DNA of 64,000 bases from an uncultured Gemmatimonadales bacterium (GTDB lineage Bacteria; Gemmatimonadota; Gemmatimonadetes; Gemmatimonadales; GWC2-71-9), in the NCBI GenBank assembly GCA_963821525.1, contig CAWGED010000005.1, positions 448,001 to 512,000 of the forward strand. Direction: 5' to 3'. The stretch's first letter is position 1. Each line of letters starts with the position of its first letter. Below, in pieces: positions 1 through 64,000 of this stretch. A program made the translations under genes and the position numbers. The notes under the pieces are model-generated. The model ran no database searches, had not been told where the DNA came from, and saw only the letters and a program-made list of their open reading frames with translations.

Positions 1-975
1 GGAGAGCAGCCCGGTGACGCAGGGAAAGAGAAATGCCGTGCCCAACGGCATCAGGGTGAACCCGACCAGCAGTACCGGTAACCCGTGCGCCAGTCCCGTC
101 AGGACCAGACCACCACCGAGCAGCACCAGGCCTACGCGGGACAGCCGCGCTTCGCCCAGCCAGTCTACCACTCGACCCAGGATCAGGGCGCGGATGATGA
201 CCCCCATTCCGCCCAGGTACATGACGAAGAAGCCCACGTTCTGCTCGGTGATGCCGAGCCGCGCCTTGAGCAGAAGCGGCACGGTTTGAATCGTTCCGTA
301 GAAGGCGCCGATCGCGACGGCGTAGATCCAGATGAGACGAGGCGCCGGCTCGTGCCAGTGCGAGAGTACCTGGGCGATCGCCGCGCGGCCAGTCGTGGTC
401 GAGGGCGCGTGATGAGTTTCCGACAGCCGCATCTCCCGCGATTCTCGCAGATAGCGCCAGGCGAACGCGGCCACCAGTACCGACAGCGCGGCGGCGGCGA
501 GACCGGGCAGCTTCTGTCCGCCCAGTGCTACCATGAGCGACCCGAACGCCGGACCCACCACCGCGCCAAGGCTCGTCACGGCCGAGAGCCAGCCGAGGCT
601 CTTGGTCCGCTGCTCCGGGGTGGAGGCGTCGGCCACATAGGCCTGCACCACACCAATGGTCCCGCCACCAAGACCCTGGACTATGCGCGAGGCCAGCAAC
701 GCCCATACCGACCCGGCAAAGGCGAACAGCGCATAGGCCACCGCGGTTACCAGCAAGCCGGCGAGGATGGCCGGCCGCCGGCCGTAGCGATCGGAGAAGC
801 GGCCCCAGACCGGCGCCACCAGCAGCTGGGCAATGGAGAAGGAAGAAATCAGCAGCCCCACCACTGCCGCATTGGCCCCGAAATTCGTGGCATAGAACGG
901 CAGGATGGGCACGATCATGGCAAGCCCAACCATGTCCACGAACGCGGTGACGAACAGGACGAGGAGGCGGGCCAT
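1..975 (-). CDS. MFS transporter, TetA/DHA1-like (runs off the left edge)
   Basis: Manual minus-strand translation from ATG at 975: MARLLVLFVTAFVDMVGLAMIVPILPFYA...GRFSDRYGRRP (MFS motif A)...SRIVQGLGGG; not in the ORF track because it has no stop inside the window. Confidence 0.85.
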   Translation of the reverse strand, partial: MARLLVLFVTAFVDMVGLAMIVPILPFYATNFGANAAVVGLLISSFSIAQLLVAPVWGRFSDRYGRRPAILAGLLVTAVAYALFAFAGSVWALLASRIVQGLGGGTIGVVQAYVADASTPEQRTKSLGWLSAVTSLGAVVGPAFGSLMVALGGQKLPGLAAAALSVLVAAFAWRYLRESREMRLSETHHAPSTTTGRAAIAQVLSHWHEPAPRLIWIYAVAIGAFYGTIQTVPLLLKARLGITEQNVGFFVMYLGGMGVIIRALILGRVVDWLGEARLSRVGLVLLGGGLVLTGLAHGLPVLLVGFTLMPLGTAFLFPCVTGLLS

Positions 976-976
976 G

Positions 977-1603
977 TTATCTCTTCATCGCTTCCTGTAC
1001 CCCGGCCAGGATGAACTGCGTCGCCACCGCGGCCAGCAGCAGCCCCATGATTCGCGTCATCACCTTGATCCCGGTCTGGCCTAGATAGATAACCAGGCGT
1101 TCACCCAGCCTCAGGGTCACGTAGGAGAGCAGTGCGGTGAGAGCAATCGCCAGATATACCACGACGCCATGCGCGAGGTCTTGAGCCTGGCCCGCGAGTA
1201 CCATCACCGTGGAGATGGCTCCCGGGCCGGCCAGAATCGGAATGGCGAGCGGTGTCAGCGCCACGTCCTCCTTCGCCTCCCCCTCCGCCAGCTCCTCGCG
1301 TCCCTCCTGCGTGCTGCGCTGCCCCCGTAACATATCGAATGCCACAAACCAGAGAATGAGGCCGCCGGCGATGCGGAATGCGGGCAACGTGATTCCAAAG
1401 GCCTTGAAGATCCAGCGGCCCCCGGCGGCGAACACCACGAGCAGGATCGCCATCGCGATACAGGCGCGGAGCGCCGTCCGCTGTCGTTGCGATGCCGTCT
1501 CTTCGCGAGTGACGACGAGATAGGACGGCACCGCCGCCACCGGGTCCACGATGAAGAGGACCGAGGTGAAGGTGATCAGGGCGAACTGAGCAAACTCGCT
1601 CAC
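977..1603 (-). CDS. MarC family membrane protein
   Basis: FIVDPVAAVP, FGITLPAFRIAGG, PLAIPILAGPGAI and TRIMGLLLAA motifs. Confidence 0.9.
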   Translation of the reverse strand: MSEFAQFALITFTSVLFIVDPVAAVPSYLVVTREETASQRQRTALRACIAMAILLVVFAAGGRWIFKAFGITLPAFRIAGGLILWFVAFDMLRGQRSTQEGREELAEGEAKEDVALTPLAIPILAGPGAISTVMVLAGQAQDLAHGVVVYLAIALTALLSYVTLRLGERLVIYLGQTGIKVMTRIMGLLLAAVATQFILAGVQEAMKR

Positions 1604-1830
1604 GGGGCTCCGGTGGCGGGCCGAAGCAACTGGCGGATGTCCGTCACAATAGGCCTTCGGTCGCTCCCGATCGGGTCCACACGAGATTGTGCAAGTTGAA
1701 CCGGAACGGCTCAGTTCGCCATTGCCCTTGGGTGAAGGCGGGGTGGGGCCATCGGACGGATCAGGCTAGCGTAAAGCGGCTGGAAACCAACCGTTCGTCG
1801 CGGGTAGAAACCCGCGAGGAGAGAAGCGGA

Positions 1831-2625
1831 CTAAAAGTCGCGCCGGCGGAACCAGCGCAGGCCGATCGTGAGCGGCAAAACGACCCAGATGAGGAGGGCC
1901 ACCGTCGCGGTTGCCATGCCCAGAGCATCGCCGAAGAAGCGCTGGAACACCGCTCCGGTGTAACCCATCAACGCGGCGATGTCGAACTGCAGTAACAGGA
2001 GCACCCGGCCCAAGTCCACCGGATTCAGCATCGTCAGGGCGAGGAGTGGCGACTCGAGGGGATAGTCGCCGAAGGCGAGGACGACCAGCAGCACCAACCC
2101 ATCATACAGCACCGCGAAGCCCAACCACACGGCCAGGGCCGCGCCGAGCCCCCGGGCCCGATCCTCGAAGCGGAGGGCCAGCAGGAATGCGACCGCGGTG
2201 AAGATCAGCGTGAGCAGAACCCCCGTCGCCAGCAGGATGATGAGCGCCCGGGCCGGGATGGAAACCGTGGTGGCCGAACTGACCAGGAGCGGTAGGCCGA
2301 TGCCGAGTCCGAAGCCGCAGACCAGCGGAGCGGTAAGACCCACGTAGAGGCCGGTGAACATGGCGGGACGCCCAACCGGCTGAGCCAGCAGCAGCTCGAT
2401 GAACTCCCGGGCGTTGTAGAGATACAGCGTCCCGAACATGACGCTGGCAAGCGGCACCAGGATAAGCACCACGTCGAGCAGGCTCACGATGGCGCGCTCG
2501 CCACCGCCGCCCAGCCAGAGAAGGGCAGTCGTCAGACCCAACAGCACGATGGTATATCCCAGTAACCAGCGATTGCGAACCAGGTCGTGAAGCTGGAAGC
2601 GAACCACTTTCCCGGCGGTGTTCAT
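1831..2625 (-). CDS. nosY: NosY, ABC permease for N2O reductase maturation
   Basis: Hydrophobic protein with REFIELLLAQP and NPVDLGR motifs; last gene of nosDFY. Confidence 0.85.
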   Translation of the reverse strand: MNTAGKVVRFQLHDLVRNRWLLGYTIVLLGLTTALLWLGGGGERAIVSLLDVVLILVPLASVMFGTLYLYNAREFIELLLAQPVGRPAMFTGLYVGLTAPLVCGFGLGIGLPLLVSSATTVSIPARALIILLATGVLLTLIFTAVAFLLALRFEDRARGLGAALAVWLGFAVLYDGLVLLVVLAFGDYPLESPLLALTMLNPVDLGRVLLLLQFDIAALMGYTGAVFQRFFGDALGMATATVALLIWVVLPLTIGLRWFRRRDF

Positions 2626-3344
2626 GCAGCATTCTCCCGCATCAAGCTGGCCACCGCGCGCTCCAGATTGGCCAGCCCGGTCAGTTCGATCAGGCTCGCC
2701 AGAGGCCCATGAAACCGGACTCGACCTTCGAGCAGGAACACGATGTCATCGGCCAGCTCTTCCAGCTCGCTCAAGGTATGGGATACCAGCAGAACCGTCG
2801 CTCCGGCGTCTCTCGCGCGGCGAACCTTGTCCTTGAAGATTCCGCTGGCCACCGGATCAAGCCCCGCCGTCGGCTCGTCGAGGATCAGCAGAGAAGGACG
2901 GAACAGGAACGTGGTGGCGGCGCTGAGTTTCTGCCGGGTACCTCCGGAGAGGGTCCTGATCGGCTTGTCGAGTTCAGGCTCCAGCCGGAACTGCTCGATG
3001 AGTTCCTCGTCCAGCCCGCCGTCGGCACCTCTCAAGTCCCGCAACATGCGGAGGACCTCGCGGCCGGTCAGGTTCTCGGGGAACTTCGCGGCCTGCGGCA
3101 TGTACCCGATCGCTCTCCGGTACTCCACCTTGCCGTTGACCGTTTCACCATGCACGGCGAGGCGGCCCAGATCAGCTCTCACCAGGCCAAGAACGATCTT
3201 GATGAGCGTACTCTTCCCGGCGGCGTTGGGTCCGACCAATCCGGTCACTCGGCCCGGCGCGATCCGAAGGTCGATTCCCTTCAGGACCTCGCGAGTTCCG
3301 AAACGCTTGCTGAGGCCTACTGCCTCAACTGCCGGACTGGTCAT
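2622..3344 (-). CDS. nosF: NosF, ABC ATPase
   Basis: Walker A GPNAAGKS, LSGG signature, Walker B LILDEPT; lies between nosD and nosY. Confidence 0.9.
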   Translation of the reverse strand: MTSPAVEAVGLSKRFGTREVLKGIDLRIAPGRVTGLVGPNAAGKSTLIKIVLGLVRADLGRLAVHGETVNGKVEYRRAIGYMPQAAKFPENLTGREVLRMLRDLRGADGGLDEELIEQFRLEPELDKPIRTLSGGTRQKLSAATTFLFRPSLLILDEPTAGLDPVASGIFKDKVRRARDAGATVLLVSHTLSELEELADDIVFLLEGRVRFHGPLASLIELTGLANLERAVASLMRENAA

Positions 3345-4594
3345 GGCGCTGCCTCCCGCGTCCACGCCATCCTCGGCAGACTGTCTACTGTCGCCGGGGG
3401 CGTCAGCACCGGCAGGGCGCGTTCCGCCAAATCGAGAAGCCGGGTGAAGAAACTGTTCAGCAGGATGAGCGCCGGAGGATGCTGCTGAACTACCAGTCCG
3501 AACAGCCGCACCGGGGCGAAGGGTACGTCGCCGGTCCCATCCCTATCGAGGTCATACCCCGAATAGCGGTCCCAGTAGTTCCCGGAGAACCGGGTCGCCG
3601 AGTTGACGCTGTTGGTCCCCACGTCGAACGCGTTTCCCGAAAACCGATTGTCCTGGAAACCGGTCTCGACCGCGTCGGCCATCACCAGTACCGCCCACCC
3701 GTTGCGCTCGAAATCGTTCTCGGCCACGGTGAGACGATTGGTTCCTTCGGCGCTCAGGCCGACGCTGTTCCCGGTAAAGCTGTTCCGCTCGATTCGGCTG
3801 TCGCTGATCTCCTTGAGCAGCAATCCGAAAGCGGCCGGCCCCCAGTTGTGCTCGAACTGATTGTCTCGCATGGAGACATCCTTGCTGTACATCACAGCCA
3901 CGCCGGCGCCATTGCCCTCGAACACATTGCCGCTGTACTCGCAGTCGTTCGAGAACATGAAGTGCAGGCCGTAGCGCAGATTGGAGCGGCTCCGATTGTG
4001 GCGGACCTTGGCCGCGGTCGTGAACTCGAAATAGATCCCATCGCGGTGCCCGGCGATGTCGTTGTCCTCGATCAGGAGATGGTCCGAGCTCCAGCTGTGA
4101 ATGGCATTCCCGGACAACACCTCGGTCTTGCCCGATGCCCGCAGCCGGTTGTGACGCACCACGCATCCGCTGGTCTTGGAGAGGTAGATCCCGAAGAAGG
4201 TATCGATGAGGACATTGTCTTCGATGACGCAGCCCTTGGCCTCGATCACCTTGATCCCGGCACGATCATCCGTCGCGCTGGCACCCACCTCCCGGATCTC
4301 CAGGCCACGCAGGGTGACGCTGTCGGCGGTCACGGTGAAGACCTGATGATCGCCCCCGCCATCGAAGACAACGCCGCCGGTCCCGACGATCGTCACTCGC
4401 TTGTCAATCAGAATGGTCGGCTCGTGGTACTGGCCGGGACGAATCACGATGCGGTCTCCGTCCCGCGCGACCCTCAACCCCAGGGTGAGAGTAGGGACCT
4501 CGCCCCTCGGATCCACCACGATTTCTCGAGACGCGGGGGAGGGAAGTGCGGCCTGGACCACGAGGCCGACCAGCCACGCCGTGGCCGCCGGCAT
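3341..4594 (-). CDS. nosD: NosD, periplasmic beta-helix copper-maturation protein
   Basis: HRDGIYFEF, LRYGLHFMFS, GVAVMYS and GNYWDRYSGYDLDRDGTGDVP motifs. Confidence 0.92.
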   Translation of the reverse strand: MPAATAWLVGLVVQAALPSPASREIVVDPRGEVPTLTLGLRVARDGDRIVIRPGQYHEPTILIDKRVTIVGTGGVVFDGGGDHQVFTVTADSVTLRGLEIREVGASATDDRAGIKVIEAKGCVIEDNVLIDTFFGIYLSKTSGCVVRHNRLRASGKTEVLSGNAIHSWSSDHLLIEDNDIAGHRDGIYFEFTTAAKVRHNRSRSNLRYGLHFMFSNDCEYSGNVFEGNGAGVAVMYSKDVSMRDNQFEHNWGPAAFGLLLKEISDSRIERNSFTGNSVGLSAEGTNRLTVAENDFERNGWAVLVMADAVETGFQDNRFSGNAFDVGTNSVNSATRFSGNYWDRYSGYDLDRDGTGDVPFAPVRLFGLVVQQHPPALILLNSFFTRLLDLAERALPVLTPPATVDSLPRMAWTREAAP

Positions 4595-5091
4595 CAGGAA
4601 GCCCGCTGCGGCCCAGCGGCCTCCCGCGTCGCGCCGACGACTGGGGGGTGAGCCTGATGGGACAGCCGCACAACGTCGGGCCAGGTCAGGATGCGACCGC
4701 CAAGCCTCGTGACGAGACTGTCGGCCGCATGACCTGACGACACTGCTATGACGCCGCTTCCCATCGGAGTGCGCAGGCTGTCCAGCTTCAGGTAACTCGC
4801 GGCACCGGCCTCCAGCAGCCGTTTTGGATCGAGGAAATCGTTCACCCAGACCGAGTGGACCTCATCGGGTCGCACCATGCCACTGTTCACGAAGGCCGCC
4901 AGACAACCCGCGTCGTCGAATACGAAGACCCGACCTTTGCGAGTAACCAGCTGGCCACCAAATCGCGGGTCCGACACGGTCATGTGGCAATGTTCGCAAA
5001 GCTCGGCCCCATAGCGCACGGTCCGCGGGCCGGGACTTCCACAGCCTGCGAGGAGCAGGCTGAGGGCCAGCCCTGTACCAGGGGTCCTCAC
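4594..5091 (-). CDS. nosL: NosL copper chaperone lipoprotein
   Basis: Lipobox LAGC, CEHCHM, FDDAGC, TPMGSG. Confidence 0.9.
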   Translation of the reverse strand: MRTPGTGLALSLLLAGCGSPGPRTVRYGAELCEHCHMTVSDPRFGGQLVTRKGRVFVFDDAGCLAAFVNSGMVRPDEVHSVWVNDFLDPKRLLEAGAASYLKLDSLRTPMGSGVIAVSSGHAADSLVTRLGGRILTWPDVVRLSHQAHPPVVGATREAAGPQRAS

Positions 5092-5762
5092 TTGTTAGCC
5101 ACTCTGTATTCTCGCACCGCAATCGCCGCCACGGCGACAAACACCGCGATTAGAATCCAGCCCCCCGAGGCCGGCCAGGAGGTGGCGTAGAAATTCAGCA
5201 GCGCCTTGCCGCCCAACAGTGGAGGTTGATAGCTCATGCCGGGAATCTTGATGATGGCCTGGGGGTCCAGGTCGTGCCCGTATTGGTACCCCCACCGGTA
5301 GAAATCGGCGAGCCCCAGGACCATTCCGATGGCGAGCAGCGAAATCCAGCCGTAAAGCAGGCGCCGCCGTCCCAGCGCCGCTACTCCGAGGCCGGCCGCG
5401 ATGAGGCCCATCACTAACACGGGCATGTACCGGAGTTCAGGAATGTCGTCCGGGCTGATCACCTTCATGCCTATGTAGTGATTCAGGCCGTTGATGCTGT
5501 TCAGATCCTGTGGCGCAGCCCCCTCGATGCGATTGATGGCGATGTACAAACCGAGGCCTTCGGGATACTGCGGAGCCTTGAGGCCGATGTGCCACAGCGG
5601 CAGCACGAACAAGAGACCAAGTGCGAGCGATGCTGTGGCGAGAACCAGGCGGGACATCCTGGACATGCGTGGGGCTCCCGCCTTCTGCTCCACCGCTGCC
5701 GGGACTGGCTCGTCCTGAATGACGCAGCACGAGCAGCAGGTGGGTTCGACTGAGGTCGTCAT
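5088..5762 (-). CDS. NosB-like membrane protein of clade II nos clusters
   Basis: APQYPEGL, INGLNHYIGM and YQPPLLG motifs, about 4 TM segments; directly after nosZ; GGAGG RBS before ATG 5762. Confidence 0.75.
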   Translation of the reverse strand: MTTSVEPTCCSCCVIQDEPVPAAVEQKAGAPRMSRMSRLVLATASLALGLLFVLPLWHIGLKAPQYPEGLGLYIAINRIEGAAPQDLNSINGLNHYIGMKVISPDDIPELRYMPVLVMGLIAAGLGVAALGRRRLLYGWISLLAIGMVLGLADFYRWGYQYGHDLDPQAIIKIPGMSYQPPLLGGKALLNFYATSWPASGGWILIAVFVAVAAIAVREYRVANK

Positions 5763-5808
5763 TGCTTCCTCCGGTTCCATGAGCCAGTCCCGAGATTCCC
5801 GTCCCCGG

Positions 5809-7773
5809 TTACTGAGGGGAGTTGTAGGTGAGCTGAGTCTTTCCACCGGGCGCGGACACCCGGATGTATCCCTGCATCTCCTGGTGCAGCGCCGAGCAGA
5901 AGTCGGTGCAATAGAAGGGGAAGACGCCGACCCGATCAGGTACCCAGGTGACCGTCCGCGTCTGGCCCGGCATGACGAGCAGCTCGGAGTTCCGTGCGCC
6001 GGTCACCGCGAAGCCATGGGGGACGTCCCAGTCCTGCTCGAGGTTCGTGACGTGGAAGTACACGGTATCGCCCAGCTGCACCCCTTCCACGTTGTCGGGT
6101 ACGAAGTGGCTGCGGATCGCGGTCATGTAGATGTGCACTGCTTTGCCATCCCGCTTGACCTTCGTTTCCTTCTCGCTCTTTACGCCATACGGGTCTTTGT
6201 TGTCCGCGATGGCGTAGGTGCGCACCTGCTTGTCCTTGATCATGGCGGCGGGCAGGGCCTGGGCATAGTGCGGCTCGCCGATGGTCGGGAAGTCGAGCAG
6301 GACCTGCATCTTGGCGCCGGTGATATCGATCAGCTGCGCCGACTGGGCCAGTTCCGGGCCGGTGGGCAGGTAGCGGTCCTTGGTGATCTTGTTGAGAGCG
6401 ATCACGTACTTGCCGAACGGTTTCCGCGAGTCGCCACCGGGGATCATCAGGTGGCCGATCGAGTAATACACCGGAATCCGGTCCACCACTTTGAAGTCCT
6501 TGAGACTCCACTTCACGATTTCCGACGAGATGAACATCGAGGTGTACGCATAGCCCTGGCCGTCGAACTCGGTGTGCAGGGGCCCCAAGCCCGGATTCTG
6601 GACCTCGCCGGCAATGACCTCCTCGTACTTGAGGATCGGAATCCCCTCCCGCTCGCCATCAAACTTCTGGTTCTGGATGGCGGCCAGCATCTTGGTAAAT
6701 GAGTGTACCGGGATGACCGTCGCGAGCTTGCCGCCGGCCACGATGTATTCACCGGTCGGATCGACATCCACCCCGTGCGGCGACTTGGGGGTCGGCAGGA
6801 AGTAGACCAGTCCGGGGCAATCCTTCACGGCGAGCACCTTGGTGCTGGTCAGCATTTCCGAGTGGGCGATTCCGGCCTCGTCCGTCCAGTTGTGCGCGTA
6901 CTTGGCCGGCTGCACCTTCGCCTTGCCCGCGGCCACGCACTTCTCGGCCTCCTGCCAATGCACCGCAGCAACGAAGTCCTTGTCATTCTGCGATGCATTC
7001 CGTTCCAGCAGCGTATTGGCTTGTTCGGTGTTGTACGAGGTAAAGAAGGACCAGCCGTGAGACGGCCCCTTGCCTGCGTGTGAAAGGTCGTAGTCGTAGC
7101 CGGGCATCGAGATCTGGAACGCCACACTCATCCGGCCCGTGGTCTTGTCCACGCTGATGAAGGTCAGCTGCCCGGTAAAGTTCTCCTTGTAGGTGGAGAT
7201 CGGCACGTCCTTCTGGGGCGTGGGAACGCTGAACCGGGTCGCCGAAACCGCATACTCGGTGTTCTGGGTGACGAACGGAGAGGCGTGATTGCCCGCGCCG
7301 TTGGGGATCTCCAGGATCTCCTTGGTATCCATCTCGGCCAGATCCAGCCGCGCGACCCGCGGCGTATTGTTGCCGTTGATGAAGAGCCAGCGCCCGTCCG
7401 GCACTCCGTCGGTCTGCGACAACTGGGGATGGTGCGCGTCGTCCCAGGGGATGAAGCCATAACTCGTGTTCAGCATCGGCTTGGTCTGCTCGCTGTAGCC
7501 CCAACCTTTCTCCGGGTCTTGCGAGAACACCGGAATCACCCTGAGCAGCCGACCGGAGGGGAGGCCATAAACCGAGACCTGTCCACTGAATCCACCGGAA
7601 AGGAAGGCGTAGAAGTCATCGTACTTACCCGGCGCCACGTAGACTTTGCTTGCCGCGTCACTGCTGGCGACGGCCGGGCCGGAGCCTTTGCCGCAGCCGG
7701 CTGTTCCCGCCAAGGCGGCAATGAGCGCGGCGACAGCGAAGGCCTGACGGGATTGGGAAACGGCGGCAGACAT
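5809..7773 (-). CDS. nosZ: Nitrous oxide reductase, clade II (Sec-dependent)
   Basis: CuZ His motifs DAHHP, GNHA, SPHG, GPLHT, IGH, EPHY; CuA motif HG...CTDFCSALHQEM; no twin-arginine signal; RBS AAGGAG before ATG 7773. Confidence 0.96.
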   Translation of the reverse strand: MSAAVSQSRQAFAVAALIAALAGTAGCGKGSGPAVASSDAASKVYVAPGKYDDFYAFLSGGFSGQVSVYGLPSGRLLRVIPVFSQDPEKGWGYSEQTKPMLNTSYGFIPWDDAHHPQLSQTDGVPDGRWLFINGNNTPRVARLDLAEMDTKEILEIPNGAGNHASPFVTQNTEYAVSATRFSVPTPQKDVPISTYKENFTGQLTFISVDKTTGRMSVAFQISMPGYDYDLSHAGKGPSHGWSFFTSYNTEQANTLLERNASQNDKDFVAAVHWQEAEKCVAAGKAKVQPAKYAHNWTDEAGIAHSEMLTSTKVLAVKDCPGLVYFLPTPKSPHGVDVDPTGEYIVAGGKLATVIPVHSFTKMLAAIQNQKFDGEREGIPILKYEEVIAGEVQNPGLGPLHTEFDGQGYAYTSMFISSEIVKWSLKDFKVVDRIPVYYSIGHLMIPGGDSRKPFGKYVIALNKITKDRYLPTGPELAQSAQLIDITGAKMQVLLDFPTIGEPHYAQALPAAMIKDKQVRTYAIADNKDPYGVKSEKETKVKRDGKAVHIYMTAIRSHFVPDNVEGVQLGDTVYFHVTNLEQDWDVPHGFAVTGARNSELLVMPGQTRTVTWVPDRVGVFPFYCTDFCSALHQEMQGYIRVSAPGGKTQLTYNSPQ

Positions 7774-7801
7774 GATCGTGCTCTCCTTTAGGTAAACCGC
7801 T

Positions 7802-8311
7802 TCAGTCGTGCTTCTCGGAACCACCCGCCTGGGTGCGTAGGTATTCCAGGACCGAGCGTGCTTGGTCCGGAGTGAGACCCAAGTTCGGCATTTGCATCAT
7901 GTATTCGGCCAGCAGCTGGCGGGCAGCCGGGTGCCTGGTGTACATCGAGTCGGGCGCCAGGATCATGTTCATCACGTAGGTCGGCGTACGCCGGACCGTC
8001 ACCTCGCCCAGCGCCGGGCCCACGTACCGCTCGGCCATCTTGTGGCACGCGCTGCACTTCTCGGTGAAAGTCTTCTCGCCCGCCTCCGCCTTTTCATGAT
8101 CGATCTCCCCGACCTGCACCACCTCAGTGATCGGGCCGACGCCGTTCTCCATCTGAAAGGCCGTCAATCCGCTGGCATCGGTGCCCCCGGCCGCCTGATC
8201 GGCAGGAGGCGCCGCCTCGGCGTTTCCCGACTTGGCCCCGCCACAGCCAACCAGAGCCAGGAGAAGAAGCGCCGCACCAGCCCAACCCGCGTTCGCCATT
8301 CGACTCGTCAT
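7802..8311 (-). CDS. Monoheme cytochrome c lipoprotein upstream of nosZ
   Basis: Lipobox LVGC, CSACH, distal Met in MMQMPN; start approximate. Confidence 0.88.
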   Translation of the reverse strand: MTSRMANAGWAGAALLLLALVGCGGAKSGNAEAAPPADQAAGGTDASGLTAFQMENGVGPITEVVQVGEIDHEKAEAGEKTFTEKCSACHKMAERYVGPALGEVTVRRTPTYVMNMILAPDSMYTRHPAARQLLAEYMMQMPNLGLTPDQARSVLEYLRTQAGGSEKHD

Positions 8312-8452
8312 CTCGATCTGCCTCGCTAAGGTTCCCACCGGTTCCATCGGTCTTCGAGCAACCTAGAAACCGGTGTGAAGCGCCAACCTGAATCGTTCAT
8401 GAAGCGTTCTTCACGAGGGCTGCCACATTGGGCGCCTCCATCTTCCGCCGAG

Positions 8453-8486
8453 ATAATACGATATCCGGATGAGAATATCCTATTAT
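8453..8486. promoter_or_regulatory. Inverted repeat, candidate Rrf2 operator
   Basis: ATAATACGATAT-N10-ATATCCTATTAT (11 of 12 bases complementary) in the AT-rich divergent intergenic region. Confidence 0.55.
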
Positions 8487-8524
8487 ATTGCGGTAAGATT
8501 TCTTCACTAATCGGGAGGTGACCG

Positions 8525-8932
8525 ATGCTGTCCCAAACCGCCGAGTACGCACTCAGGGCGGTCCTCGCAATCGCGCGTGCCCGCGGTGAGGCCGTCGGTG
8601 CTGCCGCCTTGGCGAAGCAGGTGCGAATACCACCCAGCTATCTGGCCAAGACGCTCAATGCACTTGTTCGGAACGGGGTGCTCGTGGGGACGAGAGGAAG
8701 AAACGGAGGTTTCCGTCTGGCACGGCGGCCGAGCCAGATTCCACTTCTCGATATTGTCTCACCCTTCGATGATATAGGGCCAGGACGACGCTGCCTGCTC
8801 GGCCGCCCGACCTGCAGCGACCAGAACCCTTGCGCGGCGCACGCGCGCTGGCGAGGCGTTTCCCAGCGGATCGGCGATTTCTTTGCGGAGACTACGGTGG
8901 AGGATGTGAGTGCGGGGTCAGTGACGGGTTAG
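8525..8932 (+). CDS. Rrf2 family transcriptional regulator with Fe-S-type Cys motif
   Basis: MLSQTAEYALRA, GTRGRNGGFRL, CLLGRPTCSDQNPCAAH. Confidence 0.9.
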   Translation: MLSQTAEYALRAVLAIARARGEAVGAAALAKQVRIPPSYLAKTLNALVRNGVLVGTRGRNGGFRLARRPSQIPLLDIVSPFDDIGPGRRCLLGRPTCSDQNPCAAHARWRGVSQRIGDFFAETTVEDVSAGSVTG

Positions 8933-10015
8933 AGACAGCACGACCTCGACGGCGATAAGGATGATCACTACCCACTCCAGCAATTCCATCCGCACCCCGG
9001 CTGCCTTGTCGGCCATCTTCTGGTAGATGCTTTCGACAGTAGCCAGCTTCCGGGTGATGCTTGCATCCAACTCGGCCAGCTGAAAGCGGCGCGCCGCAAG
9101 GCGGTAGATCCGGGTCAGATACTCCTCGCCAAAGACCTTCAGAACATTGGTAACCCGCTCCAGCAGCACCGCGCTCTCCAGCTGCAGCTCGGCGACCTTC
9201 CCAACGTCCGCCCTGAATGGGGCAGGGGCCAGTCCCCGTAAACCGCGGCGGCGCGCGAGCAGCTGGTAGGAACGCTCGATCGCCTCGTCGAGTTGTTGGT
9301 CGAGGAAACGCATCTCGAGCAGCTGGACGTTCGCGAAGTCGAGTACCGTGCGGACATCTTCCGGCTCGGGGTCGAGAACCAGCGCCGCGTCCCAGTCCAC
9401 CATCGTCATGTCCTCGAGTCCAAAGGAAATCCGGAGATTGGTCGCTTCCCGGACCTCCTCTTCTGACATCACCGCTGGTTCGCTGCGCAGGATCTGGGCG
9501 ATGATCGCTGCGTGGGTGGTGCACACCGATGCGGCCTCCACCGGCGGCTCCACGGCCTTTACTCCATAGATCGTATAGTCCTCGGTCAGGTTGGCGACCT
9601 TCGGGCGCTGCACAGCGGATCCCAGCTTTGCGATGAGCGCCTCGACCCGGGACCGCGCGTCCTGGCGAAGTGGTTCCCGGTCCCGCAGCGCCAGGCTGAG
9701 GGCGAGCATACGCTCGAACGATCCGGAGGCCTGAAGCCGGTAAGCGACCGTCGCCGCGCCCAGGTCGTACAGCACGATCTCGACCGTGGGCTCGGTTGCG
9801 AACTCGCCGAACAACATGGCCGGTGCCTGCTCCGAAATCTTGAGGGGTGCCGGGCCTTGCAGGACGGGCGCTCCCGCCGGTCCGCGCGGCCGTAGCGTCT
9901 GTCGTTCCCCGCTGGAACCGGCCGCTCGAGCCGCGGCCTCGAGATCGATGGCCCAGCCTACTTCGAAGAAGAAGATGGGGCGGCAGGTCGCGCGGAGTTG
10001 GGGTGTGCCAGTCAT
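8918..10015 (-). CDS. Conserved hypothetical protein with C-terminal TM helix (RMD1/DUF155-like)
   Basis: 365-aa ORF; ANVQLLEMRFLD and terminal MELLEWVVIILIAVE resemble the RMD1 family. Confidence 0.6.
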   Translation of the reverse strand: MTGTPQLRATCRPIFFFEVGWAIDLEAAARAAGSSGERQTLRPRGPAGAPVLQGPAPLKISEQAPAMLFGEFATEPTVEIVLYDLGAATVAYRLQASGSFERMLALSLALRDREPLRQDARSRVEALIAKLGSAVQRPKVANLTEDYTIYGVKAVEPPVEAASVCTTHAAIIAQILRSEPAVMSEEEVREATNLRISFGLEDMTMVDWDAALVLDPEPEDVRTVLDFANVQLLEMRFLDQQLDEAIERSYQLLARRRGLRGLAPAPFRADVGKVAELQLESAVLLERVTNVLKVFGEEYLTRIYRLAARRFQLAELDASITRKLATVESIYQKMADKAAGVRMELLEWVVIILIAVEVVLSLTRH

Positions 10016-10099
10016 GCCGAATCCGGTTCAGACGTCTTCATTGTGGAAAGGCGATTTGGGCTTCACATTGTCCCCTCAATCGGGACACGACGCAGAACG

Positions 10100-11061
10100 A
10101 TGAAGCCCCAAAGACCGGAACGGAAGGAGGCAACATCCCATACCTGACCTTCGGCGACCACGCACTGGCCACGCTGCGGGAACGGCGGCAGAAGATGGCG
10201 GAGCGGGAAAAGAAGGCCGCCAGCGATCCTTCCTCGGATCGCATTCACGATTTTCGAGTGGCTTGCCGCCGGATGAACAGCGCGATGACCGCCTGCGCCG
10301 CCGCAGTCGACCTTCCTCCCAAGGTCAGTCCGAAATACCTGACCCGACTGGTGAAAGTGGTGGGGAGACTGCGTGACCTGGACGTGCAGGAGAAGGTCCT
10401 CACCGAGGAAGTCGCGCCGGTGCTGGGGACGGAGGCCGAACCGGTACTGGAGCCGACTCGGAACGACTTGCGTCAACGTCGCAACGAGGCGGAACGAAAA
10501 GTCACTCGCGCTCTCACTCGACCGCGCCATCATCGTTTTGCGTCGGCCTTGGATGACTGGCTGGACCAGCCAGAGCTCACCCATGTGGCGACACTTCCTC
10601 TGGAGGCGGTTCGAGCGGACATCCTGCTTCCCGCTCTGGCGGCACTCCTACTCCACGAGGCCTGGCCGATTGATCTGCAGGAGGCTCTGGGCGCCGGTGC
10701 CCCTCAGCTTCACGACCTGCGGAAGACCGCTCGACGGATGCGCTACCTCGGCGAATGCTTCGAGGGGAGCTACGGGCCTGAGTTTGCCGCTTGGCTCGGC
10801 GAACTGGCACGGGTCCAGGATACTCTGGGCTCGCTCCACGATTCCCAGCTGCTGATTGACTACCTCTCTGATCTTCACGGGCCCAGCGTCACGCCGCGCC
10901 TGTCAGAGGCAGTGCGCGCGCGCCAGCAGCGGGCGCTGGCCGATTGGAGCGAGCTGCGGGCTCGCTACCTCGATCCCCGTTGGCGGGCCGACCTCCGGGC
11001 CATCGTGCTGGGACCGGCCAGCGCGCCGGCCAACACCCAGAGCGACACGACCACCCGCTGA
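10100..11061 (+). CDS. CHAD domain protein (polyphosphate-binding family)
   Basis: IHDFRVACRR, VGRLRDLDV, LHDLRKTARRMRY, QDTLGSLHD; start uncertain (probable indel near 10140). Confidence 0.85.
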
Positions 11062-11082
11062 ACCTCTGGCGCGACCAGTCCG

Positions 11083-12078
11083 ATGCGTGCGATGGTGCTG
11101 GACTCCGCAGCCCAACTTACCGAACGAAATCTGCCGCTCCCCGAGCCAGGCCCTCGCCAGGTCCGGGTACGGGTCATCGCGTGCGGCGTCTGCCGCACCG
11201 ACCTGCACATTCGGGACGCCGAGCTTCACCCTCCCCGGCTGCCGCTTGTGCTCGGTCATGAAGTGGTGGGGACAGTAGAGGCGGTGGGTTCGCAGGCATC
11301 GCGCTTTGCTGCGGGAGCGCGGGTGGGAATTCCCTGGCTGGGTTCAACCTGCGGGGTCTGCGAGTTCTGCCGCCGCGGCGAGGAAAATCTTTGCGATCAA
11401 GCCAGGTTCACCGGTTTCCATATGGACGGGGGATACGCGGAGTTTACCCTGGCGGACGAACGGTACTGCCACACCATTCCGGCTCGTTACGGAGACGTAC
11501 AAGCGGCGCCTTTGCTGTGCGCTGGTCTCATCGGTTTCCGTGCCTTGCGTGCCGCCGGAGATCCGAAGCGAATCGGCCTGTACGGGTTCGGAGCGTCGGC
11601 CCACATTATCGCACAGATCGCGAAGGGACAGGGCAGAGAGGTGTTCGCCTTTACCCGGGGTGGCGATGTCGAAGGACAGAAGTTTGCCTTGTCGCTTGGA
11701 GCAACCTGGGCCGGCGGCTCGGACCAATCGCCGCCGGAGCCGCTCGACGCGGCGATCATCTTTGCCCCGGTGGGCTCCCTCGTTCCAACAGCGCTGAAGG
11801 CGGTCCGAAAGGGCGGCTCCGTCGTGTGCGCCGGGATTCACATGTCGGACATCCCGGCCTTCCCCTATGACATCCTGTGGGGTGAACGCTCGGTCCGGTC
11901 GGTGGCCAACCTCACCCGGAAGGACGGCGAGGATTTCTTCCGAATTGTGGAGCAGATCCCGGTTCACACCACAACGGAGACATTTCCGCTTGGTGAAGCC
12001 GAGACGGCGCTTCGCACGCTGCGTCAGGGGAAGCTCAAGGGGGCCGCGGTGTTGCAGGTGGCTGTCGGTGGTTTGTAG
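11083..12078 (+). CDS. Zinc-dependent alcohol dehydrogenase family protein
   Basis: CGVCRTDLH, GHEVVG, CGVCEFC...NLC, LCAGLIG, GLYGFG. Confidence 0.93.
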   Translation: MRAMVLDSAAQLTERNLPLPEPGPRQVRVRVIACGVCRTDLHIRDAELHPPRLPLVLGHEVVGTVEAVGSQASRFAAGARVGIPWLGSTCGVCEFCRRGEENLCDQARFTGFHMDGGYAEFTLADERYCHTIPARYGDVQAAPLLCAGLIGFRALRAAGDPKRIGLYGFGASAHIIAQIAKGQGREVFAFTRGGDVEGQKFALSLGATWAGGSDQSPPEPLDAAIIFAPVGSLVPTALKAVRKGGSVVCAGIHMSDIPAFPYDILWGERSVRSVANLTRKDGEDFFRIVEQIPVHTTTETFPLGEAETALRTLRQGKLKGAAVLQVAVGGL

Positions 12079-12175
12079 TCAATAGTCGATGGTCGATAGT
12101 CAGCAGTCTGTTGACCAGGGGCCAACGACCACTGACCACCGCCATATGACCATCGACTATCGACCATCGACCACT
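12076..12175. repeat. Palindrome of 7-nt tandem repeats (TRGTCGA / GACYATC)
   Basis: Left arm tagtcaa-tagtcga-tggtcga-tagtcag, right arm gaccatc-gactatc-gaccatc-gaccact, between convergent genes. Confidence 0.85.
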
Positions 12176-13809
12176 CAGAAAGGCTTAAACCCCGGACTCC
12201 CGTATCGAGTCAGGTGCAGGATATCCCAGATCGGCACCACGTAGGCGATCAGCACCAGCACAACCGCCACGGCGAACCAGAGGCCCAGACGGTCCCACAC
12301 GGTGACCCGGTATCCCCCTGCCGGAGTGCCGAGCGATTCGGCCCAGACGATTGGCTCCGGTTCGATCGGCTTGCCAGCTAACAGCGTCCCCAGCATCACG
12401 AGCACGAAGAACCCAGCGCTGGCGAAGAGTACGACTCCGCCCAGGGCTGAGATCGTCGTCAATCCCTCCCACATGTGCGCCTGCGGCGCGCCGGCGTAAT
12501 CCGTGGTGAACACCCGGCGCGGCAGTCCCATCAACCCGGCGATGTGTCCAGTGAAGGAGAACAGCGCCATGCCGAGGAACCAGAGATAGGGCTGCACCTT
12601 GGCGAGGAGGCCCAGCTCGAGCGATCGGCCGCTCACCTTGGGCACCAACCAGTAGCAGGTTCCCATGAAGGTGAGGGCAGCAGCGCTCCCCACCGTGAGA
12701 TGGAAGTGGGCCGCGATCCAGGCGGTGTTGTGCACGACCGAGTTGAGCATGTAGGCCGCGTTTACCGCCCCGCCGAATCCGCCCACCATGAAGAGCAGAC
12801 AGGCCAGGAGAACGCTCGCCACCATGGGATTGCCCCAGGGCAGGGTACGAATCCAGCCGAACAAACCCTTCCCGCCTCGCAGCCGTCCCGCGACTTCCAG
12901 CGACGCCACGATGGTAAAGGCCGTCACGAAGCTGGGGAACGAAATGATCATGGTGTTGAACGTGTGCAGGAGCTTCCAGCTCGCGGGGATACCCGGATCC
13001 TGGAACTGGTGGTGAAGACCGACCGGAGTGGACAGGATCAGAAAGAGCGAGAAGACCATTCGCCCCAGCGGCTCGGAGAACAGTTTGCCGCCGGCTTCGC
13101 GGGGAAGGACGGTATACCAGATCGTGTAAGCGGGGAGGACCCAGAAATACACCAGTGGGTGGCCGAAGTACCAGAACAGAGTCCGTGCCAGAAGCGGATC
13201 GATCGTCTTGCTCAATCCCAGCGACCACGGGATGAGCTGAAAGAGCATCTCCGAGGCCACACCGATCGTGGCGAGGGCCCAGAGCATGGCGTTCGCCACG
13301 GTGCCGTGAAGCGCCAGGCTCACTGGCCGGTCGGGATGAGCCGCCTTGGCCTGCCGCCACGAAGCAATCATGATGGCCACCCATCCCCATGAGCCCACCA
13401 CGAGCAGCGTAAGGCCGATGTAGAAGAGCGGATGAGCCTGGAGCGGCGGGTAGAAGGTGTAGAGCACGCTCGACTTGAAGGCGAACACCGTAGCCAGCGC
13501 CATCACCACGCCCGCCAGGCTCACGAAGTAGCAGGTCCAGGCCAACCTGGGCCATTTGATCGCGCCGATCTCCTGGCGGGCAATGACGTACCCCAGGGCC
13601 ATGATGAAGAAGGTGGTGAACACCAGCGCCATCAGCACGCCATGCGCCGTCACCGACATGTAGTACATCCGCGCAGTCCGGAACGGCAGATCCAGGTTGG
13701 CCCGGCTGATCGCCTGCATCATGGCCATCGCCGCGGCCACGCCAAAGGCGAGGACCGCAACCCAGATGTGGGCCAGGATCAGCCTTCTGCCCTCTTGGTT
13801 AGTGGTCAT
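12175..13809 (-). CDS. cbaA: B-family (ba3-type) heme-copper oxygen reductase subunit I
   Basis: TAHG, FWYFGHPLVYFW (crosslink Tyr present), GLHH, HNT, HFH, PRR. Confidence 0.9.
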   Translation of the reverse strand: MTTNQEGRRLILAHIWVAVLAFGVAAAMAMMQAISRANLDLPFRTARMYYMSVTAHGVLMALVFTTFFIMALGYVIARQEIGAIKWPRLAWTCYFVSLAGVVMALATVFAFKSSVLYTFYPPLQAHPLFYIGLTLLVVGSWGWVAIMIASWRQAKAAHPDRPVSLALHGTVANAMLWALATIGVASEMLFQLIPWSLGLSKTIDPLLARTLFWYFGHPLVYFWVLPAYTIWYTVLPREAGGKLFSEPLGRMVFSLFLILSTPVGLHHQFQDPGIPASWKLLHTFNTMIISFPSFVTAFTIVASLEVAGRLRGGKGLFGWIRTLPWGNPMVASVLLACLLFMVGGFGGAVNAAYMLNSVVHNTAWIAAHFHLTVGSAAALTFMGTCYWLVPKVSGRSLELGLLAKVQPYLWFLGMALFSFTGHIAGLMGLPRRVFTTDYAGAPQAHMWEGLTTISALGGVVLFASAGFFVLVMLGTLLAGKPIEPEPIVWAESLGTPAGGYRVTVWDRLGLWFAVAVVLVLIAYVVPIWDILHLTRYGSPGFKPF

Positions 13810-14333
13810 GGGACACCTCGCTCTCCGGCTGCACGGCTACCTGCGGCGCCTTCCACTCCGCCTTGGGCACTACCTGCATCTTGGCCATCATGCCCTGGTG
13901 CCCGATGCCGCAGTATTCGTTGCACGCGATCAGGTACTCGCCCGGCTGGTTGAACTGGGTCGTGAACTGGCTGATGTATCCGGGAACCACCATGGACTGT
14001 CCGTTGGTGCGGACAATCTCGAAGCCGTGCGTTACGTCGATCGACGTGAGATGAAAGGTCACCGGCGTCTCGGCCGGCACCGAGAACTCCGGCGGCAGCC
14101 AGGTGAACATCAGGGCGATGATGTCGGCGTGTACCCGACCCTCGCTGTCCAGACGGACACCCTGCGGGGTGAATCGCGGATCCTTCATCGCCGCCTGGGG
14201 ATCGATCGTCTCCACGTGGCTGGGCGGCTGGAAATGGTGGCCGAGGGCGGAGATCGCAGTCGTCGTGAAGAACAGTGACGAGCACCACGCCGACGCCCCA
14301 CATCCAGATCCGCTCGTAGAGGTCGACCTTCAT
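13799..14333 (-). CDS. cbaB: ba3-type oxidase subunit II (CuA), frameshift near 14270
   Basis: MKVDLYERIW N-terminus plus one TM helix; DVTHGF and CNEYCGIGHQGM CuA motif. Confidence 0.88.
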
Positions 14334-14470
14334 GGCGTCACCGGCTGGCGGGCCAGGTAGATGTAGATGTAGATCGCGAACCATCCGATGACGAACAGCA
14401 CTGCGTAGGCGCCTACGAAGGCGAAGGTCCCGATCGGATGCTCGGGCAGGCCTGGAGGCATTTCAGACAT
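14330..14470 (-). CDS. cbaD: ba3-type oxidase small subunit IIa (46 aa)
   Basis: Manual translation MSEMPPGLPEHPIGTFAFVGAYAVLFVIGWFAIYIYIYLARQPVTP*; single TM helix; stop overlaps the subunit II start (ATGA). Confidence 0.75.
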   Translation of the reverse strand: MSEMPPGLPEHPIGTFAFVGAYAVLFVIGWFAIYIYIYLARQPVTP

Positions 14471-14569
14471 AAGGCCTCGGCTGAAGGGGAAAGCGATGGA
14501 GTTGGGCGGAACGACTCAGTATGTCGGGACGATTCATGAAGCCGATCCCAGAATAATGTGAAGCGCGAT

Positions 14570-16325
14570 TCAGGACTCCGCGACCCCGCGCGGGTGCCGC
14601 CTCCGCTCGCCATGCGGCGTTTCCCGGGCGACGGTGGGCTCGGCAAAGGCCGGCCGTTCGGCGGTTGAGAGTCCCAGGTAGACCCGGGCCCGGTTCAGGG
14701 CGTCATCCAGGTTCCCGCACACATTCGCTTCGCCCAGCTCGTCGTAAAAGCCTGAATTGGTGAGGGCCACGACCGGTTGGGAGTGCACGTCGGAGAGGAT
14801 CACGAGCGTGCCCTCTCGGCGGCTCCGGTTTACCACGTCCCGAAGCGCGGCCAGACCCGTCGAATCAATGGCCGGGACCCTGCGCATGCGGATGATCAGG
14901 ACCTTCGGGCGTTTCGCCACCGACCCGACAGTATCCTTAAAGGTCTCCGCCGCGCCGAAGAAGAACGGCCCATCAATCTCGTAGACGTCCACCCCGGCCG
15001 GGATCTCGCGACGGTTGGTGGCATTGGGGTCCCATTTCTCCTCTTCATCCCCATTGAGGAACTCCCGATTCACCAGGCTGATATTCGTCACCTCCGCCAT
15101 TCGTTTCATGAAGAGGAAGGCGGCCAGGACCATCCCGACCTCGACCGCCACCGTGAGGTCCACCAGGACAGTCAGGGTGAAGGTCGTGAGGAGCACTGCC
15201 ACGTCGCTCTTGGGTGCACGCAATTCTCCCCGAAAGCGGCCGAGTTCGCTCATGTGGTAGCTCACCACGACCAGAATCGCCGCCAAGACGGCCATCGGTA
15301 TCAGCCCGGCCCAGCGTCCGAAGAACAAGGTGATGAGTAGGAGGGTGAGGGCGTGGATCATGCCCGCCACCGGGGTCCGGCCCCCGTTCTTTACGTTGGT
15401 GGCCGTCCTCGCGATGGCGCCGGTCGCCGGGATGCCGCCGAACACGTGGCGAGGCGAGGTTCGCGATCCCCTGTGCCACCAGCTCCATGTTGGAGCGATG
15501 CCGCGAGCCGATCATGCCGTCCGACACCACTGCCGACAGCAGGGACTCGATGCCGGCCAGCATCGCGATGGTGAAAGCCGGGGCGACTAAGCCTCGCATG
15601 GTTTCCCACGACGTGCTCGGCAGGCTGGGCCTCGGAAGCGATGCGTGGATCTCCCCAAACCGATCTCCAATCGTTTCCACCGGCAGGTGGAAGAGCTGCA
15701 CCAGTGCCGTCATGGCGACCAGCGCAACGAAGGGCGCGGGGATCCGTCGGCTCAGCCGAGGCCACAGCAGGATGATCGCCAACGAGGCGAGCGAGACCCC
15801 TGCCGCAGTCCAGTTGACCGCACCGGCGTGCTGGGCGTAGACCTGCCACTTCCCGACGAAATCCGCCGGAACCGAGCCCATCTGAAGTCCCAGCAGGTCC
15901 TTCACCTGGCCGGAGAAGATGATCAGGGCGATGCCGGAGGTGAATCCGAGAGTGACCGGGTATGGGATGAACTTGATGGCCCCGCCGAGTCGGGCGAGTC
16001 CCATGACGATAAGGATGACGCCCGCCATCAAAGTCGCGACCCACAATCCGTCGAGCCCGTGCTGCTGGACGATTCCGTAGACAATCACGACGAAGGCGCC
16101 GGTCGGTCCCCCGATCTGCACCCGGGAGCCGCCCAGCGCCGAGATGATGAATCCCGCGATGATCGCCGTGTAGAGGCCGCGCTCAGGCGTTACCCCGCTG
16201 GCGATGGCGAAGGCGATGGCCAATGGCAGCGCGACAATTCCGACTACGATTCCGGCGATTAGGTCTGCGGTGAACTGCTGGCGGGTATAGCCCTTCAGTG
16301 TGGTCGCGATTTTGGGGAGAAGCAT
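14570..16325 (-). CDS. SulP/SLC26 anion permease with STAS domain (frameshift near 15450)
   Basis: [59 protein letters not shown]. Confidence 0.92.
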
Positions 16326-16365
16326 CGGCAATGGGGTCAGAGAATGCCAACCCGTGCATCACGCA

Positions 16366-16818
16366 CTATTCTCGTCGTTGCTCGGTACTCGGTACTCGGT
16401 ACTCGGTACTCGGTACTCGGTATCGGTACCTATCCCTCTCCTCCACCGGTCGAATGCAGAGATCGAACGCCAGAAAGAGGCTCCTCGCAAACGGCCAAAA
16501 CAGAAATGGGGTGATCAGGGCTTCGAGCGGCCCCACGTATTGCAGGGTATCCCAGGGCGGGTTGGGCCAGGTTGCGATGACGGTGCCCACGAACACCATC
16601 GTCGAAAAGCCTTCCGCCATGAGGAGGTTGAACCAGAGCGCTCCGAGGGTGTAGCCGTCCTCGCCCCGGGTAGTGCGCAACCCGCAATTCGGGCAGCGGT
16701 CTACCATCCGGAACCAGCCATGGAACATGGGACCGCCACCGCAGGCGGGACACCGGCGACGAAGAGCACGCAGAAACATCGTGCGCTTCTGGGGAACAGG
16801 ATGAGCGGCGACCGCCAT
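16366..16818 (-). CDS. DUF983-like zinc-ribbon membrane protein
   Basis: RCPACGGGPMF...RCPNCG followed by two TM helices; start approximate. Confidence 0.75.
   Translation of the reverse strand: MAVAAHPVPQKRTMFLRALRRRCPACGGGPMFHGWFRMVDRCPNCGLRTTRGEDGYTLGALWFNLLMAEGFSTMVFVGTVIATWPNPPWDTLQYVGPLEALITPFLFWPFARSLFLAFDLCIRPVEERDRYRYRVPSTEYRVPSTEQRRE
16381..16428. repeat. Tandem heptamer (CTCGGTA)x6 plus one partial unit
   Basis: Read directly from the sequence. Confidence 0.95.
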
Positions 16819-16903
16819 GGCAGCGAGCCTGATCGAGTGCGAGAGAGGCTGCAATATAAATCCTTACCTTGGCAGCCGAGATGGGTTGGGACTATGATGT
16901 GAC

Positions 16904-18159
16904 ATGGATTGGGTGAATCTGGCGGTGGCGGCGCTGATCGGACTCGTTGTCGGAATCGAACGGGAATGGTCGGGTCACGCCTCAGGGCCGCACGCCCGGT
17001 TCGCGGGAGTCAGGACGTTTTTCCTGTTGGGCATCGTTGGCGGCGCGGCGGGCCTGCTGATCGAGAGCAACGCGGAGTTTACCGCCGGAATCCTGCTCGC
17101 GGGCGGGGCGGCCTTGGCGGTCGCGGCGTACCTGATGGCGGCCCGCCGCGGTCCCGAGTCGATCGAGGGCACGACCGAAACCGCGGCGATCGCGGTGCTG
17201 GCGCTCGGAGCCTTGGCCGGTACCGGGGCGACCAAGCTCGCCGCAGCGGTCGGTGCCGTGATCGTCCTGGCCTTGCGGGAGAAGACCGCACTGCATCGGC
17301 TGATTGGCCGCATCGACGACGTCGAGCTGCGCGCCGCCTTCCAATTCGCTGTTCTCGCCCTTGTCATCCTGCCGCTCCTTCCCACCGGCCCATACGGCCC
17401 GCTGGGCGGCGTCGAGCCTCGCAAGCTGTGGCTCGTGGTCCTCATCATGTCCGGCCTCAGCTACATCGGTTACGTGGCGCGCCGCGTCGTGGGTGCCAGC
17501 CACGGATACGCGGTGACCGGGCTCCTCGGCGGCGTGGTCTCCTCCACCGCGGTAACTCTCACCTTCTCTCGCCGCAGCCGGGACCATCCGGCGCTGGGTG
17601 GTCCGCTGGCGATCGGAGTAATCGGTGCCTGTACCGTTCTCGTGTTGCGCGTGCTGGTCGTCACACTCGCCCTCAACCGCGCGCTGGCACTCCCCCTCAT
17701 CCCCTTCCTGGTCCCGCCATTTGTAATCGGGAGCCGCCTGGGTTGTCATTTCGCTTTTGCGGACCCGCGGCAAGGCTGCGCGCGAAAAGGACGATGAGGG
17801 GTCCCGCAATCCGCTTGCGACTGGGCTCCGCGATCGTCATGGCGCTGGGATTCCAGGCCGTGCTCATTCTCGTCGCGTTTGTCCGGCAACGGTTCGGTGA
17901 CAACGGGGTGCTCCCCACCGCGGCGCTGCTGGGCCTGACCGACATGGATGCGCTCACCCTCGCGATGAACCGGCTGGGGAAGAACGAGGAGACTCTGGGT
18001 CTCGCGGCCCGGGCCCTGGCGATCGGAATTCTCTCCAACACGGTTCTCAAATTGGGGATCGCGATGGTGCTGGGTCGCGGGCGCTTCAGACTTGGGGCCG
18101 CCCTGGGGCTGATTTCGCTCGGATTGGGGTCGCTTCTTGGTCTCTGGGTGTTCTGGTGA
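16904..18159 (+). CDS. MgtC/SapB-DUF4010 membrane protein (frameshifted)
   Basis: IGLVVGIERE, AGVRTF, GTTE, GGVVSSTAVT, GLTDMDA. Confidence 0.85.
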
Positions 18160-18268
18160 GGGGGAGCCGGACGTCAGGCAGGGCAAGTACCCCGCTGTTC
18201 TCATCCTCGCTTCATCCCTTCCTCATGAGCTGGGCCGCACTTTTCCTCAGGTTCAACTCGAGGGTCAT

Positions 18269-18922
18269 ATGGATCTCTATACACGTTCCGAGGCTGGTCG
18301 TCGGCTGGCGAAAGTCCTGGCTCCTTGGGAATTCGAGCAGCCGCTCATTTTCGCATTGTCTGCGGGTGGCGCCCGGGTCGCCTTCGAGGTCGCCCAGCGA
18401 TTCGGGGCGCCGCTGGACCTGGTTTCGGCCCGCAAGCTGGAGGTTCCCGGTCGCTGGCGGTCGGCATTTGGTGCGATAACGCCCAGGTCGATGCGGATCT
18501 CCCGCCCGCAGATGAAAGCCTTGGCTCTCCCCAAGCCATACGTGAAGGACTTGGTCCAGCGGGAGGAGCGGGAAGCCATGTTGGAGGAGCGGGCCCACCG
18601 TGGGGCTGCCGAGCCTCTCGAATTGGAGGATCGGCTCGTCATCCTGGTCGACGATGGTCTGGCTGATCCGATGGTCGTGAGCGCCGGGATCGCATCGCTT
18701 CGGGCCCGTCATCCGGCTCGGCTTTTCCTCGCGGTTCCTTTTGCCTCGCCCGAGCTCAAGCTGGCGGTGAGGCGTATGGTTGATCGTCTGGTAGTCGATC
18801 GGGAATCCGACGATCAGCCCGCAATGCTCATTTGTGACGAGTGCTTCATCCAGACGACCTGGGAAGATGTGCGTCGGATGGTGGAGCTTTCTCGCCAGCA
18901 GGTCGAACTGCTCCCCGCATAG
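18269..18922 (+). CDS. Phosphoribosyltransferase family protein (Rv0571c/Rv2030c-like)
   Basis: RSEAGRRLA, GGARVAFEVA, RKL, VILVDDGLA. Confidence 0.8.
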   Translation: MDLYTRSEAGRRLAKVLAPWEFEQPLIFALSAGGARVAFEVAQRFGAPLDLVSARKLEVPGRWRSAFGAITPRSMRISRPQMKALALPKPYVKDLVQREEREAMLEERAHRGAAEPLELEDRLVILVDDGLADPMVVSAGIASLRARHPARLFLAVPFASPELKLAVRRMVDRLVVDRESDDQPAMLICDECFIQTTWEDVRRMVELSRQQVELLPA

Positions 18923-19034
18923 CTGCTGCCGGGTTGGGGATTCACGCTTTTCTCTGCTTCCCAAGTGACCCGAAAACTTTCGCCCCGCCTGAGGCTGGCG
19001 GGGCGAATGAGCGGTGTACGAGACCGAAGAGGGC

Positions 19035-19496
19035 TCAGCCCTTGATCAAGATCTTGTTCTTGATTGCGGGCTCGATCTTCGGAAGCCGGACGACCAGAAT
19101 TCCGTCCTGATAGGTCGCTTCGATCTTGTTGGCCTCAACCGCCTTGGGAAGCCGAATGGTCCGGACGAACTTCCCGGTCTCGGTCTCCTCCCACAGGTAA
19201 TTCTCGATCTCTTCCTTCTTCCCCATCTCCCGGTGGCCCGTCAGCGTCAGCACGGCGCCTTCGAGCTGCACATCCAGGTTCTCCCGCGGTACACCGGGCA
19301 CTTCCAGACGCACGACATACTCCTTCTCCTTCTCGACCAGATCCAGCGCCGGCATCCAGGCGAATTCCCTGGTCCGCAGCGCCGGCGGCTCAAACCCGAC
19401 TGGCGCGAATGGGAAGGCGGGCCCGAAGAAGCGATCGAACACTTCCTCAAACTCCCTCTTGATCGGTGCCACATTGGGCAGCTTGGCGACTTTCAT
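19035..19496 (-). CDS. Hsp20/alpha-crystallin small heat shock protein
   Basis: [39 protein letters not shown]. Confidence 0.93.
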   Translation of the reverse strand: MKVAKLPNVAPIKREFEEVFDRFFGPAFPFAPVGFEPPALRTREFAWMPALDLVEKEKEYVVRLEVPGVPRENLDVQLEGAVLTLTGHREMGKKEEIENYLWEETETGKFVRTIRLPKAVEANKIEATYQDGILVVRLPKIEPAIKNKILIKG

Positions 19497-19599
19497 ATGA
19501 CCTCCCCGCTGAAGACGTTGCTTTCCTGCCTGCTGAGCCCCCACGGCTCGACTACGGGGAGCAATATCGCAGGGGGGCAATGAAGCCCGACTGAAACGC

Positions 19600-20068
19600 G
19601 AGATAAGGGCTCATCATGGTTTTGTGACTCGGCTTGGGCTGGATCGACTGGTGGCTGATGACCCAGACATAGGACGTCGACCGCGTCGACCTGGGCATCG
19701 GTCAACTCGCTCATCCCGCGGATCGGCATGGTGGTTCCCCTGGTCGATTCGTCCCGTGGAATCCCGTGCAGCACCCGGGACCGGATGGCCCGCCAGGTAT
19801 CGGCGCCGTGCATCCAGACGCCCTGCGCCAAAGGCGCCCCGCTGTCGGTTCCACCACCTTCCATGCCGTGACATGCGTAGCAGCCTCCCACACCTTGGAA
19901 GATCCGGCGTCCTTCGGCCACAGCAGAGTCGGTGACCTCCGGTGGGCGGGCGGCCGGGTCCTGCCCGAATGCGAGCGACGCCATCAGGAGCTGGGCGGCA
20001 ATCAGGGGCGCCATTAGCCGGAGGGCAGACTGGGCCCTCATGAATGGCAGGCTGAAGACAGAGCGCAT
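19600..20068 (-). CDS. Monoheme cytochrome c with signal peptide (frameshift near the 3' end)
   Basis: GGAGG RBS; CYACHG; MPIRG distal Met; 3' end approximate. Confidence 0.75.
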
Positions 20069-20099
20069 GATCACCTCCCGGACTGGCCCCGTAAGTGAG

Positions 20100-22057
20100 A
20101 CCTCGGATACCGGAATTCGTGGATCGGACTGCAATTCCAACGGCAATGCTCCAGCACCGAGGTGCGGCGTGGTAGCAGCACTTCCGCTTCCAATTGAAGC
20201 AGCGCCAGGGCCGCTTGCTCTCAACGCATTCAAGATGACCGCTACGTCAATGACTTCCTGAAGCAGCGCTCCGGCGGTTGGAGGAATGTGACCGAAGGCC
20301 GCGACCACCATCGCCGCTCCCGTCAGGCCGAGCCCCGCCCAGATGCTCTGTCGTGCGATCCCAAGGGTCCGGCGGCTGATCTCGATCGCATCCGCCAGCC
20401 GCGATGGGTCATCAGCCAGGATCACGGCATCCGCGGCCTCGGCGCTGATACCGCCACCGTGTGCAGCGAGAGCTACACCAACCGTTGCCCGGCGAAGCGC
20501 CGGGGCATCGTTGGTGCCGTCGCCCAGCATCACGACACGCCGCCTTCCCGTTCAAGCGCATCCACCACGACCAGCTTGTCTGCCGGCAAAAGGTCGGCGC
20601 GGACCTCCTGAATTCCCAGCTCTCGGGCAACCCGGTCGGCGTGAGCGATGTGGTCGCCGGTGAGCAGCATCGTGCGGTTGATTCCGAGGGCTGCCAGCCG
20701 GTCGAGCATGGCGTGAAGGTCGGGTCGAAGCCGGTCGGCGTAGTCGATGGCGCCGGCCAGCTCACCATCGACCATGACCCAGGCCCGAAGCCCGGCTCCA
20801 TCGGTTTGAGTGCAGGTTCAGCCGCCAGAGCCTGGCATGCTGCCGCATCAGGTAACTCAGGGCGCCAACCGCCACCCGATGCCCGTCGACCAATGCCGCT
20901 CACTCCCTGACCGGCCTGCTCCAACCACCTGTTGGGCCTGGCCGAGCGGGAGCGCCCGCCTGCTCCGCAGCCGTCACGACCGGGCGAGCCAGTGGATGTC
21001 CCGAACCAAGTTCGACCGACGCCGCGAGCCGCAGCACCGCTTTTCGTCGAAAGGAGCCGAACCGGTTACCCGGCGACACTGACGGATGTCCGACGGTCAG
21101 AGTGCCGGTCTTGTCGAAAACCGCGGTGGTCACACTGCCCAGTCGTTCCAGCGCCTCTCCGTGGCGCACGATGACACCGTGCCGTGCCGCCTGGTTGATC
21201 CCCCAATCATCGCCACCGGCGCAGCCAGAATGAGCGGACAAGGCGTCGCCACGACCAGCACGGCCAGGACCCGCTCGCTGTCGTGCGAGAGCAGCCACGC
21301 TGCGAGCGCAGACGAGGAGCGTGAGCGGGGTAAACCAGATCGCGTACCGGTCGGCGATGCGGAGCAGCGGCGACTTGGTCGCGCTGGCCTCTCGGACCAG
21401 TTGCACGATGCGGGCATACTGGCTTTCCCTGCGCGGTTTGGTGACCAGCGAGGACGAACGGGCTGTCCTGGTTGAGGCTGCCGCTCATCAGATGCGATCC
21501 CCAGCCTCGGCCCGGATCGGCATAGGCTCGCCGGTGAGCCGCGAGGCATCGACGTGAGGAATGCCCGGACTCCACGACGTTCCATCGCAGGGAACCATCT
21601 CTCCGGGGCGTACCAGCAGGCGATCCCCACCGAAACCGCCTCGGCCGTAATGTCCTCGACTCGTTCCCCGGTCAGACGGTGGGCCATCCGCGGCGCTGCG
21701 GCTTCGAGCTCCCGGACCGCCTCCGAGGCTCGGCCCGCCGCGTATCAGTTCCAGCGCCTCTCCGCCGGTCTGCATAAGGACCACGACCAGAGCCCGGAAG
21801 CGGCTGGTCGAGCAGCAGCGCCGTGACGATGGCCAGCATCGCCACGAGGTCCGCGGCGAAGCGGCCGGCGACGCATGCCTCGAATAGTGCGCCAGACCAC
21901 GCGGCAGGCCGGTAACGCAGCAAGCCCCGCCAGCCAGACGAGTGGGCCTGAGAAGCCAACGGCCCGGCGCGGAGCGCCAGGCCGGTCACGATGAAGAGGA
22001 GAGTAGTGAGAGGAAGGGCGGCAGCGCGGATGGCAGGTTGCGCTGGTCAGCGCTCAC
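20100..22057 (-). CDS. Heavy-metal P1B-type ATPase, P1B-5-like (many frameshifts)
   Basis: Fragments contain LTGEP, VATPCPLILAAP, FDKTGTLT, SGHPLA, MLLTGD, GDGTNDAPAL, LLQEVID. Confidence 0.85.
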
Positions 22058-22764
22058 GGCAGGGAACCCCCTTGGCCGGCGCCGTTGGAACCGGCCGTGC
22101 CGGAGACAGAATCCGACACCCGCGCACTGTCTGGATCAGGTTCTCACCGGTCGCCTTCTGAAGCTTCCGCCGCACGATTCCCGACGTGCACATCAACCAC
22201 GTTGCTCTCCGGATCGAAGTGCATGTCCCAGACCTTCTCCAGCAGCGTGGTCCGTCGGACGACCTGCTCCGGATGCAGGAGGAAGAACTCGACGATCTGG
22301 AATTCCTTTGCCGTGAGGTCGAGTGGCTTGTCATCGACCAGGCAGACGTGGCGTAACCGGTCGAGGGTGAGGCTACTATACCGCAGCATCTCCATTCGCT
22401 CCGCACCGCCCCGGCGAACCAGGGCCCGGATCCGCGCCAGCAACTCGTCGAACCGGAACGGCTTCGCCAGGTAGTCGTCGGCACCGGCGTCCAGCCCGCG
22501 GACCACGTCCTCCACCGCGTCGCGAGACGTCAGCATGAGGATCGGAGTGGTGCGGCCCTCCCGCCTCAGCTCCAGGGCGACCTGGAATCCGTTCTTCTTG
22601 GGGAGCACCACGTCCAGCAGGATGACATCGTACTCGTACACATGAGCCAAGGTCCCGGCCTCTTCGCCATCGGCCGCGATATCCACTACATAGCCCTCTT
22701 CCTTCAGGCCCTGCTCGATGAACCCGGCGACCTTCCGGTCGTCCTCCACGACGAGAATTTTCAT
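22054..22764 (-). CDS. OmpR-family response regulator
   Basis: MKILVVEDD, LLDVVLP, GADDYLAKPF, LTAKEF, NVVDVHV, IQTVRG; frameshift in the C-terminus. Confidence 0.92.
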
Positions 22765-22823
22765 GGTCTGCAGACCTAGCCCACCTTCGATGAACTGGCC
22801 TCTCAACGATTCATGAAGATGCT

Positions 22824-24067
22824 TTAATCTTGTCCCTTTGCGGTTGGAGGGGAAGATCGAGGATGAAATAGCCCCCGCCGGGTCGCGTGCCACCGCCTTG
22901 AAGCTCCCCGCCCAGTAGCCGGGCAAGCCGGCGCGAAAGGGGGAGCCCGAGGCCACTTCCCTTTCCTTCCTCCCCCGCCTGTTGTCGTGTAAATGTCGAA
23001 GATCTGTTCTTCACTCCCGGCGTCGATCCCGGGACCCTGATCCGCGATCCCGATTCGCGCCATCGCGTCCGCTGTTCCGACGCCGACCTGGATCTTGCTT
23101 CCCTCCGGAGTGTGGCGGACCGCGTTGCCAAGGAGGTTGACCAGGATTTGCTCGACTCGGTGCGGGTCAGTCTGGCACAGTGGCATCTCTGGCTCGACCT
23201 CGGCAATCAGCTCCACGTTCTTCGCCTGCGCGGCGGGGGTCATCCGGGCCAGTGCGTGACGTACCACGATCCCGCAGTCCACTTCCCGCATGACGGGCTT
23301 CAGTCGGTCCTCGTCCAGCCGACTCAGATCGAGCAGATCGTTGATCAGACCAATCGCCTGTTCCGCCGAGTCCAGGACCTCGAAGGCGGCCCGGGGCACC
23401 GTCTGGGGGTCCTTCTTGCGGGTGAGCATCTCGGCCCAGCCGTAGACCGCGGCCAGTGCATTGCGCAGTTCGTGGTTCACCATCGCGAAGAAGCGCTCCC
23501 GCGAGCGATGCAGCCGCTGCACCTCCTCCAATAGCCGAGCACTGTCCTCATGCAGCCGGGCGTTCTCGATCGCCGCCGAGACCTTCGCAGGCCAGCAGGA
23601 TTGCCAGGTGTTCGTCCTCGGCGCGTGAACTCCGCGGCGCCCAGCTTCTCGGTGAGGTACAAGTCTCCCAGCACGCCGCGCTTGCCCAAAATGGGCACGC
23701 CCAGGAACGAGTGCATGGGAGGGTGGTTGGGCGGGAAGCCGTAACTCGCCGGATGTTGCATGAGGTCAGCCATCCGGACGCTGCGCCCCTCATGGATCAC
23801 CAGGCCGAGAATCCCGAGACCCTTCGGCAGTGTGCCGATCCGGGCTCGTTCTTCCGCGGTCATTCCGTGGACCGTGAAGTCTCGAGGGTCCGGCCGTCGA
23901 GGGCTCAGCATGCCGACCGCGGCATAGCGGGCTCCGATCGTCTCGGCGGCGAGGTCCGCGGCCCTCTGCAGCACCCCCTCCAGGCTCACTTCCGAAATCA
24001 GTTCCGGTGTCGCTTGCGCCAGGCGCTCCAGTCGGTCCGACAATGAGATAGGAGGGGAATCGGCCAT
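22824..24067 (-). CDS. GAF-sensor histidine kinase with DosS-like GAF and HisKA/HATPase (frameshifted)
   Basis: GAF: LPKGLGILG...HPASYGFPPNHPPMHSFLGVPI...DLYLT; kinase: NHELRN, NLLGNAVRH, DQGPGI, GSGLGL. Confidence 0.88.
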
Positions 24068-24146
24068 GGGATAATTGTACACAATTTCACGGAGTCTTCA
24101 CCTCCGCCTGGCTAACCTGAGTTCGGAACCTTGTGGAGGAGACTTC

Positions 24147-24992
24147 GTGCAACTGGATCACATCGTCGCGGCGGTCGATCAATCCGAAGAGGGTCGGTCC
24201 GCGCTTCAGGCTGCACTGAGGCTGGGCAGGCACTCAAGCGGGAAGGTGACGGCGCTGAGTATCGAGCCACCTTCCTCGGAGCGCTCTGGGTCAGGTGAGC
24301 GAGCCGATCCCGACGGTGTTGGACTCCGGCCGGGGAGGCGTCCCGAAGAGTGTCGGGATCATAGCAGTGCAGTCCGTTCGGGGCCTCCGGGTGTGGAGAT
24401 CGGGCGGTTTGCGGAAGACGAGGAAGCCGGGCTCGTCGTCCTGGGGAGGAAACGACGCTCAATGACGCAACGCCTTCTGCTCGGTGACACCGCCGACGAA
24501 GCGGTACGACGGAGCCATGTGCCATGCCTCCGGTACGGGCTGGGTCGGATCATGAGTTCACCTCGGTGCTCGCCGCGCTGGATGGAACCGCGAGGGGGAT
24601 AGCCGTGCTGCTCGCGGCCCTGGACCTGAGCCGCTGCACCGGCAGCCGCCTCAGGGTGCTGACGGTCGAGCCGTCCATGGACGGTAAAGCCAAGCGCGAG
24701 CTGTCGCCATCCACCCGGAGCGTGCGCCTCGCCGAGTCGGTAGACAGGATCCGAATCGACGACGACGGCGGTGCATCCTGGGATCCGGCCGGGTCAATTC
24801 GGTGACTCGCCCCTCGTGATTCGGCACGGACAGGTGGTTGAAGAGATTCTCGCCGAGGTGACAACGTCCGGCGCCGACCTCCTGGTGATCGGCTACCATC
24901 GCGGCGGACCCGCCGGGGTTATCGAGGCCGGCAGCATCGCCCGACGGGTACTGCATCAGGCCGAATGCGCCGTTCTCACGGTGCCGCTGTAA
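24147..24992 (+). CDS. Universal stress protein, tandem domains (frameshifted)
   Basis: IVAAVDQS, LVVLG...LLGDTA, DLLVIG...GSIARRVL. Confidence 0.82.
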
Positions 24993-25012
24993 GGGCAGAG
25001 GGAGAGGATCCC

Positions 25013-25222
25013 ATGGAACGAAATGAATGCTGGCCAGACCGGATCACCCGTTTCATCGCAGGCGTGATGCTGTTGGGCCTTTACGGCGCCTTGGCAGCGC
25101 CGTGGAAGTACCTGACTCTGACCGGACTGGTGTTGATCGCCACCGCCATGACCGGTTACTGCCCGCTCTATTCGCTGGTTGGATTCAGGACCTGCAAGAG
25201 ACAGGAAGGAGCGCATCCATGA
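25013..25222 (+). CDS. DUF2892/YgaP-like small membrane protein
   Basis: N..DRITR...TGYCPLYSLVGFRTC. Confidence 0.85.
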   Translation: MERNECWPDRITRFIAGVMLLGLYGALAAPWKYLTLTGLVLIATAMTGYCPLYSLVGFRTCKRQEGAHP

Positions 25223-26321
25223 ACGACACACTGCTCGAATCATGGGCCGAGGCGATCGATGAGTTCCCGATCAGTGGCACGCCTTCGGAGCAATTGAGCG
25301 CCGCCGCTCGCCACGCGACCCTGGCCCCTTCGACTCATAACACGCAGCCTTGGCTTTTCCGGGTCAGCGGCTCGACGCTGGACCTCTACGCCGATCGCTC
25401 CCGGGTGCAGCCCATTGTGGATCCGGACCAGCGCGAGCTCACTATCAGCTGCGGGGCCGCGCTCTACATCATTCGGCTCACGCTTGCCCGGTTCGGCCGC
25501 GATTCGCGCTGCACCCTGCTGCCGGACCCGAGGGACCCGGATCTTCTGGCTCGGGTGACCCTCGACGGCCTGCTGGAACCCGACCTGCGGCACCAACGCC
25601 TTTACGACGCGATTTCGACACGGCGGACGAACCGGCATCCCTTTGCGGAGCGCCCCATCCCCGTGCCGGTCCTCGCGAAGGCATCGCGGCGGTCGAAGCG
25701 CAAGGAGCGCGTATTCAGCTGGTGCTTGACCAGCCGTTGTTCGGCGGTATCGCCCAGCTGGTGGCAGAGGCGGACCGGGCTCAGATGGCGGATGCCGCAT
25801 TTCGGGAGGAGCTGGCGCAGTCCATCCACGCCAATCGAAGCCACAAGCGTGACGGCATGCCGGGGAATGTCTTTGGTATGGGCGGCCTCGCCTCCGCCGT
25901 GGCCCCGACGGTGGTCCGCAAGTTCGACCTGGGACTGGGGACGGCCCGGCGCGACGTGGCACTGGTTGCAGAATCGCCTGCTTTGGCTGTGATCTGGACC
26001 CGAGGGGACACCAGGCGGCATTGGATCCGGGCAGGACAGGCACTCGTCGCGCTGCTGCTCAACCTGCAGGCCGACGGCGTCGCGGCCTCCTTCCTCAACC
26101 AACCGCTGCAGGTCGGTCCGCTGCGCGAACGGCTCCGTGCCCTGATCGCCTGCCCGGGATCCCCCCAGCTGATCCTGCGGTTGGGCTACGCTCCCGAGGT
26201 CGCACCTACGCCTCGGCGAGACCCCAGTGACGTCGTCGTCAATCTGACGCCGCGCGAAGAAACTCACCGGTCTTCTGGTAATCCACTCGCCGGCGCGGCC
26301 GGTTCGCCTGAGGAGGCATGA
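25219..26321 (+). CDS. Acg-family nitroreductase-like FMN-binding protein (frameshift near 25680)
   Basis: APSTHNTQPW, DPDQRELTISCGAAL, RRTNR, WIRAGQAL, PQLILRLGY. Confidence 0.88.
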
Positions 26322-27313
26322 TCATGGGCACCTATCACTCAATCCTGGTTCCCCTCGATGGCAGCGAATTCGGGGAACGGGCGATCCCGCTCGCGGTTGA
26401 CCTGGCGCGACGAAACAACGCCCGCCTTGAGCTCGCGCTGGTACATCAACCTCTCCAATCATTTGCCACCGCGATGGAGATGCCGGAGGTGGGAGCCGAG
26501 TACGAAAACGAAGCCCGGCGCCGGGAACAGGAGTATCTCGACCAGACGACGCAGCGCCTCGCGAGCAGGCACAACATTCCAGTGAGCTCGAGACTGTTGC
26601 AGGGCTCCGTGGCCGAGACTCTTGAATCGCATGCGCAGGTTTCGGCAATTGACCTGGTCGTGATGAGCACGCATGGCCGTGGCGCCATGGGCCGCTTCTG
26701 GCTGGGCAGCGTCGCCGATCGACTGATCCGCCGCCTGCACATTCCGGTGCTGGTCGTGCGTCCCAGCTGGCAGGAGGACATGCCAGACGCCGAGATCAAA
26801 CGGATTCTTGTGCCGCTCGACGGCTCACCCCTCGCCGAGGCTATTCTGGAGGATGCGGTTCGCTTCGGAGGCGATGAGGCGGAATACCTGCTCGTTTCGG
26901 TGGTCGTGCCACCCGTCCCACTGTTGGACATGGTGCCGGTCACTGGTATGCCCGACACCTCGGCGCTGGTTCCCGGATTGATGAAAGCCGCGGAAGGCTA
27001 CTTGGACAGAATCGCAGAGCGTCTCCGCAGCGAAGGCCGGCGCGTTTCTGCCCATACCGTGCTCGCGGATCGGGTCCATGAGGGGCTTCTGGAACAGGCC
27101 AACCTGTTCGGCGCCGACCTCATCACCATCGCAACCCATGGCGCCGGTGGCATCAAGCGCTTCGCGATCGGCAGCGTGACTGAGAAGATTGTGCGCGGAA
27201 CTCCTTGCCCAGTGCTGGTCCTGACGCCTCAACCCGGAAGCCTGAAGCCCCGGCCGATGCCGGCGACCGAGAGTGAGGGGGAGCCCGTGACTTGCTGTTC
27301 GGTGCGGGTGTAG
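26318..27313 (+). CDS. Universal stress protein, tandem domains
   Basis: ILVPLDGS twice; DLVVMSTHGRG...GSVA; THG...GSVTEKI. Confidence 0.93.
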   Translation: MIMGTYHSILVPLDGSEFGERAIPLAVDLARRNNARLELALVHQPLQSFATAMEMPEVGAEYENEARRREQEYLDQTTQRLASRHNIPVSSRLLQGSVAETLESHAQVSAIDLVVMSTHGRGAMGRFWLGSVADRLIRRLHIPVLVVRPSWQEDMPDAEIKRILVPLDGSPLAEAILEDAVRFGGDEAEYLLVSVVVPPVPLLDMVPVTGMPDTSALVPGLMKAAEGYLDRIAERLRSEGRRVSAHTVLADRVHEGLLEQANLFGADLITIATHGAGGIKRFAIGSVTEKIVRGTPCPVLVLTPQPGSLKPRPMPATESEGEPVTCCSVRV

Positions 27314-27359
27314 GAAGGGCATTAGGACCGGCAGCGGGTCGCCGTTCATTGATAATGAA

Positions 27360-27397
27360 GGGGTCGCCAGGGGCAGTTCTCTGGCGACCCCGTTTTT
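27360..27397 (+). terminator. Rho-independent terminator
   Basis: GGGGTCGCCAG / CTGGCGACCCC stem followed by GTTTTT. Confidence 0.75.
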
Positions 27398-27459
27398 CCT
27401 GCCCGGTCAAGCGGTTTTCGGATGCCGAGGTCGGAAGAGCCCGTAGTGACCTTAGGTCC

Positions 27460-27702
27460 ATGTCTCGGACCTGTCGTGTGCTGCGGCTCCAGGGCTCGGC
27501 TTCGGACATCGTCACCTTCGAGCCGCTGAAGGCCCGATTTCCCGGAGCCCGTCTTACACCGGTGGGTGTCGATGTGCCGCTCGATTCTCAGGGTCCGGAA
27601 GAAATCCTCGCCGCATGCTGTGCCGAAGGAGTCAGGGTCCTGGGCAGCGTGGTGCTCCCCGCCTTCAATGATTCGCTGCTACAGCTAACTGCTAACAGCT
27701 AA
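27460..27702 (+). CDS. Small hypothetical protein
   Basis: ATG 27460 MSRTCRVLRLQG...; fills the gap before mscS. Confidence 0.45.
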   Translation: MSRTCRVLRLQGSASDIVTFEPLKARFPGARLTPVGVDVPLDSQGPEEILAACCAEGVRVLGSVVLPAFNDSLLQLTANS

Positions 27703-27731
27703 CAGCTAACGCTGACGGCTGAACTGACGGC
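27678..27731. repeat. Degenerate heptamer tandem repeat (GCTAACA / GCTGACG)
   Basis: gctaact-gctaaca-gctaaca-gctaac-gctgacg-gctgaa-ctgacgg. Confidence 0.8.
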
Positions 27732-27777
27732 CAGCCTGCGGGTTGAAGGCCGCCGTGGGTGTCCCTACGTTTCGGCC

Positions 27778-28809
27778 GTGTCGATCTTCGCATTCCCCGA
27801 GAGCCTTCGGCAGCTCGCCGAGTTTCTCCGCCTCGACGCGGCGGAGCTGGTGCGGAAGCTGTCCCAGGTCGTGGTCATTTGGCTCCTGGCCTTCGGCGCC
27901 TGGCGTCTCGTCCGCCTCATCTCCAGACGGATCGTCAAGGCCGTAGATGACGGCGACGACGCGGCGTTCACCGAACGGGAGCAACGCGGCTACACCATCG
28001 CTCAGTTGCTGAGGAGCCTCGGCGTGGCTGTTATCCTCGGGGTCTCGATCCTCCTGAGTCTCAACGTCTTCGTGAACATCGGCCCATTGCTGGCGGGCGC
28101 CGGCATTCTGGGCTTGGCCATTTCCTTCGGTGCCCAGAGCCTGGTCAAGGACATAATCACCGGATTCTTTTTCCTTTTTGAGGGCCAGTTCGCCGTGGGC
28201 GATGTGATCGAAGTAGCGGGCAGGTCAGGTGTCGTCGAAAGAATGACCCTGCGGGTCGTCATGCTGCGCGACGCAAATGGCGTCTTGCACATAGTCCCCA
28301 ACGGCCAGGTCACCACCGTGAGCAACATGACTCGCACCTGGTCGAGGGCCGTGGTGGACGTCGGGGTGGCGTACGGCACCGACGTAGACAAGGCGCTCGA
28401 AGTCTTTCGGGACGAGGCCAATCGGTTCGCCAAGGACGAGCACTGGGCGTCGAGGTTCGACGGCGATCCTGAGGTGGTCGGTGTCAACTCGCTCGATGAG
28501 AGCCAGATCACGATCCGGACCCAGTTCCGCACCCATGCCGGACAGCAGTGGGCAGTAGGACGGGAATTTCGCCGCCGCATCCTGAGTCGGCTGGCGCATG
28601 AGGGGATAGAGATTCCCTTCCCCGCCCGCAGCGTGAACCTTCGCATTGCGGACGCCAAGGCGCTTGCCAAGGCGATGGGGCAGGGTGGCGATGGTGAACC
28701 CGAGGCTCCCCCCGAATCAGCCGAGCAACCGGAACCCCCGGCAGCCGAGCTACCGGAACCCCCGACAGGCGAGACCGTGGAACCGGCGGCGCCTACGTCT
28801 CACGACTGA
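27778..28809 (+). CDS. Small-conductance mechanosensitive channel (YbiO-like MscS)
   Basis: LLAGAGILGLAISFGAQSLVKD, QFAVGDVI, GVLHIVPNG, GIEIPFP. Confidence 0.92.
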   Translation: MSIFAFPESLRQLAEFLRLDAAELVRKLSQVVVIWLLAFGAWRLVRLISRRIVKAVDDGDDAAFTEREQRGYTIAQLLRSLGVAVILGVSILLSLNVFVNIGPLLAGAGILGLAISFGAQSLVKDIITGFFFLFEGQFAVGDVIEVAGRSGVVERMTLRVVMLRDANGVLHIVPNGQVTTVSNMTRTWSRAVVDVGVAYGTDVDKALEVFRDEANRFAKDEHWASRFDGDPEVVGVNSLDESQITIRTQFRTHAGQQWAVGREFRRRILSRLAHEGIEIPFPARSVNLRIADAKALAKAMGQGGDGEPEAPPESAEQPEPPAAELPEPPTGETVEPAAPTSHD

Positions 28810-28820
28810 GCTCCAGCTCC

Positions 28821-30285
28821 ATGGCCCTCCGCCTCTACAACACCCTCACCCAGCGGGTGGAACCCTTCGAGCCGATCCGGCCGGGCCATGCTACGCTCTA
28901 CACCTGCGGGCCGACGATCTGGAACTACGCCCACATCGGGAACTTCCGGACCTTTCTCTTCGAGGATCTGTTGCGTCGCTGGCTGATCGCCAGCGGCTTC
29001 AAGGTCCTCCAGATCATGAACCTCACCGACGTGGATGACCGGATCATCCGCGAAGCCTCGGCGAAGGGCGTCGCAATCGGGGACTTCACTGCTCCGTATG
29101 CCGAGGCCTTTCAGCAGGACCGGAAATGGCTTCGGATCCAGGACGCGGAGGAATACCCGCGCGCCACCGGGTTCATTGCGCCCATGATCGAGCTGGTTGA
29201 GGGCCTGCTCGCCAAGGGCGTCGCATATAAAGGAGAGGACGGCTCGGTCTATTTCGCGATTGCCCGCTTTCCGGCCTATGGGAAACTGTCCCAGCTGGAT
29301 AAGCGCCAATTGAAGACCGGTGCCAGCGGCAGGGTCTCCTCCGATGAGTATGACAAGGAGAACGCCCAGGACTTTGTCTTATGGAAAGCGGCGAAGCCGG
29401 AGGATGAAGCCGTCGGAGCAGCATGGGATGCGCCGTTCGGCCGCGGCCGGCCGGGATGGCACCTCGAGTGCTCGGCCATGGCGCTGGCACTCCTCAAGCA
29501 GCACGGCGCCGGGGACGTACTCGATATCCATGCCGGCGGAGTGGACCTGATCTTTCCCCATCACGAGGATGAGATCGCGCAGAGCTGCGCCTTTACCGGG
29601 CAGCCGTATTTCGCGCGCTACTGGCTGCACGGAGAGTTTCTGAATATCCGCGGCACCAAGATGTCGAAGCGCTTTGGGAACATCACGACCCCTCGGGACC
29701 TGCGGGAGGACGGGGTGGATCCGGGCGCGGTTCGACTGTTGGTCTTCCAGGCTCACTATCGCCAGAAGATGGATCTGACCGACGAGTCGCTCGCGATGGC
29801 CCGGGAGAGCGCGCGGCGCCTGGGGGAATTCGATGGGCGGTTTCGCGCCGCAGGCGCCGACGGGGAGCAGTGGTAGGATGGGGCCGAGGTGACGGTGATG
29901 ATCTCAATGCCCCCCGGGCCATCGCCGCTTTGTTCGACGCCACGCGCGAAGGAAATCGCCTTCTGGACAACGCGAGACTCCGACTCCCGCCGCCCTCGCC
30001 GCTTGGGAAAGGTTCCGACGTCTTCGACCCCTTCCCGGCGGTTCGGGAGCAGTGCGGGTGGACTTTCGATTGGAGGGCGCGGGGATCGTAACCTCGCTGT
30101 CCTCAACACCACCAGATGACGGCGAACAGGCGACCGCCTGGGCCCGGTCTTGGGCCGCAGCCCGGATCTCTGCGAAGAAGGCGAAGAATTTTGCCGAGGC
30201 GGATCGGATCCGCGCCATGCTTAAACAGCACGGCTTCGAGATCCGGGATGGGAAGGACGGCTCGGTAGAGGTAAGGCGGATGTAA
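28821..30285 (+). CDS. cysS: Cysteinyl-tRNA synthetase (frameshifts in the 3' part)
   Basis: YTCGPT, HIGN, GRPGWHLECS, DIHAGGVDLIFPHHEDE, KMSK, DDLNAPRA, ADRIRAML...IRD. Confidence 0.95.
30068..30285 (+). repeat. cysS 3' end, copy 1 (left boundary of the insert)
   Basis: Aligns with 39565-39783; shared exact 26-mer AAACAGCACGGCTTCGAGATCCGGGA at 30223-30248. Confidence 0.88.
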
Positions 30286-30365
30286 ATCGTCGGCACTGCT
30301 CCTCTAAAACAAAAGCGCCCGCACCCTTGTGAGAGCTGCGGGCACCGTTGGGTCGAGCTCGGGCA

Positions 30366-31727
30366 CTAGGGCTGCCAGCGCGCTGCGACCTTGTTCTGTA
30401 CGGTCACGACGTATCCTGCGACAACTGGTCCGTCCGTAGCTTCGCTCAGGCCTAACGCTTCGCCGTGGCCTTCCAGTAGTTGGAGCGTCCCACTCGTGCC
30501 CCAGAACACAGGCCTCAGGATGCCATTGGGCGGAGCCTGTGCAGAGCCGGAAACTTGGCCCGAATTGTTGATGGCGAAGGCCGCGCTGCCCGAACCCAGG
30601 TCGGGAAGGAACGTCACTGTCCAGCTACCACCTGAAGGCGCCCATTGAGTCGCGCGGTTGACGAACTTGTTTCTCCCGAGGGAGATGGAGGTCCAGCCCA
30701 CGATGACACCAGCATCGTTGATGTCTCGAACGGAGACAGCAGAGGTCCCGGCTGGCAACGGCAGCAGGATCGGTGCTGCTGTCGGTGATGCCCAGAGCGC
30801 GGCCCGATTCTGGCCCGCAACTGTGCACTTGGCAACAACGGCTTCCAGGTTGTTGATCCCAGGGTAGCCCGAGCATCTCGTCGCGCCGCTAGGCAGCTGC
30901 AGCATCTGCCATCCGGTGCTCTCCGACCATACGGCCGAAACGTCCATAGCGGCCACCGATCCCGCCTCGTTGATCGCCATTGCACCGGCGAGCGACCCGT
31001 CCGGAAGCCGTGGGAGCGCTTCGACCTGATAGGTACCCCCCGACGGCACCCATCGCACGTCGCTCGAGAAGGCGGATCCGATGTAGGCCATTCCTACCAC
31101 GACACCGGCACTGTTGATGTCGGTTGCCACGCCACCGCAGGTGCCTGGCAGCGCGGGTAACGCGGTGAGCTGCCCCAACTGATCCCACACCGCCGGGCCC
31201 CAGCCCGGGCCGCACGGGACAGTAACCCTTCCCGCGATTAGCCCGTTGTCGCTCACTCCATACACGTCCGAAAATCCCGAGGGCGCGTTCAGCACCTCGG
31301 CCGACACCAGCACCGCGAACTTCTCCGTCCCGATCCCCTTCTTGCCGGTGGATTTCGTGACCATGACGTCGTAGGAGACGGGAGCCGCGTCTGCGGCAAC
31401 GCTGACATTGGCCAGCAGCTCGGTGCTCGAAAGGTAGGTCGTGGAGTTGACTTGGAGCTTCGGGTCAACCACCCCCGCCCGGGCAAAATCGACCTTCGAA
31501 CCTTGGTCGTAGTTCGTGCCGAGGATGTGAACGTCAAGCGTGGAATCCTGTGGCGCCTCCGCCGGATCGGCGCTGGTGACCGTGGGATCGCTCCCACCGC
31601 CCTTGGCGAATGCAAGATCCCCGGCATTGGGCTGGGTGCTTCGGGGCTCGGCACAAGACAAGCCGAACACCAGCAGGAGGACAGCACCCAGCAGGGTTCC
31701 TTGCCTCACCTTCAAGACGGCGGCCAT
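30366..31727 (-). CDS. Lipoprotein with Ig/IPT-like domain and HAF-like extracellular repeats
   Basis: Signal peptide ending GLSC; repeats ATDINSAGVVVG, AMAINEAG, VRDINDAGVIVG, AFAINNSGQVSG. Confidence 0.8.
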   Translation of the reverse strand: MAAVLKVRQGTLLGAVLLLVFGLSCAEPRSTQPNAGDLAFAKGGGSDPTVTSADPAEAPQDSTLDVHILGTNYDQGSKVDFARAGVVDPKLQVNSTTYLSSTELLANVSVAADAAPVSYDVMVTKSTGKKGIGTEKFAVLVSAEVLNAPSGFSDVYGVSDNGLIAGRVTVPCGPGWGPAVWDQLGQLTALPALPGTCGGVATDINSAGVVVGMAYIGSAFSSDVRWVPSGGTYQVEALPRLPDGSLAGAMAINEAGSVAAMDVSAVWSESTGWQMLQLPSGATRCSGYPGINNLEAVVAKCTVAGQNRAALWASPTAAPILLPLPAGTSAVSVRDINDAGVIVGWTSISLGRNKFVNRATQWAPSGGSWTVTFLPDLGSGSAAFAINNSGQVSGSAQAPPNGILRPVFWGTSGTLQLLEGHGEALGLSEATDGPVVAGYVVTVQNKVAARWQP

Positions 31728-31784
31728 ACGACCTCCCATTCGAGTCTTACGGGAATCGGTAAGAACGAGCGAGAACCCTCCTAT

Positions 31785-34756
31785 TCAGTTGACGGACAGA
31801 GCCCCGTTTTTTTGCGGATGCCCGTCGGCCCCACCTTCCCCGTTCAGGACGTAGCCCGCCCAGTAATACGGCGCCCGCCACTTTGAGTCAGCGAGCATTT
31901 CCCGCTGGGTTAAGGCCAGGGCCTCGGCGGCTGCCACGGCAGGGTAGTGACGGTAGAATCGGGCGGCGAACTCGGCTGCTCCCCGGTCGTCCACCCGCCA
32001 AAGAGTCGCGATTACGTTCCGAGCCCGGCGTAGAGAAAGGCCCGCGCCAATGTTGCGAAGTCGTCTCCCGGCGCGAACCCGGTGCTCCATGCCCCGCCCA
32101 GTCCGGTCTCGCACCCCGAGAGAAAGACCAGTGGGCTGTGCACCCGGAGGCCGATGATCTCGTGCACTTCGAGCTGCCCGTCGTCGGCGGGATCGCTGGC
32201 CACCTCTGGATGGTCCGGTAGCGAGCCTTGGAGAACATCGGATTTCGAGGATTGAGCTCGCCGTGAGTCGCCGAGGTGGACCACGCCGCCGGTCTCCAGC
32301 GCGGCTCGAACCGCTGTTTCGCTTGCCCGGCGCCCGAGACGAGGCGGGCGTTGCCCAACGCACGCGCTGCGGCCCGCGCCTCCAATACCGTTCCAGGGAG
32401 CTGGTCAGGGACTGGGGCGAGCACCGAGGCCGGTGCTTCGAGACTCTCCGGTGCGGAGACTATCCGCAAGGCGACCAGCGATGCGGCGGATGGCAAGGTC
32501 AGGAGGGCGAAGTCCTGGATCAGGAACCGGCCCGTGGCGGAGTCAACGACCGCTGCGAACGGGAGATAGGTGAGGATCCCGTGCGGTACGATCACCGAGC
32601 CGGCGGGCTCCCTCAAGCGCACCGCTCCGGCGAACTCGGTGCAATCAGGAAATTCGCCCAGCGCCGCTCAGGACCGGGAGAGCCCTGAGGAGTCCGGCGT
32701 CTCGTTGTGCGACCAACTCCCGAGCGAGACGAACGCGGCTCTGGAGTCCGCCACGCGGCACTGCAACCGTGGTAACGACGAGACCGTGCGACGACCGACG
32801 AAAATCAGCAACGAGTCTTCCACTATCTGATATTCCACCAGCGCTTCGTCGGGCCGAAGACGAGCGAGGACAGCCGCCGCTGGGGTTTGCCCGGCCCCGA
32901 GAAGGGCGGTACCGGGGGTATGCAATTCCCCGATCCGGATCGCGAGCTCCTCATACGCGCGCCGCTCCGCAGCGAGTGGGTCCCGCAGGAAGGCGAGACG
33001 GGTGACGGTGGTGGAGTCGGAGGCCTCGGTCGGCATCTCCCTCAGCGTCGCGTATCTGCTCGGTCAACGCGTCGATCTGGCGGAGCAGCTGGTCACCTTC
33101 CTGGAGCGCGCGGCTGGACGCGGCTGCTGAAGGGCCGGAGTTTCGCGAGGATGCCGAGTCCTTCAACCAGCGCGCGCCCTCGCGCGGCGTCGGCCACCTC
33201 GAACGCCTCCTCCGTCCTGCCCAGTCGCCGGAGCACTTCCGCGAGATCCGCGTACGCGCCCTGCTTTCCCGCCAGGTAGCTCGTGCGAAGCACGCCGGAC
33301 CCATAGTTGCCGCGCACGCGCTCCAGTGCGGCGAGCGCGCGCGGCCCACGACTGCGGCGGAGTCGAGTTGTCCGAGCCTCGCGAGCGCGCGGGCCTCGAG
33401 TCGGAGTGCCTCCTGTTCAATGCCGTACCCGCCGGCCTCCAGATCGAGCCGCGCGTCCCCGTAGCGCACGAAGCGCGCGTGTCGCATCCGCCGTGCGATC
33501 GGCGATTCGCGCCTCCGCCAGCGCCACCTCGGCCCGACCCCGGCGAACACCAAGCGACAGAGCGAGTTTCCGTGCGGCCGCGATGCGCTCGGCAGAGCCC
33601 TTCGGGTCTTCCGATCGGGCCGCGAAGTCCGCTAGGAGCAGGAGGTCGGCCAGCTCCTCGAATCGCGCGCAGGCCGCCGGTGCATGCCGAGCGCCTCGCC
33701 AGCTGCCGCGGACGCCTGTTCCATTGCTCCGAGGTCGCCCTGGATCTCTGCCTCGCTCCGGAGGTCCGCTCCCGCCTCGACGGTGAGATTCAACTCCCGA
33801 TTGATCGGCTCTGCTCGACCGTAGAAGTCCAGCGCATGCTGGACGTCGCCGGCCTCCCGGTAAAGCTCGGCCATCGCCTCCAGGTTACTCGCCTCCTCCT
33901 GGCGGAGCCCTTGGCGCCGCGACAGCTGCGAGCGCGCTATCGAGCGCGGCTAGGGCGAGATGCGGCTGTCCCAGAGCGGCGTAAGCGGTGCCCAGCTGTC
34001 CGAGCGCGTTCTGTTCGCCGTAGCGTATCCGATCGAGCGGTAGCGCGTGCGGGCCTGCTCGAGCAGTGGGATTGCGACTCCGGGATCGCCGACGCGGACG
34101 GCGAGCATTCCCAGGTTAGTGAGCGCGTTGCCTTCGATGCGCGCATCCGCGAGCGCCCGTCCCGCGACCCGCATCGAATCGAAGCCCCGACGGGCTTCGT
34201 CGAACTGCCCGAGATCGGTCTGGACCAGCGCGAGATTGCCGGAGGCCGACGCGATACCCTTGAGGTCCGCCGCCGCACGAGCGGCCGCGGAGGCGCGACC
34301 GAAGAGCTCGGTAGCATCGGAGAGCCGCCCCTCGTTCCAGGCGAGGAGCCCGAGGGCGTTGTAGGACTTGAAGAGATCGGCGTCGAGCGCCAAGCGGCGC
34401 TTGAGAGCGAGCGCCTCCTCTCCGAGGCGGCGGGCGATTCTGGTAATCGCCCAGGCGCCACGCGCGAGGCCGAGCCAGGTGAGCGACCGCGCCTCGGCGA
34501 TCGAATCGTGGAGCGCACGACTCCGCTCGAGAGCGACAGTCCATATGACGCTCGCGCTGTCGAACTCGCCGCGCAGGTACACTCCCTCGCCGAACGCCAG
34601 CAGCGAGTCCAGCGGCCTTGAGGACAGGGCCGAATCGTGGGTCTCGGCGGGTGGGCGCGCAGTGCTGGTGGTCGGCTCGGGGCTCGGGCGTTCCTTACAT
34701 GCCGCGTGAGAGCCAGGACGGTCACGACGAGCCGCCGGCGGCCAGTGGCGACTCAC
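31785..34756 (-). CDS. TPR-CHAT (caspase-like) protease, predicted lipoprotein (many frameshifts)
   Basis: TPR fragments (YNALGLLAW, SGNLALV, LTNLGML); IVPHGILTYLPFAA; ATHG; LVFLSGCETG; VIATLWRVDD; PYYWAGY. Confidence 0.85.
31789..31817 (-). promoter_or_regulatory. Putative ECF promoter, copy 1
   Basis: Minus strand CCGCAAAA-N10-CTGTCCGTCAA, about 60 nt upstream of the 31727 start. Confidence 0.65.
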
Positions 34757-35332
34757 GGCGCTATCTGGAATTCGTGAACTGTGCCGCCGATCGAGCGACC
34801 ATCGCCGAGCAACACGTCCACGTACCAATAGTAGAGTCCGGCCCCGCGCGGGAAACCTCAAGGGAAGGCAGGGACGATCGTATCCCTCGAGGTTGTCGCC
34901 CACACCGAATCGCCGTCGGCTCGGCTCACTGAGATTCGGGTAGGTCGTTGCCCCTGGTAAGGCGTGCCAGGTGAAATCCGCAGGGCCGTGCAGAATTGCT
35001 CCGTCCGTCGGTGCCACGATCCTGATCCCAGCCTGATCATCCGTGCCCCGGACTCGCGATGCGTCAGAGGGGCCGCGATGTAAGAGGGCCGGCCCGAGCA
35101 GGGCGACGCCCGCCACAACTGCAGCGGCCGCTGCCACTGCGGCCAGGCGGCGCATCGGGGTGCGGTCGCTCGCCGGAGCCGTCCCACCGCGACGAGCTCC
35201 GAGGTGCAGTCGGCGCAATCCGCCAGATGCAGCTCGACTCGTTCCCGATCCGACGGGAAAGCGTCCCGGCGAGGTAGCGCACGACCTTCTCTACCTCAAG
35301 GTGAGCGAGCTGGCGATTTGTGGTTGACTCAT
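34753..35332 (-). CDS. zf-HC2 membrane anti-sigma factor (frameshifted)
   Basis: Reconstructed RYLAGTL...VELHLADCADC, TM helix RRLAAVAAAAAVVAGVALL, then a beta-rich extracytoplasmic domain (FTWH...YWYV); stop overlaps the CHAT start (GTGA). Confidence 0.72.
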
Positions 35333-35399
35333 CAAGCTGCCTCCCCGTAAAACCACGCGGCTTCTAGACAAGACGGATTGGAACGCGCGGTTTGCGGGA

Positions 35400-36067
35400 T
35401 CATGGTTCGAACCGCTCCACTCCCAACACCTGAAGCTGGGTTCGCAAGGCCACGAGCACCTTGTCCAAGCGGCGATAGAGCGTGGAAGAGCGTAGGGAAG
35501 CGCATGAGCCGGGCGATTTCGCGAGCCGGAAGGTCTTCGCCGAATCGAAGGCGGAGGAGCAGCCGGTCGCGAGGAGGAAGCCCTTCAAGCACCAGCGAGA
35601 GTGCCCGGGTGAGTTCGGACCGGGCCAGAAGCGCATCGGGGGCTGCCGTGCGCCGGGGCTGCGAGTAGCGCCGGGTCAAACTGATCGGCCACGAGGTCCA
35701 CCAGGCGCCGGCGTTTGGCACGCTCCGCTTGCGAGGAGATCTCCCGCCGGGCCATCGCGGCTTCGGCCATAGCGGTGGCGATGATGATCCAGGCACAGTC
35801 GGCGGACACGACGATGAGCCAGAGCCCAAACGGCCCGGATCCTGGCCGCGTGTAGGCTCGAAGCCGGCGGCACCCATCCTCCCGCAGGCGCTCCAGGACG
35901 AACGTATAGCGATCCATCACGGTGTCCTGGTTGCCACCCAGCGAGCGCACGACGTGAAGGATCTGATCGGTGTGGGCGTGGACGAAGCTGGTCCACGCCT
36001 CCTCGATTGCGGTCTCGGTCGGGGCGTCAAGGAGCGAGAACAGTTCCAGTGGCGCCGTGAACGGCAC
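35400..36067 (-). CDS. ECF-type sigma-70 factor (frameshifted)
   Basis: EAWTSFV, FGLWLIVV..RLCLDHHR (region 2); LPPRDRLLLRLRFGEDLPAREIARLM (region 4 HTH). Confidence 0.85.
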
Positions 36068-36244
36068 GCCGAAAGCCTCGTAGGCCACGTGCAGGACCTC
36101 GTCCCGAGTCTGAACCAAATTTTCCAACGGGGGGACAACTGAGATGGGCGGATAATCGACCCACCGCAAATTAGCGCCTTTGTACCCGCGCTCGCTAGGG
36201 GCAGCAACGAACTCGGCGGGCAGGTCCGCTGCCTGCCGACTCTC

Positions 36245-36272
36245 CCGCAAAAGAAGCGAACCTGTCCGTCAA
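36245..36272 (+). promoter_or_regulatory. Putative ECF promoter, copy 2
   Basis: CCGCAAAA-N9-CTGTCCGTCAA, about 60 nt upstream of ATG 36334. Confidence 0.65.
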
Positions 36273-36333
36273 TGATTGATACGCGACAGGATATCGCACG
36301 ATTCAGAACCCAACCAAACCGAACGGCCTAGCC

Positions 36334-36591
36334 ATGCGTGTCACCGTGAGGCCGACGCTCGAGCTACCGCTCTTTGGTCGTCCCGGACCGGCAATAGGCG
36401 CCTTGCGCGCCGCAGTGCTCGCGGGCGCCCAGCCTGCCAGTACGCGTTCTGGCAGTCGTCGCCCGCTCGCGGTGGTGGTGATGGGAGTCGCGGGGGTCCT
36501 GCTCATCGCTCTGCAGATGGTGCAATGGTGGGCCGAGATGCCATTCGCGGCAACGTTTCCGGGGGGAGGCTGGCCGCTTCATGTCCGCTGA
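36334..36591 (+). CDS. Small single-TM hypothetical protein
   Basis: 85-aa ORF with hydrophobic stretch LAVVVMGVAGVLLIALQMV, downstream of promoter copy 2. Confidence 0.55.
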   Translation: MRVTVRPTLELPLFGRPGPAIGALRAAVLAGAQPASTRSGSRRPLAVVVMGVAGVLLIALQMVQWWAEMPFAATFPGGGWPLHVR

Positions 36592-36899
36592 ACATGGGGC
36601 GGCCGGGGGCTCGGTCCGCGCAGTGAGCGCCAGACTGTGAAGCCGTAACGCCGGCAACAACGGACACATCGTGTTACAACCCTTAGCAACGGAGCCCGTC
36701 ATGTCCTGCTGGCGCTGCAGGTTTATTATAGGTAGGGGGGTAAGAAAACAGTAAAAAGTGAATAGAACTATAGGTGCAGGAAGTATGCAGTATCGCGCCG
36801 CTGTGCTACGGGCGTGCTGGCGCTGGCCTGCAGTCCGGAACCACCCACGCACCCCAGGAGAGGTCGGCAGCCGCGTAAAGATTCAGCTCGCCTCAGCAG

Positions 36900-38552
36900 C
36901 TCGAGGGCACAGATAGGGATAAGGTCGTGGCTGGGCTAAACACCACCGGCGACCTAAGATCAGGGAAAGAACGCTTGTACGGCTGGGGCGAGAAGAACCT
37001 CCGGACGGTGAGACGTTGGGGACAGTTACGCAACTGGCTGGTACAGACGGGACAATAGCAATCGCCCCAGTGAGCAATGGCGGTGGAGAATCCCCGCTGG
37101 CATAGAGCACTATGGGATGAACGATGAGCGGTCGGGGGAATCGTAGCATGACGAACAATCGAGAGGACGAGCGAGCTCGAGACTGTCTGGTAGAAAGAGG
37201 GACAGATCGGTTTGGAGAGAGATGCGGACGGTCAACTGGGATCGGCGATCTACGTAATGAACGCTGAAGGCTCAGCTCAGACGTGCCACGCAGCAATCAT
37301 GGAGGCAAGAATTCGACTACCTTGACGGAGCGCGCGTACGGGACGAAGCTCGGCTATGAGATGAGTCTGCGGCAGTAAGTCGCCCAACGCCGCGATCTAT
37401 GTGATGAACGCCTGATGGCCGGGCCGGTTGAACGAGCACGAAGGACCCGGTGCGAAGTACTGGAAGCTCAACTGGTATGGGCAGATCGGCCAGGCGGATC
37501 GCGAAGAGCCGCCCTGTGCGTGAGCACACATCGACGGCGACCCTGCTACGCTGACGCCCAGCGAGGAGTATCTTGAACGCACATGAAAGTGCACGAAGGT
37601 TAGCGCCGACGTGTATTTCATGAACAACGTGGGCGAGGACGACTTCCCCGTGGTGTTCGCCTGACGAGACCGAGATCGACTTCTGGACCATTCGACGAAG
37701 GCGAGCGATGGATACACGTCATGAGCTGCGACGGTGGAATCAAAAGGCATCTAGACTCTTAGGATGGTGGCTAGTGCTTCGATGTCCGCTGGATGGGGGC
37801 TGGGACAAGTGGTGATGGTCAGCTTGGCGTGAGCAGCCTCGGAACCGGCGTGTCGGTGCAGCTAGTAGATCCCAGTGACCGATTTCCACACGGTACAGCT
37901 GAGGATCGATAACGGAACGGTAGCGGCAGACCCTGTCACCCCAGTGCGCAGGGTGACGAGACGCTAGGACAAGGCTGGTGACTGACTGGGGGATATACAC
38001 GAGCTGACGACCAGGTTGGCGGGTACAGCGGTACTGTGTGCTCAGCTACGACCGGCTACGTCCCGAGACCGGTCGAACGTGCAACTTAACAAGGCGTCGT
38101 TGGGGACTGGACTGAGTGATCACAGCCAAGATCAGGCGCCCACTGACTTGTGGTAGGACACCGCGGAGTCTGGCAACTACGTCTACTGCTGGAAGAGTGT
38201 ACGACAGCGATGCGCGGCGTCTTCGAGACGATGGACAGCACGGCCAGGTGCTGAACGTGACCGAAGGCGGGCTCCAGCACGTCCCACATGAAGTTCTCGC
38301 TCGGTGGAGCATCAGGGCCTCGACGTGTTGGCCTTCCAGCCCAGTACCGGCAGCATCAGTTGCCTGGGGCTATTCCGGTCATCGACGTTGTCGAGTTCAC
38401 CACCACGAACATGCCCGGCCTCACGTACGACGCCACCGCCGACCAGTACACCTACGTGTGGAAGACGCAAAGACTGGGCCGGCACCTGCCGGAAGTTCGT
38501 GCTCGATTTGAAGGACGGCACTCAGCACGTCGCGCTGTTCCAATTCAAATAG
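36900..38552 (+). pseudogene. Heavily corrupted TolB/PD40-repeat protein with C-terminal PxKF-like domain
   Basis: Remnants IYVMNAEG (~37247), IYVMNA (~37395), DVYFMN (~37608); C-terminus KFSLGG...LTYDATADQYTYVWKT..WAGTCRKFVLDLKDG..HVALFQFK; start approximate. Confidence 0.55.
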
Positions 38553-38578
38553 TCGGCTCACCTACGTCCGGAGGCTGT

Positions 38579-39450
38579 ATGCGGAACGTGTTGCTGCTCC
38601 TGTTGGGCGTGTCGGCTGCGGTCGATCGGCTGCTTCCACCGTGGACGACAAGAAGCCCGAGGCCGGAACCGTTACAGCCGATGAGCGTCGGCGAATGGAG
38701 GATTCGGTCCATGCGTGGCTCGCGAGAATTTTCCACGACTGGGAGAAGGGTGATAGCGTGGCGTTGATGGGTACCTATCTGCCGGGTGATGGGTCGGTAG
38801 TTTCGGCAGGGGATGGTGAGCTGTATACGTCGAGAGATTCGGTAGCGGCGTTTCTCATCGGGGTGGATAAGATCACGGGAAAGAAGGGTAGCTTTGAGAA
38901 GCCACTATCGTACGACGTGTTGGCGCCGGGAATGGCGGCGCCACCGTACAACATCCAGTTCGAGGGGCGTAAACCCGAACAAGCAGAAGTTTGAGGGTCG
39001 CGGGAGTCTATAGCGTGGTCGTCGTTGAGCGCGAGGGCCACCTGCACATCGTGCAGGAGCACCAGTCCCTGGCTCCTGACCCGAACGAGGCGGAGGCGGC
39101 GATCGCGGGCATCAATAGTGTGGGTGTCGCATGGCAGAGAGGCCGTGGCAACGCGAGGACACCGCCGCGATCAAGTCGGTTCTGCACTGAGGACGACATC
39201 TATTCGCCTGACAACGAGGCGCACCGTTGGAGGCCGCGATTCTGCAGCGGCCAAGGTGGGCATGTGGAGTTTGGTTAGCCTGAGTTTTCGATCTTGAGCG
39301 ATCTGAAGTCACCGTGCTGGATCGAGTAGTGACCGCCGGTGACCTAGCGGCCAGGAAACCAGCGGACTTACGTCGTAGCGACTATCGGACCAGGGCAAGG
39401 CGGCAACACCGAGAGGAGGTGGCCCTACATGACGGTCTTGGTCGTAAGGA
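38579..39450 (+). pseudogene. SnoaL/NTF2-like (DUF4440-like) exported protein, corrupted
   Basis: GGAGG RBS, signal-like start, WEKGDSVALMGTY, YDVLAPGMA, GVYSVVVVEREGHLHIVQEHQS; end approximate. Confidence 0.5.
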
Positions 39451-39564
39451 TCGGTGGTGAGATGGCGGATGGCCTCGTACATGTGGAACGCGCTGAGACG
39501 AGCTCACGGGTAGCGCGCTAGGGCCGCCTGACCGAAGATGGACGGTGAGCGCAAACGCCCAGCT

Positions 39565-39783
39565 GATTGGGAGAGAGTTGGAGGTGGTCATCTCCGAGTC
39601 TTCAACCCCTCCGGTTAACAGGCGAAGACGGCCGAGTGGGCCCGGTCCTGGGCTTCGGTGCGCCTGGCGGCGAAGAAGCAGAAGAATTTCGCCGAGGCGG
39701 ACCGGATTCGTGCCATGCTGAAACAGCACGGCTTCGAGATCCGGGACGCCAAGGATGGTTCGATCGAGGTAAGGCGGGTCTAA
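39565..39783 (+). repeat. cysS 3' end, copy 2 (orphan fragment, right boundary of the insert)
   Basis: Encodes VISESSTPP...WARSWASVRLAAKKQKNFAE..RIRAMLKQHGFEIRDAKDGSIEVRRV*. Confidence 0.88.
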
Positions 39784-39851
39784 AACCTCCGGGACCGCCG
39801 CAATGGCGGGTTTCGGACGGTGCCGGGCCAGAGTTCGGCGACTGCGTCCGG

Positions 39852-39881
39852 TTGACACAACTCCAAGTCACCCATTATCAT
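39852..39881 (+). promoter_or_regulatory. Sigma70 promoter for the tRNA cluster
   Basis: TTGACA-N18-TATCAT about 25 nt before the first tRNA. Confidence 0.6.
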
Positions 39882-39906
39882 ATGTGTCTGTCCGTTTTCG
39901 CTGCCC

Positions 39907-39979
39907 GCTGACGTAGCTCAACTGGCAGAGCACCGGTTTTGTAAACCGGCGGTTGAGGGTTCGATTCCCTCCGTCAGCT
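39907..39979 (+). tRNA. tRNA-Thr(TGT)
   Basis: GCTGACG/CGTCAGC acceptor stem, CCGGT-TTTGTAA-ACCGG anticodon arm, TTCGATT T-loop. Confidence 0.95.
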
Positions 39980-40018
39980 CTGGAGTCGAGCGGATCAGCG
40001 AGGTGAGGAGCGGGCGCC

Positions 40019-40102
40019 GGTGGGGTGGCCGAGTGGCTAATGGCAGCAGACTGTAAATCTGCCGGGCTCTGCCCTACGTAGGTTCGAATCCTACCCCCAC
40101 CA
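40019..40102 (+). tRNA. tRNA-Tyr(GTA)
   Basis: GCAGA-CTGTAAA-TCTGC anticodon arm, long variable arm, TTCGAAT. Confidence 0.95.
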
Positions 40103-40145
40103 TGTTGGGGAGTGCAGGGCGAGGCCGCACCGAAAGGATCAGTTA

Positions 40146-40213
40146 GAGGACTGAGGACCGAGGACTGAGTGTGAGAGGCAGGGATTCAGTCCCCGGTCGT
40201 CAGTCCTCAGCAC
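40146..40213. repeat. Palindrome of 7-nt tandem repeats (GAGGACY / TCAGTCC)
   Basis: gaggact-gaggacc-gaggact ... tcagtcc-ccggtcg-tcagtcc-tcagcac, between tRNA-Tyr and tRNA-Gly. Confidence 0.8.
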
Positions 40214-40234
40214 TTTGATCCCAGTTTGCTTCGC

Positions 40235-40307
40235 GCGGGTGTAGCTCAGTTGGTAGAGCATCAGCCTTCCAAGCTGAGGGTCGCGGGTTCGAGCCCCGTC
40301 GCCCGCT
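40235..40307 (+). tRNA. tRNA-Gly(TCC)
   Basis: TCAGC-CTTCCAA-GCTGA anticodon arm; GCGGGTG/CGCCCGC acceptor stem. Confidence 0.95.
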
Positions 40308-40310
40308 CTC

Positions 40311-40383
<73 letters not shown>

Positions 40384-40394
40384 CTGGTGGGAAC

Positions 40395-40490
40395 GTCAGC
40401 CATTAGCTGTTAGCAGTTAGCTGCTTCGGTTAGGCTGCGACGGATTCGATGAAAATGCTGAGGGCTAACAGCTAATAGCTAACGGCTGAG
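40395..40490. repeat. Palindrome of 7-nt tandem repeats (GTTAGCT / GCTAACA)
   Basis: gtcagcc-attagct-gttagca-gttagct ... gctgagg-gctaaca-gctaata-gctaacg. Confidence 0.85.
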
Positions 40491-40496
40491 GATACA

Positions 40497-40649
40497 GTGC
40501 CCCGAGAGAAAATCATCATGGAATGCACCGACTGTAAGAGTCGGAACTATTTCCAGGACAAGAACCGGCGGAAGCACCCCGAGCGGGTGGAGTGGAAGAA
40601 GTTCTGCCCCCGCTGCAACAAGAGCGTGCTCCACAAGGAATCCAAGTAG
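40497..40649 (+). CDS. rpmG: 50S ribosomal protein L33, zinc-binding form
   Basis: Manual translation [18 protein letters not shown]...[17 protein letters not shown]. Confidence 0.93.
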
Positions 40650-40885
40650 TGGAACAGGTGACCAAGGCACCCGCGCATCCCGCGCGGTGGATGGGCCAGT
40701 CGGTGGACTTCATCCGCTCGGTGAAGGCCGAGCTCAAGAAGGTCACCTGGCCCACGCGCGATGAGTTGTCCAAGGCCACCCGGATGATCCTGATCCTCGC
40801 GGTGGTCCTCGGACTCGCCATCGGGTGGATGGATCTCCTGTTCAACTGGATCCTGGTGACCGGGGTGGCGAGGATCGGCAGGTGA
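40649..40885 (+). CDS. secE: Preprotein translocase subunit SecE
   Basis: ELKKVTWPTR followed by a TM helix. Confidence 0.93.
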   Translation: MEQVTKAPAHPARWMGQSVDFIRSVKAELKKVTWPTRDELSKATRMILILAVVLGLAIGWMDLLFNWILVTGVARIGR

Positions 40886-40893
40886 CGGTGGCC

Positions 40894-41436
40894 ATGGAGT
40901 ACCGCTGGTACGCGATCCAGACCACCGCCGGTCACGAGAACAAGGTTCGCGGTCTTCTGGTACAGCGCATCGCGCAGGACCCCCGGCCCGAGGAGCAGCG
41001 GCTGATCCGTCAGGCGCTGGTGCCGGTGCAGGAGGTCATCGAGATCAAGAACGGCAAGAAGGTGACCGTAGAGCGGAAGCTCTATCCCGGTTACGTGCTG
41101 GTCGAGATGGCGATGAACCAGGAGAGCCTGCACGTCGTCAACAGCATTCAGGGCGTGATCAAGTTCGTGGGAGCCGGCCGCTTTCCTCAGCCGCTCCGGC
41201 AGGATGAAGTGAACCGTCTCCTCGGCATCGCCGAGGCGGTGGCGGAGGCGGAGCCGAAGGAGGAGATCCCCTTCCTGGTTGGCCAGGTGGTGGAGATCAC
41301 CGAGGGCCCCTTCTCCGACTTCAGCGGGACGGTCGAAGAAGTGCTGTCCGACAAGGGCAAGGTGAAGGTCTCGGTCAGCCTGTTCGGCCGGCCAACGAGC
41401 GTGGAATTGGATTATCTACAGTTGAGGGGTCATTAG
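40894..41436 (+). CDS. nusG: Transcription factor NusG
   Basis: WYAIQTTAGHENKV, LYPGYVLV, KOW domain GPFSDFSG. Confidence 0.96.
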   Translation: MEYRWYAIQTTAGHENKVRGLLVQRIAQDPRPEEQRLIRQALVPVQEVIEIKNGKKVTVERKLYPGYVLVEMAMNQESLHVVNSIQGVIKFVGAGRFPQPLRQDEVNRLLGIAEAVAEAEPKEEIPFLVGQVVEITEGPFSDFSGTVEEVLSDKGKVKVSVSLFGRPTSVELDYLQLRGH

Positions 41437-41437
41437 A

Positions 41438-41521
41438 GATTGCTGATTGCCGATTGCCGATTGCTGATTTGAAAACGAGTCGCAGTTCATTCAGCAATCA
41501 GCAATCAACAATCATCAATCT
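41438..41521. repeat. Palindrome of 7-nt tandem repeats (GATTGCY / AGCAATC)
   Basis: gattgct-gattgcc-gattgcc-gattgct ... agcaatc-agcaatc-aacaatc-atcaatc. Confidence 0.9.
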
Positions 41522-41592
41522 GCATCCCCCGCCACCGCGCGGTTTCGCGGGAGCCAACGGGTGGTTGAACCCGGGCGACACGAAGGAGAGGT

Positions 41593-42019
41593 ATGGCAAA
41601 GAAGGTCACCGCAGTCATCAAGCTGCAGTGTCCGGCTGGCGCAGCGAATCCCGCGCCGCCCGTGGGCACCGCGCTCGGTCCGCACGGCGTGAACATCATG
41701 GAGTTCTGCAAGCAGTTCAACGCCAGGACCCAGGGTCAGGCCGGGATGATCATCCCGGTGTTGGTCACGGTCTATCAGGACCGGACCTTCTCATTCATCA
41801 CCAAGACCCCGCCGGCCCCGAACCTCATTCTGAAGGAAGCGGGACTGGAGAAGGGAAGCGGCCAGCCCAACCGGACCAAGGTGGGGCGAGGTCACGCGCG
41901 CGCAGCTCAAGAAGATCGCCGAGCTCAAGATGGCCGACCTGAATGCGGCCGACCTCGACGGCGCGATGCGGATGATCGCGGGCACCGCGCGATCGATGGG
42001 CGTGGAGGTGGTGGACTGA
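41593..42019 (+). CDS. rplK: 50S ribosomal protein L11 (frameshift near 41885)
   Basis: [32 protein letters not shown]. Confidence 0.95.
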
Positions 42020-42708
42020 TGGCTACCGCCGGCAAGAGGTTCCGCGCCGCGGTCACCAAGGTGGACCGCACCAGGGAGTACGCCATCAGCGACGCCGTAG
42101 TACTCGTGAAGGCAGCCGCCTTCGCAAAGTTCAACGAAACGGTGGACGTCGCCGTACGGCTGGGCGTGGATCCCCGCCATGCGGACCAGGTCGTCCGCGG
42201 TACCGTCGTCCTGCCCCACGGCACCGGTAAGTCGGTCCGGGTGCTGGTCATCGCCCAGGGAGACAAGGCCAAGGAAGCCGAAGCCGCCGGGGCGGATTTC
42301 GCCGGCATGGAATTCATCCAGAAGCTCAAGGACGGCTGGTTGGAGTGCGACGTCATCGTCGCCACGCCGGACGTCATGGGGCAGTTGGGCCAGCTGGGCC
42401 GGATCCTCGGTCCCCGCGGCCTCATGCCGAATCCCAAGGCCGGGACCGTGACGATGGACGTGACCAAGGCCGTTCGGGAGATCAAGGCGGGCAAGATCGA
42501 GTTCCGGGTAGACAAGACGGGGAACGTTCACGCCCCGATCGGGAAGATCAATTTCTCGGCCCAGCAGCTCGCCGAGAATCTGCAGGCTTTCATGGATACG
42601 ATCGTCCGCGCCAAGCCGGCGGCGGCGAAGGGTCATTACATCCAGTCGGCGACGGTCTCCAGCACCATGGGCCCGGGCGTTCGGCTTGAAATGGCGGGTT
42701 ACCGATGA
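42019..42708 (+). CDS. rplA: 50S ribosomal protein L1
   Basis: [32 protein letters not shown]. Confidence 0.96.
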
Positions 42709-43194
42709 GCAAAACCGAACGCCAAACCGAGGTCGAGGCCCTGACCGCGGAGCTCGCGGCGAGCCCGAACCTCTACGTCACCGATTTCCGCGGGCTCAAC
42801 GTGCTGCGGATGACGGAGTTCCGCCGCCGCCTGCGGGGAGCCGGTGCCCGCTACATCGTGGTCAAGAACACGCTGGCTCAGCGCGCGCTTGGCCGCCAAC
42901 AAGATCACCGGGCTGGACGAGTTCCTCGCCGGCCCGACCGGATTCGTCCTCAGCACCGACCCGCTGCCTGCGGCCAAGGTACTGACCGAGTTCGTCAAGG
43001 AGTTCGAGAAGCCGGCCATCAGGGCGGGCTTTGTGGACGGGGCCCCGGTCAACGTGGCTCATATCCAGCGGCTGGGAGCAATCCCATCGCGGGAAACGCT
43101 CCTCGCCATGGTGGCGGGGACGCTCAACAACATCGTCGCCTCATTCGCTGGCTGCCTCGAGGCGCTCCGCGAGCAGCGCAGCGCTGCTTCTTAA
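42705..43194 (+). CDS. rplJ: 50S ribosomal protein L10 (frameshift near 42890)
   Basis: [25 protein letters not shown]. Confidence 0.92.
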
Positions 43195-43215
43195 CCGTCG
43201 GGAGATAATGTCGAC

Positions 43216-43605
43216 ATGACTACCACAGCGCTTGGCAAGGAAGAGATCCTCGAAGCCATCGGCAAGATGAGCGTGCTCGAGCTCGCCGATCTGATCGAGG
43301 CCTTCAAGTCAAAGTTCAACGTCTCGATCGTCGCGGCCGCAGGAGCTGCCGGGGCGGGTGGGGCAGGCGGCGCGGCCCCGGCGGTCGAGGAGAAGACTGA
43401 GTTCGCCGTCATCCTCAAGGAAGCCGGTGCCAAGAAGATCCAGGTCATCAAGGTGGTGCGGGAACTGACCAGCCTGGGTCTGAAGGAGGCGAAGGACCTG
43501 GTCGATGGCACGCCGAGCACGGTGAAGGAAGGCGTGACCAAGGCCGAAGCCGAAGAGATGAAGAAGAAGCTGGAGGAGCAGGGAGCCGTCGTCGAACTGA
43601 AGTAG
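43216..43605 (+). CDS. rplL: 50S ribosomal protein L7/L12
   Basis: [25 protein letters not shown]. Confidence 0.97.
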
Positions 43606-43800
43606 GGCCACGCCCTGTCCTGAGCGGTGTCGGCCCTCGGCCGATCCCGCGATGGATTTGGCCGAAACCCCTACTTCGGTGAGACGCATGACGGTTGAAA
43701 ACTGCTGGTAATTCTGATTGGTGCGTGCGCCCCGTGTGGCCCCTTCGCATTCGGCGAAGGGGCACGCGCCGGGGCCCTTTGTGTTGCGTGAGAGTGCCTG

Positions 43801-52826
<9,026 letters not shown>

Positions 52827-52869
52827 ACAGCCCAAGACCGCTCTTGTTGGCTGGACATTAATGGAGAGC

Positions 52870-52905
52870 GGCGCCCGGACGATAGTTCCGGGCGCCGTGA
52901 TTTTT
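52870..52905 (+). terminator. Rho-independent terminator after rpoC
   Basis: GGCGCCCGGA / TCCGGGCGCC stem followed by GTGATTTTT. Confidence 0.75.
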
Positions 52906-52964
52906 CGTCGGCAGGTATATTCGAAGTACTTCTTACAAACGTTCTTCGTTTCATACAGGCACCT

Positions 52965-55911
52965 ATGACCGTCCGATACCTTCGGACCGCCAGTGCAGTG
53001 GCCGTGTCCCTGATACTGGTTCAGTGCGGAGAACAAGGACAACAGCACACCGACGCCGGTCCCGGCGGAAATCGCCTACCTCTCGGGCGACGGGCAAACC
53101 GGGGCTGCCGGGTCGTTGCTTCCTCAGCCGATTGTCGCCGTGGTCACCGACGCTAACGGCGATCCGGTCTCGGGTGTCACCGTCACCATGGCCGCGACGC
53201 CGGGAGACGGGATTCTCTCCGTTAGTCAGCCCAAGACCGATCCCCAGGGACGGGTCGCCGCACAATGGACGCTGGGTGCACACGCCGGCGCGCAGAGCGC
53301 GACTGCGACCGTCAGCGGGCTCACCGGATCTCCGGTCACCTTCGGTGCCACCGCAACCACGACCGGTACGCTGAATCTCATTTCGGGTGATGGCCAGACC
53401 GGCGCAGACGGCACGCTCCTGCTGCCGCTGGTCGTGGAAGTGCGCGACAACAGCAACGTGGGTCAGCAGGGGGCCACGGTCAATGGCAAGTGACGAGCGG
53501 TGGCGGCTCATTGGATGCGACCACCACCACCACCGATCAGAATGGGCAGGCGAGGGTCAACTGGACCATGGGCCCCGGTCCCGGTAACCAGTCGGTTCGG
53601 GCGGCGAGCGCCGCGACCAATCCGGGCACCGTGGACTTCTCGGCCACGACAGTCGCTAGCGCAACCGTCTTCGATCTCAGGCATGGTGGCGACGGTGGAC
53701 TTCCCGGCTGCGCCACCTGCGTCGTTGCGCGTCTTACCGTCGTCCCGAACCGGCGGTATGACGGAAGGCGTCCGGCCGCTGCAGCGCACTCGATTGGCCG
53801 CGGTTGGTGGTATCGAATACACACCCGATGAGCTGATCGTGCACTTCAAGCCGGCGGCGATAGCGGCTCCGGGAATCCGTGCGATGCGTGTCCTCAGCAC
53901 CGCACAATCGGTTGCAGCGACGATGCGAGGTCGCCTCCTGGCTCACCTGGCGCCCGGGCGAGTGCGGCTGGACGGTGTCTCCCCCATCATCTCGACGGCA
54001 CGGATCAGAGTGGCGAACCCGGCCAAGCTCGACTCGGTCCGGGTCGAATTGCTCAGGAACCCGGCGGTGGCAAGCGTAAGCCGCGGACGCTGGATGCGGA
54101 CCGACGAGATCCCGGCGCGGCTTCGCGAGCCGGTTGTCACGCCTGACGATCCCAATTATCCCAACCAGTCGTGGCACTACACGATGATCGGCCTGCCCGA
54201 GGCATGGGCCATCACGACCGGAAGCAGCAACATCATCGTGGCCGTCGTCGACAACGGAATTCGCTTCGACCATCCAGCGCTGACCGCCAACCTTCGAAGC
54301 GACGGCTACGACTTCGTCTCCCAGACCAATGCGACCTTCTGTGCCGGAGGAACGACTAGTAACACCGGAGACGGAAACGGCTACGACTCCGATCCCACGA
54401 TTCCGGTGGACTACGATGTCCTGGGAAGCGGATGCCTGGGAGGCTTGGCCCAGTTTGGAGGACACGGCATTCACACCTCTGGTACCATCGGGGCCGTGGG
54501 GAACGACGGCGTGTCAGTCCTCGGGGTGAACTGGCACGTCGGTATCCGTCCGGTGAGGGTGCTCGGACTCTCCGGTGGGAGCGACTACGACGTGGCGCAG
54601 GGCATTCTGTACGCCGCGGGACTTCCGGCAGGCAACGAGCAGGGAGACTCCGCGGTCATCGCGCCTCCGGCGCAGGGTGCGCGGATCATCAACGTGAGCC
54701 TCGGCGGCGGGTGCAGCCTGGGGACCAACCCGGCTCCAGGAACGGACGTGCTGCACGACGCCGTGATGGCCGCGACCGACCCGGGCCTTCAAGGTGGAGC
54801 GCTCATCGTCGCGTCGGCCGGGAACAGCGCCAGCTCGGTGCCCAACTGTCCAGCGGCGTACCCCGAAGTGTTGTCGGTGTCGGCCGTGGGGCCGCAGGGG
54901 ACTCTGGCGAGCTATTCGAATTTCGGGCCAACGATCGACATCGCCGCGCCCGGCGGAGATATCGGCGCGAGCCCGCTGGTCAACTCGGCCGGCGACGGAA
55001 CCTGGGGCGTCTTCTCCACGGTCTGTGATTTTACGGTCGATCCCTGCACCCCGACCCAGGCACGCTACGAAGGGACCTCGATGGCGGCGCCGCATGTGAG
55101 TGGCGTTGCGGCACTCATTCTGGCCGCCAATCCCTCTCTCACGGCGGCTCAGCTCAGGAGCAGACTCCTGACCTATGCGGTGCCGGCGGGCCCGGCCAAC
55201 GCGTACGGCGCCGGCATAGTGAATGCGCGGAACAGCCTGTTGCAGAACATGGGACCCACCCGCCAGCTCTACGTCCGGTTGTACGACGCGATCACACTCA
55301 ATCCGGTCGCCACCATGGCCGCGACTGGCGGTGCCTACAGCTTCACTGGTCTCGCCGACGGGAGCTATCTGGTTTTCGCGGGTGAGGATGAGGATGGTGA
55401 CGGGCTCCTGGGTGTCCTGGGCCGGCGTTGGGGGGCATACGGCGGGGCGGGGGCGCCACGCAGTGTGACGGTGTCGTCCACGATCGGTGCGTACGCCTCT
55501 TTCCAGATCGGCAGCCCGCTGGAACACGAGGACGATGGGTCGATTAGTTCAGCGAGCCTGCTGGTGGACGGCACCTACCAGACCGGGACGGTCAGCACTG
55601 TCGAGTCGGATTTCTATCAAGTCGTGATTCAGACGGGGGGACTGCACACGTTCGAGACCAGCGGGTTCAATGGCGCCTATTGCTCCTATGGCCTCGAGCT
55701 GAACACCAACTTGCAGCTCTTCAATGCAGCGGGCACTGCGATCGGGACCGGCACCGACGACATCGCCGCCGGGGTGAACAACTACTGCTCTCGCCAGTCT
55801 GCGACGCTCGTCCCCGGCACCTACTACGTCCGGATCACTCCGGGAACCTTCTTTACCAGCGGAGTGCCGCATCAGGGGCGGTATCGCTTGGAGGCCGGGC
55901 AGGGGCCGTAG
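52965..55911 (+). CDS. Exported S8 (subtilisin-like) protease with N-terminal Ig-like domains and a C-terminal PPC-like domain (frameshifts in the 5' part)
   Basis: Triad motifs VAVVDNG, HGIHTSG, GTSMAAPHVSG, oxyanion SAGN; Big_1-like SGDGQTG...VTDANGDPVSGV. Confidence 0.9.
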
Positions 55912-56041
55912 AGGGGTCAGGTGTCAGGGAACAGGTGTCAGGGGTGTTGGGTTGTGGGTGGTGGGTGGTTGGGCCCCACCACCCACTCCCCACTACCTAC
56001 CACCTGGATCCCTGACCCCTGACACCTGATCCCTGACACCT
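55912..56041. repeat. Nested double palindrome of 7-nt tandem repeats
   Basis: Outer arms AGGKGTC / GACMCCT enclose inner arms TGGTGGG / CCCACYA. Confidence 0.88.
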
Positions 56042-56049
56042 GTGTCGCC

Positions 56050-56078
56050 TTGACCTAAGTCGTATCCGCCGCTACTGT
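56050..56078 (+). promoter_or_regulatory. Sigma70 promoter for rpsL
   Basis: TTGACC-N17-TACTGT ending 9 nt before the ATG. Confidence 0.65.
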
Positions 56079-56087
56079 TCGCGGTCT

Positions 56088-56486
56088 ATGCCGACTATTA
56101 ACCAGCTGGTTCGCTTCGGCCGCCGCTCGGTCGAGGCGAAGAACAAAGTGCCCGCCCTCAAAGCCAACCCGCTCAAGCGCGGCGTGTGCACCAGGGTCTA
56201 CACCACGACGCCCAAGAAGCCGAACTCGGCGCTCCGCAAAGTGGCGCGAGTGCGGCTTACCAACGGTTTCGAAGTTACCGCGTACATCCCCGGTGAAGGT
56301 CACAATCTGCAGGAACACTCGATCGTGCTCATTCGTGGCGGCCGCGTGAAGGACCTGCCCGGTGTGCGTTACCATATCGTGCGGGGCGCCCTCGATGCCG
56401 CGGGCGTCAACGACCGCAAGCAGAGCCGTTCGAAGTACGGCGCCAAGCGGCCCAAGGCCGCCGCAGGCAAGGGAGGTTCGAAGTGA
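56088..56486 (+). CDS. rpsL: 30S ribosomal protein S12
   Basis: [27 protein letters not shown]. Confidence 0.98.
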
Positions 56487-56953
56487 GTCGTCGGAACAAG
56501 GCCGTCAAGCGTCCGGTTCCCCCCGATCCGCGGTACGACAGCCAGACCGTCTCCAAGTTCGTCAGCAACCTGATGTACCAGGGCAAGAAGAGCACTGCCG
56601 AGCAGATCTTCTACTCCGCCATGGACCTGATCGAAGAGCGCACCGGCCAGCCCGGTGTCACGGTCTTCAAGCAGGCGGTGAACAACGCCAAGCCCGCCCT
56701 CGAGGTGAAGAGCCGCCGGGTAGGCGGCGCCTCGCTGCAGGTCCCGGTCGAAGTGCGGCCCGAGCGGCGCACCGCGCTCGCCATGCGCTGGATCATCGAG
56801 TACTCCCGCGCGCGCACCGAGAAGAGCATGGAAGAGCGTCTCGCCGCGGAGCTGATCCTGGCCTCCAAGGGTGAGGGCAACACCATCAAGAAGAAGGAAG
56901 ACACCCACCGGATGGCCGAGGCCAACCGGGCGTTCGCGCACTATCGCTGGTAA
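56483..56953 (+). CDS. rpsG: 30S ribosomal protein S7
   Basis: [30 protein letters not shown]. Confidence 0.98.
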
Positions 56954-56988
56954 GGCGGTAGGGCGGGAAGCCGGTAGGGCGGGCAGAT

Positions 56989-57020
56989 GGGGCCGGAGCG
57001 ATCCGGCCCCTCGTGTTTCT
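56989..57020 (+). terminator. Terminator-like hairpin after rpsG, enclosed by 8-nt-period repeat arms (56954-57096)
   Basis: GGGGCCGGA-GCGA-TCCGGCCCC then TCGTGTTTCT. Confidence 0.65.
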
Positions 57021-57096
57021 GGGAAGCTCTAAATCCGCCCCGTCCACCTTCTTCTCCCGCCATCCCGGCCTACCGCCTGTCCCGCCAATGTCCGCC

Positions 57097-57124
57097 TTGA
57101 CCTAGCCCCGGAACTTGTTACCTT
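57097..57124 (+). promoter_or_regulatory. Sigma70 promoter upstream of the fusA leader
   Basis: TTGACC-N16-TACCTT with extended -10 TG; shares CGCCTTGACCTA with the rpsL promoter. Confidence 0.65.
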
Positions 57125-57130
57125 TCCCGG

Positions 57131-57340
57131 GCTTCGGTGGTTTCCGGACGCCAGTTTCGGGTCCTCTATCGAGCCGACATCGGATCATGTGAGCGCCGGT
57201 CCCAGGGTACTGGGACCCTGTGTGTCACCTCTGATCCTCCTGTAAGGGCGTCGATCCGACGCCCCAATGAACGCAGGACCTGCAATGGTCCCCCGTCTTG
57301 GGCGCTGCCCGGACGTGCGCGGAGCGATACCACCGGGAAA
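57131..57340 (+). ncRNA. Putative structured RNA / 5' leader of fusA-tuf-S10
   Basis: Closing stem CGGTGGT/ACCACCG encloses at least four hairpins. Confidence 0.6.
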
Positions 57341-57427
57341 TCCCCGGGCTCGGTCGCCCCGCTTTTTCGCTGGTGGAAGATGAGCTCTGCGACGCTGCAG
57401 CAATCCACGGCTGCAAAAGGGAATGGC

Positions 57428-59524
<2,097 letters not shown>

Positions 59525-59574
59525 GCGCAGTTCACTGATCGTCGATAGAACCGTTAGAACCACTCGAGGACCGT

Positions 59575-60775
59575 ATGGCCAAGGCCAAATTCGAGCGCAC
59601 CAAGCCGCACGTGAACGTGGGAACCATCGGCCACGTTGACCATGGAAAGACCACCACCACCGCCGCCCTCACCAAGGTGTCGGCCGACAAGGGGCTGGCC
59701 GCCTACATCCCGTACGACACGGTGGCGAAGGCCTCCGAGTCTCAGGGCCGCCGCGATGCGACCAAGATTCTCACGATCGCGACCAGCCACGTCGAGTACA
59801 GCACCGACAAGCGCCACTACGCGCACGTCGACTGCCCGGGCCACGCCGACTACGTGAAGAACATGATCACCGGCGCGGCGCAGATGGACGGCGCCATCCT
59901 GGTGGTCAGCGCCAGCGACGGGCCCGATGCCGCAGACCCGCGAGCACATCCTGCTCGCCCGTCAGGTGAACGTGCCCTCGATCGTGGTCTTCATGAACAA
60001 GTGCGACCTGGTCGAAGACGCCGAGCTGCTGGACCTGGTGGAGCTGGAAGTGCGTGAGCTGCTGAGCAAGTACGAGTTCCCGGGCGATGATCTGCCGGTG
60101 ATTCGCGGCTCCGCCACCGGCGCCATCAAGGGTGAGGAGCAGTGGGTCAAGAAGATGTGGGAGCTGCTCGACTCGCTCGACAACTACATCCCCCAGCCCA
60201 AGCGCGACGTCGAGAAGGCGTTCCTGATGCCGGTCGAGGACGTGTTCTCGATCACCGGCCGCGGCACGGTGGCGACCGGCCGTATCGAGCGGGGCAAGAT
60301 CAAGGTGGGCGAGGAAATCGCCCTGGTCGGCTTCGGCTCGGACAAGAAGTCGGTGGTGACCGGCGTCGAGATGTTCCGCAAGCTGCTGGACCATGGCGAG
60401 GCGGGCGACAACGTCGGCCTGCTGCTGCGCGGCGTTGAAAAGCACGAGATCGAGCGCGGCATGGTGCTGGCGAAGGCGGGCAGCATCACCCCGCATACCA
60501 AGTTCAACGCCGAGGTCTACGTCCTGACCAAGGAAGAGGGCGGACGGCACACCCCGTTCTTCAAGGGGTACCGGCCCCAGTTCTACTTCCGCACCACGGA
60601 CGTGACCGGCTCGGTGGAGCTGCCCGAGGGCGTCGAGATGGTCATGCCGGGCGACAACATCCAGATGATGATCGAGCTCATCACGCCGATCGCGATGGAT
60701 GAGGGCCTCCGTTTCGCCATCCGCGAGGGTGGGCGGACGGTGGGTGCTGGCGTCGTAACCAAGATTCTCAAGTAA
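59575..60775 (+). CDS. tuf: Elongation factor Tu (frameshift near 59925)
   Basis: [38 protein letters not shown]. Confidence 0.97.
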
Positions 60776-60784
60776 AGAGCCTTG

Positions 60785-60840
60785 AGCCGTCAGCCGTCAG
60801 CCATCAGTGCTGACGGCCGACGGCCGACGGCTGACGGCTA
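60785..60840. repeat. Palindrome of 7-nt tandem repeats (AGCCGTC / GCYGACG)
   Basis: agccgtc-agccgtc-agccatc ... gctgacg-gccgacg-gccgacg-gctgacg. Confidence 0.9.
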
Positions 60841-60862
60841 AAAGCCAGCGCGAGAGGCAGAC

Positions 60863-61171
60863 ATGGCACAGCGAATTCGCATCCGACTCAAGGCCTTCGA
60901 TCACGGCGTGCTGGATCAGGCCGCGGCCGACATCGTGCGCACCGCCGAGAAGACCGGGGCGCAGGTCTCGGGGCCCATTCCATTGCCGGTGAAGATCGAG
61001 CGGTGGACGGTGCTGCGTAGCCCGCATATCGACAAGAAGAGCCGGGAGCAGTTCGAGCTGCGCACTCACAAGCGCCTGCTGGACATCAACGACTCACGGC
61101 CGCAGACGATGGACGCGCTGACCAAGCTGGATTTGCCGGCCGGCGTGGACGTCGAGATCAAGGTCGAATAG
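60863..61171 (+). CDS. rpsJ: 30S ribosomal protein S10
   Basis: [21 protein letters not shown]. Confidence 0.98.
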
Positions 61172-61173
61172 CC

Positions 61174-61797
61174 ATGGCGAATGGTTTGATCGGGCGGAAG
61201 CTCGGGATGACCCGGGTTTTCGCCGAGGACGGCGCCTCGGTGCCGGTCACCGTCATCGAAGCCGGACCGTGCCGGGTGGTGCAGGTGAAGACCGATGCGG
61301 TGCAGCTCGGCTTCGAGAGCCGGGGCAAGGCGCAGACGACGCGCGCGCTGCTGGGCCACGCCAAGAAGGCGGGGCTCGAGGCGGCGCCCTGGATCCTGCG
61401 CGAGTTCGCGCTGGGCGAAGCCCAGCACGCGGCGGGCGACACGGTCACCGTGGGGATCTTCGCCCCCGGTGAGCTGGTCAAGGTGACCGGCACGTCGAAG
61501 GGGCGCGGGTTTCAGGGCGTCGTGCACCGCTACGGCATCGGCGGTGGACCGGGGTCGCACGGCAACACCCGGCACCGGAAACCGGGCTCCATCGGCGCGG
61601 GCACCGATCCCTCGCGTGTCATCAAGGGCAAGAGGATGCCGGGCCACATGGGAGCGGAGCGCCACACCGAGCTGGGCCTCCGGGTGGTGAAGGTGGATGC
61701 CGAGCGGAATCTCCTGTTCGTCCGCGGCGCCGTTCCGGGAGCCAAGCATGGAATCCTGCTGGTGAACAAGCAGAAGGGCAGGAGCCGCCATGATTGA
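61174..61797 (+). CDS. rplC: 50S ribosomal protein L3
   Basis: GRKLGMTRVF, GTSKGRGFQG, KRMPGHMG. Confidence 0.97.
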   Translation: MANGLIGRKLGMTRVFAEDGASVPVTVIEAGPCRVVQVKTDAVQLGFESRGKAQTTRALLGHAKKAGLEAAPWILREFALGEAQHAAGDTVTVGIFAPGELVKVTGTSKGRGFQGVVHRYGIGGGPGSHGNTRHRKPGSIGAGTDPSRVIKGKRMPGHMGAERHTELGLRVVKVDAERNLLFVRGAVPGAKHGILLVNKQKGRSRHD

Positions 61798-62649
61798 AGC
61801 GCCGCATTTCTCGCCCGCCGGCTCGCGCAAGGGTTCGACTGCGCTGCCCGAGGCGTATCTTTGATGGGACTGTGCACGAGGCCTCGCTGCACCAGGCGGT
61901 TACGACCTATCTGGCCAATCAGCGGCAGGGCACGCACATGACCAAGACCCGGAGCTTCGTCTCCGGAGGCAACCAGAAGCCCTGGAAGCAGAAGGGCACC
62001 GGTCGCGCCCGCGCGGGCTCAACCCGCTCGCCGCTCTGGCCGGGTGGTGGTACTACCTTCGGACCTCAGCCGCGCGACTACCGGCTGGGAATTCCCCGCA
62101 AGGTGAAGCAGCTGGCCCGGAAGTCGGCGCTCAACGCCCGCGCTTCCGAAGGTGCGCTCTTCGTCGTGGAGCGGTTCGATCTCGACAGCCCCAAGACGGC
62201 GCGGGTCGTCGAATTGCTCGAGGCGATGGAAGTGGGCGGCAAGAAGGCGCTGCTCCTCACCCATGGCTTGAGTCAGGCTCTGGTGCTCTCCGCTCGGAAC
62301 ATCCCCCACGTCAACGTGCTGCCCTACCAGGATGCGTCGGCTTACGACGTCCTGTGGGCTGATGTCGTGATCGTCGAAGAGGGCGCCCTGAGCGGTGAGC
62401 CGGCCGAGCCCTTTGTCCGGCCGTTCGTTCCCGGCCCGAAGGCGGACGCCGGCAGTCAGGACGGAGCGTCCGGCCAAGGCCAAGCCCGCCAAGGAAGCGA
62501 AGCCCAAGGCCGCTCCCAAGGCGAAGGCCGCCAAGGCGTCGCCCAAGGCCAAGGCCAAGTCGGCGAAGCCCGCAGCCAGGAAGTCGGCCAAGGCGACCAA
62601 GGCCAAGGCCGCGAAGCCGGCCCCGAAGAAGAAGAAGGGGGGCAAGTAA
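61790..62649 (+). CDS. rplD: 50S ribosomal protein L4 with Lys/Ala-rich tail (frameshifted)
   Basis: RQGTHMTKTR, KPWKQKGTGRAR, GGGTTFGP. Confidence 0.93.
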
Positions 62650-62937
62650 ATGTCCACGCTGCACCAGGTGATCGTCCGCCCGGTCGTGACCGAGAAGAGC
62701 TCCGCCGCCTATCAGCTGCGGAAGGAATACACCTTCGAGGTGCATCCCGAGGCGAACAAGTATCAGATCAGCGAGGCGCTGCAGAAGCTGTTCGGCGTGA
62801 CCGTGACCCGGGTTCGCACCATGCAGATGCGGCGCAACGAGGTGGTGCGCGGGAAGACCCGCGGCGCGACCGCCCGGTGGAAGAAGGCGATCGTCACCCT
62901 GAAGGAAGGGGACCAGATCCCCGTGTTCGAGGGCTGA
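62650..62937 (+). CDS. rplW: 50S ribosomal protein L23
   Basis: [21 protein letters not shown]. Confidence 0.96.
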
Positions 62938-62938
62938 G

Positions 62939-63778
62939 ATGAGCATTCGACAGTTCAGGCCGGTGACCGCCGCGTCGCGGTACCGCTCGGTGTCCGGGTT
63001 CGACGAGATCACTCGGGCCACGCCCGAGAAGAGTCTGCTCGAGCCGATCCGGAAGACCGGCGGACGGAACAACCACGGCCATGTGACCATGCGTTACATC
63101 GGCGGCGGCCACAAGCGGATGTACCGCAAGATCGACTTCAAGCGGAACAAGTTCGGCGTGCCCGCCAAGGTTGCCGAGATCGAATACGATCCCAACCGGA
63201 GCGCGCGCATCGCCCTCCTGGTCTACGCCGACGGCGAGAAGCGCTACATCCTGCACCCCAAGGGTCTCAATGTGGGTGACACCGTGCTCTCAGGTCCCGG
63301 TGTCGATCCGCGGGTGGGGAACACGATTCCCCTGTCCGAGGTCCCGCTGGGCACCGTGGTGCACTGCGTCGAGCTCAAGATCGGCAAGGGCGGGCAGCTC
63401 GCCCGCACCGCGGGAGCCGGCGCCGAGGTCATCGCCAAGGAAGGGGAGTACGTGACGGTGCGGCTGCGCTCGACCGAAATGCGCCGGGTACACGCCCGCT
63501 GCCTCGCCACCATCGGAGAAGTGGGCAACGCGGAGCACGAGCTGCTCTCGGTGGGCAAGGCCGGCAAGACCCGCTGGCTGGGCCGCCGGGGCCGGGTACG
63601 TGGCGTCGCCAAGAACCCGGTGGACCATCCGCTGGGCGGCGGCGAGGGCAAGAGCTCGGGCGGGCGTCCGCCGAACGTCGCCCTGGGGCAAGCCGGAAGG
63701 CAGGAAGACCCGGCACAAGAAGAAGGCTTCTACCAAGCTCATCGTGCGCGGCCGCAAGCGCGGGAAGGCGACCCAATA
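62939..63778 (+). CDS. rplB: 50S ribosomal protein L2 (frameshift near 63675)
   Basis: Manual translation: [34 protein letters not shown]. Confidence 0.95.
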
Positions 63779-64000
63779 ATGTCGCGGAGCATCAAGAAGG
63801 GCCCGTTCGTTCAGGAGGCGCTGCTCCTGAAGGTGCAGGTGCTCAACAGCAAGAACGAGAAGAAGGTGGTGAAGACCTGGAGCCGGTCGAGCACCATTCT
63901 GCCCGAGTTCGTGGGACACACCTTCGCGGTCCATAACGGCAACAAGTTCGTGCCGGTGTACGTGACCGAGAACATGGTCGGGCACAAGCTCGGCGAGTTC
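63779..64000 (+). CDS. rpsS: 30S ribosomal protein S19 (partial)
   Basis: [32 protein letters not shown]. Confidence 0.96.

What the first reader, a model, noticed from the sequence alone, without database searches (positions are those of the whole stretch)
31785..36067. ECF sigma / zf-HC2 anti-sigma / lipoprotein TPR-CHAT protease: candidate proteolytic trans-envelope signalling system
Seen: three co-oriented genes. The anti-sigma has HxxxCxxC, one TM helix and an external domain, and its stop overlaps the CHAT start. The CHAT protein retains the catalytic His (ATHG) and Cys (LSGCETG); after frameshift repair it starts with a lipoprotein-like signal (VTVLALT..CKE). Established: TPR-CHAT proteases are ligand-gated caspase relatives, and in type III-E CRISPR Csx29 cleaves the sigma-binding Csx30. 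Inference: a CRISPR-independent extracytoplasmic counterpart, in which ligand binding to the TPRs triggers anti-sigma cleavage and sigma release. I know of no characterised example.
Basis: partly seen in the sequence, partly recalled or inferred. Interest (0 to 1): 0.8.

Follow-up and report, generated by a model that had tools for sequence, protein, structure and literature searches.

The report
Split DdvA-like protease–anti-sigma switch
Three neighbouring genes encode an alternative sigma factor, its membrane-spanning inhibitor and a separate caspase-like protease that is likely exported and is predicted to dock on the inhibitor's outer domain and cut it after one conserved arginine, which points to a testable cut site for a switch type whose cleavage step has not been shown.

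Summary
Observation confirmed. This Gemmatimonadales window holds an ECF sigma, a zinc anti-sigma (transmembrane helix, linker, FN3 domain) and a separate lipoprotein TPR-CHAT with His, Cys and the separase-type S1 Asp. About 30 small indels are most likely assembly errors. The triad is conserved: 69 of 80 regions picked by the anti-sigma domain hold sigma and CHAT. This scan has found the split triad before on other genomes (40 notes). Added here: an invariant linker Arg (77 of 77). It becomes Met/Leu only where the protease S1 Asp is Ser/Ala (15 of 21, against 0 of 86). A model docks the FN3 domain on the protease (0.66, best control 0.00) but does not place the Arg in the active site. A GCAA-n16-CGT promoter occurs three times and points at surface lipoprotein genes, not defence genes. 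A sister clade has lost the catalytic His, and 21 of 29 of its anti-sigmas carry His next to the Arg. Each co-variation is one clade. Signal and cleavage are untested. Verdict: new variant of a known kind.

The parts
35400..36067 (-). ECF sigma factor, about 4 frameshifts
   Evidence: Sigma70_r4; homologues score over the TIGR02937 cut-off; alignment; ends
34753..35332 (-). Anti-sigma: zinc-binding domain (HxxxCxxC), one TM helix, disordered linker, FN3-like outer domain; 6 frameshifts
   Evidence: 91.5% to intact P0321; model with three helices, TM, linker 85-99 below pLDDT 50 and a beta-sandwich; FN3 matches; best PDB hit DdvA 8ROT, E 1.2e-8
35048..35050 (-). Conserved linker Arg (R95 of P0321), predicted P1 residue of the cut site
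   Evidence: Arg in 77 of 77 aligned anti-sigmas and invariant in alignment A5; coordinate
31785..34756 (-). Lipoprotein TPR-CHAT protease of about 990 aa, 18-20 frameshifts
   Evidence: model pLDDT 89.8; fold matches separase, DdvA and Csx29
34697..34699 (-). Lipobox cysteine of the CHAT signal peptide
   Evidence: aligns with Cys20 of P0202; pattern in 78 of 120 homologues
32263..32265 (-). Catalytic His
32111..32113 (-). Catalytic Cys
   Evidence: invariant in 101 rows of A4
31986..31988 (-). Candidate S1-pocket Asp (Cys+42), equivalent to the Arg-binding Asp of separase
   Evidence: D906 invariant in A4; separase Asp2070 (PMC10317155) is C2029+41 (PDB title); coordinate
35373..35395 (-). 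Predicted sigma-dependent promoter GCAA-n16-CGT between sigma and anti-sigma
   Evidence: 2 matches in window, 0.05 expected; same position in 9 of 46 sister-clade loci with a strict pattern, 0 of 38 other loci
31792..31815 (-). Predicted sigma-dependent promoter at the CHAT 3' end, pointing at the lipoprotein gene (spacer one base longer, within an A run)
   Evidence: 2 matches, 0.04 expected; same position in homologous loci
36247..36269 (+). Predicted sigma-dependent promoter for the divergent genes
   Evidence: similar divergent sites at L197, L210, L214, L218
30366..31727 (-). Intact lipoprotein with a choice-of-anchor-Z Ig domain and repeats; likely output gene
   Evidence: NF058597 over cut-off; homologues beside the triads of L043, L044, L048
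36334..39100 (+). Divergent, heavily frameshifted cluster: small membrane ORF, lipoprotein-like fragments with TolB-like repeats, further secreted ORFs; likely output genes
   Evidence: three-frame translation; labels by eye, no Pfam hit for the 4 pieces scanned
30128..30291 (+). 3' end of cysS, left copy of the direct repeat bounding the islet
39626..39789 (+). Diverged copy (80%) of the cysS 3' end, right boundary of a 9.5-kb islet

Best explanation
The lipoprotein TPR-CHAT is likely a dedicated site-1 protease: it is predicted to sit docked on the anti-sigma's outer FN3 domain and, on an unknown signal, would cut the membrane-proximal linker after the conserved Arg, so that RseP would finish the anti-sigma and free the sigma. 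The sigma would then transcribe, from GCAA-n16-CGT promoters, the flanking surface-lipoprotein genes and the anti-sigma/CHAT pair itself, giving feedback. Shown from sequence: gene anatomy, conservation, catalytic residues, the invariant Arg, its co-variation with the S1 residue, the promoter motif. Predicted: export, FN3 docking. Inferred: cleavage, the RseP step, the regulon. Unknown: the signal.
For: (1) Of 80 regions picked by the anti-sigma outer domain, 72 hold a CHAT, 76 a sigma and 69 both, in co-oriented, convergent and divergent layouts. (2) Three genomes carry a natural anti-sigma-FN3-TPR-CHAT fusion (L166, L180, L189; one subclade), and DdvA is the best PDB match for both partners. 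(3) The linker Arg is in 77 of 77 aligned anti-sigmas, in a segment modelled as disordered; [DE]x2-3R[GADSE] occurs in 41 of 77, shuffle mean 14.5, maximum 28 of 1000 shuffles. HetF cuts PatU3 between R117 and S118 (PMC9457339), and separase cuts after Arg using a conserved Asp (PMC10317155). (4) Pairs whose CHAT keeps that Asp have Arg in 86 of 86 (one further pair has a gap there). Pairs with Ser/Ala have Met or Leu in 15 of 21 and Arg in 6. S. brodae Csx29 has Ser at this column and DdvA has Asp; craspases cut after Met or Leu (PMC11506125). (5) Complex model of near-cognate stand-ins P0201 and P0321: ipSAE 0.66, best of 3 controls 0.00, runs agree in at least 79% of contacts, partner pLDDT at least 68; the mark was reached by 116 of 157 solved complexes and 2 of 215 mismatches, counts only rough with my alignments. 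(6) An RseP gene is in the genome. (7) The promoter motif differs by one base from DdvS's GTAA-n16-CGT (PMC6061681). (8) 33 of 132 immediate neighbours are lipoprotein-like, against 69 of 1454 background genes of this genome.
Against: No cleavage is shown here or for DdvA; DdvA dyad mutants still repressed, and phage Mx4 did not trigger autoproteolysis (PMC11506125). In the complex model the confident contacts are FN3 residues 129-187 on CHAT residues 651-682, 289-331 and 874-875; R95 is not among them, so the active-site pose is not modelled. A large sister clade lacks the catalytic His yet keeps the Arg (29 scored pairs), so the Arg can be conserved without a canonical dyad. The Asp/Met co-variation is one clade, the set was found with a Met-type query, and 6 of 21 keep Arg. 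The search profile contained the Arg column and MAFFT can slide gaps to align Arg; a bare R[GADSE] occurs in about 54 of 77 shuffled linkers. Five full-length regions have the anti-sigma with Arg but no CHAT within about 5 kb (L176, L185, L205, L227, L230), and 51 of 79 CHAT-anchored loci show no zinc anti-sigma by my profile.
Confidence: 0.6

Rival explanations
1. The TPR-CHAT is a sensor and shield, like RseB (recalled). It binds the FN3 domain, holds the Arg linker as a pseudo-substrate and protects the anti-sigma; a signal releases it and another protease makes the first cut.
For: The modelled interface is FN3 on non-catalytic helices. A whole clade lacks the catalytic His. In DdvA the TPR-CHAT blocks RseP sterically and dyad mutations had no effect at rest (PMC11506125).
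Against: His, Cys and Asp are kept in the window's clade (C864 and D906 invariant, H814 at least 90% in 101 rows). The Cys is kept even in the His-less clade.
Confidence: 0.2
2. The CHAT cuts the linker constitutively as a maturation step. The fragments stay associated and the signal acts later by pulling the FN3 fragment away, as described for self-cleaving anti-sigmas.
For: Precedent is summarised in the DdvA Discussion (PMC11506125). The Arg, S1 and docking evidence fits this equally well.
Against: Full-length DdvA is stable, with no evidence of constitutive cleavage. A large TPR solenoid suggests gating, by analogy with Csx29 (PMC10028731).
Confidence: 0.12
3. The module is real in relatives but decayed in this strain: the roughly 30 indels are true pseudogenisation of an islet.
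For: 28-30 frameshifts in 4.3 kb against 3 pieces for rpoB; the module lies in an inserted islet. No run holding this exact strain was listed.
Against: No in-frame stops, 83-91% identity to intact homologues and all key residues kept. Essential genes on the contig are broken too.
Confidence: 0.06
4. The anti-sigma and TPR-CHAT are one DdvA-type fused protein, split only by errors.
For: The as-assembled ORF 33950-35218 joins the TM to the TPRs; natural fusions exist.
Against: P0321 (91.5% identical) ends at the window's stop at 192 aa. The closest CHAT homologues start with their own signal peptides. The fusions belong to the sister clade.
Confidence: 0.02

Closest known systems
DdvS/DdvA of Myxococcus xanthus (PMC11506125, PMC6061681; PDB 8ROT, 8RW5, 8RLZ)
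   Same: ECF sigma; zinc anti-sigma domain with one TM; extracytoplasmic TPR-CHAT with His-Cys dyad and Asp at the S1 column; near-identical promoter (GTAA-n16-CGT against GCAA-n16-CGT); the same proposed CHAT-then-RseP route.
   Different: Here the protease is a separate lipoprotein and the anti-sigma ends in a small FN3 domain. The neighbours are surface lipoproteins, not CBASS/CRISPR. The DdvA paper reports the fused form only in Myxococcota and one Comamonas; its Discussion does not mention a split form.
Type III-E Craspase circuit Csx29/Csx30/CASP-sigma (PMC10028731)
   Same: A TPR-CHAT cleaves a sigma inhibitor; fold match.
   Different: Cytoplasmic, gated by Cas7-11 and RNA, soluble inhibitor, cuts after Met/Leu; S. 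brodae Csx29 has Ser where this enzyme has Asp.
HetF/PatU3 of Anabaena (PMC9457339)
   Same: A CHAT protease that cuts a regulator after one Arg.
   Different: HetF has a TM with periplasmic TPRs; its substrate controls division and heterocyst development, and the paper's text has no mention of a sigma factor.
ECF54 of Actinobacteria (PMC7826278 supplement; PMC8999054)
   Same: ECF sigmas encoded beside TPR-CHAT genes, with proteolytic control proposed.
   Different: Described as lacking an anti-sigma, actinobacterial, with a different promoter (GTATCAG/CTCC) and subtilase neighbours.
DegS-RseA-RseP and similar regulated intramembrane proteolysis
   Same: Site-1 cut of a single-pass anti-sigma outside the membrane, then RseP.
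   Different: The site-1 enzyme here would be a clan CD cysteine protease encoded with its substrate.

Membership tests
DdvS/DdvA | ECF sigma encoded with the anti-sigma | tested here: met
DdvS/DdvA | N-terminal zinc anti-sigma domain and a single TM helix | tested here: met
   zf-HC2 in homologues; model; DdvA N-terminus is the top PDB hit
DdvS/DdvA | TPR-CHAT fused to the anti-sigma in one polypeptide | tested here: not met
   separate genes, CHAT with its own signal; fusions only in 3 sister-clade loci
DdvS/DdvA | His-Cys dyad present | tested here: met
   His 32265, Cys 32113
DdvS/DdvA | GTAA-n16-CGT promoters | tested here: inconclusive
   GCAA-n16-CGT found three times, one copy with n17; one base differs; not shown to be used
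DdvS/DdvA | Regulon of CBASS and CRISPR-Cas genes | tested here: not met
   7 of 132 immediate neighbours hit PADLOC, all generic domains (first 330 aa of each, nearest gene per side only); no array in 29900-39900
DdvS/DdvA | RseP cleavage after ectodomain loss; dimer architecture | not testable with these tools
   an RseP gene is present; dimer not modelled
Type III-E Craspase | Linked to Cas7-11 and a CRISPR array; cytoplasmic protease | tested here: not met
   lipoprotein signal; homologue scores 33.6 bits against a 300-bit cut-off for NF041237; neighbours
ECF54 | Actinobacterial, no anti-sigma, GTATCAG/CTCC promoter | tested here: not met
   Gemmatimonadales; anti-sigma present; different motif. 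No ECF-group models were available for direct classification.
CHAT proteases (PF12770) | CHAT domain with dyad and TPRs | tested here: met
   three window pieces over cut-off; intact homologue 194 bits
Arg-specific separase/HetF type | S1 Asp about 41 residues after the catalytic Cys | tested here: met
   Asp at Cys+42; profile aligns to C. thermophilum separase over 80 columns, equal length (residue-level alignment not printed)
Arg-specific separase/HetF type | Demonstrated cleavage after Arg | not testable with these tools
   needs an assay

The most novel reading that the evidence does not exclude
This is a widespread class of trans-envelope signalling in which exported caspase/separase-type proteases are private site-1 enzymes, each matched to its anti-sigma by an FN3 docking site and a P1/S1 code (Asp-Arg; Ser/Ala-Met/Leu). 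In the sister clade that lost the catalytic His, the anti-sigma itself supplies the histidine at P2: natural substrate-assisted catalysis that makes the protease active only on its partner. DdvA would be one fused offshoot of this class.
Probability: 0.25. Interest if true: 0.88.

Novelty: new variant of a known kind. Interest (0 to 1): 0.62.

Why it matters
DdvA left open whether a periplasmic CHAT really cuts an anti-sigma, because its signal is unknown and enzyme and substrate are one protein. The split form separates them, names a candidate scissile bond, a docking domain, a specificity residue and a promoter, so the question can be tested with two purified proteins and a reporter. It also suggests that the usual job of these switches is to remodel the cell surface in abundant, mostly uncultured soil phyla, with defence control a special case. 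The His-less clade could be a natural example of a substrate supplying a catalytic residue.

Tried and rejected
Sequencing runs: no RNA holder listed, and no holder of this exact strain, so expression and direct polishing were not possible. The profile search with the outer domain against 50%-representatives returned only multi-repeat giant proteins in the best 150, which says FN3-like fold and nothing about distribution. A link of the outer domain to DUF928 was considered; Pfam gave no such hit. My dyad regular expression missed motif variants (87 of 120), so catalytic counts come from alignments. The signal-peptide survey chose the most hydrophobic start and crashed before its totals; it is used only qualitatively. 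blastx of the divergent cluster against fetched loci found nothing, and 4 window pieces had no Pfam hit. Rfam found only tRNAs in 28000-41000. A relaxed promoter pattern gave similar genome-wide counts at all spacer lengths (2, 3, 4, 5, 1 for n14-n18), so no regulon beyond the islet can be claimed. The Solibacter paper PMC3174227 held nothing relevant (passages). The fused-protein and pseudogene readings are treated under rivals.
Full report
OBSERVATION. Six-frame translation and Pfam show sigma, anti-sigma and TPR-CHAT pieces on the minus strand, scattered over frames. Frameshift-aware alignment gives 83% identity over 962 codons for the CHAT (18 shifts; 20 against a second homologue), 91.5% over 188 codons for the anti-sigma (6 shifts) and 47% for the sigma against a more distant homologue (4 shifts), with no in-frame stops. 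rpoB is in 3 pieces, ribosomal genes are frameshifted, and short-read contigs of relatives show indels at or near 11 of the breaks. The breaks are therefore most likely assembly errors. Homologue names place the organism in Gemmatimonadales.

ANATOMY. The anti-sigma model has three N-terminal helices, a TM helix, a disordered linker (85-99) and a beta-sandwich that matches FN3 modules. The protease model (pLDDT 89.8) is a TPR solenoid followed by a pseudo-caspase and a caspase domain, and matches separase, DdvA and Csx29. 78 of the 120 closest homologues have a lipobox pattern. Other clades have an N-terminal hydrophobic signal without the Cys, some with a C-terminal TM, like the second triad of this genome on contig C8 (qualitative). 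Export is predicted from these patterns; SignalP was not available.

CONSERVATION. The outer-domain profile matched 162 of 401 genomes of the phylum at E up to 0.001. This tally includes weak FN3 matches and the unpublished genome G177; no other claim rests on G177. I fetched 80 of the 150 listed matches (251 in all), chosen across the E-value range on longer contigs. Of these, 72 hold a CHAT, 76 a sigma and 69 both; 2 of the 8 without CHAT end at a contig edge and 1 is a sigma fusion. Among 79 CHAT-anchored loci of other genomes, 28 show a zinc anti-sigma, including Acidobacteriota, Aminicenantes and Ignavibacteriaceae; 51 do not. Three loci are natural fusions of anti-sigma, FN3 and TPR-CHAT, forming one subclade with L036.

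CANDIDATE CUT SITE. After dropping 6 listed non-anti-sigma or truncated rows, one Arg about 10-25 residues after the TM is present in 77 of 77 aligned anti-sigmas and 94 of 94 in the larger set. The acidic-Arg motif is in 41 of 77 against 14.5 in shuffles. Caveats: the search profile contained this column, gaps let the aligner reach an Arg, and kin are not independent. HetF cuts after Arg117 (PMC9457339, passages). Separase binds the P1 Arg with Asp2070 (PMC10317155, passages), 41 residues after C2029. The same column is Asp in 166 of 179 CHATs, Ser in 9, Ala in 2, gap in 2, and Asp in the window. All 86 scored Asp pairs have Arg (a few are near-duplicates). In an acidobacterial clade with Ser/Ala, 15 of 21 partners have Met or Leu at that site and 6 keep Arg (read by eye; 2 more regions had no CHAT). 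Csx29 of S. brodae has Ser there and DdvA has Asp. The direction is as predicted for a true P1 residue, but it is one clade and the second set was found with a Met-type query.

COMPLEX MODEL. With stand-ins P0201 (62-956) and P0321 (88-192) the score was 0.66 against 0.00 for the best of 3 controls. Runs agree in at least 79% of contacts and partner pLDDT is at least 68. The mark was reached by 116 of 157 solved and 2 of 215 mismatched pairs, roughly applicable here. The FN3 domain sits on helices 651-682 of the pseudo-caspase part and TPR residues 289-331. The Arg linker is not among the confident contacts. My PDB searches found no solved FN3-CHAT complex, but neighbouring genes with paired alignments may pass more easily, and the two stand-ins come from different organisms.

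HIS-LESS CLADE. The sister clade of the window's (36 rows, one branch, support 94; one row is a gap) has Tyr, Phe, Asn, Arg, Val, Ala or Leu for the catalytic His but keeps the Cys. 21 of 29 scored partners have His directly before the Arg, against 0 of 58 His-intact pairs. This is either a pseudo-protease clade, which counts against a universal cleavage model, or substrate-assisted catalysis as engineered in subtilisin (recalled, no call). It is one evolutionary event, and 8 of 29 lack the His.

OUTPUT. GCAA-n16-CGT occurs before the anti-sigma (35395), before the downstream lipoprotein (31815, n17) and before the divergent cluster (36247); 0.04-0.05 matches are expected per pattern. It recurs at the same places in the two sister clades. 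DdvS uses GTAA-n16-CGT (PMC6061681, passages). Immediate neighbours are enriched in lipoprotein-like genes (33 of 132 against 69 of 1454; crude pattern, background from a noisy genome). In 21 neighbours picked by me, Pfam found Big_5, Big_2, PD40 and RCC1 domains in 12 and nothing in 6. PADLOC hit 7 of 132, all generic domains. The cassette lies between two 80%-identical copies of the cysS 3' end, so it is an inserted islet. RseP is encoded elsewhere.

KNOWN SYSTEMS. For PMC11506125 I read the abstract, the Discussion, the cryo-EM section and the second of three parts of the Results. [quoted passage not shown] A term search of its 2 held supplements for Gemmatimon, Acidobacter, signal peptide and separate found nothing; I did not read Table S7. 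For ECF54 I saw supplement passages of PMC7826278 (the file is cut in storage, so later text may bear on this) and passages of PMC8999054. For Csx29 I saw passages of PMC10028731. Searches listed no paper on a split exported triad; the library lacks most subscription papers.

EARLIER SCAN NOTES. 40 notes on other genomes hold the search words, and several describe the same split module with DdvA as closest relative; my reading was formed before that look-up. A second word search for the linker Arg with substrate-assisted His found none, and none fit this genome. These notes are not counted as support.

VERDICT. A real, conserved, split variant of the DdvS/DdvA switch; not a member of DdvA proper, since the fusion and the defence regulon are not met. 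Mechanism most likely site-1 cleavage after the linker Arg (0.6); cleavage and signal untested. Interest 0.62.

Noticed in passing
window 30128-30291 and 39626-39789: The 3' end of cysS is duplicated (164 nt, 80%) around a 9.5-kb islet that holds the triad and its lipoprotein genes; no integrase was noticed among the islet's ORFs, none was searched for by profile.
   Followed up: partly
G000:C8:106651-110883 (L001): A second, intact triad in the same genome from another clade: the CHAT is convergent, with an N-terminal signal and a C-terminal TM anchor; the anti-sigma has the same Arg motif.
   Followed up: partly
L166, L180, L189: Natural anti-sigma-FN3-TPR-CHAT fusions in Gemmatimonadota, outside the distribution reported for DdvA-like proteins; all lie in the His-less clade.
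   Followed up: partly
L110:5380-6381, L153:10643-11662, L228:8346-8888: Secreted stand-alone proteins with an Arg linker and FN3-like domain but no zinc domain lie beside CHAT genes; possible decoys or alternative substrates.
   Followed up: no
L094, L108, L138: Apparently soluble versions: zinc anti-sigma without TM, an Arg-Gly/Ser motif and a C-terminal beta domain, beside CHAT genes; they resemble the ECF54 layout.
   Followed up: no
L034, L039, L041, L175, L184: Anti-sigmas that have lost the zinc ligands but keep the TM, Arg and FN3, still paired with sigma and CHAT.
   Followed up: no
L241:5088-6380: A sigma-like domain fused to a TM and FN3 domain, without the Arg motif and without a nearby CHAT.
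   Followed up: no
L040, L049, L050, L051, L113, L118, L121, L151: Anti-sigmas with two tandem zinc domains; in L040, L049, L050 and L051 the sigma has an insertion between regions 2 and 4.
   Followed up: no
window 36179-36207 (-): A weak sigma-70-like -35/-10 pair with a 17-nt spacer upstream of the sigma gene; clearer pairs were seen by eye at L043, L048 and L086, so the sigma may be made constitutively.
   Followed up: no
window 41593-46000 and contig C5: rplK, rplA, rplJ and rpoB are frameshifted: the assembly is noisy here and ORF calls on this contig are unreliable.
   Followed up: yes
G416: One acidobacterial genome has 15 CHAT matches; most fetched ones show no sigma or zinc anti-sigma nearby.
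   Followed up: no
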